Below are positions 1 to 64,000 of a stretch of DNA of 64,000 bases, one piece after another. Both the position numbers and the translations under genes were made by a program. This DNA is from Candidatus Eiseniibacteriota bacterium. Lineage in GTDB: Bacteria > Eisenbacteria > RBG-16-71-46 > JABDJR01. The notes beneath the pieces were generated by a model. It did no database searches and was not told the DNA's origin. It saw only the letters and a program-made list of their open reading frames with translations. Position 1 is the stretch's first letter, and each line of letters opens with the position of its first letter. Location: the NCBI GenBank assembly GCA_963783375.1, contig CAWANH010000028.1, positions 1,600,001-1,664,000 of the forward strand. The letters run 5' to 3'.

Positions 1-135
1 GAGCCCGCCGCGTTCGGGGTTATGATCGAACCCGTCTTGACGCTCACCTAGAGGCGCGGCCGGGAGGCGGCATCCGGGTTTCCGGCGGATCGACCGGGCC
101 GGAACCGGTCCCGGGCCGGACCGCCGGAGGGGAAT

Positions 136-897
136 GTGATGGGATCGATCGCGCTCATTACCGGGGCCACCGCGGGATTCGGGGAAGCCTGCGCCCGCCG
201 CTTCGCCGGCGCCGGATGGAAGCTGGTGCTCACCGGGCGGCGGGTGGGGCGCCTGAAGGCGCTCCAGGAGGAGCTGGGGAAGCAGACCGCCGTGCACGTG
301 GAGGCGTTCGACGTCCGGGACCGCCGCGAGACGGAGTCCCGCCTCGCCACCCTTCCCGCCGAATTCCGGGACGTCGATCTCCTGGTCAACAACGCCGGGC
401 TCGCCCTGGGCCTGGAGCCCGCCCACCGGGCCGATCTCGACGACTGGGAGACCATGGTGGACACCAACATCCGGGGGCTCATGGTGGTGACCCGGGCTCT
501 CCTCCCCGGGATGGTGGAGCGGGGGCGCGGCCACGTGGTGAATCTCGGCTCCGCCGCCGCGAACTGGCCCTATCCGGGAGGGAACGTGTACGGGGCCACC
601 AAGGCCTTCGTGGCCCAGTTCTCGAGGAACCTCCGGGCGGACCTTCTCGGGACCGGGGTGCGGGTGACCGACGTCCAGCCCGGCCTGGCCGAGACCGAGT
701 TCTCGGTGGTGCGATTCAAGGGGGACGCAGGGAAGGCGGCGAAGGTCTACGAGGGGACGAATCCCCTGACCGCCGCGGACATCGCAGAGATCGTGTTCTG
801 GGTGGCCACCCTCCCTCCGCACGTCAACGTCAACGCGCTCGAGGTGATGCCGGTCCGGCAGACCTGGGGCCCATTCGCCATCCATCGCGAACCCTGA
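136..897 (+). CDS. SDR family NADP-dependent oxidoreductase (YdfG-like 3-hydroxy acid dehydrogenase)
   Basis: TGATAGFG Rossmann motif, NNAG, YxxxK (YGATK) and the C-terminal LPPHVNVN typical of YdfG; GGAGG RBS upstream. Confidence 0.9.
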   Translation: MMGSIALITGATAGFGEACARRFAGAGWKLVLTGRRVGRLKALQEELGKQTAVHVEAFDVRDRRETESRLATLPAEFRDVDLLVNNAGLALGLEPAHRADLDDWETMVDTNIRGLMVVTRALLPGMVERGRGHVVNLGSAAANWPYPGGNVYGATKAFVAQFSRNLRADLLGTGVRVTDVQPGLAETEFSVVRFKGDAGKAAKVYEGTNPLTAADIAEIVFWVATLPPHVNVNALEVMPVRQTWGPFAIHREP

Positions 898-918
898 GGG
901 AAAGCTCTGGAGGAACCC

Positions 919-2061
919 ATGGACTGCGTCCACGGAAACACGATCTATACCGGGACCTCGGTGGTGAAGAACGCCTACCTGCTCTTCGAGGGCCGGAAGC
1001 TGGCCGGGGTGGCCAAGGCGAAGAAGGGGACCGTGCGCGGGGAGTTCGAGACGGTGACCCCGGCCTTCGTGGATCCCCACAGCCACATCGGCATGCACCG
1101 CGCGGGCGAGCCCGAATCCGAAGGGGAATCGAACGAGCACATGGAGGCGCTGCTCGCCCTGCCCGATGCTCTCGACTCGATCCAGATGGACGACGCGGCG
1201 TTCCAGGACGCGGTGGAGATGGGGGCGCTCTATTCCTGCGCGCTCCCGGGAAGCGGCAACATCATCGGCGGGCTGACCGCGGTGGTCCGGAACTACGCGA
1301 AGAACAGCACCGACGCCCTGGTGGCCCGGGCCGGGGTGAAGGCGGCCTTCGGTTACAACCCGATGTCCACCGTGGAGTGGAAGGGGAAGCGTCCGAGCAC
1401 CCGCATGGGCGCCCTGGCCCTCCTCCGCGGGAAGCTCATCGACGTCCAGAACAAGCTGGAGAAGCGGGCGCGGGCGCGCGCGGACAAGAAGCTGGAGCTG
1501 GCCCTGACCGCCGAGGAGGTGGTCCTGGTCGATCTGCTCGCGCGGAAGCAGGTCCTGCGGACCCACGTCCACAAGATCGACGACATCGCGGCGCTGCTCC
1601 GGATCGTGGACGAGTTCAAGCTCCGGATCACCGTCGAGCACTCCATGGACGTGCACCAGCCCGAGATCTACCGGGAGCTCGCCCGGCGGAAGATCCCGGT
1701 CACCTACGGCCCCATCGACGCCTTCGCCTACAAGGTGGAGCTCAAGCACGAGAACTGGCGGAACGTGAAGCACCTGATCGACGCGGGCGGCGCCTTCGGC
1801 CTCATGACCGACCATCCGGTGACCCCGGCCCGCCAGCTCTTCCTCCAGACCCGCTGGTTCACCCGTCACGGCTACACCAAGCAGCAGGCGGTGGAGCTGG
1901 TCACCCGGCGGAACGCGGAGCTTCTGGGCCTGGGGAAGATCCTCGGCACCCTGGACAAGGGCAAGTGGGCCTCGTTCGTGGGGTGGAACGGCGATCCCTT
2001 CGACTTCACCGCGTATCCCACCGCGGTGTACGGCGAGGGAACGCTCGTCTTCGGGGAGTAG
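919..2061 (+). CDS. Metal-dependent amidohydrolase (imidazolonepropionase-like family)
   Basis: PAFVDPHSH (HxH), LPGSGNIIGG, RTHVH, VEHSMD and MTDHPV metal-ligand motifs; GGAGG RBS. Confidence 0.85.
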   Translation: MDCVHGNTIYTGTSVVKNAYLLFEGRKLAGVAKAKKGTVRGEFETVTPAFVDPHSHIGMHRAGEPESEGESNEHMEALLALPDALDSIQMDDAAFQDAVEMGALYSCALPGSGNIIGGLTAVVRNYAKNSTDALVARAGVKAAFGYNPMSTVEWKGKRPSTRMGALALLRGKLIDVQNKLEKRARARADKKLELALTAEEVVLVDLLARKQVLRTHVHKIDDIAALLRIVDEFKLRITVEHSMDVHQPEIYRELARRKIPVTYGPIDAFAYKVELKHENWRNVKHLIDAGGAFGLMTDHPVTPARQLFLQTRWFTRHGYTKQQAVELVTRRNAELLGLGKILGTLDKGKWASFVGWNGDPFDFTAYPTAVYGEGTLVFGE

Positions 2062-2193
2062 CGACGCGGTCACCGCGGCCCGGAGGCTCAGGCCCGAGAT
2101 CCCCGAGCGCGGCGTGGGCGGCGTCCCGATCGCCGACGAGATCGAACTGGAGATGCTTCTGGATGAGTGAGAGCGCTTCGGCGGGCTCCTCCC

Positions 2194-2859
2194 GTGACCC
2201 CGCTGTCCCCCGGGCGCGCCCGCGCGATCTACGATCGCATCGGCTCCCGCCAGGACACCCAGGTCTTCTACGAGAACCCGGCCGTCCGGCTCCTGCTGCG
2301 GCACGGCGATTTCGAGCATGCCCGCCGGATCTTCGAGTTCGGCTGCGGCACCGGGCGGGTGGCGGCGGAGGTGCTCTCCCGGGCGCCCGGCGCGTCCTAT
2401 CGAGGCCTCGATCTGAGCCCCCGCATGGTGGCGCTGGCCCGAACGCGGCTGGAACGGTTCGGCGCGGCCGCCGAGGTGGACGTGAGCGAAGGGGGCCCGC
2501 CGGCCGGGGAGCCCGCCGCCTCCTGCGATCGCTTCCTCTCGACCTACGTCCTCGACCTCCTGTCCGAGGAGGAGATCGGGTCGACGATCGCCGCGGCTCA
2601 CCGCGTGCTCGAACCCGGGGGGCGGCTCTGCGTCTGCTCCCTCACCCACGGGATCACTCCGGTCTCCCGGTTGGTCGTCGGGATCTGGGAGCGGGTGTAC
2701 GCCCACCGTCCGGCCTGGGTCGGCGGTTGCCGCCCGCTGGAGCTGGCGGGGTTCCTGGACCGGGAAGACTGGCGGATCCTGGTCGACGAGAAGGTCTCGG
2801 CCTGGGGAGTGCCGTCGGAGGTCCTGGTGGCGGCTAGAACCGAAACCGTTTCACCGTGA
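2194..2859 (+). CDS. Class I SAM-dependent methyltransferase
   Basis: FEFGCGTG motif I, GLDLS, VLEPGGRL; start uncertain (GTG at 2167 or 2194). Confidence 0.8.
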   Translation: MTPLSPGRARAIYDRIGSRQDTQVFYENPAVRLLLRHGDFEHARRIFEFGCGTGRVAAEVLSRAPGASYRGLDLSPRMVALARTRLERFGAAAEVDVSEGGPPAGEPAASCDRFLSTYVLDLLSEEEIGSTIAAAHRVLEPGGRLCVCSLTHGITPVSRLVVGIWERVYAHRPAWVGGCRPLELAGFLDREDWRILVDEKVSAWGVPSEVLVAARTETVSP

Positions 2860-3699
2860 CCGTGCCCTGGTCCAGGACGTAGGCGTCCCCCGCCGGCCCG
2901 TAGGCGATCCCCACCGGGGTATGGAACGCGGGGAGGCTCTCGGGGCCGCGGCGCCAGGCCCCGGGGGAGGGGATCTCCAGCGCGCCGAACTGGAGAGCCG
3001 TGGGAGGCGGGATCGGGGCGCCCAGCCCGCGGGACCAGCCGCTCACCAGGGCGCCCTCGCCGATGAAGCAGAGCACGGAGCTCGACCCGGGATCGGTGAC
3101 CATGACGTAGCCTCGGGGATCGACGGCCACCGCGTAGGGCCAGAACCCACCCGCCTCCGGGGGAGGCGCGACCTCCCACCCCCCCACGAACACGCCTTCG
3201 GTGGTGAACCGCTGGACCCGGCCGTTTCCCGGGTCGGTCACGTAGACGAAGCCTCGGGGGTCGATCGCGATGCCCATGGGGCAGCGAAACCGCCCGGGAC
3301 CGGCTCCGAAGCCCCCCCACGACGTCAGGAACCGCCCCCCGGCGGTGAACTTCTGCACCCGGTGATTCAGCTCGTCCACCACGTACACCGCCCCCGCCGA
3401 ATCCACCGCGATCCCGGTGGGCTTCAGGAACCGTCCGGGGCGATCCCTTACGAGCCCCACTCCCGGACCAGGGCCGGCGGGGTGAGGGGGAGGGGGCCGG
3501 CGGTGGACGTCGCGGCCCCGGAGATCACCGCCCCGCCGGCGGCCTGGATGTCCGCCGCACCCAAGGCTCCGCTGTCCGCCGGGGTCAAGACCGCGCTGGC
3601 CCCCCGGGGAAGGAGGAGGGCGGCCAGAAACCCCAGCAGGTGGAGGAGGCCGAGGGGGCGGCGGGCGGAGCCATGACCGGAGAGGCGGGTATCGCTCAT
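2834..3699 (-). CDS. Secreted NHL-repeat (6-bladed beta-propeller) protein, broken by an indel/stop near 3440-3450
   Basis: The signal peptide (MSDTRL...GASA) and LVREWGS lie in one frame. NHL repeats (GRFLKPTGIAVDSAGAVYVVDELNHRVQKF; GRFRCPMGIAIDPRGFVYVTDPGNGRVQRF) continue in the adjacent frame. Confidence 0.75.
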
Positions 3700-3779
3700 G
3701 GAAGTTCTCCACGGATGGAAGTCGAAGCGCCGTAAGCAAGTATGACACACCGAGGGCGGGCGGGAAGCAGGGGGCCCGA

Positions 3780-3808
3780 TTGCGGCCCCCCCTTTCCCGT
3801 GCTATCCT
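3780..3808 (+). promoter_or_regulatory. Putative sigma-70 promoter of the glycosylation operon
   Basis: TTGCGG-N17-TATCCT with extended -10 TG (TGcTATCCT), ~100 nt upstream of ATG 3912. Confidence 0.55.
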
Positions 3809-3911
3809 CTTACGCCTCAATTCTCTAGGTGTAAGCATGACGCGATGCCCGCCCTCGGCGGGATGGCGACCGGGGCGCCCGGACAACCCCCGTGGAGGAC
3901 CACGTCCCCCC

Positions 3912-4682
3912 ATGGCCCGAGCATCCACCAAGGCGCACTGGGACGCGTACTGGAAAGAAAACGCCGATCCCCACGTCACCTACGACAACGACAACCGGGT
4001 GATCAACGCGATCCTGGCCCTCGGAGAGGTGCGCGGTAAACGCATCCTCGAGGTCGGGGCGGGCTCCGGCCGGGACTCCATCGAGCTGGCCCGCCGCGGG
4101 GCGCGGGTCACGGTGATCGACTACGTGCCCTCCTCCCTGGACGTGGTGGCGCGGAACGCCGCCGCCGCCGGGGTGGCCATCACCATGGTCTGCGCCGACG
4201 GGACCCGCATGCCCTTCAACGAAGGGACCTTCGACGTCGTGTTTCACCAGGGGCTTCTCGAGCACTTCCGCGATCCCGTCCCCCTGGTGGCGGACAACCG
4301 GCGGGTCCTGAAGCGCGGCGGCCACGTGGTCATCGACGTTCCCCAGCGCTGGCACGTCTACACGGTGGGGAAGAAGATCATGATCGCCCTGGACCGGTGG
4401 TTCGCGGGGTGGGAGACCGAGTTCTCGATCCGTGAGCTCTCGCGGCTGGTTGAGGCCCAGGGATTCCGGGTCGAGGCCCGTTTCGGGGACTGGATGATCC
4501 CCGGCTTCTTCTACCGTGCCGCCCGCTACGGCCTCCGCGCGGTGGGGGTGGGGATTCCCCGGAATCCGGGGGGGCTGGGGCCGCTGGGGCGGATGAACGA
4601 CGCCTGGCGGAACTGGTTCCGGCGGCGGCCCCTGGCCTACTGGACCTTCGCCATGATCGGCGTGGTGGGGAGGAAGGTTTGA
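3912..4682 (+). CDS. Class I SAM-dependent methyltransferase (glycan-associated)
   Basis: ILEVGAGSG, FDVVFHQGLLEHF, VLKRGG; GGAGGA RBS; first gene of the operon. Confidence 0.85.
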   Translation: MARASTKAHWDAYWKENADPHVTYDNDNRVINAILALGEVRGKRILEVGAGSGRDSIELARRGARVTVIDYVPSSLDVVARNAAAAGVAITMVCADGTRMPFNEGTFDVVFHQGLLEHFRDPVPLVADNRRVLKRGGHVVIDVPQRWHVYTVGKKIMIALDRWFAGWETEFSIRELSRLVEAQGFRVEARFGDWMIPGFFYRAARYGLRAVGVGIPRNPGGLGPLGRMNDAWRNWFRRRPLAYWTFAMIGVVGRKV

Positions 4683-5824
4683 GCCGGCGCATCTGCCTCC
4701 TGTCCTATCGGGACATGAAGCACCCGGAGGCCGGCGGGGCCGAGGTCATCATTCAGGAGGTGTTCTCCCGGATCGCCGAGCGGGGGAACCAGGTCACCCT
4801 CCTCACCGGGATGTTCCCCGGGGCCTCGCGCACCGATCGAATCGGTCCCCTGGAAATCCACCGGACGGGAAACCTCTACAACTTCAACTTCGCCGCTCCC
4901 CGGTACTTCAAGAAGCACCTCGAGCCCCGGGGATACGACCTGGTGGCCGAGGACCTGAACAAGATCCCGTTCTTCATGCCGCTCCACACCCGGCTCCCGG
5001 TCCTGACCATCGTGCCCCACCTGTTCGGCACTACCGTGTTCCAGGAGGCCCCCTTCCCCCTCGCGACCTACGTCTACCTCTACGAGCGCTTCATACCGAG
5101 GGTGTACCGGAACTCCCGGTTCTCGGTTCTCTCCGAGAGCACCCGGGATGACCTGGCGGCCCGGGGGATCCCCCGGCGGAACCTCCGCGTCATCCACAGC
5201 GGGATGGACCACGACCTCTACGGCCCCAGCCCGGTCCCGGTGGCCGAGCGGCCCAAGCGGATCGTGTACCTGGGCCGGCTCAAGAAATACAAGCGGATCG
5301 AAAACCCTATCCTGGCCCTGCCCAAGGTCTTGGCCCGGGTGCAGGGCGCCGAGTACTGGATCGTGGGAGAGGGGGATTTTCGAGGGGAGCTGGAGCGTAT
5401 TGCCAGCCGAACCGGGGTGGCCGATCATGTTCGCTTCCCGGGGTACGTGGGGGGGCGGGACAAGGTGAAGCTATTGCAGGAGTCGCGGGTGCTGGCCTAT
5501 ACCTCGCCCAAGGAAGGTTGGGGGCTCTCCGTGATCGAGGCCGGTGCCTGCGCCACCCCGGTTGTGGCCAGCCGGTCCCCGGGGCTCCGGGAGTCGGTGG
5601 TGGACGGGAAGACCGGGTTCCTGGTGGAGCACGGCGACATCGACGAGTTGGCCGCGAAGATCATCACCCTTCTCACCGACGACGCCCTGGCGTCGTCGAT
5701 GGCCGGGGAAGGGGTGGGCTGGGCCCGTAACTTCAACTGGCAGGCGTCCACCGAGAAGACCCTGGATCTCATCGAGGAGATCCTGGGAGAGCGTGGCGAG
5801 GCGCGCGCCGTACGCGGGAGATAG
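4679..5824 (+). CDS. Glycosyltransferase family 4
   Basis: HPEAGGAE N-terminus, YLGRLKKYK, EGWGLSVIEAGACATPVVAS (Ex7E motif). Confidence 0.9.
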   Translation: MSRRICLLSYRDMKHPEAGGAEVIIQEVFSRIAERGNQVTLLTGMFPGASRTDRIGPLEIHRTGNLYNFNFAAPRYFKKHLEPRGYDLVAEDLNKIPFFMPLHTRLPVLTIVPHLFGTTVFQEAPFPLATYVYLYERFIPRVYRNSRFSVLSESTRDDLAARGIPRRNLRVIHSGMDHDLYGPSPVPVAERPKRIVYLGRLKKYKRIENPILALPKVLARVQGAEYWIVGEGDFRGELERIASRTGVADHVRFPGYVGGRDKVKLLQESRVLAYTSPKEGWGLSVIEAGACATPVVASRSPGLRESVVDGKTGFLVEHGDIDELAAKIITLLTDDALASSMAGEGVGWARNFNWQASTEKTLDLIEEILGERGEARAVRGR

Positions 5825-5828
5825 CACG

Positions 5829-8357
5829 TTGACCACGTTGGAGCGGTATACACAGGACAAGCAGAACACCCTGGTCGCCGTGTTCGTATTCCTGTTCAGC
5901 CTTGCCATCTACACCATCACCATGACCCCCACCGTTCCGTTCTGGGACAGCGGGGAGTTCATCGCCACCAGCTACATTCTCGGCGTGCCCCATGCCCCCG
6001 GCACCCCGCTCTACGTTCTCCTCGGGCGCATCTTCACCCTCATTCCCATCGCCACCATCGCCCAGCGCGTGAACTGGTTTTCCGCCCTCTCCTCGGCGGT
6101 GGCCGTGCTCTTCACCTATCTGGTGACGGTCAAGGTCAGCCGCAAGATCTTCCCCTGGGAGGAGAAGTCGATCAACCGTCCCCTGGCCTATGTGGCCGGG
6201 GTGGTGGCCGCGTTCATGGCCGGCTTCGCCACCACCTTCTGGGACAACGCCGTCGAGGCCGAAGTGTACGCCGCGTCCTGCGCGCTCATGGTCTTCGTGG
6301 TGTGGCTCGCGCTTCGCTGGGAGGAGCGGTTGGACCGGGGGAACGAGGACGGTCTTCTCCTTCTTCTCACCTACCTGGTAGGTCTGGGAATCGGCATCCA
6401 TCTGGGGGTGGCCATCGCGGCCTGGGCGGCGGTGATCTTCGTCTTCGCCACCCGCCCCAGCTACATCTGGCGGTGGGACTACTTCGGCTGGGGGCTGGTG
6501 ACCCTCTCCCTGGCCACCGGCATCCACATCGGAGCGTTCCTGGTGGCGCCGGTGGTGCTGGGGATCACCCTCCTGGTGTGGATCGTGAGCGGGAAGTTCC
6601 ACAAGCTGGCCTTCTGGAGCGCGCTCCTCTTCATGGTGGGCGTGTCGGTCCACTTCTACCTGCTCATCCGCTCCAACCTCCACCCGATGATCAACGAGGC
6701 GGCGCCGGAGACCTGGCACTCCCTGTGGCTGATGCTCATCCGCGATCAGTACAAGCCCCCGCCCATCTGGGAGCGCAAGGCGGACTTCTGGTACCAGCTG
6801 AACCACATGTACTTCCGGTACATGAGGTGGAACTTCACCCTCTTCTTCCTGAAGGGGAGGGGCTTCTTCCAGCTCCCGATTCTCCTGGCGGTGGCGGGGG
6901 CGTTCATCCATCTCGTTCGGGCGCGGCGGAGCGCGATCCTCCTCGGAGTGCTCTTCGCCCTCCTGGGACCGGCCATGGTGGTCTACCTCAATTTCCGGGT
7001 GGGGGAGGTCCGCGAGCGGGACTATTTCTTCGTCCAGAACTTCCAGTTCATGTCCATCTGGGTGGGGATCGGCGCGGCGTGGCTGGTGATCTGGGCCCGG
7101 GACCAGTTCTCGAGGGAATCGAGCCGCCGGGTGGCCGTCGGCGCGACCGCTACCCTCATGCTGGCCATGTCCCTGGCCCCCGTGTTCACCAACTGGAGAT
7201 CCCATGACCGGCGGGGCTTCTACGTGGCCCGGGACTACGCCTACAACATGCTGATCGGGCTGGCCCCCAACGCCATCATCTTCACCAACGGGGACAACGA
7301 CACCTTCCCGCTCTGGTACCTCCAGGAGGTGGAGAAGATCCGCAAGGACGTCCGGGTGGTGAACCTGAGCCTCCTCAACACCGACTGGTACATCAAGCAG
7401 CTCCGGGATCTGAGCCCCAAGGTGCCCATCGGCTGGACCGATGCCCAGATCGAGCAGGCGCAGCCCTACCGCGACCAGAACGGGAAGATCTGGTACGTGA
7501 AGGACATCGCCGTCCGCCAGATCGTGAAGGAAAACAACTGGCAACGGCCGCTCTACCTGGCGGTGACCGTGCCCGACCAGATGGGTCTGGAAAAGCAGCT
7601 GGTGATGGAGGGGCTGGTGTTCCGGATCGAGCCCAAGCCCACCGACCAGCACATGGACGTGGAGAAGACCCTCAACAACCTGAACCATGTGTACACGTTC
7701 AAGGGCCTGGTCCTGAAGGACACCACCGCCGACGGCAAGGTGAACTGGCTCCCCGACACCACGGTGTACAAGGACGAGAACGCCACCAAGCTGGTGCAGA
7801 ACTACGCCGCCGCCTTCAGCCGGGTGGGGGTCTCCCTCTTCGAGAAGGGAAAGACCCAGGAGGCCCTGGACGAGATGCAGAAGGCCGAGGCGGTCTCGCC
7901 GGACTTCCCGGGGATCCCGCTGGCCAAGCTGGTCTTCCTGGAGCAGCTGGGCCGGATCGACGACGCCGAGGCCTACGGCAAGCGCATGATCCAGCGGTAC
8001 CCCGGCGACTGGCAGTTCTACCAGCGGCTGGGCCAGCTCCTCCTCGACCACAACAAGGCCGAGCAGTCGATCCAGTACTTCGAGGGTGCGTCGAGAGCGG
8101 CCCCCGACGAGTACTACCCCTACCAGGGCCTGGTGAGCGCCTACTACAAGCTGGGCCGCTACCAAGACGCCCTGACCGCGCTCCAGCGCCTGGCCGACCA
8201 GCACCCCGAGGACAAGAGCATCATCCAGTACATCGGCGAGCTCCGGGAATCGATCAAGAGCGGAGAGCTCCTGCCCGGAATGGCCGCCGACACCACCGCG
8301 GCGGGGGACACCACGGTTGGGGGCGCTCAGGCTCCGGCGGGATCCGATGGAAACTGA
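5829..8357 (+). CDS. DUF2723 / TMEM260-like GT-C membrane glycosyltransferase with C-terminal TPR repeats
   Basis: WDSGEFI, GVPHAPGTPLY, AVEAEVY, RERDYFF and FTNGDNDTFPLWY motifs; many TM helices; TPR-like helices at the C-terminus; TTG start inferred. Confidence 0.9.
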   Translation: MTTLERYTQDKQNTLVAVFVFLFSLAIYTITMTPTVPFWDSGEFIATSYILGVPHAPGTPLYVLLGRIFTLIPIATIAQRVNWFSALSSAVAVLFTYLVTVKVSRKIFPWEEKSINRPLAYVAGVVAAFMAGFATTFWDNAVEAEVYAASCALMVFVVWLALRWEERLDRGNEDGLLLLLTYLVGLGIGIHLGVAIAAWAAVIFVFATRPSYIWRWDYFGWGLVTLSLATGIHIGAFLVAPVVLGITLLVWIVSGKFHKLAFWSALLFMVGVSVHFYLLIRSNLHPMINEAAPETWHSLWLMLIRDQYKPPPIWERKADFWYQLNHMYFRYMRWNFTLFFLKGRGFFQLPILLAVAGAFIHLVRARRSAILLGVLFALLGPAMVVYLNFRVGEVRERDYFFVQNFQFMSIWVGIGAAWLVIWARDQFSRESSRRVAVGATATLMLAMSLAPVFTNWRSHDRRGFYVARDYAYNMLIGLAPNAIIFTNGDNDTFPLWYLQEVEKIRKDVRVVNLSLLNTDWYIKQLRDLSPKVPIGWTDAQIEQAQPYRDQNGKIWYVKDIAVRQIVKENNWQRPLYLAVTVPDQMGLEKQLVMEGLVFRIEPKPTDQHMDVEKTLNNLNHVYTFKGLVLKDTTADGKVNWLPDTTVYKDENATKLVQNYAAAFSRVGVSLFEKGKTQEALDEMQKAEAVSPDFPGIPLAKLVFLEQLGRIDDAEAYGKRMIQRYPGDWQFYQRLGQLLLDHNKAEQSIQYFEGASRAAPDEYYPYQGLVSAYYKLGRYQDALTALQRLADQHPEDKSIIQYIGELRESIKSGELLPGMAADTTAAGDTTVGGAQAPAGSDGN

Positions 8358-9324
8358 AGCGCTGGTCACCGGGGTGGCGGGCTTCTTGGGCTCCCACCTG
8401 GCCGGTGCGCTTCTCGATCGCGGCCACGCGGTGCGTGGGGTGGACTGCTTCACCCCCTACTACGGCCGGACGCTCAAGGAGGCCAACCTGGCCGGGCTGC
8501 GTTCCCACCCGGGCTTCCGCTTCCACGAGATCGATCTGAGGACCGCGGACCTGGCGCCGGTGTTCGAGGGGGTGGACTGGGTGTTCCACCAGGCCGCCCA
8601 ACCCGGGGTGCGGGCTTCCTGGGACGAGGGCTTCGCCGACTATGTCGGGCACAACCTCCTGGCCACCCAGCGTCTCCTGGAGACCTGCCGCCGGGCGGGA
8701 ACGTCGCGGGTGGTGTTCGCCTCGTCCTCTTCGGTGTACGGAAACGTCTCCGAGGGTGAGGTGGAGGAGGACGCGCCGCTCCGCCCCATGTCTCCCTACG
8801 GGGTGACCAAGCTCGCCTCGGAGCGGCTGGTGGACGTCTATCACCGGGAGTTCGGTCTCCACACCGTGAGCCTTCGCTACTTCACGGTCTGCGGACCCCG
8901 GCAGCGCCCGGACATGGCGTTCCACAAGATACTGCGGGCGCTCCACCTCGGGCAGGAATTCCCCCAGTACGGGGACGGTTCCCAGCTTCGCGACTTCACC
9001 CACGTGGGGGACGCGGTCGAGGCCAATCTCCTGGCCGCGGAGCGGGGACGGGCGGGGGCGGTGTACAACATCGGCGGGGGAAACCCGATCTCCCTGTCCG
9101 ACGCGATCCGCACCCTGGAGCGGGTGACCGGCCGCCGGGCCAAGCTACGGGTCCTGCCCCGGGCCGAGGGGGACCCCGACCGCACCGCGGCGTCGCTGGA
9201 GCGGGCGCGGCGCGACCTGGGCTACGAACCGAAGGTCCCGGTGGACGAGGCCCTGCGGCGGGAGGCGGAGTGGTTCGCCGGTTCCGACGGACCGCTGGCC
9301 CTGGAGGCGGGGAGACGAACGTGA
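8347..9324 (+). CDS. NAD-dependent nucleotide-sugar epimerase (UDP-glucuronate 4-epimerase-like)
   Basis: VTGVAGFLG, AAQPGVR, ASSSSVYG, YGVTK, RYFTVCGPRQRPDMAFH. Confidence 0.85.
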   Translation: METEALVTGVAGFLGSHLAGALLDRGHAVRGVDCFTPYYGRTLKEANLAGLRSHPGFRFHEIDLRTADLAPVFEGVDWVFHQAAQPGVRASWDEGFADYVGHNLLATQRLLETCRRAGTSRVVFASSSSVYGNVSEGEVEEDAPLRPMSPYGVTKLASERLVDVYHREFGLHTVSLRYFTVCGPRQRPDMAFHKILRALHLGQEFPQYGDGSQLRDFTHVGDAVEANLLAAERGRAGAVYNIGGGNPISLSDAIRTLERVTGRRAKLRVLPRAEGDPDRTAASLERARRDLGYEPKVPVDEALRREAEWFAGSDGPLALEAGRRT

Positions 9325-10244
9325 GCGTGGACGTGAGCGTGGTGGTGCCCGCCTTCAACGAGGCGGAGAGCCTGCCGGAGCTGGCGGATCGCGTGCGCGA
9401 CGTGCTCGCGGGCACGGGCAAGACATGGGAACTGCTGGTGGTGGACGACGGCAGCACCGACGACACCCGCGAGGTCCTGAAGCGGCTCGCCGCCGGGATC
9501 CCGGAGTTCCGGTATCGCTCCTTTCTCCGGAACTACGGCAAGGCCGCCGCCCTGGATGTGGCCTTCCGCGAGGCGCGGGGGGACGCGATCATCACCATGG
9601 ACGCCGATCTCCAGGACGACCCCGGGGAGATCCCCGGCCTCCTGGCCGAGCTCGACCGGGGCTTCGACCTGGTCTCGGGTTGGAAGCGAGTGCGCCACGA
9701 TCCCATCTCCAAGACCCTCCCCTCCAAGCTGTTCAACGCCACGGTGAGCGCTTTCGCCGGGGTGCGTCTCCACGACTTCAACTGCGGTCTCAAGGCCTAT
9801 CGCGCCGGTACCGCCCGAAGCCTTCCGGTCTACGGGGAGCTTCACCGTTTTCTCCCCGCCCTGGCCCACTGGCGGGGCTACAAGGTCACCGAGATCCCGG
9901 TGCTTCACCACGCCCGGATCCACGGCCGGAGCAAGTACGGCCCCAGCCGCTTCGTGAACGGGTTCCTGGACCTCTTGACCGTGACCTTCGTCTATTCGGG
10001 GAAGCACAGTCCCCTCCACTTTTTCGGCCGGATCGGACTGCTCCTGGGAGTGATCGGGGGGGGGATCTTCACCGCCTTCGTGGTTTCATGGGGACTGGGC
10101 CATCCGGTTCGCATGCGGCCCATCTTCTTCATCGGGCTCATCCTGATCATCCTGGCCATCCAGTTCATCTCCCTGGGACTCCTGGGCGAGCTGGTGGTCA
10201 AGGGCCAGGCTCGGACCCCCTACCAGTTCCGGGAGGAGGCATGA
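9321..10244 (+). CDS. GT2 polyprenyl-phosphate glycosyltransferase (ArnC/GtrB/DPM1-like)
   Basis: VVPAFNE, VDDGSTD, RNYGKAAAL, MDADLQDDP, HDFNCGLK, two C-terminal TM helices. Confidence 0.9.
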   Translation: MSVDVSVVVPAFNEAESLPELADRVRDVLAGTGKTWELLVVDDGSTDDTREVLKRLAAGIPEFRYRSFLRNYGKAAALDVAFREARGDAIITMDADLQDDPGEIPGLLAELDRGFDLVSGWKRVRHDPISKTLPSKLFNATVSAFAGVRLHDFNCGLKAYRAGTARSLPVYGELHRFLPALAHWRGYKVTEIPVLHHARIHGRSKYGPSRFVNGFLDLLTVTFVYSGKHSPLHFFGRIGLLLGVIGGGIFTAFVVSWGLGHPVRMRPIFFIGLILIILAIQFISLGLLGELVVKGQARTPYQFREEA

Positions 10245-10966
10245 CCGATGCCGCCATGCCCCGCGCGGCGCTTCTGGCCGGGGGGTTGGGGACCCGCATC
10301 CGGGCCGTGGCCGGGAGCACCCCCAAGGTGCTCCTCCCGGTGGAGGGCCGTCCGTTCATCGCCCACCTCCTGGAGTACCTCGACCGCCAAGGGGTGACCG
10401 AGGCGGTGCTCTGCCTGGGCCACGCCGCCGACCAGGTCTGGGACGCCGCCCTCTCGGCGGCTCCCCCCACCATGAAGCTCACCGCCTCCCGCGAGGAGAC
10501 GCCCCTGGGGACGGGAGGCGCCCTCCGGTTGGCCGTCGAGCACCTCGGGGATACCTTCTTCGTGGTGAACGGCGACACCTTCCTGGAGGCCCCGCTCGCC
10601 CCGTTGCTCCAGTTTCACCGCCGCTCCAAAGCCCTGATCACCCTCTCCCTGGTGCGCTCGGAGCAGGCGGCGGAGAAGGGGACGGTGCGGGTGGACCCTT
10701 CGGGTCGGGTGCTCGACTTCGTGGAGAAGGTCCCCGACGGCACCGGCCTCATCAACGGCGGGGTCTACGTGGCCGATGCCCCGGCGCTCGAACACTGCGT
10801 CCTGGGCAAGCCCTGCTCCCTGGAGCGGGAGGTGATCCCCGCCGCGCTCCGCCGGGGCGAAACCATCATGGCCCGCCGCGCCGACGCCCCCTTCGTGGAC
10901 ATCGGGCTCCCCGAGGACTATCTGAGAGTGCGGGACCGCCTCCCCCGGGCGGGGGGCCGCCGGTGA
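10241..10966 (+). CDS. hddC: Sugar-phosphate nucleotidyltransferase, D-glycero-alpha-D-manno-heptose 1-phosphate guanylyltransferase-like
   Basis: LAGGLGTR, PKVLLPV, PLGTGGA, NGDT, INGGVY, FVDIGLPEDY; adjacent to hddA. Confidence 0.75.
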   Translation: MTDAAMPRAALLAGGLGTRIRAVAGSTPKVLLPVEGRPFIAHLLEYLDRQGVTEAVLCLGHAADQVWDAALSAAPPTMKLTASREETPLGTGGALRLAVEHLGDTFFVVNGDTFLEAPLAPLLQFHRRSKALITLSLVRSEQAAEKGTVRVDPSGRVLDFVEKVPDGTGLINGGVYVADAPALEHCVLGKPCSLEREVIPAALRRGETIMARRADAPFVDIGLPEDYLRVRDRLPRAGGRR

Positions 10967-11973
10967 AGATCTACCGGGCCAAGGCCCCGCTTCGGATCTC
11001 CTTCTGCGGTGGCGGCACCGACGTCTCGCCCTATCCCGAGGAACGGGGCGGGGTGGTGCTCTCCAGCACGGTGGACAAGTTCGCCTACGCCACCCTCCGC
11101 CCCCGCAAGGACGACCGCCTCCGCATCCGCTCCCTGGACTACGACATCGTGGCCAACTACGACCGCTCCAAGCTGGAGTACGACGGGGAGCTGGACCTGG
11201 TGAAGGCGGTGGCCCGGTACTTCACGCTTCCTTCCGGGGCCGACCTCTTCATCCACTCCGATGCTCCCCCCGGAAGCGGGCTGGGCTCCTCCTCCACCAT
11301 GTGCGTGGCCCTGGTGGGGGTGTTCATGGAGTGGCTGGGCATTCCGATGACCAGCTACGAGATCGCGGAGATCACCTACCGGATCGAGCGGGAGGAGCTT
11401 CAGATCGCCGGCGGCCGCCAGGACCAGTACGCGGCCACCTTCGGCGGGTTCAACTACATCGAGTTCCTCGAGAACGTGACCGTGGTGAACCCGCTCCGGA
11501 TCCGCCCCGATCTCCGGGCCGAGCTGGAGTACAACCTCCTCCTCTGCTACACCGGCCAGACCCGGCTCTCCGCCAACATCGTGGCCAGCCAGACCCGGGC
11601 CTATCAGGCCAAGAAGCAGGCGGTGGTGAAGGCCCTGGACCGGATGAAGGCGCTGACCCAGGAGATGAAGACCGCGCTCCTGATCGGGGACCTGCCCACC
11701 TTCGGGAAGCTCTTGCACGTGGCCTGGTCCGAGAAGAAGCAGCTCGACGAGAAGATCAGCTCCTCCCGCATCGACAACCTCTACACCATCGCCCGGCGCT
11801 ACGGCACGCTGGGGGGGAAGATCCTGGGCGCGGGCGGGGGAGGCTATCTCCTTCTCTACGTGCCCTTCACCCGCAAGCACAACGTGGCCCGGGTCCTGGA
11901 GGAGGCGGGCGCGAAGGTGGTGCCGTTCGCGTTCACCGAGGGGGGACTGGCCACCTGGAGCGTGGCCGGGTGA
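10963..11973 (+). CDS. hddA: GHMP kinase, D-glycero-alpha-D-manno-heptose 7-phosphate kinase
   Basis: KAPLRISFCGGGTD, PPGSGLGSSS, GGRQDQYAATFGGFN, GGKILGAGGGG. Confidence 0.85.
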   Translation: MKIYRAKAPLRISFCGGGTDVSPYPEERGGVVLSSTVDKFAYATLRPRKDDRLRIRSLDYDIVANYDRSKLEYDGELDLVKAVARYFTLPSGADLFIHSDAPPGSGLGSSSTMCVALVGVFMEWLGIPMTSYEIAEITYRIEREELQIAGGRQDQYAATFGGFNYIEFLENVTVVNPLRIRPDLRAELEYNLLLCYTGQTRLSANIVASQTRAYQAKKQAVVKALDRMKALTQEMKTALLIGDLPTFGKLLHVAWSEKKQLDEKISSSRIDNLYTIARRYGTLGGKILGAGGGGYLLLYVPFTRKHNVARVLEEAGAKVVPFAFTEGGLATWSVAG

Positions 11974-13142
11974 GGTTTGTCCTCGTAGGAACCGCCTATC
12001 CCCAACGGGGAGGCATCGCCCACTACATCGCGCTCCTCTCCCGGGCCCTCGAGGCCGCCGGCCACGAGGTCAAGGTGGTCTCCTTCACCCGCCAGTATCC
12101 CGGGCTGTTCTTTCCCGGCCGGTCCCAGGACGAAGCCGGCCCCGAGACCATCCGGGTGGATTCCGAGCGGTTGATCGACTCCGTCGGCCCCCTCTCCTGG
12201 TTCCGGGCCGCCCGCCGGATCCGCGCGATCGCCCCCGACCTGGTGGTGTTCAAGTACTGGATGCCCTTCTTCGCTCCCGCCTACGGAACCATGGCCCGAA
12301 GGCTCGGGAAGGCGGGGATCCGGACCTGCTTCCTCCTCGACAACGTCATCCCCCACGAACGGCGCCCCGGCGACATCGCCCTCACCCGCTACGCGCTGGC
12401 TCCGGTGGACTGCTTCGTGGCCCAGTCGAAATCGGTGGCCGCCGAGCTCCGCCGGTTCCGGCCCCATGCCCCGCTCCGGGAAGTGGCGCATCCGGTCTAC
12501 GACATCTTCGGGGAGAACTCGGACCGCGAAGCGGCGCGGCGGCGCCTCGGGGTGCGAGCCGAAGAGGTGGCGCTCTTCTTCGGCTTCATCCGGGGGTACA
12601 AGGGGCTCCTGAACCTCTTTCGCGCGGTGGCCCGGATCCCCCGCGAGCGGAGCTTCCAGCTCCTGGTGGGAGGGGAGTTCTACGAGGATCCCGGGCCCTA
12701 CCGCGACCTGATCGCCGAGCTGGGGATCGCCGACCGGGTGATCCTCCACGACCGCTACATCCCCAACGACGAGGTGGCGGACTTCTTCACCGCGGCCAAC
12801 GTGGTGGTGTTGCCCTATCAGAGCGCCACCCAGAGCGGGATCATCCAGATCGCCTTCAACTTCAACCGCCCGGTGATCACCACCGACGTGGGGGGGCTCC
12901 CCGAGGTGGTGCGGCCGGGAGAGCTGGGGGAGGTGGTCCCTCCCGAGGATCCCGCCGCCCTGGCCGAGGCGATGGTGGACTACTTCGAGTCGGGGAAGGA
13001 GGCGCGCTACACCCCCCAGGTGGCCGAGGAAAAGAAACGTTATTCGTGGGGGAAGCTGGTCGAGGCGCTGGCGGCTCTCGCCGGCGGGGAGGGCGGGACG
13101 GAGGGCGAAACCACCGGCGCGTCCAAGGGAGCCTCCGCGTGA
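11970..13142 (+). CDS. Glycosyltransferase family 4
   Basis: GTAYPQRGGIAHY, FFGFIRGYKGL, LPYQSATQSG, TDVGGLPE. Confidence 0.9.
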   Translation: MRFVLVGTAYPQRGGIAHYIALLSRALEAAGHEVKVVSFTRQYPGLFFPGRSQDEAGPETIRVDSERLIDSVGPLSWFRAARRIRAIAPDLVVFKYWMPFFAPAYGTMARRLGKAGIRTCFLLDNVIPHERRPGDIALTRYALAPVDCFVAQSKSVAAELRRFRPHAPLREVAHPVYDIFGENSDREAARRRLGVRAEEVALFFGFIRGYKGLLNLFRAVARIPRERSFQLLVGGEFYEDPGPYRDLIAELGIADRVILHDRYIPNDEVADFFTAANVVVLPYQSATQSGIIQIAFNFNRPVITTDVGGLPEVVRPGELGEVVPPEDPAALAEAMVDYFESGKEARYTPQVAEEKKRYSWGKLVEALAALAGGEGGTEGETTGASKGASA

Positions 13143-14473
13143 CCCGCCGCCGGGTGCTCATCGTGGCTTATTACTTTCCCCCCTCGGGCGGCCCCGGCGT
13201 CCAGCGGGTGCTCAAGTTCGCGCGCTACCTTCCCGATTTCGGGTGGGATCCGGCGGTGCTCACGGTGTCGGGGGCGGACTACCCGGCCCGGGACGAGTCG
13301 CTCCTGGCCGAGATCCCGGACACCGTTCCCGTGGTCCGCACCCCGATCCCCGAGCCTTACGATCTCTACCGGATGCTCACCGGAAGGAAGAAGGGGACGC
13401 CGGTCGACGTGAACGTGAACTACGCCGCCGGACGCAGGGTCACGGTGAAGGAGCGCGCCGCCCAGTGGGTGCGGGGGATGTTCTTCATCCCCGACGCCCG
13501 CGCGGGCTGGCTCCTCACCGGGATCCGGCCGGGGGTCGACCTGGCCCGGCGCTTCGGGGCCGATCTGGTCTATTCCTCGTCCCCCCCCTATACCTGCGCG
13601 CTCCTCGGGCGGGCGGTGGCCCGCCGGGCCGGTATTCCCTGGGTGCCCGAGTTCCGCGATCCGTGGACGGGGTTCCTGAGCGCGCCCCGCCGGCCGGAGC
13701 CGGCCCGGAGCTTCGAGCGCCGGCTGGAACGGGGGGTCTACCGCGACGCCCCCCGGATCGCGGTGGCCTGGCGGGGGATCGCCGACGATTTCACCGGCAA
13801 GTACCCGCGCGAGGACGCCTCGAAGTTCCGCCTCGTCCCCAACGGGTATGATCCGGAGGACCTGGAGGGGATCTCCCCCCGGGCCAACCCGCGGTTCACC
13901 GTGGTCTACACCGGATCCATGTACGGGGTGCGGAACCCCGACGCCTTCCTTCGGGCGGCGGAGACGCTCCTCGCCTCGGGCCGGATGGACCCCGACCGGG
14001 TGCGGCTCCGTTTCGTGGGGCGGTTCGGCGACGAGGTGCGGGCCATGTTCGGCCGCCCCGGGGTGGCGGCGGTGGTGGAGGAGGTCCCCTACGTTCCCCA
14101 CGCCGAGAGCGTGGCCGAGATTCTCGGCGCCCACGCCCTCCTCCTGGTGGTGGACGACGTGGCCGGATCCGAGGGGATTGTTCCGGGCAAGGTGTTCGAA
14201 TACATTGGCGCCCGCCGGCCTCTCCTGGCCCTGGCCCCCGAGGGGGCGGTGGCGGAGCTGGTGCGGCGGACCGCGGCGGGCCGGGTGCTGGCCCGGGACG
14301 ACGTGGGCGGGATCGCCGAGGCCCTGGCCGCCCTCTACCAGGAGTGGCTCCGAACCGGGACCACGGCCTTCGAGGGGCGTGAGGACGAGGTGAAGCGGTT
14401 GAGCCGCCGGGAACGCACCCGGGACCTGGCCGCCCTCTTCGACGAGGTACTGGAGGAAGTACATGGCGCGTAA
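13139..14473 (+). CDS. Glycosyltransferase family 4
   Basis: AYYFPPSGGPGVQR, EFRDPW, VPNGYD, PGKVFEYI. Confidence 0.9.
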   Translation: MTRRRVLIVAYYFPPSGGPGVQRVLKFARYLPDFGWDPAVLTVSGADYPARDESLLAEIPDTVPVVRTPIPEPYDLYRMLTGRKKGTPVDVNVNYAAGRRVTVKERAAQWVRGMFFIPDARAGWLLTGIRPGVDLARRFGADLVYSSSPPYTCALLGRAVARRAGIPWVPEFRDPWTGFLSAPRRPEPARSFERRLERGVYRDAPRIAVAWRGIADDFTGKYPREDASKFRLVPNGYDPEDLEGISPRANPRFTVVYTGSMYGVRNPDAFLRAAETLLASGRMDPDRVRLRFVGRFGDEVRAMFGRPGVAAVVEEVPYVPHAESVAEILGAHALLLVVDDVAGSEGIVPGKVFEYIGARRPLLALAPEGAVAELVRRTAAGRVLARDDVGGIAEALAALYQEWLRTGTTAFEGREDEVKRLSRRERTRDLAALFDEVLEEVHGA

Positions 14474-16943
14474 GGAACCGAAGAAGGCGTCGAAGGCCCG
14501 GCCCGCGCCGCGCCGGACCGAGGATCCCGAAACCCGCCCCCTGGAGCGCCACGCCTTCTGGTGGGCGCTGGGGGGGATGGCGCTTCTCCTGGTCATCTTC
14601 TTCCACCAGATCTTTCTCGGCGGGAAGACCTTTCAGCCTCCCGATACCCTGGCCAGCATGGCCTTCCAGCCCTTCGTGAAGGAGGCCTTCCACGGCCCGG
14701 GATCCCTTCTGGCCCGCTATCCGCTCTGGTCGCCCTACATCTTCTCCGGCATGCCGTCCTACGGGAGCATGATCACCGCGCCCTACGTGAACGTACTGAG
14801 CCTGATCTTCTTCCTGGTCTCCGGATCGTTGAAGATCATCATCTACTACCTCCTGACCGGCGTATTCACCTGGCTCCTGCTTCGTCGCAAGGGGGCCGGG
14901 ACCCTCCCCGCCCTCCTGGGGGCGGTGGGGTTCGTGTTCTGCACCCACGTCATCACCTGGATCATGTTCGGGCACAACACCAAGGTGGGAACGACGGTGT
15001 TCCTCCCCCTGGTGCTTCTGGCCACCGACGCCCTCTGGGAGAGGCCGAGCCTGCGTTGGACCTCGGTCCTGGCCCTGGCGGTGGGGATGATGATGCTCTC
15101 CTTCCACCTCCAGATCGCCTACTACACCTTCCTGGCCGCGGGGCTCTACATGGTCACGGTCACGGTGATGGGAATCCGGAGGAAGCTGGGAGTGGGTCCG
15201 GTCGCCGGGCGCTGGGCCCTGTGGGGCGCGGCGGTGGCGGTGGGGCTGGTGGCCAGCTCGGTGCTCTTCCTCTCGGTTCACGAATACGCCGCCCACTCCA
15301 TCCGGGGCGGCTCGGCCGGAGGGTTGAGCTACGGCTACGCCACCAACTGGAGCCTCCACCCCCTGGAGATCATCACCTTCCTCGTGCCCTCGTTCCTGGG
15401 CTACGGCGGGGCCACCTACTGGGGATGGATGCCCTTCACCGACTTCCCCCACTACATGGGGATCCTTCCCCTCTTCCTGGCCGTGTTGACCCTGACCCTC
15501 TGGCCCCGGGAACGGCTCCACGTGTTCTTCCTGCTCCTCGCCGGGTTCTCTCTCCTGGTGGCGTTCGGGAAGCACCTGCCGGCGGTGTACAACCTCCTCT
15601 TCGACTATCTCCCGTACTTCAACAAGTTCCGTGTGCCGAGCATGATCCTGGTGCTGGTGCAGTTCGCGGTGGCGGTCCTGGCCGCGCTGGGGTTGGAGCG
15701 GCTGGCCCGAACCGCGCCCCCCGAGGAAACCGCGCGGCGGCTCAAGCGGTTCTGGATGGTGGGGGGGATCCTCGTGGGGCTGGTGGTCCTGATCGGCTTC
15801 TACACCGCGAGCAGCCTGGAGGGAACCGCGGCGCGGCGGATCGCCGAGCGCGCCCCGGGCATGGGGGTTCCCGCCGGCCAGGCCGCGGCCTTCGGAGCCC
15901 GGGAGGCCGGGCAGGTGGTGGGGATGGCCGGTCGCGACGTGTTCCTGGCCCTCCTCTTCCTGGCCGCGGGACTGGGGCTGGTTTGGGCGAGGCTCAAGCG
16001 CCGGATCCCCGCGGCCGCGCTCACCGCCGGCATCCTGATCCTCACCGTGATCGATCTCTGGAGGGTGGACGTGAAACCCGCCACCTACCATGCGCGGAAC
16101 CAGGCCCCTTCGGCCTTCGCGGCCACCGGCGCGGTGGAGTATCTGAAGCAGGACCCCGAGCCCTTCCGGATCCTCCCCCTGAGCGGAGGCGGCCAGGCCA
16201 ACAACAGCTTCGCCTACTTCCTGATCCCCAGCATCCTGGGCTACCACCCGGCCAAGCTCCAGATCTACCAGGATCTGATCGACGACGAGGGGCCGGTGGG
16301 GATGTACAAGACGCTCCGGCAGGGGAATCTGAACATCCTCGACATGCTGAACACCAAGTACGTGGTGAGCGATCGGGAGATTCCGCTCGCGCCCCTGGAG
16401 ACGGTGTACCGCGGGGACCAGTTCGTGATGCGGAACCCCGAGGCGCTCCCCCGCATGTGGTTCGTGGACCGGGCCCGGGTGATCGCCGACCCGAAGGAGC
16501 ATCTCCAGGCCCTGGCCAACCCCGCCTGGAAGCCGGCCGAGGAGGCGCTGGTGTTCGACGATCCCGGGCCCCTCGACCCGGGCACCGGCGGCACCGCCAC
16601 CGTCACCGAGTATCGCGACCGGGAGATCCACGCCGAGGTGGACTCCCCCGGAAACTCGCTCCTGGTGATGAGCGAGATCTACTACGAGCCCGGGTGGAAC
16701 GCGAGCCTGGACGGGAGGCCGGTGGACATCCGGCGCGCGGACTACGTGCTGCGCGCGATCAAGGTGCCCCCTGGACGCCACCAGCTGGTCATGCGGTTCG
16801 ATCCCCCGTCCTTCAAGCAGGGGGTGCTTCTGAGCGTCGGCGCCTTCGCCCTCATCCTGCTCGCCCTGGCCGCCTCCCTGGTCTTCGAGCGGGGGAGGAA
16901 GCGGGACGAGCCCGCGGCCCCGCCCGCCGCCGGCGAGGCGTAG
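14463..16943 (+). CDS. YfhO family GT-C membrane glycosyltransferase
   Basis: PLWSPYIFSGMP, HLQIAYY, FNKFRVPS, GYHPAKL, LDMLNTKY, SEIYYEPGW and the LRAIKVPPGRH C-terminal domain. Confidence 0.88.
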   Translation: MARKEPKKASKARPAPRRTEDPETRPLERHAFWWALGGMALLLVIFFHQIFLGGKTFQPPDTLASMAFQPFVKEAFHGPGSLLARYPLWSPYIFSGMPSYGSMITAPYVNVLSLIFFLVSGSLKIIIYYLLTGVFTWLLLRRKGAGTLPALLGAVGFVFCTHVITWIMFGHNTKVGTTVFLPLVLLATDALWERPSLRWTSVLALAVGMMMLSFHLQIAYYTFLAAGLYMVTVTVMGIRRKLGVGPVAGRWALWGAAVAVGLVASSVLFLSVHEYAAHSIRGGSAGGLSYGYATNWSLHPLEIITFLVPSFLGYGGATYWGWMPFTDFPHYMGILPLFLAVLTLTLWPRERLHVFFLLLAGFSLLVAFGKHLPAVYNLLFDYLPYFNKFRVPSMILVLVQFAVAVLAALGLERLARTAPPEETARRLKRFWMVGGILVGLVVLIGFYTASSLEGTAARRIAERAPGMGVPAGQAAAFGAREAGQVVGMAGRDVFLALLFLAAGLGLVWARLKRRIPAAALTAGILILTVIDLWRVDVKPATYHARNQAPSAFAATGAVEYLKQDPEPFRILPLSGGGQANNSFAYFLIPSILGYHPAKLQIYQDLIDDEGPVGMYKTLRQGNLNILDMLNTKYVVSDREIPLAPLETVYRGDQFVMRNPEALPRMWFVDRARVIADPKEHLQALANPAWKPAEEALVFDDPGPLDPGTGGTATVTEYRDREIHAEVDSPGNSLLVMSEIYYEPGWNASLDGRPVDIRRADYVLRAIKVPPGRHQLVMRFDPPSFKQGVLLSVGAFALILLALAASLVFERGRKRDEPAAPPAAGEA

Positions 16944-16947
16944 GCCC

Positions 16948-18852
16948 TTGTGCGGCATCGCGGGAGCGTTCCATTTCGGCCGGGAGACCGGGGTGGATGA
17001 CGGCGTGCTGCGCGCCATGGCCTCGGCGATCGCGCACCGGGGCCCGGACGACGAGGGGTTCTACCGGGAGAGTGACGGCCGCCTCGGGCTCGCCTTCCGG
17101 CGGCTCTCCATCATCGACCTCTCCGGGGGCCGCCAGCCCATGGAGAGCGAGGACGGGCGCCACCACCTGGTCTTCAACGGCGAGATCTACAACCACGCCG
17201 CCATCCGGGGGGAGCTGGAGGCGAAGGGCCGGCGTTTCCGCACCCGCTCCGACACCGAGGTCATCCTCCAGGCCTACGCCGAGTACGGCGCGGACTGCGT
17301 CACCCGCTTCCAGGGCATGTTCGCCTTCGCGATCTGGGACCGGGAGCGCCGGACGCTGTTCCTGGCCCGGGACCGGGTGGGGATCAAGCCGCTCTACTGG
17401 GCCTCGGTCGGCGGCGCGTTCGTGTTCGGGAGCGAGATCAAGGCGCTCTTCGCCCATCCCGATCTCTCCCCCCGGCTCGACCGGGACGAGCTCGCCCGCT
17501 ACTTCACCTTTCTCTGCGTCCCCCCCCCGAACACCCTCTTCGAGGGGGTGCGAAAGCTCCGCGCCGGCCACACCCTGACCGTGGAAGCGGGGCGGGGGCC
17601 GGGGGAGCCGGTGCGGTACTGGATGCCGGTCACCGGGCCGGTCTCCGCCGCTTCCGAGGAGGAACTGGCCGAGGAGGTGCGCGCGACGCTGACCGACGCG
17701 GTTCGCGCCCGGCTCATGTCCGACGTCCCCTTCGGGGCGTTCCTGAGCGGCGGGGTGGACTCGAGCGCCATCGTGGCGATCATGGCCGCCGCCCTGGACC
17801 GGCCGGTGGAGACCTTCAGCGTCGGCTACAAGGACGACCCCGGTTTCAACGAGTTCGAGAACGCGCGCCGCACCGCCCGGCTCTTCTCCACCAACCACCA
17901 CGAGGTGATGATCGACCACGAGGACTTCCGCCGGTTCCTCCCCCGGCTGGTCCACCACCAGGACGAGCCGATCGCCGACCCGGTGTGCGTCCCCCTCTAT
18001 TACGTGGCCGATCTGGCCCGGCGAAACGGGGTCATCGTGACCCTGGTGGGGGAGGGTTCGGACGAGCTCTTCTTCGGCTACACCTGGCTCGAGCGGGTGC
18101 GACGGATGGTGGATCGGTGGTGGGGACCCCTGGGGGCGGGACCCGCCGTCCTGAAGTCGGCGGCCACGCGCCTGGTCGAGCCCTTCGTGGATCTTCCGCG
18201 TCGTGATTTCCTCCGCCGGTTCCGCGAGGGGGGAGAGCCGTTCCTCGGCGGGGCGGTGACGTTCTATCCCGAGGAGCTGAAGCGCCTGGCTCCGTCCCTG
18301 GCCGGCGACCGACGCCGGGACGAGATCGTCCGCGCCATCTACTCGGAGATCGACGCGGTCCGCCCGGGGGCGGACTTCCCCAACCGCTCCGCCTACCTGG
18401 AGCTCATGTATCGCCTGCCCGAACTCCTCCTCATGCGGGTGGACAAGATGACCATGGCCGCCTCGGTCGAGGGGCGGGTGCCGTTCCTCGACCACCGCAT
18501 GGTGGAGCTGGCGTTCCGCATCCCCGGCTCCATGAAGGTGAAGGACGGGGTGACCAAGCACATCCTGAAGCGCGCGGTCTCCGGCCTCATCCCCAACGAG
18601 ATCATCCACCGCCCGAAGGTCGGCTTTCACGTTCCGGTGACCCGCTGGTTCGAGGACGTGCTGAACCCCATGGCCGACGAGGTGCTCCTGGATCCGCGCC
18701 TCGGCGCCCTGGGGATCTGGGATCCGGCCGAGGTGCGGCGGCTCCTCGAGCGGCAACGGGCGGGGAAGGGAAACTACGGGATGCGGGTGTGGGCCCTGGT
18801 CAACTTCGCCCTCTGGTACCGCCACTGGATGCTGGGCGAGGACCTGGGATGA
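16948..18852 (+). CDS. asnB: Asparagine synthase (glutamine-hydrolysing)-type amidotransferase, probably glycan-amidating
   Basis: N-terminal MCGIAG, HRGPD, FNGEIYN, FLSGGVDSS, GEGSDELF, RVPFLDH. Confidence 0.92.
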   Translation: MCGIAGAFHFGRETGVDDGVLRAMASAIAHRGPDDEGFYRESDGRLGLAFRRLSIIDLSGGRQPMESEDGRHHLVFNGEIYNHAAIRGELEAKGRRFRTRSDTEVILQAYAEYGADCVTRFQGMFAFAIWDRERRTLFLARDRVGIKPLYWASVGGAFVFGSEIKALFAHPDLSPRLDRDELARYFTFLCVPPPNTLFEGVRKLRAGHTLTVEAGRGPGEPVRYWMPVTGPVSAASEEELAEEVRATLTDAVRARLMSDVPFGAFLSGGVDSSAIVAIMAAALDRPVETFSVGYKDDPGFNEFENARRTARLFSTNHHEVMIDHEDFRRFLPRLVHHQDEPIADPVCVPLYYVADLARRNGVIVTLVGEGSDELFFGYTWLERVRRMVDRWWGPLGAGPAVLKSAATRLVEPFVDLPRRDFLRRFREGGEPFLGGAVTFYPEELKRLAPSLAGDRRRDEIVRAIYSEIDAVRPGADFPNRSAYLELMYRLPELLLMRVDKMTMAASVEGRVPFLDHRMVELAFRIPGSMKVKDGVTKHILKRAVSGLIPNEIIHRPKVGFHVPVTRWFEDVLNPMADEVLLDPRLGALGIWDPAEVRRLLERQRAGKGNYGMRVWALVNFALWYRHWMLGEDLG

Positions 18853-20549
18853 GGATCGGCCTGAACGCCCTTCCCGACGCGCTGGCCGGACGGCGCGGGC
18901 CCGCGCTCCTCATCACCCGGAACAACCTGGCCCTGGGCCGGCGCCTGGCCGAGGCGACCCCCGCGCTCGACTGGACCGTGCTCACCAAGGACGACTTCCG
19001 CGAAGGGGCCGGGGTCCGTAAGCTCCTCCGCGAGCTTCGCTCCCGATCCTGGTCGGTCCTGGCGGTGGAGGACCGGCTGGAGGAGATGGGTCGGCGGCGG
19101 GATCTCTACCGCCTGGTCCTCATCCTGGGACGCGGGGGCGCCCGCTGGCTCCTCTCCACCGGCGAGGACGGGACCGAGGCGGTTCACGTCCCGCGTCTTC
19201 GCTCGCTTCCCCGGCTCCTGGGCGAGCTGGCCGGCGAGGCCGCCACTGCGCTTCGGGCGGTGGCCGGGGCGTGGATCCTCACCCGCTCCATGGCCCGCGG
19301 TACCGGTCGCGGCGCGGCCCCCCGGACGGCGGGCGCCGGCGAGCCGGCCCGGATCGCCTTCATCAAGACCGATTTCTGGTTCGGGCTCCGGGCGGGGGGC
19401 TCCATCTCCCATGCCCTGGGGGTCCTGGGCGGGATGCGCTCCCTCGGCTTCACCTGCCGGCTCTGGGCGCCGGCGCTCCTCCCGCGGGTTCCCGAGGGGG
19501 TGGAGCAGGTGGAGGTTCCCCCGCGCGCGCGCCCGTACCTTCTCGAGGAAGCGGCCATCGCCGGGTACAACCGCACGTTTCTGGAGAGCGCCGTGGCCTC
19601 GGTGCGCGCGTTCCGCCCCGACCTGATCTATCACCGGCACGGCATCTTCAGCCTGGTGGGGCTCGCCCTGGCCCGCGCCCTCCGGGTCCCCCTGGTCCTG
19701 GAGGTGAACGCGAGCGAGGTGTGGGCGCGGCGGGCCTGGAGCCGGCTCTTCTTCGGCAGTCTGGCCGAGGCCATGGAGCGGGCGGCCTTCGCCGGGGCGG
19801 ACCGGCTCTCCCTGGTCTCCGAGGAACTCCTCCCGGTGATCGAGGCCATGGGGGGAAGTCCCGACCGGATGGTGGTGAACCCCAACGGGGTGGACGTGGG
19901 GCGGTTCCGCCCGGCGGAGCGGGGGGAGGCGGTTCGAGAGAGCCTGGGGATTCCCGCCGACGCGGTGGTGTGCGGGTTCCTGGGGACCTTCACCCGCTGG
20001 CACGGCGTCCAGTTCGTGGCCGAGCACGTTCCCGAGCTCGCGGCCCGCGACCCCCGGCTCTATTTCCTTTTCATCGGGGACGGCGACGTGCGGCCGGCGG
20101 TGGAGCGGAGGCTGGCCGAGAACGGGGGCGCGGAACGGGTGCGGATCACCGGGCTTCTGGATCCGGAGGAGGTGCCCGCCCGCCTGGCCGCCTGTGATAT
20201 TCTTCTCAGTCCTTATCTGCCCTTCGACGACGGCAGCCCCTCGTTCTTCTCGCCGGTGAAGCTCTTCGAGTACATGGCCGCGGGACGGCCGGTGGCGGCG
20301 AGCCGGCTCGGGCAGCAGGGCCGGGTGGTGGAGGAAGGGCTGACCGGAGTGCTCTTCCCGCCGGGGGACGGCCCCGCGTTCCGCGAGGCGGTGCTCGGGT
20401 TGGCCTCGGATCCCGGGCTCCGCGAGCGCATGGGCGCGGCGGCCCGGGCCCTGGCCGAGGAGCGCTACACCTGGGAGGCCAACGTCCGCCGGGCGGTGGT
20501 GGGGCTCCTGCCCCTCGCCGAGCCCCGGTCCGGTGAACCGGAACCATGA
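18849..20549 (+). CDS. Glycosyltransferase family 4 with extra N-terminal domain
   Basis: AGGSISH, LEVNASE, NPNGVD, SPVKLFEYMAAGRP; ~160 aa unexplained N-terminal extension. Confidence 0.85.
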   Translation: MRIGLNALPDALAGRRGPALLITRNNLALGRRLAEATPALDWTVLTKDDFREGAGVRKLLRELRSRSWSVLAVEDRLEEMGRRRDLYRLVLILGRGGARWLLSTGEDGTEAVHVPRLRSLPRLLGELAGEAATALRAVAGAWILTRSMARGTGRGAAPRTAGAGEPARIAFIKTDFWFGLRAGGSISHALGVLGGMRSLGFTCRLWAPALLPRVPEGVEQVEVPPRARPYLLEEAAIAGYNRTFLESAVASVRAFRPDLIYHRHGIFSLVGLALARALRVPLVLEVNASEVWARRAWSRLFFGSLAEAMERAAFAGADRLSLVSEELLPVIEAMGGSPDRMVVNPNGVDVGRFRPAERGEAVRESLGIPADAVVCGFLGTFTRWHGVQFVAEHVPELAARDPRLYFLFIGDGDVRPAVERRLAENGGAERVRITGLLDPEEVPARLAACDILLSPYLPFDDGSPSFFSPVKLFEYMAAGRPVAASRLGQQGRVVEEGLTGVLFPPGDGPAFREAVLGLASDPGLRERMGAAARALAEERYTWEANVRRAVVGLLPLAEPRSGEPEP

Positions 20550-21337
20550 CGGAATCCGCACTCAAAGACGCAGTCCGCGCCTACTGGAACGAGCACCCCT
20601 GCGGGACGCAGTTCACCGAGCTGGACTGGGGCACCCGGGAGTTCTACCGCTCGGTCGAGGAGGAGCGCTACCGGCGCCAGCCCTTCATGGAGGAGGCGGT
20701 GGGCTTCCGGCGCTACCGGGGAAAGCGACTCCTGGAGATCGGCTGCGGCCTGGGCACCGACCTGCTCCAATTCGCCCGGAACGGGGCGGTGGTGACCGGC
20801 ATGGACCTCACCGCCCAGAGCGTGGCCCTGGCCGCCGGCCGCTTCCGGACCGAGGAGGTTCCGGGGACCTTCCTGGTGGGGGACGCGGAGAACCTCCCCT
20901 TCCCCGACGCCTCCTTCGACGTGGTCTACTCCTTCGGGGTGCTCCACCACACCCCCGACACCGCCCGCGCCTTCGCCGGAATCCACCGGCTGCTCAAGCC
21001 CGGCGGGGAAGCGGTGGTCATGCTGTACCACTCCCGCTCCTCCCACTACTATATCGGCTACCCCCTCGCCCTCCTCTCTCGCCTGCGCCGCGGAGAGGGC
21101 TGGATCTCGAGATCGGAGTATTTCCGGGTCTACGACGGCGACGAGAATCCCCTGGGAAAGGCGTACTCCCGGAAGCAGGTGCGCGCCCTCTTCCGAGGCT
21201 TCGAGATCCTCGATCAGAAGAGCTACGAGACCTGGCGGCCCAAGCTGGGCCGGACCGCCAACCGGATCCTGGTGGGTCTGGGAAGCCGCCTCGGGTTCTA
21301 CCTCGTGACCCGGGCGCGGAAGCCGGCCGGGCGGTGA
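20546..21337 (+). CDS. Class I SAM-dependent methyltransferase
   Basis: LEIGCGLG, GDAENLPFPDASFDVVYSFGVLHH, LLKPGG. Confidence 0.9.
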   Translation: MTESALKDAVRAYWNEHPCGTQFTELDWGTREFYRSVEEERYRRQPFMEEAVGFRRYRGKRLLEIGCGLGTDLLQFARNGAVVTGMDLTAQSVALAAGRFRTEEVPGTFLVGDAENLPFPDASFDVVYSFGVLHHTPDTARAFAGIHRLLKPGGEAVVMLYHSRSSHYYIGYPLALLSRLRRGEGWISRSEYFRVYDGDENPLGKAYSRKQVRALFRGFEILDQKSYETWRPKLGRTANRILVGLGSRLGFYLVTRARKPAGR

Positions 21338-21360
21338 GCCCGGGGTGAAGGAGGGGATGC

Positions 21361-22305
21361 GTGCCCGCAGGTGACGTCGCGGTCGTTCTGGGGGGGGCGG
21401 GCTTTCTGGGGTCCCACCTGGTCGAGGCGCTCCTGGCCGCGGGCCGCCCGGTGCGGGTGTTCGACCGGAAACAAGCCGACCTCCGGAACCTCGCTCACCT
21501 GGGTTCCGGCTGGACGTTCACCGGCGGGGACTTCGGGAACGAGGCCGACCAGCGGGCCGCGCTCGATGGGGCGGGCACCGTATTTCACCTCATCTCCACC
21601 ACCCTTCCCGCAACGTCGGCCTTGAACCCGGTCTACGACGTGGAGACCAACCTCGTCTCCACCCTCCGCCTCCTGGATCTCGCGGTGGAGACCGGGGTCG
21701 GGCGGGTGGTGTTCGTCTCCAGCGGCGGTACGGTGTACGGACTCCCCCGCGAGCTTCCGGTCTCCGAGGACCATCCCACCGACCCCCTGGTGGCCTACGG
21801 GGTGGTGAAGCTGGCCATCGAGAAGTACCTGTGGCTCTACCGCCGCCACCGCGGCCTCGACTACCGGATCCTCCGCCTCTCCAATCCCTACGGCCCCCGG
21901 CAGGACCCCGCCGGCATGCAGGGGGCGGCCTCGGTGTTCCTGGGCCGGCTCCACGCCGGGGTTCCCATCGAGATCTGGGGGGACGGAACGGTGGTGCGGG
22001 ACTACCTCTACGTGAAGGACGCGGTGGCGGGAATCCTGGCCGCCGAGGGGACCGGAGCCGGGGGGGGGATCTACAACATCGGATCGGGCCGGGGGGTGAG
22101 CCTGAACGAGCTGGTGACGGCGATCACCGAGGCCACGGGGCGCGAGATCGAGGTCCGCCATCTTCCCGCCCGCCCCTTCGACGTGCCGGCGAACGTGCTC
22201 TCGATCGGGAAGGCCCGCCGGGAGCTGGGCTGGGAGCCCCGGATCGGGCTTCGCGAAGGCCTCGGGCTCACCTGGGCCTGGCTCACCGGGAGCGCGTCCT
22301 CGTGA
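21361..22305 (+). CDS. NAD-dependent epimerase/dehydratase
   Basis: GGAGFLG, SSGGTVYG, YGVVK, SNPYGPRQ, GDGTVVRDYLYV. Confidence 0.88.
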   Translation: MPAGDVAVVLGGAGFLGSHLVEALLAAGRPVRVFDRKQADLRNLAHLGSGWTFTGGDFGNEADQRAALDGAGTVFHLISTTLPATSALNPVYDVETNLVSTLRLLDLAVETGVGRVVFVSSGGTVYGLPRELPVSEDHPTDPLVAYGVVKLAIEKYLWLYRRHRGLDYRILRLSNPYGPRQDPAGMQGAASVFLGRLHAGVPIEIWGDGTVVRDYLYVKDAVAGILAAEGTGAGGGIYNIGSGRGVSLNELVTAITEATGREIEVRHLPARPFDVPANVLSIGKARRELGWEPRIGLREGLGLTWAWLTGSASS

Positions 22306-22360
22306 CCCGGGCCGCGGCGGGCGCGTCCGGACGAGCCCGGCCGCCGGGGGGACCACCGGC

Positions 22361-23113
22361 GTGACCCCCCCCGTCGGGAAGGACGGCCGGCCGCTGGCCC
22401 TCTCCCTCTTCTTCCCCGCCTACTACGACGAGGCCAACATCTCGAAGGTGGTGGAGGCCGCGCTCCGGGCGGTGGGGGAGCTGGGGATCGCCGACCACGA
22501 GATCATCATCGTGGAGGACGGGAGCCCGGACCGGACGGGCGAGGTGGCGGACGGGCTGGCCGCCCGGTATCCCCGGGTGCGGGTGATCCATCACCCCCGG
22601 AACCTGGGATACGGGATGGCGCTTCGCACCGGCTTCCGGGAGGCGGCCAAGGACTACGTCTTCTACACCGACGGGGACAACCAGTTCGACCTCGACGAGC
22701 TCAAGAAGCTGGTGGCCCTGGCCCCCTACTCCGACATCGTCTCGGGGTTCCGGGTAGACAAGCAATACTCCACCTATCGCAAGTTCACCTCCTTCGTGTA
22801 CAACCTCATCCTGAGGATCCTGTTCGACATCACCGACCGGGACGTGGACTGCGCGTTCAAGCTCTATCCCACCGCGCTCTTCCGGCGGGTGGAGCTCACC
22901 TCCCGGGACGCGTTCATCGACGCCGAGATCGCGATCAAGGCCCGGGCCCTGGGGTACGCGTCCACCGAGGTGGGGGTCCGCCATCTCCCGCGCACCGACG
23001 GGATCTCCACCGGGGCCCGGCCGAGCGTGATCTTCCGGACGCTGCTCGAGATCTATCGGTACTACCGGAAGTACCGGGTGGACGGATACGACCCGGAGGT
23101 CAGGACGACATGA
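22361..23113 (+). CDS. GT2, DPM1/Alg5-like polyprenyl-phosphate sugar synthase (soluble)
   Basis: FFPAYYDE, EDGSPD, NLGYGMAL, TDGDNQFD, DVDCAFK. Confidence 0.8.
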   Translation: MTPPVGKDGRPLALSLFFPAYYDEANISKVVEAALRAVGELGIADHEIIIVEDGSPDRTGEVADGLAARYPRVRVIHHPRNLGYGMALRTGFREAAKDYVFYTDGDNQFDLDELKKLVALAPYSDIVSGFRVDKQYSTYRKFTSFVYNLILRILFDITDRDVDCAFKLYPTALFRRVELTSRDAFIDAEIAIKARALGYASTEVGVRHLPRTDGISTGARPSVIFRTLLEIYRYYRKYRVDGYDPEVRTT

Positions 23114-25299
23114 AACAGGTGGTCACCAACAAGGCGGGGGCCCTCGAGGTCATCGAGGTCCCGGCTCCCGGGACGCGTCCGGGGTTCGTCACCGTGCGGA
23201 CCGCGTGGTCCCTGGTCTCGGCCGGGACCGAGGGGGCCCAGGTGCAGGAGGGGAAGGCGGGGATCCTGACCAAGGTGCGCGAGCACCCGGAGCAGGTCCG
23301 CCAGGTCCTCACCAAGCTCAAGAAGGAAGGCATCCGTTCGGTGGCCGCCCAGGTGAAGGACAAGCTGGACCAGTGGCGGCCCCTGGGCTACAGCCTGGCC
23401 GGAACCGTGGCGGAGGTGGGGGAGGGGGTGGCCGACCTCGCTCCCGGGGACCGGGTGGCCTGCGCGGGGGCGGGTTACGCGGTACACGCCGAGTTCGTCT
23501 CCGTTCCCCGGAACCTGGTGGCCCGGGTGCCCGAGGGGGTGGATCTCCGCCACGCCGCCTTCGTGACCCTGGGGGCCATCGCGCTCCACGGGGTGCGCCG
23601 CGGCGCGCCGGCCCTGGGGGAGAACGCCCTGGTGGTGGGTCTCGGCCTGGTGGGCCAGCTGGCCGCGCAGTTCCTCCGCGCCTCCGGCGCGCGGGTGGCG
23701 GTGAGCGATCTGGATCGCGGGCGGATGGATCTGGCGGCGCGGCTGGGGGCGGACCTGGTCCTCGACCCGGACCAGGACGCCGGGGCGTCGATCGCGGCCT
23801 GGACGGGAGGGGCGGGGCTCGACCTGGCCCTGGTGTGCGCGGCGACCCGCTCCAGCGATCCGGTGCGCGCCGCCTCGAGGCTCCTTCGCGACCGCGCCCG
23901 GCTGGTGGTGGTGGGGGACGTGGGGATGGAGCTGGAGCGCGGCCCGTTCTACGCGAAGGAGCTGGACTTCACCCTGAGCCGCTCCTACGGCCCCGGCCGC
24001 TACGACCCGCTCTACGAGGAGGGCGGGGTGGACTACCCGGTGGGCTACGTGCGCTGGACCGAGGGGCGCAACCTCGGGGCGGTGCTGGCGCTCATCCAGA
24101 GCGGCGACCTCCGGGTGGAGGAGCTGGTGACCGACGAGGTCGCGGTGGCCGAGGCCCCCGCCGCCTACGAACGCATTCTTTCCGGGGCGGGCGCCCTCGG
24201 CACCCTCCTCCGTTACGACCATGCCGCCGAGGCCCCGGCGCGGACCCTCGATCTTCCCCCCGCCCCGGCGGCGGCGGGAACGGTGGGGGTGCTCCTGGTG
24301 GGCGCGGGGAGCTTCGCCCGCGCCTTCCATCTCCCGAACCTCGCCGCCGAGCCGCGCTTCCGCCTGGCCGGGGTGGTCTCGGGCTCGGGGGCCAACGCCC
24401 GCCACGCGGCGGAGAAGCACGGGGCGGCGTTCGCCGGCACCGATCTCACCGAGGCGCTGGCCCGCCCCGAGGTGACCGCGGTCCTCATCTCCACCCGCCA
24501 CCACCTCCACGTCCCCCAGGCCGCGGCGGCCATCGCCGCCGGGAAGCACGTCCTGGTGGAGAAGCCCCTGGCCCTGGACGCCGAGGGGCTTCGGACCCTC
24601 GCCTCGGCGCTGCGCGCGCACCCGGTGCGGGTCGCGGTGGGGTTCAACCGCCGCTTCGCTCCCCTGACCCGGGCCCTCATGGGGCTCCTTGCCGGCCGGC
24701 AGGGGCCGCTCCACGGGGTTTACCGGATGAACGCGGGCCGAATCCCTCTCACCCACTGGGCCAACGATCCGGTGGAGGGGGGCGGTCGGATCCTCGGCGA
24801 GGGGTGCCACATCTTCGATCTCATGAACGCGCTCACCGGGAGCGAGCCGGTCTCGGTGGCCGCGCAGAAGCTCCGCTCGCCCGATCCGGAGGTGGTCGAC
24901 GACGACAACCTCACCGCCACCGTGAGCTACGCCGACGGATCGCTCATGACCCTCATCTACTCCACCCAGGGACCCAAGGGCTACCCCAAGGAGCAGCTCG
25001 AGGTCTTCGCCCCCGGGCTGGCCGCGACCCTCACCGACTACCGGCGGCTGGAGTGGACGGGCGCGCGTTCGGGGCGGAAGGCCCTGCGGGCCGAGGACAA
25101 GGGACAGGGGGCGGAGATGAAGGCCTGGGCCGGGTACCTGACCGGCGGCGACGCGGCGGCGCTGGGGGTGGCCGACTTCGACGCCGCCGCGCTTTCCACC
25201 TGGCTCACGCTTCGCGCCCTGGAGGCGGCCCGGACCGGCGCCGTGCTTCCGGTGGCCGCGACCCTGGCCGAGGCGTTGGGCGCGCCCGGTCCCTCGTAG
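23110..25299 (+). CDS. Bi-domain oxidoreductase (MDR/zinc-binding dehydrogenase fused to Gfo/Idh/MocA)
   Basis: SLVSAGTE, GLGLVG and SRSYGPGRYDP in the N-half; GAGSFA, EKPLA, GFNRRFAP and GEGCHIFD in the C-half. Confidence 0.9.
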   Translation: MKQVVTNKAGALEVIEVPAPGTRPGFVTVRTAWSLVSAGTEGAQVQEGKAGILTKVREHPEQVRQVLTKLKKEGIRSVAAQVKDKLDQWRPLGYSLAGTVAEVGEGVADLAPGDRVACAGAGYAVHAEFVSVPRNLVARVPEGVDLRHAAFVTLGAIALHGVRRGAPALGENALVVGLGLVGQLAAQFLRASGARVAVSDLDRGRMDLAARLGADLVLDPDQDAGASIAAWTGGAGLDLALVCAATRSSDPVRAASRLLRDRARLVVVGDVGMELERGPFYAKELDFTLSRSYGPGRYDPLYEEGGVDYPVGYVRWTEGRNLGAVLALIQSGDLRVEELVTDEVAVAEAPAAYERILSGAGALGTLLRYDHAAEAPARTLDLPPAPAAAGTVGVLLVGAGSFARAFHLPNLAAEPRFRLAGVVSGSGANARHAAEKHGAAFAGTDLTEALARPEVTAVLISTRHHLHVPQAAAAIAAGKHVLVEKPLALDAEGLRTLASALRAHPVRVAVGFNRRFAPLTRALMGLLAGRQGPLHGVYRMNAGRIPLTHWANDPVEGGGRILGEGCHIFDLMNALTGSEPVSVAAQKLRSPDPEVVDDDNLTATVSYADGSLMTLIYSTQGPKGYPKEQLEVFAPGLAATLTDYRRLEWTGARSGRKALRAEDKGQGAEMKAWAGYLTGGDAAALGVADFDAAALSTWLTLRALEAARTGAVLPVAATLAEALGAPGPS

Positions 25300-25300
25300 G

Positions 25301-27266
25301 ATGGGCATTCTCGCCGACCTCCGGTACTTCGGTCCATCGCTGGGTCTCGGCCGCGGGGCCTCGCTGCTCCAGGCGAAAGCGAAGAAGGCGGTCGGGAAGT
25401 CCCGGGTCCACCGGGCGCTGCGCCGCGGCGAATCCGACCGGGCGCTTCTCGACCGGCTCGGCCTTCCCGCCGAGGCCGCCGCCCGCCGCGAACGGCTCCA
25501 GCAGCTTCTGGAGCCGCTGGCCCGTCTCGGCCTCCCCGACGTCCCGCCCGACCCGGCCGGCGTGGAAGCCCGGGCGGAGGCGGTCCTGGCCGGGCGGCAG
25601 GTCCTCTTCGGGCGCGAGGTGGAGACCGGCTGGCCCCCGCGATGGAGCTGGCGGTGGGAGGGGACGGAGAACGCCGCGCTCCTGGCCGCCGACGTCCGGA
25701 GTACCTGGGAGATCCAGCGTCTTCAGGGGATCCTCCCGCTGGCCCGCGGGGCGCGGCTCGCCGCCGATCCCGGGTGCGGCGCGCGCTACGCCGAGGCCTA
25801 CGTCCTGGCCCTGTTCGATTTCCACCGGGCCCACCCCGGCCCCGACGGCCTCGCCTGGGAGAGCGCCCTGGAGCTGGGACTCCGCCTGGTCGCCCTGGTC
25901 CAGGGGCTGGCGCTCATCGCCCCCAGCGCGGCCTTTGCCGCCTCCGACGTGGCGCTGGTGAAGCTGGTGGACCGCCACGCCCGCGCCCTCGCCGCCGACC
26001 TCTCGCTCGACAAGGTGGTGCGGGGGAACCATCTCCTGGGGGAGCTGGCCGGGCTCCTCGCCGCGGGCCGGCTCTTCCCCGAGGCCGCCCCGGCCTGGTG
26101 GGGGAGCGTTCCGGTGGCCGAGATCCTGGAGGCGGAGATCCTCCGCCAGTTCCATCCCGACGGGGTGAGCGTGGAGCAGTCGCTCACCTACGAGAAGTTC
26201 GTGCTCGAGTTCCTGGCCGTGGCCGGAGAGGCGTCGGAGCTTCGCGGCGCGCCGTTCTCCGCTCCGGTCCGGGAGCGGCTCGCGGCCGCCACCGCCCACC
26301 TCGAGGCGGTAACCGCCCCCGACGGCGCGCTCCCCCGGGTGGGGGATTGCGATTCCGGCCGGGGAGCGGACTGGGGAGCCCCCGACCCTCATCGCCCGGG
26401 TGGGCTCCCCGCGCGGCTTCGGCGGGTGTTCGGCCCCGGCACTACCGGCGGCGCCGACCCGCCCCGGCCTTCCGGCTCGCCCGCCGAGGCCTCGGCCGGC
26501 GGACACCGGGGCCCGGCGGCCTCCGGCGCCGGGGGGAAGCGGAGGCGATCCACTTCCCCCGGGGGGGGCATGCGACGATCAGGACCGCCGCCGGGGATTT
26601 CCTGTTCGTCCGGGGCGGGCCCTTCGGCTGGGGAATCCCGGGACCGGCCAGCCACAGCCACGCCGATCTCCTCGCCCCGGTGCTGTACCTGGGGGGGAGC
26701 CGGTGTGGATCGATCCGGGGACCGCGGGCTACCGGGCGCCGGCGCCGCTTCGGGATGGGCTCCGGGGGTGGGAGGCTCATACCGCGCCGGTCTTCGAGCC
26801 GCCGCGTGGGCCCTTTCCCGAGGGGACGTTCCGGTGGCGGGGGATCGCGGTGGAGGCCGCTCTCACCACCGCCCGGGACGCCGACGGCCCCGAAATCGAG
26901 GGAGAGGTCCGGTGGGGGGATCGCGCTAACCCTTTGCGCTGGCACAGGTCCATACGCTACAATGAATTACATAGAACCTGGCTACTCCTCGACCGCTTTT
27001 CCCAGTCGCATCCCGGGCCCGTCACATGGGCCTTTCGCTTTGCTCCCGGCATCCAACTTGAACGGCTCGACTCCGAAGGGAGCCATGCGGTTATGCTTCC
27101 TTCGGGGAAGCGGTGGCATCTGGATCTCACGCCGGGAGGGGGATCGCGGATCGAGGAAGCGACGGTGGCCCCGGCCTACGGAACGGTCGTGACGGGGCCG
27201 GTGCTCCGCCTTAGGCTTGGGGCGCCGCCGACGGAGTTCAAGGTGTTCCTTACGCCCGAGTCGTGA
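25301..27266 (+). CDS. Heparinase II/III family protein, split by two indels in G-runs (~26531-26536 and ~26691-26697)
   Basis: N-domain [33 protein letters not shown]. Next frame: HFPRGG...HSHADLL. Third frame: IDPGTAGY...AHT...APAYG. Confidence 0.8.
26934..26963 (+). promoter_or_regulatory. Possible internal sigma-70 promoter upstream of the uxs-dpm1 block
   Basis: TTGCGC-N18-TACAAT in a locally AT-rich patch within the heparinase 3' end. Confidence 0.35.
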
Positions 27267-27309
27267 CAGGGTCCCGGGGAGAGGCTCTCTCCCCGCTTCA
27301 GGAGACAAC

Positions 27310-28242
27310 GTGAACATCCTCATCACCGGAGGGGCCGGGTTCATCGGGTCCCATCTCTGCGATTTCCTCCTCGCCAAGGGTCATCGTGTGGTGGCCATGG
27401 ACAACCTTCTGACCGGAAGCGTGGACAACATCGCCCACATCCGGGAACCCGGCTTCAGCTTCATCCAGTACGACGTCACCAACTTCATCTACGTGGACGG
27501 CCCTCTCGACTACGTGCTCCACTTCGCGAGCCCGGCCAGCCCGATCGACTATCTCCAGCTCCCCATCCAGACCCTCAAGGTCGGGGCGCTGGGCACCCAC
27601 AAGGCGTTGGGATTGGCCAAGGCCAAGGGGGCGAAGTTCCTGATCGCCTCGACCAGCGAAACCTACGGAGATCCCCTGGTCCATCCCCAGCCGGAGACCT
27701 ACTGGGGGAACGTCAACCCGATCGGACTGCGCGGGGTCTACGACGAGGCCAAGCGCTTCGCCGAAGCCATCACCATGGCCTACCACCGCTATCACAACCT
27801 GGACACCAAGATCGTCCGCATCTTCAATACCTTCGGTCCGCGGATGCGCAAGAACGACGGTCGCGCGGTCCCGACCTTCATCAACCAGGCCATGCGGGGC
27901 GAGGACATCACGGTGTTCGGCGATGGATCCCAGACCCGCTCCTTCGGCTACATCTCGGACCTGGCGGAGGGCATCTACAAGCTCATGCTGTCCACCGAGA
28001 ACGAGCCGGTGAACATCGGCAATCCCGAAGAGATGACGGTGCGCGAGATGGCCGAGATGATCATCGAGCTCACCGGATCGAAGAGCCGCATCGTGAGCGG
28101 CCCGCTTCCCGAGGACGACCCCAAGGTGCGCCAGCCCGACATAGCCAAGGCAAAGCGCACCCTGGGATGGGAGCCCAAGGTGCCGGTGCGGGAAGGCCTC
28201 ATAAAGACCGTGGAGTGGTTCCGGGGCAATCACCGGAGTTGA
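27310..28242 (+). CDS. uxs: UDP-glucuronate decarboxylase (UDP-xylose synthase)
   Basis: [65 protein letters not shown]. Confidence 0.9.
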
Positions 28243-28257
28243 CTCGGGCGAGGTGAC

Positions 28258-28971
28258 GTGAAATCGCTGGTCATCGTTCCCACCTATAACGAGGCGGACA
28301 ACATCCGGCAGCTCGTTCCCCGCGTGCTGGAGCAGGACTCCGGGGTCGAGATGCTGGTGGTGGACGACAACTCCACCGACGGCACCGGGACCATCGTGGA
28401 CGAGATGCGGGAGACCGAGCCGCGGCTCCACATTCTCCACCGTCCCCGGAAGATGGGCCTGGGGACCGCCTACGTGGACGGGTTCCGTTACGCCCTGGAG
28501 CGCGACTACGATGCCGTGTTCGAGATGGACGCGGACTTCAGCCACGACCCCGACGCCATCCCCGCCTTCCTGGAGGCGATCCAGGAGGCGGATCTGGTGA
28601 TCGGATCACGGTATCTGAACGGGGTCACGGTGGTGAACTGGCCGCTGTCCCGGCTCATTCTTTCCTACGGCGCCAACGTCTACACCCGCATCGTCACCTG
28701 GATGCCGGTCAAGGATGCCACCGGCGGGTTCAAGTGCTTCCGCCGCTCCACCCTGGAGCAGCTGGACCTGAACGGGGTGAAGACCGACGGTTACGGATTC
28801 CAGATCGAGCTGAACTTCAAGGTGTGGAAGAAGGGGATGCGCATCCGGGAGATCCCGATCCTCTTCGTGGATCGCCGGGTGGGAGTCAGCAAGATGAACA
28901 AGAAGATCGTCTGGGAAGCGATGTGGCTGGTGTGGAAGCTCCGATTCTTCGAACTGACGGGAACCCTCTGA
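28258..28971 (+). CDS. Polyprenol monophosphomannose synthase (DPM1/Ppm1-like GT2)
   Basis: VPTYNE, DDNSTDGT, KMGLGTAY, EMDADFSHDP, DATGGFKCFRR, GYGFQIE, FVDRRVGVSKM. Confidence 0.9.
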   Translation: MKSLVIVPTYNEADNIRQLVPRVLEQDSGVEMLVVDDNSTDGTGTIVDEMRETEPRLHILHRPRKMGLGTAYVDGFRYALERDYDAVFEMDADFSHDPDAIPAFLEAIQEADLVIGSRYLNGVTVVNWPLSRLILSYGANVYTRIVTWMPVKDATGGFKCFRRSTLEQLDLNGVKTDGYGFQIELNFKVWKKGMRIREIPILFVDRRVGVSKMNKKIVWEAMWLVWKLRFFELTGTL

Positions 28972-28973
28972 TC

Positions 28974-31121
28974 GTGCCCGAGATCTCGATCGTAATCGTG
29001 TCCTACCGGACCCCCGAGCATCTGCGGCGGTGCCTGGAGGTTCTGGCCGGGGACCCCGTCCGCCGGAGCCGGGAGGTCCTGGTGGTGGACAACGACTCCG
29101 GGGACGAGAGCGTGGAGGTCGCCCGCTCTTTCGAGGGCGTACGGGTGATCGAGACCGGGGAGAACCTGGGGTTCGCGGGGGGGGTCAACCGGGGCCTGGC
29201 CGAATCCCTGGGACGGTTCATCACGGTGATGAACCCGGACGTGGAGGTCCGGCCGGGAGCGCTGGACGCCCTGGCCGATTTCCTGGAGACCCATCCCGAG
29301 GCCGGGCTCGCCGCTCCGAAGCTGCTGAACCCGGACGGCACCCTCCAGCATTCCTGCCGCCGCTTCTACACCCTCACCACCCTGCTCCTTCGGCGGACCT
29401 TCCTCGGCCGGCTCTTTCCCGGCGCCGCCCCCCTCCGCCGTCACCTGATGCTCGACTACGATCACGACACGCCCCGGGCGGTGGACTGGGTGGCCGGGGC
29501 CATGATGACGGTGCGGCGGGAGGCGCTGGACGACGTGGGTCCGATGGACGATCGCTACTTTCTCTACTTCGAGGACGTGGACTGGTGCACCCGCATGCAG
29601 GCCCGGGGGTGGTCGGTGCATTACGTCCCCGACGCCACGGTGATCCACCACTGGCAGCGGGCGAGCCGGAACTTCGGCCCCGCCGCGCGGAGGCACCTGC
29701 GAAGCGGACTCCGGTTCTTCGACCGGTGGAGCGGATTCCTCCTCGTCCTCCGCCAGTACGGCGGTCTCTGGCGGACCGCGTCCCTCCTGGCGCTGGACCT
29801 GATCGCGGTGGCCGCGGCCTTCCTCGCCGCCTACCTCTTCCGCCAGCAGATGGCCTTCATCCTCCACAAGCCGGTCTGGGGGCTCTCCTTCTACGGGGGG
29901 TTCTTCGCGGCCAGCGTGGTGGTGTACGTCGCGGCGTTTTCCCTCCAGGGGCTCTATCGCGAGATTCGGGAAGGGGACTGGGTGGACGTGGCCTTCCGGG
30001 TGGGGAAGGGCGCCATCCTGGGCGCCCTCATCCTGATGGCCAGCACCTTCGTCCTCGACATGCGTTCCTACTCCCGGCTCATCGTGATCGGGATGTGGCC
30101 CCTGGCCGCCCTCCTCGCCTTCGCCGGCCGCCGGGGCCTGTACACCCTCTTCGCCCGGGCCCGCCGTGACCGCTGGAATCTTCGCCGGGTGGCGCTGTTG
30201 GGGGACGACCCGGCGTTCGACGGTCTGGAGCGCGTGCTGCGCGAGAACCCCGAGCTGGGGTGGGAACCGGTCCGGCTCCGCCGGACCCCCTGGCGCGGTC
30301 GCCCCGTTGCCGAGGCCGGGGCTCTGATGGTGAAGCGGCTCGCCGGAGAGCGGGTCTCGGAGGCGGTGGTCTCTCCCGAATCCCTGGGGGTGGCGGAAGA
30401 GGATCTCCTGGCCACCGTCCTTCCGCTTCGTCGCGCCGGTTTCGGGGTGCGGGTGGTGTCCTCGTTCCTGGCCGGACTACCCCCGCGGGCCCGCCTGGAG
30501 CGGGTGGGCGGGATTTCCTGGCTCACCCTGGAGCGTCCGGCGCTCCGGCCGGCCCGGGCCCAGAAACGGGCTTTCGATCTGGTCGGGGCGGCGGTTTTCA
30601 CCGTCATCGGTCTCGTCCCCTTCCTGGCCGGGGCGGTGGCCCGCGCCCTGAGCGGGCGCCCGGTCAGGGGACCGGGGGAACAATGGCAGGGGCGTTGGGG
30701 TGAGACGCATCGGGTGCGCCCGGTGTCGGGGTCCGGCTGGCTCCGGCTCTACCCGCTGATGGCCGAGGTCTTGCGCGGGCGCTTCAGCCTGGTCGGCCCG
30801 CGGCCCCTCCATCCCGGGGAAACCGTCCCCGGTGGGGAGACCTGGCTTCGGGTTCGCGAACACCATCGTCCGGGTCTGGTGGGGCCGTGGAGCCTGGCTC
30901 CGGCCCCGTCCCCCCAGGAGGAGATGCAGCAGGAACTGCGCTATCTGGAAGACTGGTCCCCCGAGCTGGACCTCAAACTTCTGGCCCGCGTGGCGCTTCG
31001 GCGCCCCCGGCAAGGCGGCGGCAAGGGGTCCGCCACCCCGGTGACGCGGGCCCATCCCGAGAGCGATGCCACGCCGGCCACGACGCCGCAGCGTGCGCAG
31101 TCGATGGGGATCCCCACGTGA
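28974..31121 (+). CDS. GT2 (WbbL/GT_2_like_c) fused to a 4-TM + Rossmann + degenerate WcaJ/WbaP-type phosphoglycosyl-transferase domain
   Basis: GT2 part: VDNDSGD, NLGFAGGVN, MNPD, YFLYFEDVDWC. C-terminal part: KRAFDL, SLVGPRP, RPGLVG, RYLEDWSPELDLKLL. Confidence 0.85.
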   Translation: MPEISIVIVSYRTPEHLRRCLEVLAGDPVRRSREVLVVDNDSGDESVEVARSFEGVRVIETGENLGFAGGVNRGLAESLGRFITVMNPDVEVRPGALDALADFLETHPEAGLAAPKLLNPDGTLQHSCRRFYTLTTLLLRRTFLGRLFPGAAPLRRHLMLDYDHDTPRAVDWVAGAMMTVRREALDDVGPMDDRYFLYFEDVDWCTRMQARGWSVHYVPDATVIHHWQRASRNFGPAARRHLRSGLRFFDRWSGFLLVLRQYGGLWRTASLLALDLIAVAAAFLAAYLFRQQMAFILHKPVWGLSFYGGFFAASVVVYVAAFSLQGLYREIREGDWVDVAFRVGKGAILGALILMASTFVLDMRSYSRLIVIGMWPLAALLAFAGRRGLYTLFARARRDRWNLRRVALLGDDPAFDGLERVLRENPELGWEPVRLRRTPWRGRPVAEAGALMVKRLAGERVSEAVVSPESLGVAEEDLLATVLPLRRAGFGVRVVSSFLAGLPPRARLERVGGISWLTLERPALRPARAQKRAFDLVGAAVFTVIGLVPFLAGAVARALSGRPVRGPGEQWQGRWGETHRVRPVSGSGWLRLYPLMAEVLRGRFSLVGPRPLHPGETVPGGETWLRVREHHRPGLVGPWSLAPAPSPQEEMQQELRYLEDWSPELDLKLLARVALRRPRQGGGKGSATPVTRAHPESDATPATTPQRAQSMGIPT

Positions 31122-33427
31122 TGCCAAGAAACCGTTCCGACGCGCGCGGTGCCGGACGAAGGGGTCTGGGGCCCCTTCTCCTTCTATTCGCGGTCTGGGG
31201 GGCGCTGGGGCTCGCCGCCGCCCGTCCCGCCCCGGCCCAGAACATCGCCGGGGCCATGACCCCCTACCTGAATGCCTCCGACCTTCACGAGATGGACCAG
31301 GACGACACCGGGGCGCTCTGGATCGCGTCCAACGGCGGCGCGCTCCGCTTCGAGGTCGGGAACCGCACCTGGACCCGGTTCCCCAAACTCTCCGGCACCG
31401 GCCCCCGTGGGAACGATCTCACCACCCTTTGCGTCGACCCCTCGGGGAGGGTGTGGACGGGGAGCGCCACCCGCGGGGTCACGGTCTACGATCCGCTTCT
31501 CGGCGGCTGGGACCGGAGTTCCCCGGAGGACTGGACCGATCCGAGGATCCGGGTGGTGCGTTGCGTGGGCCAGGCGATCTACGTGGGCACCCAGAACGGG
31601 CTCACCATCAAGCCGACTCCCTCCCGGTCGGATCTCTGCGCTCCGGATCTGCCTTCCTGCGTGATCCCGTCCTACGTGGTCAACGACTTCGCCCGGATGG
31701 GGGACACGGTGTGGGTCGCCACCCAGGGAGGGTTGGGCCGCTACAACGGCGAGGCCTGGGACGAGCCGTCCTCCCTCCCCGCGGGATCGATCGGGCAGGA
31801 CTCCCGCTCCCTGGCCGTGTTCCAGGGAAACCTGTGGGAAGCCACCGGCGGAGCGGTTCGCCGGCTGGAGGGGGGCCAATGGCAGAGCACCGCGCTCAGC
31901 GGGGCGCGGGCGCTCAGGGTGGTGGCGGACTCGCTCTATGCGATCCGGGGGAGCGCGGTGTACCGGTGGGACGCCGGGGCCTCGGACTGGAACGACCTGG
32001 GCCTTCCCACCGGGGGCGCCGAGGTGAGGGATCTTCGCCGGATCGCCGGCTCCTACTACCTGACCACTTCGGACGGACTCCTGGTGGTGCCGGACGGAGG
32101 GGGGTCGGCGGAACGGCTCCTGCCGCCCGGCCCCGCCCTCACGACCCCGGTGGGCGGTCTGGCCGTGGACGCCTCGGGGACGGTCTGGGCGGGGACCCAG
32201 CAGGGCGAGATCGGGCTCATGAGCTTCGATGGAACCTCCTGGTCGCTCACCGGATCCGCGGACGGGCTCACCGACCGCTGGATCTGGAACATCCTTGCCG
32301 TCCCCGACGACAACCTCTGGATCGGCCACTGCTGCTGCAACGAACTCCCGATGGGTTGTGGGACCGACCTTCGGGTGTCCGGAAGCCTCCGCACCGTGCC
32401 GGACGTGGGCGACGTGTTCGCCTTCGCCCGGGACCCCTCCGGCCGGATCTGGGCCGGCACCGACGGATTCGGGGCGGTGGTCCTCGAGAACGCGGGCGGC
32501 GACCAGTGGGTGCCCACCTTGAACCTCACGGTGGGAAACCTGGGCTCGAAGTTCGCATCGGACTTCGTGACCGCGGTGGCGGTGACCTCGGACGGGACCT
32601 ACTTCGGGCACTTCGCCGGGGGCGTGGACTACTGGCGGCACGGGCCGAGTCTCGAGGGCGGAACCTGGACCCACTACTCCGCGCTCACCGGATCGCTCCT
32701 GGACGACAACGTGCACACCGCGGTGGTCTCCGGGGACGACGTCTGGATCGGAACCACCACCGGAATCCACCGTTTCCGGAACGGCTCCCTCGTGAGCGCC
32801 TGCGAGACCCGGGTGGCCGGGGATCCCAACGACGGTCCCCGGACGGTGCGGGCCATCGTCCCCGACCGGTTGGGCAATCTGTGGGTGGGAACGGAGAACG
32901 GGCTCTTGTTCCTTCCCCGCGGGGGAACCTGCGACGTCAGCGGGGGACAGTTCATCCCCTATAACGAGAACAACTCGGCCCTCCCTTCGAGCCAGATCTT
33001 CTCCGGGGCGCTCGATCCCGTCGACGGCTCGGTCTGGTTCGGCACCGGCGGGACCGATCAGAGCAGCTCCGGGTTGGTCCGGATCGATCCCCTGACCTTC
33101 GTGGGGCGGGAGCCGCCGGCCGACCGCTACGTGCTCTACCCCAACCCTCTCGATCTCCGCTCGGTGAACGAGACGCGACGGGTCACCTTCGGCCTCCTGG
33201 TCGCCGGTCTGAACGTCCAACCCGCCTCGGGCGACGCGACTTCCCGGCCCGAGGTGTTCGACCTTTCCGGGGCCCGGGTAGGCCGCTTCGACGTCGACCT
33301 CCGGGACAATTCCTGGGTGTGGAACGGCAAGAATTCGAACGGCAACGTGGTGGCCCCGGGGATCTACCTGGTCCGCGCCCAGACCCCCGACGGTCCGGTG
33401 GTGCTCCGTCTGGGGGTCATCTGGTGA
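31121..33427 (+). CDS. Secreted beta-propeller protein (two-component regulator propeller/PorZ-like) with T9SS type A / FlgD-like C-terminal domain
   Basis: Signal peptide (...APA|QN), repeated D-xx-G-x-(L/V/I)W-x-GT blades, CTD motifs YPNP, VFDLSG, WNGKNSNGNVVAPGIYLV. Confidence 0.8.
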   Translation: MPRNRSDARGAGRRGLGPLLLLFAVWGALGLAAARPAPAQNIAGAMTPYLNASDLHEMDQDDTGALWIASNGGALRFEVGNRTWTRFPKLSGTGPRGNDLTTLCVDPSGRVWTGSATRGVTVYDPLLGGWDRSSPEDWTDPRIRVVRCVGQAIYVGTQNGLTIKPTPSRSDLCAPDLPSCVIPSYVVNDFARMGDTVWVATQGGLGRYNGEAWDEPSSLPAGSIGQDSRSLAVFQGNLWEATGGAVRRLEGGQWQSTALSGARALRVVADSLYAIRGSAVYRWDAGASDWNDLGLPTGGAEVRDLRRIAGSYYLTTSDGLLVVPDGGGSAERLLPPGPALTTPVGGLAVDASGTVWAGTQQGEIGLMSFDGTSWSLTGSADGLTDRWIWNILAVPDDNLWIGHCCCNELPMGCGTDLRVSGSLRTVPDVGDVFAFARDPSGRIWAGTDGFGAVVLENAGGDQWVPTLNLTVGNLGSKFASDFVTAVAVTSDGTYFGHFAGGVDYWRHGPSLEGGTWTHYSALTGSLLDDNVHTAVVSGDDVWIGTTTGIHRFRNGSLVSACETRVAGDPNDGPRTVRAIVPDRLGNLWVGTENGLLFLPRGGTCDVSGGQFIPYNENNSALPSSQIFSGALDPVDGSVWFGTGGTDQSSSGLVRIDPLTFVGREPPADRYVLYPNPLDLRSVNETRRVTFGLLVAGLNVQPASGDATSRPEVFDLSGARVGRFDVDLRDNSWVWNGKNSNGNVVAPGIYLVRAQTPDGPVVLRLGVIW

Positions 33428-34878
33428 GCGAGACGCGAGTCCTGGTGGTAGGCGCGGGGAGTGCGGGGCGGATGGCGGTGGCCGCGATGCGCGCCCATCC
33501 CGATTCCGGTCTCCTCCCGGTGGGGTTCATCGACGACGATCCCGCCAAGCGGGGGACCCGGATCGAGGGGATCCCGGTCATCGGGGGGCGGGACGACATT
33601 CCGCGCGCGCTCGGTGAGAGCGGCGCCGACGAAATCCTGATCGCGCTTCCCTCGGTGCACGGCGGGGTGATCCGCCAGATCGTGGAAACGTGCCGGGCGC
33701 ACCGGGTGCGTTTCCGCATCGTTCCCGGGATCTGGGAGATCATCCGGGGAGACGTGAAGATCGAGCAGATCCGGAACACCGAGCCCGAGGACCTCCTGGG
33801 CCGGGAGACGGTGGAGGCGGACATGGGGCTGGTGGCTCCCGCCTACCGGGGAAAGCGGGTCCTGGTGACCGGGGCCGGTGGCTCGATCGGACGGGAGCTG
33901 GCCCGGCAGGTGATGGCCCTCGAGCCGCGTTCCCTGGTGCTGCTCGGCCGGGGAGAGAACAGCCTGTTCGAAACCGAGGTCGCGCTCCGCCGGGAAGTCG
34001 AGGGTCCAAAGCCGGAGCTGGCGCTGGTGAACCTCCGCGACGTTCCCGCGGTCCGGCGGGCCTTCGCCCGGGCGCGTCCCCAGGTCGTCCTCCACGCCGC
34101 CGCCCACAAGCACGTCACCTTCATGCAGCGCTATCCCGAAGAGGCGATCGTCAACAACATCCTGGCCACCCGGGACCTCATGGACGCGGCGGAGGGAATC
34201 GGGGCCGAGCGCTTCGTGATGCTGAGCACGGACAAGGCGGTGAACCCGCGGAGCGTGATGGGCGCCTCGAAGCGGGTGGCCGAACTCCTCATCTCCGAGC
34301 GCACCACCCGGGGATCGAACACCCGGTTCATGGCCGTCCGGTTCGGAAACGTCCTGGGGAGCCGGGGCTCGGTGGTGCCGCTCTTCCTCCACCAGATCGC
34401 CGCCGGCGGTCCGGTCACCATCTCCGATCCCGGGGCCGCCCGCTACTTCATGACCGTGAAGGAAGCGGCGATGCTGGTCCTGGAAGCGGGGGCGTTGGGG
34501 GAGGGCGGCGAGGTCTTCATCCTGGACATGGGGGAGCAGATCCCGATCCTGGAGCTGGCCCGGGACCTCATCATCCTCCAGGGGCTTCGCCCCGACGACG
34601 ACGTGGCGCTCAAGATCATCGGGCTCGCCCCCGGAGAGAAGCTCCGCGAGGAGCTGGTGCACGACTTCGAGGAACTCGCTCCCACCCGGGTGCCCAAGAT
34701 CCGCGCGGCGAAGCGGAAGGCCGGAGAGCCCCCGGTGGTGGAGCCGGCGCTGAAACGCCTGGAGGCCCTGGCCGGGACCGCCGACCGCGCGGGGATCCTG
34801 GCCGCGCTGGAGGCGCTGCTTCCCGAGGCCCGCCTCACCGGGGCGGAGGAGACCCCGCCCCGATCCGACGGGGCCTAG
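33424..34878 (+). CDS. UDP-GlcNAc 4,6-dehydratase (PglF/CapD/WbpM-like) lacking the N-terminal TM domain
   Basis: VGAGSAG, GFIDDDP, EDLLGR, TGAGGSIG, HAAAHKHV, STDKAVNP, RFGNVLGSRGSV, GEKLREEL. Confidence 0.9.
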   Translation: MSETRVLVVGAGSAGRMAVAAMRAHPDSGLLPVGFIDDDPAKRGTRIEGIPVIGGRDDIPRALGESGADEILIALPSVHGGVIRQIVETCRAHRVRFRIVPGIWEIIRGDVKIEQIRNTEPEDLLGRETVEADMGLVAPAYRGKRVLVTGAGGSIGRELARQVMALEPRSLVLLGRGENSLFETEVALRREVEGPKPELALVNLRDVPAVRRAFARARPQVVLHAAAHKHVTFMQRYPEEAIVNNILATRDLMDAAEGIGAERFVMLSTDKAVNPRSVMGASKRVAELLISERTTRGSNTRFMAVRFGNVLGSRGSVVPLFLHQIAAGGPVTISDPGAARYFMTVKEAAMLVLEAGALGEGGEVFILDMGEQIPILELARDLIILQGLRPDDDVALKIIGLAPGEKLREELVHDFEELAPTRVPKIRAAKRKAGEPPVVEPALKRLEALAGTADRAGILAALEALLPEARLTGAEETPPRSDGA

Positions 34879-34880
34879 CG

Positions 34881-35867
34881 GTGCGCGTCCGCCTGGTCGA
34901 CCGACCCCCCGAAGCGTGGGACGCCCTGTGGCGGGCCGACCCCCGCGCCACGCTCTTTCAGCACTCCCGCTGGATGGAGGCGATCACCCGCGGGTACCCG
35001 TCCTACCGGCCGCTCTGGCTCACCGCGGAATCCGAGGGCCGGGTCGCGGGCGTGCTTCCCCTGGTGCGACACCGGAAGTGGGGCCTGGACCAGTATCTCT
35101 CCATGCCCTTCGGCACCCACGGCGGTCCCTTGGTGGATCCCGCCGCGCCGGGTCCGGTCGTCGCCGCCCTGGCCGGGGGATTCCGGAAGCTCGGCCTCGG
35201 CCTGCGGGTGATCCGCTTCGAGATGTCCGTGTTCGATCCCTCCGAGGCCGTCCGTTCCGCCATGGCCGGCCCGCTCGGCGCCTGGTTCCAGGACTTCCGG
35301 ACCCACCGGATCGATCTCACCGTGGGCTTCGACGAACTCTGGAGCCGGCGCTATCACAAGAACACCCGGAACTGCGTGCGGATGGCGGAGCGGGCCGGGG
35401 TCACGGTGAGGGAGGAACGGGGGGCGGAGGCGGTGGAGATCCTCTGTCGCTTCTATGCCGCCCAGGCCGAGGGCTGGGAGGGGATCCATCCCTACCCCCG
35501 CGAAGCGGTGGAGCGGATCGTCGGGGTTCTGGGCGCCGACGCGCGCATCTACATGGCCCGGAACGCGGAAGGGGAGCCCTTGGGCGCGGTGCTGAACCTG
35601 GAGCACGACGGTCGCGACGTTCATCCCTGGATGAGCGGGACGGTCCCCGCGGCCCGGCCGGTGCGGGCATCCCATCTTCTCTACAACCACGCGCTCCGCG
35701 ACGCCTGCGACCGGGGGCTCACGAGCTGGGACTTCGGCGGAAGCGGCGGCAACGAGAGGATCGAGTTCTTCAAGGCCTCCTTCGGGGCCCGGCCCGCCCC
35801 GGTGCTCCGCTGCTTCCGCGCGGCCGGCTGGTATCGCCGTCTTCGAAAGGGGCCGGCGTGGGACTGA
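34881..35867 (+). CDS. GNAT-fold acyl/aminoacyl-transferase (FemAB/CelD-BcsL-like)
   Basis: ATLFQHSRW, SMPFGTHGG, RNCVRMAERAGV, WDFGGS, FKASFGA. Confidence 0.8.
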   Translation: MRVRLVDRPPEAWDALWRADPRATLFQHSRWMEAITRGYPSYRPLWLTAESEGRVAGVLPLVRHRKWGLDQYLSMPFGTHGGPLVDPAAPGPVVAALAGGFRKLGLGLRVIRFEMSVFDPSEAVRSAMAGPLGAWFQDFRTHRIDLTVGFDELWSRRYHKNTRNCVRMAERAGVTVREERGAEAVEILCRFYAAQAEGWEGIHPYPREAVERIVGVLGADARIYMARNAEGEPLGAVLNLEHDGRDVHPWMSGTVPAARPVRASHLLYNHALRDACDRGLTSWDFGGSGGNERIEFFKASFGARPAPVLRCFRAAGWYRRLRKGPAWD

Positions 35868-37447
35868 GCCCGCGCCTCCACCCGCCGCTCCTGGCCCTGG
35901 CCGCGCTCCTGGTGGCCATGGCCCTCCTCGCCCCGTACCACACCCGGCCCTTCGTCCGGGCGGACGGGGTCACGGTGCCCCTTCTGGCCCCCGACCGCCT
36001 GAGCCCCCACTCCGACGTCTGGGACTACCTCCAGCTCGGCCGCCGGATCCAGCAGGGACACGGGCTGACCAGCCGCTTCACCTACGTGCCGTTCCTTCCC
36101 GAGTCGGTGCGCGGGACCGCGCCTCCCCAGGCGTTCCCGCTCTACTGGCGTCCCCCGGGGTTCCCGGTCCTGGTGGCCGCGGCGTTCACCCTGGCCGGGG
36201 AACCGGATCCGGAAGCCTTCCTGGCCGTCCAGGCCCTGTCCGTCCTGCTGCTGGTCCTGGCCGCGTACTCGCTCGGCCGCCGGGCGCTCACCCCGGGGTG
36301 GGCGGCGATGGCCGCGCTATGGACGCTCTTCTCCCCGGTGGTCCTGGGCGCGGAAGCCCCCATGGTCGCCACCACGTTCTTCGCCGCCTGGATCACCCTG
36401 ACCCTGACCGCCCTCCTCGCCGCCGAGCGCCCCCGGGCCCAGCTCGGGGCGGGGATCCTCCTCGGCCTGGCCGGGCTTCTCCGGCTCGAGACCTGGATCC
36501 TCGCCCCCGGCCTGGTCCTGGCCTTCGCCCTGGCCCGCCGGGAGAACCGGATCGGCGGCCTCGCCCGGGTTCTGGGCGCCGCGGCGGTGGTGGCGGCGGT
36601 GTGGCCGATCCGCCTCTACCATCTCACCGGAAACCCCTTCTACAACGCGTCGTCCCTCCTCTACCACGCCACCGCCGCCTTCCCCTCCTGGACCGCATCC
36701 CGTACCCTCGCGGTCCGTGAGATGGAACCCTTCGGCTTCGTGCTCCAGAACTTCGGGAACGTGGCGATGAAGAGCGCGCTCGACCTGGCCCGCTTCGCCC
36801 GCGATCTGGTCTTCCTGCCCTCGCTCTTCCTCATGCCCTTCTGGGCGGTGGGGATCCTCCGTCCGCCGAAGGAGCGACGGGGCCGGGCGCTGGTTATCGG
36901 CGCGGCGCTGGCGGGAGCGGCGCTCCTCCTCGCCCTGGCCCCGATGGAGTACAGCCGGCGCTTTCTGGCCCCGGCGGTCCCGGTTCTGGCGGTGGTCGCG
37001 GCGGGGGTCATGGCCCGGCTCCCGCGGTACCGGGGCTGGTCGGCGGCGGTGGCCACCGGGATCGGGGCGGCGACCCTGATCGTCGCGCTGGCCGGGCGGA
37101 CGGCCGACGGCCGGACCGGGGCCGCGGCCCGCGAGCTGGATCGGGCGCTCGCCCGTCCCGAGGCCTCGGCGCTCGCACACGGAGCGGTGGCTCTCTCCGA
37201 CGCCCCCACCCTCTACGCCTGGATATGGGACCGCCCCGTGGTGGGAGCCCCGTTGGCCGCCGATCTCCCCGCGGTCCGGAAGCTGCTCGGGGATCGGGTC
37301 GAGGGGGTCTTCACCTGCGGGCTGGGGGCCGACGGATTCGTCGAGGAGGACCTGCTCCGGACCTACGCCGCCGCCGGAGGCGTGGTGGTGGGCGCGCCCT
37401 GCCCCGCGCTGGTGCGCTTCGCTCCCGCGGGGGGGCCGGAGCGATGA
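35858..37447 (+). CDS. GT-C-fold membrane glycosyltransferase (ArnT/PMT-like)
   Basis: Acidic first loop (SDVWDYLQLGR), YWRPPGFP, GLLRLE, GNPFY, RRFLAP, many TM segments. Confidence 0.65.
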   Translation: MGLSPRLHPPLLALAALLVAMALLAPYHTRPFVRADGVTVPLLAPDRLSPHSDVWDYLQLGRRIQQGHGLTSRFTYVPFLPESVRGTAPPQAFPLYWRPPGFPVLVAAAFTLAGEPDPEAFLAVQALSVLLLVLAAYSLGRRALTPGWAAMAALWTLFSPVVLGAEAPMVATTFFAAWITLTLTALLAAERPRAQLGAGILLGLAGLLRLETWILAPGLVLAFALARRENRIGGLARVLGAAAVVAAVWPIRLYHLTGNPFYNASSLLYHATAAFPSWTASRTLAVREMEPFGFVLQNFGNVAMKSALDLARFARDLVFLPSLFLMPFWAVGILRPPKERRGRALVIGAALAGAALLLALAPMEYSRRFLAPAVPVLAVVAAGVMARLPRYRGWSAAVATGIGAATLIVALAGRTADGRTGAAARELDRALARPEASALAHGAVALSDAPTLYAWIWDRPVVGAPLAADLPAVRKLLGDRVEGVFTCGLGADGFVEEDLLRTYAAAGGVVVGAPCPALVRFAPAGGPER

Positions 37448-38733
37448 GCGCGCGGGTTCGGTTGTTGCGGTTTCCGCCGCCGTACCGGGCCGCGGTCACG
37501 ATCTCCAACGATCTCGATGATCTTCTGGAGCCCCGCGGCTGGTGGGAGTTCCTCCGATTCCTCAACACCGGCGAGACCACCCGGTTCGGCGAGGGCCTGG
37601 ATCTCGAGATCGGGGACTCGTTCTGGTTCTGGAGCGACCACTACGACGAGCAGCCCGGGGCGTGGTTCGATCACCTCGGCGCCGAGCCCTCACCCTTCGC
37701 CCCCTACTTCGCCGCCCTCGGCCGCTCCGGCCATCTCGACACCCTCCATAGCTACGGAAATTTCAGCCGCCACGGGGGATTCAACCGCGAGCACGCGCGG
37801 ATCGCCGCCGGGGTGCTGGCCGAGGAGGGATTTGTCCCTCCGGTATGGGTGAACCACGGGGGAGCCCACGATTTCCAGAACCTCTGGACGGGCTGCGGCG
37901 ACGTGCCGGAAAACCCCGAAGCGGAGGGAGCGCCCGCGCCGGAGTATCACCTCGACCTCACCTGGCCCCTGGGGTTTCGCTACGCCTGGATCGGGGAGCT
38001 CACCGCGGTGCCGGGGCAGGACCGGCGGTTGGGCGCCGGGGATTGGCTGGGATCGGATCCGGCGCTCCGGCGGGAGGCGACCGGCTACTGGCTTCGCTCC
38101 GCGGTGCGCCGGCTCGCCTACCGAGGCCTTCTCGAGCGCGCGCCGAACTATCCCACGCTTCGGAACCGCCTGATCCGCCCGCGGGTGATGCGGGACGGAA
38201 GGACGGTGGCCACCTTCGTCCGCTACGGGGATTTCGGCCGGGCCACCTTCGCCGATCTGGCCTCGATCCTCTCACCGGGAATCCTCGACGCGATGGAGCG
38301 CTCGGGGGGGATCTCGATCGTCTTCACCCACTGGTGCAAGCACCCGGGGCGCCGCTTCGAGGATCTCGACCCCGGCGGGCTGGCCGCGCTTCGCGATCTC
38401 GGGCGGCGGGCCCGGGAGAAGCGGCTCTGGGTGATCGCCGCCGCGAGGCTCCTCCGCTACGCCGAGGCCCACCGGGCGGTGCGCTTCACCGCCGGAACCC
38501 AGGACGGCGTCACGATCGTCCGGCTCGCCGCCGACCCGCTTCCCGACGGGAGGGTTCTCACCGCCGGGGACCTGGCCGGGTTGAGCTTCAGCGTCCCCGA
38601 TCCCGCGCGGGTAAAGTTCCTTTTCGCCGATCGTCCGGTGGCGGTGGAGCCGATCTCCGGCGAGCCGGGGGCGGTATGGGTTCCGCTCACGCCGCTCGGG
38701 TTCCCCGACCCGCCGCGGGGGGCGCGCGGATGA
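37444..38733 (+). CDS. Hypothetical protein, polysaccharide deacetylase (NodB/CE4)-like fold
   Basis: AAVTISNDLDD, DTLHSYG, WVNHG, IVFTHW, LWV motifs typical of deacetylase-like proteins in polysaccharide loci. Confidence 0.55.
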   Translation: MSARVRLLRFPPPYRAAVTISNDLDDLLEPRGWWEFLRFLNTGETTRFGEGLDLEIGDSFWFWSDHYDEQPGAWFDHLGAEPSPFAPYFAALGRSGHLDTLHSYGNFSRHGGFNREHARIAAGVLAEEGFVPPVWVNHGGAHDFQNLWTGCGDVPENPEAEGAPAPEYHLDLTWPLGFRYAWIGELTAVPGQDRRLGAGDWLGSDPALRREATGYWLRSAVRRLAYRGLLERAPNYPTLRNRLIRPRVMRDGRTVATFVRYGDFGRATFADLASILSPGILDAMERSGGISIVFTHWCKHPGRRFEDLDPGGLAALRDLGRRAREKRLWVIAAARLLRYAEAHRAVRFTAGTQDGVTIVRLAADPLPDGRVLTAGDLAGLSFSVPDPARVKFLFADRPVAVEPISGEPGAVWVPLTPLGFPDPPRGARG

Positions 38734-39737
38734 GCGGATGGACGGTGCGCGAGGCCACCGCGGCGGAGCGCGCGGAGCTGGGCCGGACCGAAGAGCGGCT
38801 CTTTCCCGCCGGGGCAGCCCCCGACGCGGCGTGGCTCCTGGACCGGAACCCCGCCGGAGCGGGGGCGGTGTTCGTGGCGGTGGGTCCGCACGGGGAGCTG
38901 GGCGGCACCCGCTCGCTCTTCCCCTGGCGGTTTCAGGTCGACGGGCGCGAGGTCACGGTGGGACAGGCCGGGCGCGCCTGGACCGCTCCCGAGTTCCGCG
39001 GCCGGGGGGTGAGCGTCACCATCGGCCGGCGGCTCCGCGAGGCGGCGGGGGAGCGCGGGCTTCCGTTTCTCTTTTCGTTTCCCAGCGCGGCGGCGATTCC
39101 CGGCCATCGCCGGCTCGGTCACGATGTGGCGCCGGTCTTTCGCCGCCGCCAGGCGATCCTGAGCCCCCGCGCGGTGGTCGGCGCCCTCCCCCGCGTTCTC
39201 GATCTCCCGGTCGCCGCGGGGCGGAAGCTCCTGGTCCGCCGCGGCGGGGGAAGCTGGGAGCGGACGGCCGATCTCGCCGGCGATGCCGATCGCCTGTGGC
39301 CCGATCTGGCCGGTGAACCGGGGATCCGCGGGGTGCGGGACGCGGTCTTCACCGCGTGGCGCTATTCCGCCGACTCCGGGCGCGCCTACGAGTTCTGGCG
39401 GTTCCCCGCCGGGGGCGCGGCCCGGCTTCTGGCCGTGGTGCGCTTCATCCGGCGGAGGGCGCGGGTGGTGGACCTCTGGGGCCGGTGCGACCGGTCCGAG
39501 GCCCCGGCCGCGGTGGCCGCTCTGGTGGAGGCCCTGGCCCGGGAGGGCGCGTGGCTGGTGGACTGGTCGGAGCCGCTCCACGGGTTCTGGGCGGGGGTGG
39601 GGCCGAGGGCGGGGTTTCTCCCCCGGCGCCAGGAAACCTGGATGGCCCGCTGGATCGGGGCCTCGGTGGGCGATCGGAGCCCGTTCGGCTCGCCGCGGGC
39701 GTTCGCGCTCACCGAAGGGGATACCGACTATGCCTGA
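38730..39737 (+). CDS. GNAT family N-acetyltransferase
   Basis: WLLDRNP, TAPEFRGRGV acetyl-CoA motif, FSFP, WRY, C-terminal GDTD. Confidence 0.75.
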   Translation: MSGWTVREATAAERAELGRTEERLFPAGAAPDAAWLLDRNPAGAGAVFVAVGPHGELGGTRSLFPWRFQVDGREVTVGQAGRAWTAPEFRGRGVSVTIGRRLREAAGERGLPFLFSFPSAAAIPGHRRLGHDVAPVFRRRQAILSPRAVVGALPRVLDLPVAAGRKLLVRRGGGSWERTADLAGDADRLWPDLAGEPGIRGVRDAVFTAWRYSADSGRAYEFWRFPAGGAARLLAVVRFIRRRARVVDLWGRCDRSEAPAAVAALVEALAREGAWLVDWSEPLHGFWAGVGPRAGFLPRRQETWMARWIGASVGDRSPFGSPRAFALTEGDTDYA

Positions 39738-39764
39738 GCGATTCGGCCCGGGGGGCGCACGACG

Positions 39765-41321
39765 GTGAGCCGCATCCGCACCAACACCATCTCCCTGGGA
39801 AGTTCCTTCTTCATCACCGCGTTTCTGGCCTTCGTCCAGGTCAAGCTCATCACCAACTACCTGAGCCAGACCGAGGTCGGGGTGTGGTCGGCGGTGACCG
39901 CGGTGGGGGCGCTCCTCACCGCGTTCTCGGAGCTGGGGATGCCCCAGGTCCTGGTTCGCTACGGGGCCAAGTACGACGTCGAGCGCCGGCTCGCCCGCCT
40001 GCGGCGGCTCCACAAGTTCACTCTCTCCGTCTACCTGGGAGCGATGGCGGTGGTGGTCGGGGTGCTGATCGCGGCCGGGCCGGTGGTGGCTCGTCTCCTG
40101 GGCGGATCCGAGGTGGACCGCTGGCTGCTCGTACTCGGCTACTTCGCCTGGGCCTCGGGGACGCTCAGGGCGCTCAACAACGCCTCGTTCCGCGGGCTTC
40201 GCCGGATGCCGGTCATGGCCGCCCTCGAGATCGCGTTCTCGTTCATGGTCACCCTCTCGTACTTCCTCATGCGGCGGCACCTCTCGGTGCACCTGGCCCT
40301 GGTGGCGTTCCTGGCCGCCAGCGTCCTGGTGGGGTTGGCCGGCCACGGGCTGTTGGTCCGGCTCCTGGCCACGCTACGGGGGGAGGAGAGCGCCGCCGGC
40401 GAGGCCTCGCCGATCCTTCCCGAGATCCGGCGGTTCTGGGGCGGCGCGGCGGCGGCGGGGGTGCTCCTCATCTTCATCGAACAGCTGGACAAGACCCTGA
40501 TCGCGGGGCTGGTGTCCTTCGCCGCCCTGGCCATCTTCCACGTGGCGGCGCGGCTCGCCCTCTTCGCGCGGCGGCTCCTCTACGTTCCCTTCCAGGTCAT
40601 GTATCCCGAGATCACCCACAAGTGGGAGGGAACCCGCCGTGATGAGCTTCCGGCGGACATGGAGCTCTTCATCAAGCTCGAGCTGGGCCTGGGGCTCATG
40701 CTCATGGTGTTTCTCACCGTGTTCGCCCGGCCGCTCCTGCTCCTGGTGAGCACCCCGGAGTTCCTGCCCGGGGCCCCGGTGCTCTGGGTCTTCACCGGGG
40801 TGGTGCCGTTCCTGTGCCTCTACCAGCCGCTGGTGCTGTTTCTCCGGGCCATCGGAAACGTGTGGTACGCCTTCGCCGCCGACTGCTCCTGGCTGGTGAT
40901 CTACCTCACCCTGGGTTCGCTCCTGGTCCTGCCCCTGGGGCTCCCGGGTTTCGTGGCCGGGCAGATCGTGGCCTCGGCGGTGGTGCTCACCTACGCCCTG
41001 ACCATCTTCCGGCGCCTCGGTCTTCCGCGCCCCCCGGTCCCGTTCTTCCTCAAGCGGCTGGCCCTGGCCGCAGTGGTGTGGGGGGGCTCGGTGGCCGCGG
41101 GCTCCCGGCTGCCCGCGCTGCCCTGGTGGGAGCTCGGGGTCCTGGCCGCCGCGCTGGCGGTGGCGGGGAACTTTCTCCTGGTCCGTGGCGGTTTTCTCAC
41201 CCGCCGCGAGGAGCAGCGCGCGGTGATCATGCTGGCCGGAAGCGGGCCGGCGGGGCGGGTGGCGCAGTTCCTCCTGGCCTGGCCGAGGGGTGGGGTGCGT
41301 GCGCTCTCGCGGGAGGGGTAG
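39765..41321 (+). CDS. wzx: Oligosaccharide flippase (Wzx/MATE-like)
   Basis: About 14 TM helices, SELGMPQVLVRY, QLDKTLI, AIFHVAARL, MYPEIT. Confidence 0.75.
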   Translation: MSRIRTNTISLGSSFFITAFLAFVQVKLITNYLSQTEVGVWSAVTAVGALLTAFSELGMPQVLVRYGAKYDVERRLARLRRLHKFTLSVYLGAMAVVVGVLIAAGPVVARLLGGSEVDRWLLVLGYFAWASGTLRALNNASFRGLRRMPVMAALEIAFSFMVTLSYFLMRRHLSVHLALVAFLAASVLVGLAGHGLLVRLLATLRGEESAAGEASPILPEIRRFWGGAAAAGVLLIFIEQLDKTLIAGLVSFAALAIFHVAARLALFARRLLYVPFQVMYPEITHKWEGTRRDELPADMELFIKLELGLGLMLMVFLTVFARPLLLLVSTPEFLPGAPVLWVFTGVVPFLCLYQPLVLFLRAIGNVWYAFAADCSWLVIYLTLGSLLVLPLGLPGFVAGQIVASAVVLTYALTIFRRLGLPRPPVPFFLKRLALAAVVWGGSVAAGSRLPALPWWELGVLAAALAVAGNFLLVRGGFLTRREEQRAVIMLAGSGPAGRVAQFLLAWPRGGVRALSREG

Positions 41322-41339
41322 CCTTGACGACCGCCTCCC

Positions 41340-41368
41340 TTGTTCAGGTCACCGCCGCCCTCTAGACT
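41340..41368 (+). promoter_or_regulatory. Putative sigma-70 promoter
   Basis: TTGTTC-N17-TAGACT upstream of the AAGGAG RBS and TTG at 41398. Confidence 0.45.
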
Positions 41369-41397
41369 TGTAAGGTTTGGAGACAAGGAGCGCCGGT

Positions 41398-42491
41398 TTG
41401 AAGGGATACGACACCATCACGGATTCCCCGCGGGGCCGGGCGCCGGGCCGCGTGGCGCGCGGCCCGGGGGGCGCCCTCCGGATCTGGGCCGGGCCGGCTC
41501 TGGCCGCCGCCGTTCTTTTCGGGGCGGTGGCGCTCGCCGGTTGCGGAGGCCGGGGAACCGCTCTGGCCCCGGCTGCTCCACCGGCGATCGGGTGCCCACC
41601 GCGGTCCGGGCCGCGGTCGAGCGGGCGGCCGGGGACTTCTACGATCGGGCCCGCCGGGGGGAGTGGCACGCGGTTTACGAGAACGTGGCTCCGACGGTTC
41701 GGACCGGCACCACCGAGGACCGGTTCACCACCCCGCTGGCCCGGGTGGCCGAGAGGAACGGCTATCCATCCGAACTTCACACCGAATCCCTCCGCGTGGT
41801 GAAGTTCGGCGACGGTTTCCCCTATACGCCCCACGTCTCCTGCCCCACGCCGGGGGAGGAGGATCCCACCACCCTCCTCCTCACCCAGTTTCCGGTCCAG
41901 GCATCCCTGGTGCAGACCGGGATGCAGGGGGGAGAGCGCTTCTACTACTCCACCCTCTGGTTCCGGGTGGATGGAGGCTGGAAGCTCGCCACCTTCTTCA
42001 CCAAGCCGGCCACCATCGCCGGCCGGGATTGGCGGGACTACGACCAGGAGGCCGGGGCCCAGAAGCTGGCCCAGAACCTCCGGAACGCCGCGCTCCTCTA
42101 CAACGTGGCCATCGACCTGTCCGTTCCCGCCGCCTGGGTCAAGCCCGGAGCGGTGTCGGAGCTCCAGCGCCGGCAGCGCCGGATCTCGGTGGAGGGTCTT
42201 CCGTCGGGTCGGATCATCCCCTGGATCGCTCCACCCGACACCTTCCTCGTCCGCAGCGTGGGCTACACCATTCAGCCCTCGGGATTGGGGCTCATCGTGC
42301 AGTATCCGGTTCGCGCGTCGATCGCCGACACCACCGCCCAGGCCGCCTACGCGGACCGGATGGTGGCCTACGTGCGGCGGATGTTTCCGGAATTCAAGGC
42401 GGAGTTCCGGACGATCACCCTGCTGGGCTACGAGCCGAAGGACGAGAGCTTGACCTGGAGCCGCACCCAGCCCCTGGTGGAGTCGCGGTGA
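41398..42491 (+). CDS. Hypothetical lipoprotein, split by an indel near 41570
   Basis: Lipobox VALAG|C in one frame; mature domain (GCSTGDRVPTAVR...LVESR) in the adjacent frame; stop overlaps the next GTG. Confidence 0.6.
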
Positions 42492-43624
42492 GCGGCCGGA
42501 AGCCGCTCCGATTGGCCTATCTCTCCATCGGCCGCCACATCCACACCGAGCGCTGGCTCACCTGGTTCGCCCGCCGGGGCCACGACGTGCACCTCCTCAC
42601 CGTCCAGCCGGGGCCCATGCCGGGGATCTTCGTTCACGACATCACCTCCGGGGCGGGGCCCAAGCCCCTCCGCTACGCGGTCAGCCTGGTCAAGGTCCGC
42701 TCCATCCTGGGGGCGCTTCACCCCGACCTCCTTCATACCCACTTCCTCACCGGCTACGGCTACTGGGGGGTGTTCAGCGGCTGGCATCCCTTCGTGCTCA
42801 CGGTGTGGGGGGACGACGTCTACGTGACCCCCTTCGAGAATGCGGTCAAGAACCGCCTGGCCCGGACCGCACTCCGGAAGGCCGACTACGTGACCGGTGA
42901 TTCCGAGGACATCGTGGCCGCCTGCGTGAAGCTCGGGGCCGAACCCTCCCGATCCGAGGTGGTGCAGTGGGGGGTGGACTTCGGGAAGTTCCACTCCGGG
43001 ATCTCGGGCCGGGAGGTGCGAGAGCGCCTCGGCATTCCGCCCGAGGCGCCGGTGGTTCTCTCCACCCGCTCCTTCACCCAGCCCTACTACAACATCGACC
43101 TGGTGGTGGACACCGCCCCGAAGGTGCGGGAGCGCTTTCCCGACGTCCACTACGTGATCGCCGGCAACGAGGGGGACGACGCCGCGCTCCGGGCCCGGGC
43201 GGAGGCGCTGGGGCTCACCGACCGCGTGCACTGGGTCGGCCGGATCCCCCACGCCGAACTCCCGGCCTGGCTCGCCGCGAGCACGGTGTTTCTCACCGTT
43301 CCTTCCGTGGACGCCACCGCGGTGAGCCTCCTGGAGGCCATGGCCTGCCGCTCCGCGGTGGTGGCCACCGACCTTCCCTCGGCCGCGGAGTGGATCCGGG
43401 ACGGCGAGACCGGGCTCTCCGTCTCCCCGCGGGACGGGGACGCCCTGATCGAAGCCATCGTGCGGTTCCTGGCCGACCCGGACCTTCGCGCGCGAACCGG
43501 CGAGGCCGCGGAGCGGGTGGTGCGGGCCAAGGCCGACCACGACCGGAACATGGCCCGGGTGGAGGAGATCTACTACACCCTGGTGGAAGGCCGGATCCCC
43601 TCGCCGCCGGCCGGCGTGGCCTGA
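42488..43624 (+). CDS. Glycosyltransferase family 4
   Basis: HIHTERW, PDLLHTH, WGDDV, WGVD, SLLEAMAC. Confidence 0.88.
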   Translation: MSGRKPLRLAYLSIGRHIHTERWLTWFARRGHDVHLLTVQPGPMPGIFVHDITSGAGPKPLRYAVSLVKVRSILGALHPDLLHTHFLTGYGYWGVFSGWHPFVLTVWGDDVYVTPFENAVKNRLARTALRKADYVTGDSEDIVAACVKLGAEPSRSEVVQWGVDFGKFHSGISGREVRERLGIPPEAPVVLSTRSFTQPYYNIDLVVDTAPKVRERFPDVHYVIAGNEGDDAALRARAEALGLTDRVHWVGRIPHAELPAWLAASTVFLTVPSVDATAVSLLEAMACRSAVVATDLPSAAEWIRDGETGLSVSPRDGDALIEAIVRFLADPDLRARTGEAAERVVRAKADHDRNMARVEEIYYTLVEGRIPSPPAGVA

Positions 43625-43665
43625 GACCGGAGCGCTTCCGGGCCGGCGGGGTTAGACTGTCCTCC

Positions 43666-44595
43666 ATGAAGATCAGCGTCGTCACTCCCACCCACAACAA
43701 GCAGGCGCTCCTCCGCCGGACCCTGGCTTCTCTCGAAGCCCAGGACGTGGGGACGGACGCCTTCGAGGTCGTGGTGGTGGACGACGGGTCCTCGGACGGG
43801 ACCGCCGGGCTTCTGGCCGGGCTGCGGACCCCCTACCCCCTGAAATCGGTCCGGGTGGAGCAGAACCGCGGGCGGGCGGCGGCCCGGAACCGCGGCCTGG
43901 AGCGGGCCGAGGGCGGCCTGGTGGTGTTCCTGGACGACGACATGGAGCTGGTGCCGGGATTTCTCCGCGCCCACCGCGAGCTGCACGAGACCGGGGAGAG
44001 GGTGGCCGGGGTGGGTAACGTGGTGAACCATCCCGAGATCACCATGGCCCCCATAGACCGCTACATGTCCACCCGGGGCGCCCAGAAGATCGGGACGCGG
44101 GGCCCCCTCCCCTGGCGATATTTCAGCACCAACAACTCGTCGGTGAAGCGGGAGGATCTGGCCGCGGTGGGGGAGTTCGACGAGAACTTCGTCCACTACG
44201 GCTTCGAGGACCTGGAGCTGGCGCTGCGCCTGGAGCGGGAGCGGGGCCTCGCCTTCCGCTTCGTGCCGGGGGCGCGGTCCCTCCACATCCATCCCCACAC
44301 CTTGAATGAGGTTCTGGAAAAGAAAACCTTGTGCGGAAGGGCTTCCTTGCCGTACTTGTTCCACAAGCATCCCGAGACGCGCCGCAGTCTCGGGTACCAC
44401 CGGTTCGATCCCCCCCGGGCCGGCGATCCCTTGTCCCTGAACCTGGTCCGCGTCGTTTGCCGAACTCTTTTGACGCGTCCGGTGTATAGGATGGTAAGGC
44501 CCCTGGCCGAACTGAACCTGGGAAAGCTGACCGATCGAGTCCTGGATTACCTGGTCCAGTACCATTACCTGGAGGGGCTTCGGCACCCCTTTTGA
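43666..44595 (+). CDS. Glycosyltransferase family 2
   Basis: VVTPTHN, VDDGSSDGT, AAARNRG, FLDDD, YGFEDLE. Confidence 0.88.
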   Translation: MKISVVTPTHNKQALLRRTLASLEAQDVGTDAFEVVVVDDGSSDGTAGLLAGLRTPYPLKSVRVEQNRGRAAARNRGLERAEGGLVVFLDDDMELVPGFLRAHRELHETGERVAGVGNVVNHPEITMAPIDRYMSTRGAQKIGTRGPLPWRYFSTNNSSVKREDLAAVGEFDENFVHYGFEDLELALRLERERGLAFRFVPGARSLHIHPHTLNEVLEKKTLCGRASLPYLFHKHPETRRSLGYHRFDPPRAGDPLSLNLVRVVCRTLLTRPVYRMVRPLAELNLGKLTDRVLDYLVQYHYLEGLRHPF

Positions 44596-44631
44596 GGGAC
44601 GATCGGCACGGACCCGTTTGGGTGGGCGAGC

Positions 44632-45372
44632 ATGAAGATCACGACCCTGGCTCTCGATCGACGCTACCCGGTGGACCTGGCGGAGGAGGCCCGGGGCCTT
44701 CTGCGTCTCGTCCCCCCCGAGCATCTGGTCGGGATCTCCCGCATCACGGTCTCCGGGAGCCGCCCTCTGGACGAGATGGCCGGAGAAGAGGTGCTGGGGC
44801 AGTACTTCGAAGCCTACGACGGCGAGCCCGCCTTCATCATGATCTATCCCCAGGAGATGGCCCGCGAGGTGCCGTTCCTCCTCCGTCCATTCCCGGTGGT
44901 CTGGCGGGTGCTCCTGGCCGAGACCCTCTTTCACGAGGTCGGGCACCACTACCAGCGATTCACCCACGGCATCCGGAAGCCCGCCCAGGAGAACCACGCG
45001 GAGTCCTACGGCCTTCGCCATGCCCGGGCGGCGTTTCCCGGCGTCTACCGGGTCCTGGACCAGTGGGACCGCGTCCGGCGGGTGGTGCGCCGGATGAGGC
45101 TCTGGGGGCTCGAGCGGAAGCGCGCCCTGGGCCTGGCCTCCGCCCCCATCCTCTACGAGCTGGGGCGGCTCTACTGGGAAGAGGAAGACTGGTCTCGGGT
45201 GGTCGCGGTGTGGGAGGAGGCGTTGGCCCTGGACCCGGGCTTCGCTCCGATCAGCGAGTGGCTTCCGAGGGCGCGGCGCCGGCACCGGGTCCAGTCGCGG
45301 AAGCACCTGGCGGCGGGAGGGGTCCGGCGCCGGGCCCAGCGCCGCCCGGCGCGGTCCGGCCACCGGCGCTGA
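44632..45372 (+). CDS. Hypothetical protein with zincin-like HExxH domain and a TPR
   Basis: VLGQY, TLFHEVGHH, ENHAESY; TPR-like ILYELGRLYW...WEEALALDP. Confidence 0.6.
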   Translation: MKITTLALDRRYPVDLAEEARGLLRLVPPEHLVGISRITVSGSRPLDEMAGEEVLGQYFEAYDGEPAFIMIYPQEMAREVPFLLRPFPVVWRVLLAETLFHEVGHHYQRFTHGIRKPAQENHAESYGLRHARAAFPGVYRVLDQWDRVRRVVRRMRLWGLERKRALGLASAPILYELGRLYWEEEDWSRVVAVWEEALALDPGFAPISEWLPRARRRHRVQSRKHLAAGGVRRRAQRRPARSGHRR

Positions 45373-45576
45373 CCCGGGGATAGACCGCCGCCGGCTCGGT
45401 TCGTCCGGGGGACCGGTCCCTTCGCCGCACGGCCGGCGCACGTCTCCCGGAGGATCCCCCGCCGGTCCAGGCGGCCGGCGCCCGCGGGTGTCCTCGCTCC
45501 GCGTTCTCGGGTATCCTTTCCCGATGCTGAACCCGAACCGCTCTATTTTCCCGCGCCTCGCTCGGAGCCTCGAACC

Positions 45577-46455
45577 ATGACCCGCCGGGAACGCGCCGGG
45601 CACGTCCTGGCTCGGCTGAAAGACGCCTACCCCGAGGCCCGCTGCGCCCTCGTCCACCGGAACCCCTTCGAGCTCCTGGTGGCCACCATCCTCTCCGCCC
45701 AGTGCACCGACGAGCGGGTGAACATGGTCACCCCGGGACTCTTCCGCCGGTGGCCCACCCCCCAGGCGATGGCCGCGGCCGATCCCGGGGAGCTGGAGGA
45801 GACGATCCGCTCCACCGGGTTCTATCACAACAAGGCCAAATCGATCCTGGGGGCGTCCCGCCGGATCACCGAGGAGTTCGGGGGGCGGGTGCCGGAAGCC
45901 ATGGAAGACCTCCTCACCCTCCCGGGGGTGGCCCGGAAGACGGCCAACGTCGTCCTGGGGACCGCGTTCGGCCGGAACGAGGGCGTGGTGGTGGACACCC
46001 ACGTCCAGCGCCTGTCCCAGCGGATGGGACTCACCACCGAGCAGGATCCCCCGAAGATCGAGCGCGGGCTGATGGACCTCTTCCCCCGGGAGGAATGGAC
46101 GGACCTCAGTCACCGGCTCATCATGCACGGCCGCCTCATCTGCAATGCCCGGCTCCCCAAATGCGTCCAGTGCGTGATGGGGGCCGAGGTGTGCCCGTCC
46201 TACCAGCCCGACGCCGCAGCCTGGCGATCGGGGAAGGCCGAGCGGGCGGGGAAGCCGGGGAAGCCCGCGGCCGGGAAGAGGGCGGCGGAGAAGGCCGGAG
46301 CGAAGACGGCCGGGACGGCGGCGAAGCAGACCGCGAAGACCGCCGGAGTGAAGGCCGGAATGAAGCCCGCAAAGAAGTCGGCCCCGAAGACGAGGAAGAA
46401 GGCCGGACGCGCGTCGGGAAACCGGGCGAAGACCAGCCGCCGCGGATCGCGCTGA
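45577..46455 (+). CDS. nth: Endonuclease III with Lys/Ala-rich C-terminal tail
   Basis: LLVATILSAQCTD, HhH LPGVARKTANVV, VVDTHV, four-Cys FeS loop. Confidence 0.93.
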   Translation: MTRRERAGHVLARLKDAYPEARCALVHRNPFELLVATILSAQCTDERVNMVTPGLFRRWPTPQAMAAADPGELEETIRSTGFYHNKAKSILGASRRITEEFGGRVPEAMEDLLTLPGVARKTANVVLGTAFGRNEGVVVDTHVQRLSQRMGLTTEQDPPKIERGLMDLFPREEWTDLSHRLIMHGRLICNARLPKCVQCVMGAEVCPSYQPDAAAWRSGKAERAGKPGKPAAGKRAAEKAGAKTAGTAAKQTAKTAGVKAGMKPAKKSAPKTRKKAGRASGNRAKTSRRGSR

Positions 46456-46588
46456 GTCCGTCCGCGGTCCGGCCGGCGGAACCGTCGGCCGCCGCCGGTC
46501 GTCTCCGCGGAGTCCTGGGGCGGAGATCGACCGGGCGGCGCGCGAACAGAGGTTCAGTCCATGAGCGGGCCGCTCCCCCCGCCCCCGG

Positions 46589-47188
46589 TTACGGGTATTG
46601 CTCGCGCTCCGGGGCGGCGGAGGCCGTGGGGCTGTGCGCCTCGAGTTCCTGTCCCAGCTTCTCCATGGCCTGCATCTGCCGGTCCATCTGCGCGCCCAGG
46701 GAGTCGGACTGGTGACGGAGGTAATCGAGGTTGGTGCGCATCTGGGGATCGTTGGTGATGCTCGGGCTTTGCAGCATTTCGGCGTAGCGCCGGTCGGTCT
46801 GCTGCATGAGCTGAGCCATGGCGCTCATGGTCCCGGCCATCCGCTGGACCATCGCCTCGTACTTGCCGGTGGCCCCCGGGGTTTCCTTCATCATTCCGGC
46901 CATGGTGTCGTCGAGCTCACGAGCCCGTGCCGCCATGCTCTTCATCGAATCCATCATCGTGTCCATCTGGGTGCCGCGGGCGGCCATGGTCTCGCCCATG
47001 CGGGAGACGTCGCTCTCGTTCATCATCGCGCCGGGCGGCATCATGCCGCCGTGCATCGAGCCGCCCCGCATGGCGCCCGAGCCGCCGCCGGGCTTCGTCC
47101 CGTCGGCCTTGGCCTCTCCCGTGGTCAGGGTGAACGCCACCAGCGCCAACCCCAGAATGGAAAGCAAAGCGATTCGGATCGTCTTCAT
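46589..47188 (-). CDS. Secreted Met-rich helical hypothetical protein
   Basis: AAGGAG RBS, signal peptide MKTIRIALL...AKA, about 27 Met in 199 aa. Confidence 0.7.
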   Translation of the reverse strand: MKTIRIALLSILGLALVAFTLTTGEAKADGTKPGGGSGAMRGGSMHGGMMPPGAMMNESDVSRMGETMAARGTQMDTMMDSMKSMAARARELDDTMAGMMKETPGATGKYEAMVQRMAGTMSAMAQLMQQTDRRYAEMLQSPSITNDPQMRTNLDYLRHQSDSLGAQMDRQMQAMEKLGQELEAHSPTASAAPEREQYP

Positions 47189-47371
47189 GATCGTGCTCCT
47201 TGATCGATTCCATCGTGGCAGAACCAATGGTTTGTCAACGGGGCGGGTGCCCGCCCGGCCCCACGTCTCTCAATACCCGCGCCGGCCGGACTGTATTCAC
47301 GGATTCTTTTTCCCGGGGTCATTGGGATATGTAACGTCCGGGGAGCGCGCCGGGGCCGGCGGCCGGAGGGT

Positions 47372-48511
47372 TCAGGGGAGGTGGCGCAGGGAGGCCGCGA
47401 CATCCTCCAGCACGGCGAGGATCATCGCCGAGGCATCCGAAGCCGACGATCCGCAGAGGAATTTCAAATCCACGTTCAAGGGGAAGAACGAACTCGGGCT
47501 CACCGGAATGTAGTCCACCACGGCCCTCGCCTCCGGGTCATCCAAAGCATCCCGGATCCGGTCCCGGCCGATGGTGACGATGTCGATGGAGCCCCAGTAG
47601 TTTCCCTCGGCGAGGAGCGTGTCGCCGGGAGGAGCGTAGGCCCGCGCCTCTAGATCGACCCCGTTCTCGTAGAGATCGTTCTGGGTGAAATCGGGCCGGG
47701 TTCCGCTCTCCAGGAGCACCCCGGTGCGGGAATTGTTGCGGAAGACGTTGTATCGGAGAATGGGGGTTCCGGCGAGGGCGCCTCGGAACCCGATCCGGTT
47801 GCGGCAGCCGACGTTGGCCTCCAGGTAGGGGGTCCCCGGGCCCAGGACGTCGATCCCCACCCCGCAGTTCCGAACGAAGTTGGCTCCGTAGCCCCCGTCG
47901 TCCCGGTCGCTCCGGATCCCCGCGTCGAGGGCGTCCTCGACGAGGTTGCCGATCACCAGGGGATCGACCGCCCGGAGCACCCGCACCCCCACCGAATCGC
48001 CGCTCACCCGGCAGCACCGGAGATAACCCCCCTGGCTCCGGATCAGGACTCCGGTGCCGAAGGACTCCACCGCGAGGTTCTCCGCCTTGGTTCCGTTTCC
48101 CACCGAGACGAAGACGATGCCCACGGTGCTGTCGGCGGCCGCGGTGTCCCGGAGAACCGCCGTCCCGGGATCGCCCACCCCGGTCACCGAGACCCCGTCC
48201 TTCATGAACAGGGCGGCGCGGATTCCCCCGGGAAACTCCTCCGGGTCGACGTCACGCACCTCGGTGTGGGTGTAGGTGCCGGGTTGAACGATCACCAGCA
48301 TGCCCGAAGAGGCGGAATCGACCGCTGCCTGGGGATAGGGGAAGTCCTCGGGCACCCGAAAGGCGGCCGGTCCCGGCACGATCAACGGCTCGTTGTTGCT
48401 GCAGCCGCCGGTGAACGACGACGCGGCGGCAATGAGGAGCAGGGTGGAGAGGCGGACGGACACCGCTCGACACCGGCCGAGGCGGTCCGGCGCCCCGGGC
48501 GACGACGGCAT
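47372..48511 (-). CDS. Right-handed parallel beta-helix (NosD/pectin-lyase-like) lipoprotein
   Basis: Lipobox FTGG|C, RVPEDFPYPQAAVD, VQPGTY, repeated N-x-x-G(I/V) coils, GNYWG; start uncertain. Confidence 0.7.
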   Translation of the reverse strand: MPSSPGAPDRLGRCRAVSVRLSTLLLIAAASSFTGGCSNNEPLIVPGPAAFRVPEDFPYPQAAVDSASSGMLVIVQPGTYTHTEVRDVDPEEFPGGIRAALFMKDGVSVTGVGDPGTAVLRDTAAADSTVGIVFVSVGNGTKAENLAVESFGTGVLIRSQGGYLRCCRVSGDSVGVRVLRAVDPLVIGNLVEDALDAGIRSDRDDGGYGANFVRNCGVGIDVLGPGTPYLEANVGCRNRIGFRGALAGTPILRYNVFRNNSRTGVLLESGTRPDFTQNDLYENGVDLEARAYAPPGDTLLAEGNYWGSIDIVTIGRDRIRDALDDPEARAVVDYIPVSPSSFFPLNVDLKFLCGSSASDASAMILAVLEDVAASLRHLP

Positions 48512-48578
48512 GACGCAAAGGTAGGGTTTGGGGTCCCCGGCCGTCAATCACCGTCATCCGGTCCGCCGGCCGTGCCGC

Positions 48579-49470
48579 TCAGAAGGTCCGGAGCTCTCCG
48601 GTCAACGTCTCGACGCGGATGCGTCCCGCGCGGCGGGTGAGGAACTCGCCGTCCACGTAGACCGGAACCCCCGCCGGGGCCTCGATCTCGAACCATGGGC
48701 TCTGGGCGGTCCGGACCCGGCCGGAGCGCACGTGGCTGCCGCCGAAGGTGCGGGGGAGGAGGGCCATCATGCGGGGGAGGCTCATCCGCCCGGTGAACAC
48801 CAGGTCGAGCTTCCCGTCGTCGATCCGGGCGGCGGGAGCGAGGAGAAACGCGCCTCCCACCCGCTTCCCGTTCTGGACCGTGGCCAGGGCGACCGGCCCC
48901 TCGTGGGTTCCGCCCTCCCACGAAACCCGCAGCGGGTAGGAGCGGAAGCGGGGGAGGCAACGCATGAGGGCCAGCACGTAGAGGAGAGGGCCATTTACCG
49001 CGGTCGTCCGGTGGCTCGCCTCGTTCACCAGGGCCTCGAAACCCAGGCCCACGTTGTTGTGATAGCGCCCGGTGAGGATCCCGATGGGCGGACTCGATCC
49101 TCCAGGAACCCAGATCCACCCGGCGCTCTTCGCCGGCGGCGATCCGATCGAGGCACCGGTCGAGGTCGGACGGCCAGCCGGTCATCCAGGCGAAGTCGTT
49201 GCCGGTTCCGGAGGGGATGAGCCCGAGCCGGTGGCGGGCCAGGTCCAGGGTCTGCAGGACCTCGTGCAGGGAGCCGTCGCCCCCGGCCACGATCACCGCG
49301 TCGAACTCGGGGCCGCGCTCGGCGACGATCTCACCGGCGTGCCCCGCGTGCTCGGTGTGGGCGATCTCGAACTCCAGCCCGCGGGCGCGGAAGGCGTCGC
49401 TCACGGCTTGGGGGGGGCGGCCCCGCCGGCGCCGGCCCGCGGCGGGGTTCATGACCACGAGGTGGCGCAT
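48579..49470 (-). CDS. Diacylglycerol kinase family lipid kinase (YegS/BmrU-like), split by an indel near 49085
   Basis: NPAAG, AGGDGS, PSGTGNDFA; next frame NNVGLGFEA, NGKRVGG, DDGKLD, VDGE. Confidence 0.85.
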
Positions 49471-49514
49471 GGGGGGAGCATAATCGCCCGAGGCGTCTTC
49501 GCCAGCCCCGTTTC

Positions 49515-51199
49515 TCAGCCCTTCTTCAGGCGCGTCTCCACCTCGTCCACGATCGATTGCGCCCGGTCGCGGGCCCCGGCCACCAGGCGGGCGGCGCGGT
49601 CGCCGATCTCCGCCACCCAGCCTCGTCGCCCTCGATCCCGCTCAGGTTGATGAGGACGTTGTGATAGGCGCCCTCGGCCGCGGTCCGCGCGGTCATGGCC
49701 GCCACCGCGGCGTCGCTCACCGAGTTCGGATTGCCCCGGGCGGCGACGTCCGCGGCCAGCTCCAGCGCGGGGAGGGTCCGCTCGAGCACCGAGAGGGGAA
49801 CCAGGGTGGCCCCCCGGTTGGCCTCGCGGATGGCCTCGGACTTGGCGCGGCGCTCCTCGTCGGAGGCGGCCTTCATGCGCATGGCGTCCATGACCCGGGT
49901 GAAGGCGTCGGTGTCCTCGTCCACCGCGCGGAGGAAGGCATCCTTGGCGGTCTGGGCCTCCTCGGCCACGCGGACCATGTCCGGCCACACCTCCTCCTGG
50001 CCCTTCCGGCCCACGGTGAGGTTGGCCACCATGCTGGAGAGGGCGGCGGAAAGCGCCCCGCAGAGGGCGGCCACGCTCCCGCCCCCGGGGGCGGGAGACT
50101 CGGTGGAAAGCTCATCCACGAAGCCGGTGAGGGTGCGGTCCACCAGCCGCTTCTTCCCCTGCTCGCGGACCAGGCGGTACTCGATGATCTTCTCGTCGGG
50201 ATCGAAGGGGGAGATCTCCCGGAGACCCAGGGATTGAATGGCGGTTTCCACGATGCTCCGTTCGGGGATGCCGGTGGAGCGGCCCTGGCGCTTCAGATAG
50301 TGACGGCCGGCCAGGAGCACCGCTTCCCGGGGGATGAGCCCCACCAGCTCGGACCCGGTCACCCGGAGGCCGCGCTTCCCGGCTTCCTCCTCGATCACGT
50401 CGAAAGCGAGGTGGGGGGGCGTGGTCTCGTAGTCCACCAGGTTCATCGAGACCTGGGCCCGGTCGTATTCCTCGATGAACCAGCCCACGCCCTTCACCGC
50501 CGGGAGCCGGCCCGCGACCTTGACCGCGGTGCCGTCGTCGTGGCGGACGATCTCGCCCCGGTCGTCGCGCTTCGCCCGCCCCGCCTCGCGGACGTCGAGG
50601 GCGATGTCGTGGGCCAGACGGCGGTCGCGGGTATTGAGGTTCACGTTGTAGGCGATCAGGAACGGGCGCGCGCCGATGGCGGTGGCGCCGGCGCGGGGGT
50701 TCAGGGCGGCCGGACCGAAATCGGGTTTCCACTCCGGGTTTTCGAGCTTGGCCGCGAGGCCCTCGTACTCTCCCTTCCGGACATCGGCCAGGTTCTGTCG
50801 CTCGGGACGGCTGGCCGCGTTCTCGTAGAGGTAGACCGGGATTCCCAGCTCCTCGCCCACCCGCTTCCCCAACCGTCGCGCCAGCTCCACGCAGTCCTCC
50901 ATGGTGAGGCCGGAGACCGGAACGAAGGGGCACACGTCGGTGGCGCCCATCCGGGCATGGGCCCCGGTATGAAGCCGCATGTCGATCAGCTGGTTGGCGG
51001 TCCCGATGGCCTGGAACGCGGCCTCCACCACCGGCTCGGGCTCGCCCACGAAGGTGACCACGGTGCGGTTGGTGGCCTGACCGGGATCCACGTCGAGCAG
51101 GATGGCGCCCTCCACCCCCTGGATGGCCCGGGTGATCTGGTCGATGACGGCTCGATTCCGCCCTTCGCTGAAGTTGGGGACGCATTCGACGATCGGCAT
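49515..51199 (-). CDS. ftcD: Bifunctional glutamate formimidoyltransferase / formiminotetrahydrofolate cyclodeaminase (last ~35 aa frameshifted near 49620)
   Basis: IVECVPNFSEGR, HARMGATDVCPFVP, LIAYNVNL, SPAPGGGS, NPNSVSDA, NVLINL. Confidence 0.93.
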
Positions 51200-51513
51200 G
51201 CGGACTCCTTAACTCGTTGATAAGCAATCAAGTACAAGATACTAAAATCGAGTGTAGGGGAGGGGCAAAGGCCGGTCAAGGCCCGGGGGGGACCGAGTCG
51301 CCGGGAGCGAAATCGGCGTCCGGACGGAGCGTGATCCCGGCGTCGGCGCCGCCGGCGCGCCTGGGCCCGGTCATTCTCCATGCGAGTTCATTATTTTTAT
51401 CTGAATTTTTGAGATTTGCAAAAACTCGGCTCGGGTCCACTCCCCCGGGGTCGATAACTCATCACGAGGCAAGGCCATTCCCCGCCCGTGCCGAGGAACC
51501 GGGGAAGTTCATC

Positions 51514-54500
51514 ATGCTATTCGGGTTCAGAAGCTTCACGCAGGTCGTCCTGACCGTCTATCTGCTATTCGCCATGGCTGCGGCCTGCGTGACGGCGCTG
51601 ACGATACATGCCCAACGCGATCGCGCCGCCGAGCAGGTCCGGACCGACCTCATCGAGGTCGCGGACACCCGGGTGGGCCAGATTGTCGCCTGGCGCGCGG
51701 AGCGGATGGGAGATGCCCAGACGCTCCAGCGAAGTCCGTTCCTGAACCAGGTCCTGACCGGAGGGCGCCGGCAACTCTCGAATCCGACGTTGCGTCGGAC
51801 TTTGGAGGAGTGGATAGAGGGCCTGAGCCGTACCTACGGATATTCCGGCATCTACGTGCTCGATCGGAAGCTGAACGTCCTCGCCGCCGTCGATCGGGAG
51901 GATGCCGTCGGAGTCGACGAGCTCAGGCGCGAGATTCAGACGTCCGCGGACACAGACGCGGTGGTGTTTCTGGACCCGCACTGACGGGGAGGCGGGTTAC
52001 GAGAACCACATGGATATCCTGGTGCCGATCATGGCTCGCGAGGCCCCGGCGGGGGAGGCCAAGGGCTGGGTGGTCCTGGCCGTCGACCCGGAGCGATTCC
52101 TCAATCCCTTGATGCGCACCTGGCCGTACCCCAGCCGCACTGCGGAAACGCTCATAGCCGATCGAAAGGGGGACGTGACCCAGTTCCTGACGCCCCTCCG
52201 GCACACCGACGCGGAAGGTTTGAGCCTTCGCCTCGCTCCCGAGCGGAGCGACCTGCCCGCGTCTCGGGGGACTCCTCGGCTACGACGGGTATCTGAGTGG
52301 ACGCGATTATCGCGGGGCGCGGGTCCTGGCCGTGGTGCGTCACGTGCCGAACACTTCCTGGGTCCTGGTGGCCAAGATCGACGCCGCCGAAATCTACGAT
52401 CCTCTCGACCGGCAGGCGTGGCAGGTCTCCGGACTCCTGGGTTGTTTGATCGCGGTCGCGGGGGCGCTCTTGTTTCTCGCGGCCCGGGCTCACCAGAAGA
52501 AGTTCGAGCGGCGGGACGCCCTCGCCCGGCACTACGAGCACCTCAGCCGTTCGGCCGACGACGTGATCCTCCTGGTGGACGAGGACCTGAAGATCGTGGA
52601 TACCAATCGGCGGGGTGAGGAGCTGTTCGGATACGAAAAATCGGAAATGGTGGGATCGGATGCGGCCATGCTGGCCGCTCCGGAGGCCCATGAGCAGCTG
52701 GCGGAGATGTTCGCCCGGCTCAGCCGAGGGGAGTCGGTCCGCGAACTGATGGACGGCATTCACCGGAACGGCACCAGGGTGCCGATGGAGGTCCACGCCG
52801 CGCCCATCGAGGTGAGGGGACGCCGGTACTTCCAGGGGATCCTCCGGGACATGACCGAGTGGGTCCGCGCCCGGGATGCATTGCAGGCCAGCGAGGTCCG
52901 ATTCCGGGAAGTCGTGAATCGCTACCCGGGTATTTTCGTCCTCCACGATCGTGAGTTTCGGGGCCTCTACGTGAACGCCATGGCCCTGACCATCACCGGC
53001 TTCACCGAGGACGAGGTGCTGGGAAAGCGCTACGAGGACCTGTTCCCCCGGGAGATCACGGAACGATTCATGCCCGCCCTCCTCGCGGCCCGGGACACCG
53101 GCAGGATCCAGACCGTCGAGTTCGAGATCGAGCTGGGCGGAGCAGGCTATTTCTTCGAATCCACCTGCATTCCCGTGACCGACGAATCCGGAGAGGTGAC
53201 CCAGGTCATGAGCTTCGCCCACGACCTGACCGAGCGGAAACGGATGGAGGTGGAGCTCAACAAGCGGATGATGGCCCTCGAATACAGCCCCATGGCCATC
53301 GTCATCACCGATACCGCCGGGGCCATCGAATACGTCAACCCCAAGTTCTGCGAGAGCAGCGGCTACCGAGAGGAGGAGCTGATCGGGCGGAACCCGAGCA
53401 TCCTGAAGTCCGGCCGTCAATCGGCGGAGTTCTATCGCGGCCTGTGGGAGACCATCGCCGCCGGCCGGGAGTGGCGCGGGGAGTTCTGGAACCGGCGCAA
53501 GAACGGCGAGCACTACGCCGAGCAGGCGTCGATCGCGCCGGTGGTGGATACTCAGGGCCGGATTACCCACTACGTGGCCACGAAACAGGACGTCACCGAG
53601 TGGCGGGAACTCGAGGACCAGTTCCGGCAGGCCCAGAAGATGGAGGCGGTGGGGAGGCTGGCCGGGGGCGTGGCTCACGACTTCAACAACCTGCTCACCG
53701 CGATCAGCGGATTCGGCGCTCTCGCCCAGAGGGGATTGACCGAGGGCGCTCCGGCCCACAAATACCTTACCCAGATCCTCCGGGCGGCGGATAGGGCGGC
53801 GGGGCTCACCCACCAACTTCTGGCCTTCAGCCGGCGGCAGGACCGAAAGCCCAGGATCATCGACCTGAACGATGTGATGGTCGACATGGTCACGATGATC
53901 CAACGATTGATCGGTGAGGACGTCCATCTGGAGTCGGTTCCTTCTCCGGTCCCAAGCCGGATCCTGGCCGATTCCGGGCAAGTCGAGCAGGTGATTCTCA
54001 ATCTGGTGGTGAACGCCCGGGACGCCATGCCGGACGGGGGAAGGCTAATCATGTCGACCAGCGTCCAGGACCTCGACGGGGCGTTCACCCGGGGACACCC
54101 CGAGATGTCCACGGGACGGCACGTGGTGCTCTCGGTGCGGGACACGGGGATCGGGATGACCGACGACGTGAAAAACCACCTCTTCGAGCCCTTCTTCACC
54201 ACCAAGGGTCCCGAGCGGGGCACCGGGTTGGGACTGGCCACCACCTACGGCATCGTGACCCAGAGCAAAGGGTGCATCGAGGTCGAAACCGAACCGGGCC
54301 ACGGAACGACCTTCCGCATCTTCTTCCCCGAGGCGAGCCGGGAGAAGGCGAACGCCGAGGCAGTTCCGGCCCTCCCGGCAAGCTGGCGGGGCGGGGAGGA
54401 GACCGTGCTTCTGGCCGAAGACAACGAGGGGGTTCGGGATCTCGCCCGCGAGGTGCTCACCTCGTGCGGGTACACCGTCCTGCCCGCGGAAAACGGCCCC

Positions 54501-54782
54501 GAGGCCCTGGAACTGGCCGCCCGGCACCCCGGTACGATCGACCTCCTCGTCACCGACCTGATCATGCCGGAGATGAACGGACGGGAGCTGGCCCGCCTCA
54601 TCGTCGAGAGCCGGCCCAAGATCAAGGTGCTCTACATGTCGGGGTTCACCGGGGACACCGTGGCCGCGGACGAGACGGCCCGCGGCGATCTCGCCTTCAT
54701 CCAGAAGCCCTTCATGCCGGTCGACCTCGCCGCCCGGGTCCGCGAAACCATCGACGGTCCGGAAGCCCGGATCGCCGCCTGA
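51514..54782 (+). CDS. Hybrid sensor histidine kinase (TM-Cache-TM, 3 PAS, HisKA, HATPase, REC), split by indels near 51980 and 52265
   Basis: AGGVAHDFNNLL H-box, NLVVNARDAM, FEPFFTTK, GTGLGL, REC TDLIMP; N-terminal periplasmic domain spread over three frames. Confidence 0.88.
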
Positions 54783-54822
54783 CAGCCGCGCCGCCCGGCG
54801 TTGGTGAGCCGGGCGTGACCGG

Positions 54823-55896
54823 CTACTGGATGACCGGGACCGTTCGAACCGCCACCGCCGAGGGCCCGTCGCCGGTGGTGAACTCGCCCACCTTGGTGAG
54901 CGTGGCCAGGTCCACCACCACGACCCCGTCCAGGTCGAAGTTGGCGGCATAGAGACGACCGTCGAACACCGCCACGTCGGAGTAGCCGCTCTCGGGCAGG
55001 ATCGGATCCCCGGCGTCATGGAGCGCGACGAAGGACCCGGTATCGTAGGACATGAGCCCACCGTAGTAGGACGCCACGTAGGCGGTGCCGTCGGGACCCA
55101 GGGTGGCGCGATAGGCCGACCCCCCCAGGACGAGGGTGTCCCGGACCGCCGAGGCGTCGGCCTCGATCCGCACCACCCGCCCGGCGACGTCGTCGAAGTT
55201 CCCGGTGCAGATCACCTGCATGCGCCCATCGGCCCCGACGAAGGCAACCTGCGGATTGGGGGGTACGGGCAGGCGCGCGGTCTCGGTCAGGGACGCCTTG
55301 TCCAGGACGACCACGGCGCCGTCCTTGAACTTCCCCTCGGCGCCGTCGTAGCCGGTGAGGGTGACCCATACCCGGTCCGCGGTCACCACGAGTCCCTCGG
55401 CTCCCGCGCCCACCGTGTGGCGGCGGGCGACCTTCATCGCGGCGAGGTCGAGTTCCATGACCTCCCCGCTCACGAACGAGCTCACCCAGCCCCGGTCGGC
55501 ATCGGCGGGGTCGGGAGCGAACTCCCACGGACTCACCCCGGTTCCGAGATCGATGCATCCCACGGTTTCCCCGGTCGCGAGGTTCACCACCGACACGTTG
55601 TTGTCCACCGAGTTCACGATGTAGAGGCGGTCGCCGACGACGTCGAGGTCGTTGGGGGCCCGGCCGGTGAGGCCGTGCCCGGCGAGGACCGCGGGGACGG
55701 CGGAGCCGGTGATCGGGGCCGCGGTCCAGGTCTCGCCCAGGCTGTTGGCGGTGAGAAGGTAGACGACGCCGGGGGTCAGCGCGGGCCCCCGGTCGCCGAT
55801 CAGGGGGCAGGTGGAGCCGGGCTTCTTGTCGTTGCCGCAGGAGGCCAGAAGGACGAGGGTCAGGCAGGCGGTCAGGAGTCGGGCGGGACGCTTCAT
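54823..55896 (-). CDS. YncE-like beta-propeller lipoprotein, BtuG-like putative cobalamin-binding protein
   Basis: Lipobox LLAS|C; blades LYIVNS, GVSPW, GAGAEG, PPNPQ, GDGP; directly downstream of btuB. Confidence 0.7.
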   Translation of the reverse strand: MKRPARLLTACLTLVLLASCGNDKKPGSTCPLIGDRGPALTPGVVYLLTANSLGETWTAAPITGSAVPAVLAGHGLTGRAPNDLDVVGDRLYIVNSVDNNVSVVNLATGETVGCIDLGTGVSPWEFAPDPADADRGWVSSFVSGEVMELDLAAMKVARRHTVGAGAEGLVVTADRVWVTLTGYDGAEGKFKDGAVVVLDKASLTETARLPVPPNPQVAFVGADGRMQVICTGNFDDVAGRVVRIEADASAVRDTLVLGGSAYRATLGPDGTAYVASYYGGLMSYDTGSFVALHDAGDPILPESGYSDVAVFDGRLYAANFDLDGVVVVDLATLTKVGEFTTGDGPSAVAVRTVPVIQ

Positions 55897-55955
55897 GGCG
55901 TTTTCTCTCCGGTAAGGGGGCCGACGTTCAAGGGGGGAGCGGGGGACGAGCCGCC

Positions 55956-58025
55956 TCAGGTTCCTCCGCGGCCCGGGGAGAACCGCAGTCCCAGGAGCAC
56001 CTCCCGGCCGGGGACCGCGTAGCCCCGGATGTCCTCGTACCGGGTGTCGAACAGGTTTCGCCCCTCCGCTTCCAGTCGCAGGTCGGCGGACGCCCGGTAC
56101 CGGAACCCGGCATGGATCAGGGCGTACCCGTCCGCCCACTTGGTATTGGCCGCGGTGAGGGGCACCCGGCCCACCGCCCGCACCCCCGAGGCCACGGCCC
56201 AGCGCCCCCGGGTCCAGGAGAGATCGGCGAAGGCGGTGCGGGCGGCGCGCCCCACCAGCCGGCGGTCTCCGGTGATCGGATCCCCGGTGGCGTCGGCGGC
56301 GTCGAGCAGGGTGAACGCGGCGTCGAGCCGGAGAGGAAGACCGAGCCCGCCCAGGTCGAGGGAGCCGTCTCCCTCCAGGCCGCGGATCCTCGCCTCGCCC
56401 ACGTTGTGCGGACGCCACACCCCGTCCGCCCCCGGAGTCCACTGGATGAGATCGGTGAGCCGGGAGTCGAACGCGGAAACCGAGAGCCGGGACGTGCGCA
56501 GCCGCGCGTCGAGACCCAGGTCGAGATCCCGGGCCCGCTCCGGACGGAGGTCGGGATTTCCCGCCGCGCTGGCCCGGGCCGGCCAGAAGAGATCGTCGAA
56601 GGTGGGCGGGCGAAACGCGTTTCCGAGTCCGGCGCGGGCGGCGAGAAAGGCCACGCTCCCGGGGTTGCCGATGAGCGCGCGGGAGATGCTCACCCGGCCC
56701 GAGGGATGGGGGGCGAACCCCTCCAGAGCGTCGAGGCGGATCGCCGCCGATGCTCCCCAGTCCCGCCACCGCTCTTCCGCGTAGAGCGCGGCGGCGGCGC
56801 GATCGCGGCCCACCCGTCCGTCGGTGGTGCTCCGGAGGCGGTCCCGGACGGCCTCGGTGCGGGCGATCACCGTGCCCCGTCCGAGAGCGCCGTGCCAGCT
56901 CGCCGAGGCGCGAAGCCGCCGGTTCCGATGGCGGTCGGCCACCGGCCCGAAGGGGTTCCGCGGGTCGGCGTAGTCCCGATCGAAGATCGACCGGGAGACG
57001 TCGAGATCGAAGCTCCCCGGTAGCGACGACGACTCCACCCCACGCGCGCCCAGGCTCAGCTCGGCATAGGTGTCGGTCCGGCCGGCGCCGGGGGTGGGGA
57101 AGGCGCGGCTCCCGGGCACGTCCCGCCGGTCGTTGCGTCGCTCCGCCGAGGCCTCCACCGCGGCGGCCCAGGGCGGGTGCCAGGCCAGCCGCGCCTGCGC
57201 GCCGATCCCGTCGGCGTGGCCCTCCCGGCTCTCCAGGCGGGGCGAGGCGGTCTCGACCCGGGCCACCCCGTCCGCCGTCCATCGGCTGCCCGACAGCCCG
57301 CCCGTCGCCCGGATGAGGGCGCGGTCGCCGTTCCCGGCCAGGACCCGAACCGAACTCTGCGGCGCGCGATCGGAGCGCCGGACCAGGTTCACCGCCCCGC
57401 CGAGGGCATCGGGCCCGTAGAGCGCTCCCATGGCTCCGCGGGCGACCTCGACGCGGTCGAGCCCCTCCACGTCGAGGGGCTCCAGATCCACGCCTCCCCC
57501 CTGGGCGGTGTTGATCGGGCGCCCGTCCACCAGCACCGCGGTGCGGTCGGAACCCAGCCCCCGGAAGGACACCGCCTGGCTCACCCCGTCCCCCTGGGTC
57601 AGCACCCGGAGACCGGCCACGTACTGAAGCGCGCGACCCAGGTCCGCGGGGTCGATTCGGTCGAGCCACGCCCGGTCGAGGACGGTTCGGGCGCCGGGCC
57701 GGAGGGGGAGGGGGGGAATTCGGGGCGCGGACTTTCTGAAGGGAGGGAGGGTGTAGGTGGGCAGCGCGGCGATCGAGCTGTCGTTCGCGGCGAGGGAGGC
57801 CGCAGCAGGAGCGGGGGAGGCCGCGGCAGGCGGGGAAGAAAACGTCGGCGCGGGAACGGATGCGGTCGAAGTCTTACTGGGAGTGGTTCTTTCGCCAGGC
57901 GAAAGTGAAAACTTCGGCTTGGATGTCAGCTCGGTCGCTCCCGCACCGACAGAACAAATGATGAGCCCGGCGAGCGCCAACGTCAAGGCGCTTCCGGCCG
58001 GCGCCCCGAAACGGTAGAAGGACAC
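55956..58025 (-). CDS. btuB: TonB-dependent receptor, vitamin B12 transporter
   Basis: Plug motifs SFRG, VLVDGRP, VEVARGAMGALYG; FRPPTFDDLFW, GNPDLRPE, NLFDTRYE, YAVPGRE; under a cobalamin riboswitch. Confidence 0.85.
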   Translation of the reverse strand: MSFYRFGAPAGSALTLALAGLIICSVGAGATELTSKPKFSLSPGERTTPSKTSTASVPAPTFSSPPAAASPAPAAASLAANDSSIAALPTYTLPPFRKSAPRIPPLPLRPGARTVLDRAWLDRIDPADLGRALQYVAGLRVLTQGDGVSQAVSFRGLGSDRTAVLVDGRPINTAQGGGVDLEPLDVEGLDRVEVARGAMGALYGPDALGGAVNLVRRSDRAPQSSVRVLAGNGDRALIRATGGLSGSRWTADGVARVETASPRLESREGHADGIGAQARLAWHPPWAAAVEASAERRNDRRDVPGSRAFPTPGAGRTDTYAELSLGARGVESSSLPGSFDLDVSRSIFDRDYADPRNPFGPVADRHRNRRLRASASWHGALGRGTVIARTEAVRDRLRSTTDGRVGRDRAAAALYAEERWRDWGASAAIRLDALEGFAPHPSGRVSISRALIGNPGSVAFLAARAGLGNAFRPPTFDDLFWPARASAAGNPDLRPERARDLDLGLDARLRTSRLSVSAFDSRLTDLIQWTPGADGVWRPHNVGEARIRGLEGDGSLDLGGLGLPLRLDAAFTLLDAADATGDPITGDRRLVGRAARTAFADLSWTRGRWAVASGVRAVGRVPLTAANTKWADGYALIHAGFRYRASADLRLEAEGRNLFDTRYEDIRGYAVPGREVLLGLRFSPGRGGT

Positions 58026-58190
58026 GGCAAGAGCCTCCCTTTCCACGCAAGGGTGGGTCTTCGAAGGGAGGAGAGGGGGGCTCGGGGCCCGGGACCGGCG
58101 AGGCGGGCAAGAAACAACCCGCCTCGAGGGAAATCGAAGGCGGGCTACGCCGCCGATCGCCCTCACCTCCTCGAAGGTCTCGATCGAGAG

Positions 58191-58387
58191 CGTCCACAGC
58201 CGGTCTCCTGACTCGCGGGTCATCCTCCGGTCGCCCCTTCCCGAGGGACCCGGTCCCTCAGTGGGTTTTCCCGCCGCTCTCCACCGCCTTTGGAGACGGT
58301 AACCGACAGCGGGACTGCGACCTTCGTCGCCGCTCACAGTGGCGGGTCCGTGCCGGATTCACACCGGCTTCCCGTACACTGCGGACG
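58191..58387 (-). ncRNA. Cobalamin (AdoCbl) riboswitch
   Basis: Minus strand GGGAAGCCGGTGTGAATCCGGCACGGACCCGCCACTGTGA...CCACTG...GGGAAGG...GAGTCAGGAGACCGGC (B12 box), closed by CGTCCGCAG/CTGTGGACG; upstream of btuB. Confidence 0.95.
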
Positions 58388-58422
58388 TTTATTTCGGGCT
58401 CCCCATGGAACCCATTCCCGGC

Positions 58423-58451
58423 ATCATAGGGAGCCGGTCCCCGCCCGTCAA
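58423..58451 (-). promoter_or_regulatory. Sigma-70 promoter of riboswitch-btuB
   Basis: TTGACG-N17-TATGAT on the minus strand just 5' of the riboswitch. Confidence 0.75.
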
Positions 58452-58599
58452 CCCGGGGAGACCGGCCGGGCGCCGCATGCTTCCCTCGTGGGTTACAATG
58501 GATCCCGTTCCGCCTCGTTGGTATCGAAACGGGGGAACGAGCTGCGTCGTCGGCGGCGAGGCGGTGGTCCTCGCCCCATGCGTGGTGGGAGGTGCCGAC

Positions 58600-61272
58600 A
58601 TGATCAGGTCCGCGTTATTCAGCCTCCGGAACCGGATCCTCGCGCTCGTTTTCTTCGTTCTCCTCCCCTCCCTCGCGCTGGTGATCTACACGACCTCCAA
58701 GGAACGGGGTCGGGAGATCGCCGAGTCCCGGCAGAACGTCTTCCATCTCGCCCGCTTGGCGTCCCTGGAAGAGCAACGACTCATCGAGGATACCCGGGAG
58801 CTCCTGGTGGTGATCTCGGGATACCGGGCGATCCGGGAGCACGATCCGGTCGAGGCGAGTCAGGATCTAGCCGCCCTTATCGCCGCCTTCCCCCGGTACA
58901 CGAACTTCGGGGTGGCGGACGCCGACGGCATGATGTGGGCGAGCGCCCTTCCCATGCCCCGCCCGGTGGACATCTCGGACCGCGACTACTTTCAACGCGC
59001 GGTGCTCAACAAGGGGCTGGGGATCGGCGGGTTTCAGATCGGACGGGTGACCGGGGTGCCGGGACTCAACCTCGGGTACCCGATCCTGAGCGACTCGGGA
59101 GACGTGGAAGCAGTGGTGTTCGCCGCCATGAGCCCGACCTCGATGAACCGCTTCGAGGTCGAGGTGGCGGCCTGGCTCCCCGACGGCTCGACGCTCACCC
59201 GGATGGACGATGAGGGCCGGGTGCTCAGCCGCTGGCCCGGTGGGGCGACGGATGCGGGGCGGCCGGCTCCGGAGTTCACCCTGCTCATGAACGCCCGGGC
59301 CCGGGGGGAGGACTATACCCGCGCCACCGACTCCCGCGGACGCAACTTCCTGAACGTGTTCGCCCGCGCGCCCACGAACCTGACCGCAGGGGACGTCTTC
59401 GTGGTCCTCAGCATCCCCGAACACGAGGTGTTCAGCGACGCCCGGCACCTGCTCCTGAGCGGTCTCCTCGGCCTGGGGCTCGTGGCGCTGGTGTCCCTGA
59501 CCGCGGGGTGGATCGGCACCAACCTGTTCGTTCTTCGCCCGGTTCGCTCCCTCCTGGGGGCGACGAAGCGGTTGGCCCGGGGCGATCTCTCCGCGCGGAC
59601 CGGCCGGGAGCACGGGCGCGGGGAGCTGGGCGAGCTGGCCTCGGCGTTCGACGGGATGGCCGAAACGCTTCAGGAGCGCCAGAACGAGCGGGATCGGGCC
59701 GAGGAAGCGCTTCGTCGCTCCGAGGCCGACTACCGGTCCCTGGTTCTGAACTCTCCCTACGGAATCATGCGGTCCACGCCGGAGGGCCGTATCCACCGGG
59801 CCAATCCGGCCCTGGTCAAGATGCTTGGATACGATACCGAGGAAGAGGTCCTGGGGTTGAACCTCCTCCGGGACATCAACGTCACTTCCTCCGGAGACAC
59901 CGCGATGCTCGGGAAATCCACCGAGGAGGACCCCCGGGATGTCTCGCTGTGCTTCCGGCGGAAAGACGGGAAGGAGATCCAGATCCGGGCCAGCGGCCGC
60001 TGGGTGCGGGACGAATCGGGGCGGGTCCACTACATCGAGAGCATCCTGGAGGACGTGACCGAGCGGAAATCCCTGGAGGCCCAGCTCGTCCAGGCCCAGA
60101 AGATGGAGGCGGTGGGGCGGCTGGCCGGCGGCGTCGCCCACGATTTCAACAACCTGCTTGGGGTGATGCTGGGGTACAGCGAGCTGCTCCTGGGGGAGAT
60201 GGACGCGGCCGATCCCCGGCGCCAGCGGGTGTCGGAGATCAAGCGGGCCAGCGACCGGGCGGCGTCGTTGACCCGCCAGCTCCTGGCCTTCAGTCGGCGG
60301 CAGGTTCTGACCCCCCGGGTGGTGGACCTGAACGCGGTGGTGGACAGCCTGGACAAGATGCTCCGCAGGCTGATCGGGGAGGACGTGAACCTGATCTCTC
60401 GGCTGGGGGCGGAGGTGGGACGGGTGCGGATCGATCCCAACCAGATCGACCAGGTGCTCATGAACCTGGTGGTGAACGCCCACGACGCGATGCCCGAAGG
60501 GGGGAAGATCATTCTCGAGACCGCCAACCTCGATCTCCGCACCTCGCAGGTCTACGAGAACATGATCATCCCCCCCGGTTCCTACGTCCGCCTGGCGGTG
60601 ACCGATACCGGGATGGGGATGGACGACGAGACGCGGGCCCACATCTTCGAGCCGTTTTTCACCACCAAGGAGGTGGGGAAGGGCACGGGGCTGGGGCTCT
60701 CCATGGTCTACGGCATTGTCCGGCAGAGCGGGGGGCACATCCTGAGCCGGAGCCGGCCGGGAAAGGGGACCACCTTCGAGATCTACCTGCCGCGCGTCGA
60801 CGAATCCGCGGAGGCGGGCGCCCAGGCGCGCTCCCCCCAGGATCTTCCCCGGGGGAGCGAGACCGTGCTCCTGGTCGAGGACGAGGACGCCCTACGGGAC
60901 CTGCTGCGCGAGTTCCTGGCCAGCGGGGGCTACACGGTCCTGGAAGCCTCGAACGGATCGGTGGCGGTCCAGATCGCCCGGAACTTCCCCCGCCCGATCC
61001 ATCTCCTGGTGACCGACTTGAGCATGCCGGGGATGCAGGGCCGCCAGGTGGCCCAGGAAATCATGGGCATCCGCCCCGAGGTGCGGGTGCTCTACATCTC
61101 CGGGTACACCGACGACGCGGTGCTCCGGGACGGCGCCCTGGACGAGGGCACGTCGTTCCTGGGGAAGCCGTTCACCCAGGAATCCCTGCTGCGCAAGGTG
61201 CGGGAGGAGCTGGATGGGGGGAGGGCGGGGGATGGCACGGGTTCCGTCCGGAAAGGCCCCGGGCGCGGGTAG
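58600..61272 (+). CDS. Hybrid sensor histidine kinase (dCache-HAMP-PAS-HisKA-HATPase-REC)
   Basis: ISDRDYF Cache motif, HAMP GELGELASAFDGM, AHDFNNLL, GTGLGL, REC TDLSMPGM; GGAGG RBS. Confidence 0.92.
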   Translation: MIRSALFSLRNRILALVFFVLLPSLALVIYTTSKERGREIAESRQNVFHLARLASLEEQRLIEDTRELLVVISGYRAIREHDPVEASQDLAALIAAFPRYTNFGVADADGMMWASALPMPRPVDISDRDYFQRAVLNKGLGIGGFQIGRVTGVPGLNLGYPILSDSGDVEAVVFAAMSPTSMNRFEVEVAAWLPDGSTLTRMDDEGRVLSRWPGGATDAGRPAPEFTLLMNARARGEDYTRATDSRGRNFLNVFARAPTNLTAGDVFVVLSIPEHEVFSDARHLLLSGLLGLGLVALVSLTAGWIGTNLFVLRPVRSLLGATKRLARGDLSARTGREHGRGELGELASAFDGMAETLQERQNERDRAEEALRRSEADYRSLVLNSPYGIMRSTPEGRIHRANPALVKMLGYDTEEEVLGLNLLRDINVTSSGDTAMLGKSTEEDPRDVSLCFRRKDGKEIQIRASGRWVRDESGRVHYIESILEDVTERKSLEAQLVQAQKMEAVGRLAGGVAHDFNNLLGVMLGYSELLLGEMDAADPRRQRVSEIKRASDRAASLTRQLLAFSRRQVLTPRVVDLNAVVDSLDKMLRRLIGEDVNLISRLGAEVGRVRIDPNQIDQVLMNLVVNAHDAMPEGGKIILETANLDLRTSQVYENMIIPPGSYVRLAVTDTGMGMDDETRAHIFEPFFTTKEVGKGTGLGLSMVYGIVRQSGGHILSRSRPGKGTTFEIYLPRVDESAEAGAQARSPQDLPRGSETVLLVEDEDALRDLLREFLASGGYTVLEASNGSVAVQIARNFPRPIHLLVTDLSMPGMQGRQVAQEIMGIRPEVRVLYISGYTDDAVLRDGALDEGTSFLGKPFTQESLLRKVREELDGGRAGDGTGSVRKGPGRG

Positions 61273-61366
61273 ATAGGGGACGCGGTCAAAGTGACTGGGA
61301 GGATGCGAGGTGTACCCGGGTACCTGGGGTTGGGACGCGGGCGCCGGGGGAAGGGCGCGGTAGGGG

Positions 61367-63754
61367 TCAGCCCGAGCGGGGCTTTTCGATCCCGAGTTTC
61401 TTGATCCGTCCGGTCAGGGTGGTGCGGCTCATGCGGAGGAGCCGGGCCGCGCCGGATGTGTTCCAATCGGAAGCCTCGAGGGCGTTGATGACCCGGGCCC
61501 GCTCGATCTCTTCCAGTTCCTCGGGGAGCGAACCCGATTCGGAGGAGCCGGAAAGACCGATGAAGTGCTCGGGTCGGAGGTCGGCTTCACTGGGAGCGAG
61601 GGCGGAGGCCCGTTCCATGGCCAGACGCAGTTCCCGGATGTTTCCGGGCCATGGCTGCCCCATGAGCCATTGTACGGTTTCGAAGCTCAGCTTCTGCTTC
61701 CGGCCATAGTTGTGATTGAGTCGCCCCAGGAAGAAGCGGGCAAGGGGAGCGATGTCGGACAACCGATCCCGCAATGGGGGCAGGTTGATTTCGAGGCCTC
61801 GAAGCCTGAAGTATAGGTCCTTTCTGAACTTGCCGTTCTGAACTCCCTTCTCCAGGTCTGCATTCGTGGCCGCGACGATCCGAACGTCGGCCTTCTCGTA
61901 GCGAGTGCCGCCGACCGGACGGAACTCGCCGGTCTCGATAACCCTGAGAAGTTTGGCCTGTGCGGATGACGTCATCTCCCCGATCTCATCCAGGAAGAGG
62001 GTCCCCTCATGGGCCTCCCTGAAGAGCCCGGGCTTGTCGAAAATCGCGCCGGTGAACGCCCCCCGGCGATGTCCGAAGAGTTCGCTCTCCATGATCTCGG
62101 CGGGGAGCGCCCCGCAGTTGATGGCCAGGAAGGGGCCGTCACTCCGGCCGCTCAAGGTATGGACGAGCCGGGCGAACAGCTCCTTGCCGGTGCCGCTCTG
62201 TCCTCGGATCAGCACGGGTACTCCGGAAGGAGAGATTTTGGAGATCCAGGACGACTGCTCTCTGAGCCGGGGTGACCGGGTTATGATGCCGTGCGCTTCC
62301 AGGTCGACCCGGGGGAGATCCTTGGAAATCGGGCTAAGAGGGAGATCCCCGCCGGCCGCCTCGCCGAGCGAATCATCGATCATGTCGGCCGGCGCATCGA
62401 CCGGATCATCGACTCCGAATCCTTCCTTCTCCCGCTTATTTCGCCAACGCTCGAGAAGCGGAAGGGCGCCGCAGCTCTCGGCGAGGAATTCCGTGCGAGC
62501 CCACCATTCGGATGCGTCCTTCGTCCTCCCGCTGCGACTCATCATGGTGGAAATCTCGTGGGAGGAAAGCAGGTACTCATAGCCGAATCCGAGCGTCCTT
62601 GCCTTTTCTGCATGCGCTAGGAGCCGCCCCGTCACATCATCCGTGTCCCCCTGATACCACGCGAGCAACGCGCCTATCCGGTCGAGAGCCAGAGTATCCT
62701 CGGGCTCACTGGCGGAAGAGGCGAAGGCGGTGGCAGCTTCAAGATGGAATTGAGCCTTGTCAAAATCACCGAAACCGATGTTGGCCTCGGCACTCCTGCG
62801 GTGGAGCTCGATTAGAAGATCCGAAGATCCTGACAACTCCTCGGCGCACTCGACGGCGGAGGCAAACGCGTCATTCGCGCCACCTTCATCGCCAAGCAAC
62901 ACCAGGGCGTCCGCGAGATATTCCAAAGCCAGGGCCCGTTCTCTCAGCAGCTGCAGTTCAATCGATTCGGCGAGCGCCTTCTTTGCATAAGACTCTGCTG
63001 CAATCCCATCCCCTTGCCGCAGGGAGACCATCGCGAGCCCAAGCGTTCCCCTGAGCGCGCGCTTTCGTGATCGGATCAGCTCGGACGCGCGAGTAGCGAA
63101 CTGATACGACTCCTTGGCGGTCAGGAACTCACCGCTTTCGATAGCCAATGCACCGAGGTTTATCGAGACCCCGGCAAGCATGGGGGCATCTTCCATCACG
63201 AGGCACAGGCCCCTGGCGCGTTCAAGTACTGCCCGGGCACTCCGTCTATCAGAGTCCAACCGCAGTGCAGCTGCAAGCGGCAGACTTGCTCGGACGACAT
63301 CGTGTGTGTTTGAGCCAGTGGATTGGTAGGTTGCCCGAGAGAGATCCAGGAGGCGTACCGCTCCCTGAGGATCACCCTCGGCCAGACGGCAGATTCCAAG
63401 GGCCAGCAAGCCCTCCGCTTCCATCTCCGGGCGAGCGGTCGAGGTGCCCGTCTTCTTGAGAAACTTCGCAATTCGAGCTGCACGCCCCACCCGGCCGGCA
63501 ATCAGATGGTGATTCCATGTACCGGAAAGCAATCGCATGTACTTACTTTGACTCTCCGTTGGCAACGATCTCCAGGTCCGAGCCGCTCGCTTTGAAGCAA
63601 GGCGTCTTCCCGAGTCCGCTTCCACTTCAAAAGCAATTCGCAAGAGTTCGGTCGCACGGGAAGGATCAAGATGATCCGTGCTCGGTGTCGAAGCTTCCGA
63701 GGTGCGGAGTGACGTCAGATGGTGGAGCAACTCACTTTCATTGTGTACAGGCAT
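61367..63754 (-). CDS. Sigma-54-dependent enhancer-binding protein with N-terminal TPR-like repeats and Fis-type HTH
   Basis: GQSGTGKE, ESELFGH, GAFTGA, LFLDEIGE, DLYFRL, WPGNIREL, AARLLRMSRTTL; N-terminal helical repeats (LALGICR, INLGAL, LEYLADA). Confidence 0.92.
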   Translation of the reverse strand: MPVHNESELLHHLTSLRTSEASTPSTDHLDPSRATELLRIAFEVEADSGRRLASKRAARTWRSLPTESQSKYMRLLSGTWNHHLIAGRVGRAARIAKFLKKTGTSTARPEMEAEGLLALGICRLAEGDPQGAVRLLDLSRATYQSTGSNTHDVVRASLPLAAALRLDSDRRSARAVLERARGLCLVMEDAPMLAGVSINLGALAIESGEFLTAKESYQFATRASELIRSRKRALRGTLGLAMVSLRQGDGIAAESYAKKALAESIELQLLRERALALEYLADALVLLGDEGGANDAFASAVECAEELSGSSDLLIELHRRSAEANIGFGDFDKAQFHLEAATAFASSASEPEDTLALDRIGALLAWYQGDTDDVTGRLLAHAEKARTLGFGYEYLLSSHEISTMMSRSGRTKDASEWWARTEFLAESCGALPLLERWRNKREKEGFGVDDPVDAPADMIDDSLGEAAGGDLPLSPISKDLPRVDLEAHGIITRSPRLREQSSWISKISPSGVPVLIRGQSGTGKELFARLVHTLSGRSDGPFLAINCGALPAEIMESELFGHRRGAFTGAIFDKPGLFREAHEGTLFLDEIGEMTSSAQAKLLRVIETGEFRPVGGTRYEKADVRIVAATNADLEKGVQNGKFRKDLYFRLRGLEINLPPLRDRLSDIAPLARFFLGRLNHNYGRKQKLSFETVQWLMGQPWPGNIRELRLAMERASALAPSEADLRPEHFIGLSGSSESGSLPEELEEIERARVINALEASDWNTSGAARLLRMSRTTLTGRIKKLGIEKPRSG

Positions 63755-63756
63755 TG

Positions 63757-63999
63757 TTACAACCACCTGAAGGTGATCAGCAGAAACATCTCGAGGCGGA
63801 GCGCCTGGCGACCCAGGGCGACGATGGGCCAATTGGCGTTGCCCAACATCGGAAAGTGAGTAGGGGAAGACCATTCCTCGGGTTTGCTGTCCCATCCCCC
63901 GGATGTTCCAGGCAGCTGCATGACCTGTGAGGAATTTGCCAGGGCGGCCATTGGGTTGACCGTTAGGGCAAGGAGGCTGAGCGAGAGGAGAAGAAGAAC
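63757..63999 (-). CDS. Small secreted peptide, 5'-truncated by the window edge
   Basis: Frame is open to the window end: VLLLLSLSLLALTVNPMAALA|NSSQVMQLPGTSGGWDSKPEEWSSP...FRWL*; TAA lies 2 nt before the bEBP ATG. Confidence 0.6.
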   Translation of the reverse strand, partial: VLLLLSLSLLALTVNPMAALANSSQVMQLPGTSGGWDSKPEEWSSPTHFPMLGNANWPIVALGRQALRLEMFLLITFRWL

Positions 64000-64000
64000 G

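Follow-up and report, generated by a model that had tools for sequence, protein, structure and literature searches.

The window, a 64,000-nucleotide stretch of an Eisenbacteria genome (G000), ends within a two-gene cassette on the minus strand. A gene for a sigma-54 activator is preceded by a small gene, p1, whose product has the layout of an exported protein. The features of the locus are as follows, with those past the window edge given in window-equivalent coordinates.

61367..63754, minus strand: gene for a TPR-AAA+-HTH sigma-54 enhancer-binding protein, 795 aa (P0001)
61394..61516, minus strand: Fis-type HTH_8 DNA-binding domain, residues 747-787 (domain match)
61787..62287, minus strand: sigma-54 activator AAA+ domain (Sigma54_activat), residues 490-656 (E 3e-64)
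62045-62062, minus strand: GAFTGA, residues 565-570 (sequence)
62420..63682, minus strand: TPR superhelix, residues 25-445 (model pLDDT 93.9)
63757..64000 in the window, minus strand: p1, gene for a small protein of exported type, 95 aa (public collections contain the identical called protein; orthologues also present)
63763..63810, minus strand: p1 C-terminal amphipathic/hydrophobic helix, residues 79-94 (AlphaFold helix 79-94)
63862..63888, minus strand: p1 conserved core S53-P61 (SKPEEWSSP), predicted ligand (core identity and groove covariation)
63937..64000, minus strand: in-window part of the predicted p1 Sec signal peptide, residues 1-36 (AlphaFold helix 6-28)
equivalent 64166-64138, past the window edge: sigma-70-like site (promoter match)
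equivalent 64715-64380, past the window edge and upstream of p1: p2, paralogous peptide gene, 111 aa, core SKPDWW

The activator has the hallmarks of a bEBP, including Walker A/B and GAFTGA in the AAA+ domain and a Fis-type HTH at the C terminus. The domain search, which also matched TPR_12, and the structure model agree with a first-pass annotation of this DNA that described an intact GAFTGA bEBP with a TPR-like sensory part, and REC, GAF and PAS domains are absent at E<=0.1. Every NCBIfam model among the 25 listed of 30 matched is below its cut-off. Sigma-54 activators are known to receive their inputs by phosphorylation, small molecules, or anti-activators. NtrC, NifA, PspF and RtcR share the AAA+ domain with GAFTGA and the Fis HTH, but the activator described here takes its input through a TPR domain of 420 aa whose partner is a dedicated small gene.

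The activator frame is open further upstream, and would encode 842 aa if read from an ATG at 63895. However, in three orthologues a stop codon lies within 1-2 codons ahead of the Met equivalent to 63754, which supports a start at 63754. The junction reads TAA-CA-ATG, and thus the p1 stop codon does sit 2 nt ahead of the bEBP start codon, as had been noted. Spacing in the closest members of the clade is -1 to 3 nt, from which we infer that p1 and the activator may be translationally coupled. Across the whole family the spacing ranges from -16 to 154 nt, with a median of about 46.

The small ORF had been noticed as a fragment running off the window edge, with the suggestion that the contig be extended to find its start. 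Genome extension reveals a complete minus-strand gene of 95 codons that starts at window-equivalent 64044 (G000:C28:1664044), 44 nt past the edge, and is preceded by an AAGGGGG ribosome site. This precise sequence is a called protein in NCBI/Logan/ENA, and orthologues are present in G003, G004, G007, L188 and L190. A search of the Atlas with p1 gave no match of at least 0.9, and a test of codon positions in four orthologues of p1, being close to saturation, is only mildly informative.

All the features first described in the small protein are present, namely a signal-like segment, the A34-L-A36 site, the core and the tail. The signal comprises a basic n-region, located past the window edge, a hydrophobic helix and the A-L-A site. 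AlphaFold predicts two terminal helices around a disordered core, wherein the C-terminal helix is likely a membrane tether. Export was assessed heuristically, by charge, hydrophobicity and AxA sites, and from the helix in the AlphaFold model. Among 68 small proteins of the family, sorting-signal models (PEP-CTERM and similar) gave no NCBIfam match at E<=0.01, and neither p1 nor p2 has a curated C-terminal sorting-domain match in that collection.

The first-pass annotation had proposed testing whether a small signal-peptide ORF consistently adjoins homologous TPR-bEBPs, and this pattern extends throughout the phylum. A similar small signal-type ORF lies directly upstream of the TPR-bEBP at 105 of the 109 Eisenbacteria loci with room for one, and upstream of 35 of 36 TPR-bEBPs in a second set. 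By comparison, 363 of 2713 genes (13%) in G000 give a lenient match and 11 of 2713 (0.4%) a match that includes the core motif, and none of its 20 non-TPR bEBPs has a motif-bearing small ORF. The TPR profile matched all 151 sampled genomes of this diderm phylum. The family tree (FastTree) has long branches. The prediction of a diderm host with sigma-54 is upheld by rpoN and BamA (over cut-off) in G000. A related-loci search with one family alignment recovered 3 loci in genomes and no metagenome locus. Separately, a profile search of representatives and a longer homologue search were dominated by generic TPR proteins, and the former yielded no usable range beyond the phylum.

Family small proteins are 90-168 aa long (median 110). 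The n-region has a net charge of at least +1 in 103 of 105, and an [AVSTP]xA (AxA-type) cleavage site is present in 94, whereas a lipobox is found in 2 and a Tat-like signal in none (0/105). The charge pattern predicts N-in, core-out topology in 102/105. The tail has a net charge of +3 and a median hydrophobic moment of 0.62, vs 0.32 for the mid-region, and reaches TM-level hydrophobicity in only 5/105. Among p1-clade members the tail is sometimes quite hydrophobic. The distance from the core to the C terminus is 21-75 residues, and 8/104 proteins repeat the core in tandem.

The core is the sole conserved part of the small protein. Its identity is 75% in 97 nearest-neighbour pairs, compared to 34-40% in other regions (tail, 35%). 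Most of the family carries a GDPD form, and the p1 clade KPD or KPE. The core motif is found in 95/105 sequences vs a shuffle mean of 5 and maximum of 12, where the motif pattern and registers were chosen after the data were seen. Cores were anchored by this motif because a 68-sequence peptide alignment put the p1-clade core out of register. Paralogous cassettes within one genome carry different cores, such as GDPDQY and ADPDTF in two paralogues, which vary with predicted groove residues in the manner that the first-pass annotation had proposed looking for.

TPR positions 2, 5, 6, 9, 12 and 13 were taken as the groove, based on PMC1261162. Conserved polar residues occupy 15/42 groove positions vs 17/213 elsewhere in the TPR domain, and the groove is lined by conserved Asn and charged residues, with N199 kept in 96% of the family. 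The corresponding activator residues at this locus are R165, N199, E206 (63137-63139), R235 and L238. MI-APC covariation was computed for 139 pairs and for 44 representatives under 50% identity, with the same groove partners in both. The best partners of core positions 1-5 are groove columns 206, 206, 238, 165 and 235, respectively. The groove-minus-other signal is 0.027 vs no more than 0.010 in 25 shuffled pairings, and tail and linker controls give no groove excess. Because core positions 1-5 covary with the predicted groove and the tail and linker do not, the core likely binds the TPR domain directly.

The residue pairings are chemically sensible, in that core D/E is matched with K/R206, K with E206, D with K165, and T with L165. 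In one clade, Lys cores occur with Glu/Asp206 in 6/6 loci. Later-fetched clade members have D206 with ASKPDWW (L190), E206 with GKPWDW (L188), and R206 or H206 with non-Lys cores (L189 and L191). In the second set K/R206 accompanies 27/30 acidic cores, so the rule at 206 is imperfect, and three GSPDET cores from one clade keep K206. This set alone (33 pairs) places groove columns at 3/7 top partners. When the KPD clade is removed, the link between core position 2 and column 206 is lost, and 165, 238, 235 and 124 stay. Because the Lys/acid swap is confined to a single clade, it represents few independent events.

The upstream p2 gene is related to p1 (similarity score 58; the highest of 2000 shuffles scored 53) and does not adjoin the activator gene. 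Sigma-54 sites in the family are mostly located 200-400 nt downstream (73/97 loci sense vs 6 antisense), and the ORFs that follow these promoters include no consistent protein. One GDPD-type paralogue has its promoter alongside (G000:C28:1474131). No site of at least 9 bits occurs within the 20 kb surrounding p1 and its activator. The target of this activator copy therefore likely lies in trans, and 36 sigma-54 promoter candidates are present genome-wide in G000. A divergent Big_1 surface-protein gene that is syntenic in four genomes has no strong sigma-54 site. Sigma-54 autoinduction as a family rule was ruled out, given that a site upstream of the peptide gene occurs at 1/105 loci in sense vs 2 in antisense. 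One paralogue type is an exception to the missing autoinduction site.

The cassette had been likened to RRNPP peptide-TPR systems. As an analogy this is strengthened by gene adjacency and core-groove covariation, but receptor size, output domain and host argue against membership in that family, and no specific homology was seen. PMC10075063 defines RRNPP(A) systems by an adjacent propeptide of 10-100 aa with a Sec signal. At 95 aa, 2 nt away and with a heuristically predicted signal, p1 falls within this range, although many relatives exceed 100 aa. The fold model likewise gives the activator a TPR superhelix of the peptide-binding type. However, RRNPP receptors have 250-500 aa with TPRs and in some cases an N-terminal HTH or 3-helix bundle, whereas the activator reaches 795 aa and carries its AAA+ and HTH_8 domains at the C terminus. 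In addition, its host belongs to Eisenbacteria, with BamA over cut-off, rather than to Bacillota or their mobile elements. The 60 top-ranking PDB sequence hits, out of 216, include no RRNPP protein, and RNPP_C is absent from the 25 most frequent of the 33 Pfam families matched by 106 members. Rap-Phr, AimR-AimP and PlcR-PapR also pair adjacent genes for a Sec-type propeptide and a cytoplasmic TPR protein. As described in PMC10075063 and PMC9765709, these pairs occur in Bacillota and their mobile elements, have receptors of 250-500 aa and usually a C-terminal mature peptide, whereas the activator described here is from a diderm phylum and acts via sigma-54.

In its working, the cassette appears to resemble NprR-NprX of the Bacillus cereus group while standing outside the RRNPP family. 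According to PMC3763537, NprX is an adjacent propeptide with an internal active heptapeptide, SKPDIVG, whose conserved Asp is bound by Arg. The heptapeptide resembles the p1-clade core SKP[DE]xW, and in both systems an acidic peptide residue is paired, by prediction for p1, with a basic receptor residue. The NprR TPR superhelix is like that of the activator (Z 23.7, rmsd 5.0, 341 aligned, 11% identity), but NprR carries an N-terminal HTH, whereas the 795-aa activator carries a C-terminal AAA+ domain and Fis HTH for sigma-54. The family propeptides also differ from NprX in their length of about 90-170 aa, C-terminal helix and diderm host, and no specific sequence homology was seen. The likeness to SKPD extends over a few letters and is confined to one derived clade, whereas GDPD is typical of the family; it may have arisen by convergence.

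We assign a probability of roughly 55% to a model where the small gene codes for an exported pro-peptide, whose core is predicted to bind the TPR groove of the neighbouring activator and thereby switch sigma-54 transcription. Sec would export p1 and signal peptidase would cut after A36, leaving a mature chain in the periplasm, anchored there by the C-terminal helix. The core, 5-10 residues long, might then be released by a protease and returned to the cytoplasm by an oligopeptide ABC importer. It would lie antiparallel along the TPR A-helices, K54 meeting E206 and E56 meeting R165. The most likely consequence is that AAA+ oligomerisation is freed from repression by the TPR domain, although whether binding activates or represses is a guess. 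The signal might leave the cell (quorum) or might only cross the inner membrane (self-sensing). Unlike strain-specific pherotypes, the cores are largely kept across genera and are shared by paralogues, a pattern that suits a quorum signal and a self-sensing envelope loop equally well. In G000, which is 97% complete, 7 family-5 solute-binding-protein matches are present, and no SbmA/BacA or ABC_membrane_2 importer was identified.

An unlikely alternative is that the cassette monitors export, wherein the core binds the TPR domain only while the precursor is cytoplasmic. Sec export at its normal rate would clear the precursor, whereas slowed export would cause build-up and switch the activator, with no need for re-import. 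This would account for direct core-groove covariation, co-transcription from the sigma-70-like promoter, conserved cores that are not kin-specific, and our finding that no protease or importer gene is recognised in the fetched neighbourhood. However, one gauge would not need several paralogous cassettes with different cores per genome, and neither tandem repeats of the core nor a second peptide gene whose core differs would be required.

We consider it improbable that uncleaved p1 is a membrane-tethered anti-activator whose core faces the cytoplasm and holds the bEBP at the inner membrane until stress. The control of PspF is a precedent for membrane-held bEBP anti-activation, and the terminal helices around a disordered core, the sometimes hydrophobic tails of the clade and direct binding all agree with such a role. 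In contrast, the predicted core-out topology, the common AxA-type site and the mostly amphipathic rather than transmembrane tails do not.

The small protein might also be merely a co-transcribed secreted product, with the TPR domain responding to another ligand, for instance a small molecule, but we give this little credence. The best fold match of the TPR model is MalT domain III (Z 29.4, rmsd 3.4, 340 aligned), which senses a small molecule, and other matches include Rap phi105 (26.7), NprR (23.7), AimR (23.0) and PlcR (16.3). MalT itself, a STAND ATPase whose LuxR HTH acts on sigma-70, is not known to have a cognate propeptide gene. Because MalT domain III tops the matches and TPR_MalT (PF17874) is found in 97/106 members, the fold alone does not imply a peptide ligand. 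However, another ligand would leave unexplained the core-specific groove covariation, with its negative tail and linker controls, and the match of Lys with acidic residues in the loci fetched later. Finally, p1 is very unlikely to be a ribosome-arrest leader like SecM/VemP that couples its own export to bEBP translation, since the exported-type ORF immediately ahead of the regulated gene and the tight spacing in the clade are outweighed by the variable family spacing, an unconserved tail with the core 21-75 residues from the C terminus, a p2 gene that is not adjacent to the activator gene, and groove covariation that it does not explain.

Intracellular peptide-TPR signalling has been described in Bacillota (PMC10075063, PMC9765709). 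The cassette is not described in the literature searched, a body that largely excludes subscription journals and omits supplementary candidate tables (e.g. RRNPP_detector). If the exported-peptide model is correct, a dedicated peptide input to a sigma-54 activator in an uncultured diderm phylum would widen both fields, and would raise the question of how a Sec-exported core returns to a cytoplasmic receptor. Because covariation names residue pairs, binding could be tested with synthetic 7-10-mers and purified domain, without culture. Matched core-TPR pairs could also act as orthogonal peptide-inducible sigma-54 switches.

More tentatively, Eisenbacteria might possess phylum-wide peptide-pheromone circuits wired to sigma-54, RRNPP-like but separately arisen, in which each TPR-bEBP would read a processed and re-imported core through a residue code that pairs core position 2 with 206, 3 with 238, 4 with 165 and 5 with 235. 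If so, the p1 clade could have an inverted charge code (Lys peptide, acidic receptor), often with a second peptide gene. In G000 the cores are EEW (p1) and DWW (p2), whereas the syntenic relative L190 has the reverse, which suggests activator/inhibitor or cross-talk peptides.

A small exported-type gene at the edge of the window (G000:C28:1600001-1664000) directly precedes a sigma-54 enhancer-binding protein (bEBP) with a TPR region. The principal features, in window-equivalent positions (those above 64000 lie beyond the edge) unless otherwise stated, are as follows.

64715-64380, upstream of p1: p2, a second peptide gene, 111 aa, resembling p1
64044-63757, minus strand: p1, small ORF, 95 aa, completed from the genome, with a ribosome site
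63754 (ATG), minus strand: activator, 795 aa, with TPR_12, Sigma54_activat (E 3e-64, GAFTGA), AAA lid and HTH_8 matches
55956-58337, minus strand: TonB-dependent receptor gene, in synteny with the cassette in several relatives
9959-14007 of locus L001, minus strand, past the window edge: two Pfam-unmatched genes upstream of p2, one 836-aa and lipoprotein-like, the other about 510 aa

The first-pass annotation reported a small ORF reaching the window edge, with its TAA two nucleotides before the activator ATG. This is the end of the full p1 gene, whose product is identical to that of a called gene in public collections. The activator was also described as an intact GAFTGA protein without REC, GAF or PAS domains, and the domain search agrees, finding none of the three. 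The protein reaches the cut-off of 0 of 25 NCBIfam models (the 25 listed of 30 matches). The likeness of p1 to p2 (score 58) was matched by 0 of 2000 shuffles.

The pairing of such ORFs with TPR-bEBPs extends across the phylum Eisenbacteria, where a TPR profile match occurs in all 151 genomes sampled. Our first set comprised the 110 top-scoring loci (30 plus 80 of the matches listed), with 496 further matches outside it. All 110 have an AAA+ domain and 86 have GAFTGA. A 70-170-aa signal-type ORF lies upstream in 105 of the 109 loci with room, and 95 of these 105 ORFs contain the core motif (shuffles: mean 5, maximum 12). In a second set of 40 loci from weaker matches, one AAA+ locus lacks upstream DNA and 35 of the other 36 have the ORF, as do 0 of 3 loci where the stretch (incomplete in one case) shows no AAA+ domain. 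Thus, the abutting small ORF proposed earlier as a family trait is borne out. Among 2713 control genes of the same genome (our own codon-based calls, which missed the window gene), a lenient small-ORF match occurs at 363 and a motif-bearing match at 11, one of them a TPR-bEBP paralogue; the motif occurs at 0 of 20 non-TPR bEBPs. The distance windows of test and control differ slightly, and the motif pattern was set post hoc, following inspection.

This genome has 27 AAA+ matches, and 3 of the 11 read (those with the longest N-terminal frames) carry a TPR-like region. All three are preceded by a signal-type ORF of their own, with cores SKPEEW, GDPDQY (twice) and ADPDTF, so the cores differ between paralogues as anticipated. 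A further small signal-type ORF with ADPDT lies close to a contig end (G000:C11:3828-4127, plus strand); a weak TPR-like match on that contig makes an additional pair possible.

The window cassette has a convergent hybrid kinase gene on one side; on the other, at a greater distance upstream, lies a divergent gene for a Big_1 surface protein. This arrangement is syntenic in four genomes. Its GC content is 56-66%, versus 69% for the contig, and its close orthologues occur in 6 of 206 genomes, every one in the same family. A second peptide gene is present here, in related genome G003 and in metagenome loci L190 and L191. The same neighbour gene lies upstream at the window locus and at L190, and between these two loci the cores of p1 and p2 have traded places (EEW/DWW versus DWW/EEW; two loci only). 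The end of the roughly 510-aa gene also lies upstream of p2 in L190; neither Pfam-unmatched gene has a match in the neighbourhoods of G001, G003 and G004 among the matches listed. In G001, both peptide gene and activator are frameshifted (L134:9200-10400), although another frame still holds an intact GKPEEWS core; either the cassette is decaying or the assembly contains indels.

We consider it probable (about 0.8), from sequence comparisons, that the core would bind the TPR domain of the neighbouring activator directly. Conservation is restricted to the core: across 97 nearest-neighbour pairs, with 66% identity between receptors, it is 75% identical, versus 34-40% for signal, linkers and tail. 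The N-terminal 451 aa of the activator form a TPR superhelix in the predicted structure (pLDDT 93.9). Structurally it comes closest to MalT domain III (Z 29.4), APPBP2 (27.6) and Rap (26.7), then Pins/LGN (24.4), NprR (23.7) and AimR (23.0); Foldseek ranks LGN-peptide complexes first, and sequence profiles indicate generic and MalT-like TPRs rather than RRNPP. Conserved polar residues occupy 15 of 42 A-helix ligand-binding positions (2, 5, 6, 9, 12 and 13, as given in an excerpt of PMC1261162) versus 17 of 213 positions elsewhere.

Covariation between core and receptor provides good but indirect evidence for such contact; the first-pass annotation had proposed co-varying cores as a check. For core positions 1-5, the best MI-APC partners among 255 TPR columns are 206, 206, 238, 165 and 235, all in the groove, both in 139 pairs and in 44 representatives below 50% identity. 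The groove signal is 0.027 versus at most 0.010 in shuffled pairings, and control windows in tail and linker give no groove excess. All 100 receptors paired with a core that is acidic at its second position have K/R at column 206; the four Lys-core loci have E there, and two loci with Val or Gly at that core position have F, a grouping made after the column was noticed. Asp206 of protein P0003 was known before its contig was read, and a Lys core was expected, the expectation being unrecorded in advance. A pattern scan gave six metagenome stretches, four of them informative (one was unrelated, one lacked upstream DNA): D206 with ASKPDWW (L190), E206 with GKPWDW (L188), R206 with GNPEDF (L189) and H206 with GTPEDW (L191). 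Against the rule, K/R206 is absent for 3 of 30 acidic cores in the second set, and K206 is retained with three GSPDET cores; this tally was made by eye and leaves two cores ambiguous. Taken by itself, the second set has groove columns as top partners in only 3 of 7 cases. Related loci in the counts are not independent, and the charge swap is confined to a single clade, the KPD clade of the window copy; its removal abolishes the 206 link and leaves 165, 238, 235 and 124.

Separately, every one of the 106 first-set receptors has E278; Arg takes its place in ADPD-type (L146-L148) and Phe in GSPD-type receptors (L166, L174, L183). The core start differs where it is replaced, making E278 a further candidate contact.

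The small proteins resemble export substrates. Among 105, the n-region is basic in 103 and more positive than the stretch past the hydrophobic segment in 102; [AVSTP]xA occurs in 94; 2 have a lipobox and none carries a Tat-like motif. Tails are amphipathic and basic (transmembrane by hydrophobicity in only 5 of 105), those of the window copy's clade being more hydrophobic than the norm. The AlphaFold model of p1 has helices at 6-28 and 79-94 joined by low-confidence coil (pTM 0.33). The genome encodes rpoN, BamA and seven family-5 solute-binding matches. We slightly favor a route in which the protein would be exported, cleaved and re-imported; for quorum sensing proper, the signal would also have to cross the outer membrane. 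The leading alternative is an export monitor, whose precursor would bind the TPR domain while still unexported. Because bEBP input domains usually repress, our guess is that binding would activate rather than inhibit.

Direct core binding would work like NprR-NprX, where, in an excerpt of PMC3763537, the active peptide SKPDIVG is also internal and its conserved Asp binds Arg126. That part of the original RRNPP analogy stands, but the size of the receptor, its output domain and the host all exclude family membership under the definitions in PMC10075063 and PMC9765709. Our literature search found no description of a small-peptide and TPR-bEBP cassette.

In most of the family a sigma-54 site is present, usually 200-400 nt downstream (73 of 97 loci on the sense strand versus 6 on the antisense strand). 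The window copy's clade lacks this downstream site, and none of at least 9 bits lies in the 20 kb around the window copy; its target is therefore likely in trans. One sigma-70-like site lies about 120 nt ahead of p1 (0.8 expected by chance), and 4 of 5 clade loci have a comparable site (search pattern fixed after inspection).

In the ADPDTF cassette (G000:C29:1322478, minus strand), the peptide gene is preceded at about 60-70 nt by a sigma-54 site that is conserved in G003, G004 and G007 (L146, L147, L148). This pair is likely itself sigma-54-driven, either autoinducing or forming part of a cascade that links cassettes. A GDPDQY-type cassette (G000:C28:1470379-1474150) has a TPR-GAF-AAA+ activator (GAF shown for orthologue L101) and a sigma-54 site at 1474131 preceding a 488-aa ORF. 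Loci L031, L035, L036 and L111 (family f15) form a sister clade with core DGTP[FY]EEPE; they lack the GAFTGA string and the L035 end has no obvious HTH, so their output may differ. Many 1040-aa-type cassettes (L025, L027, L039, L054 and others) lie downstream of a gene whose end carries a GRADII-type motif resembling Ppx/GppA phosphatases.
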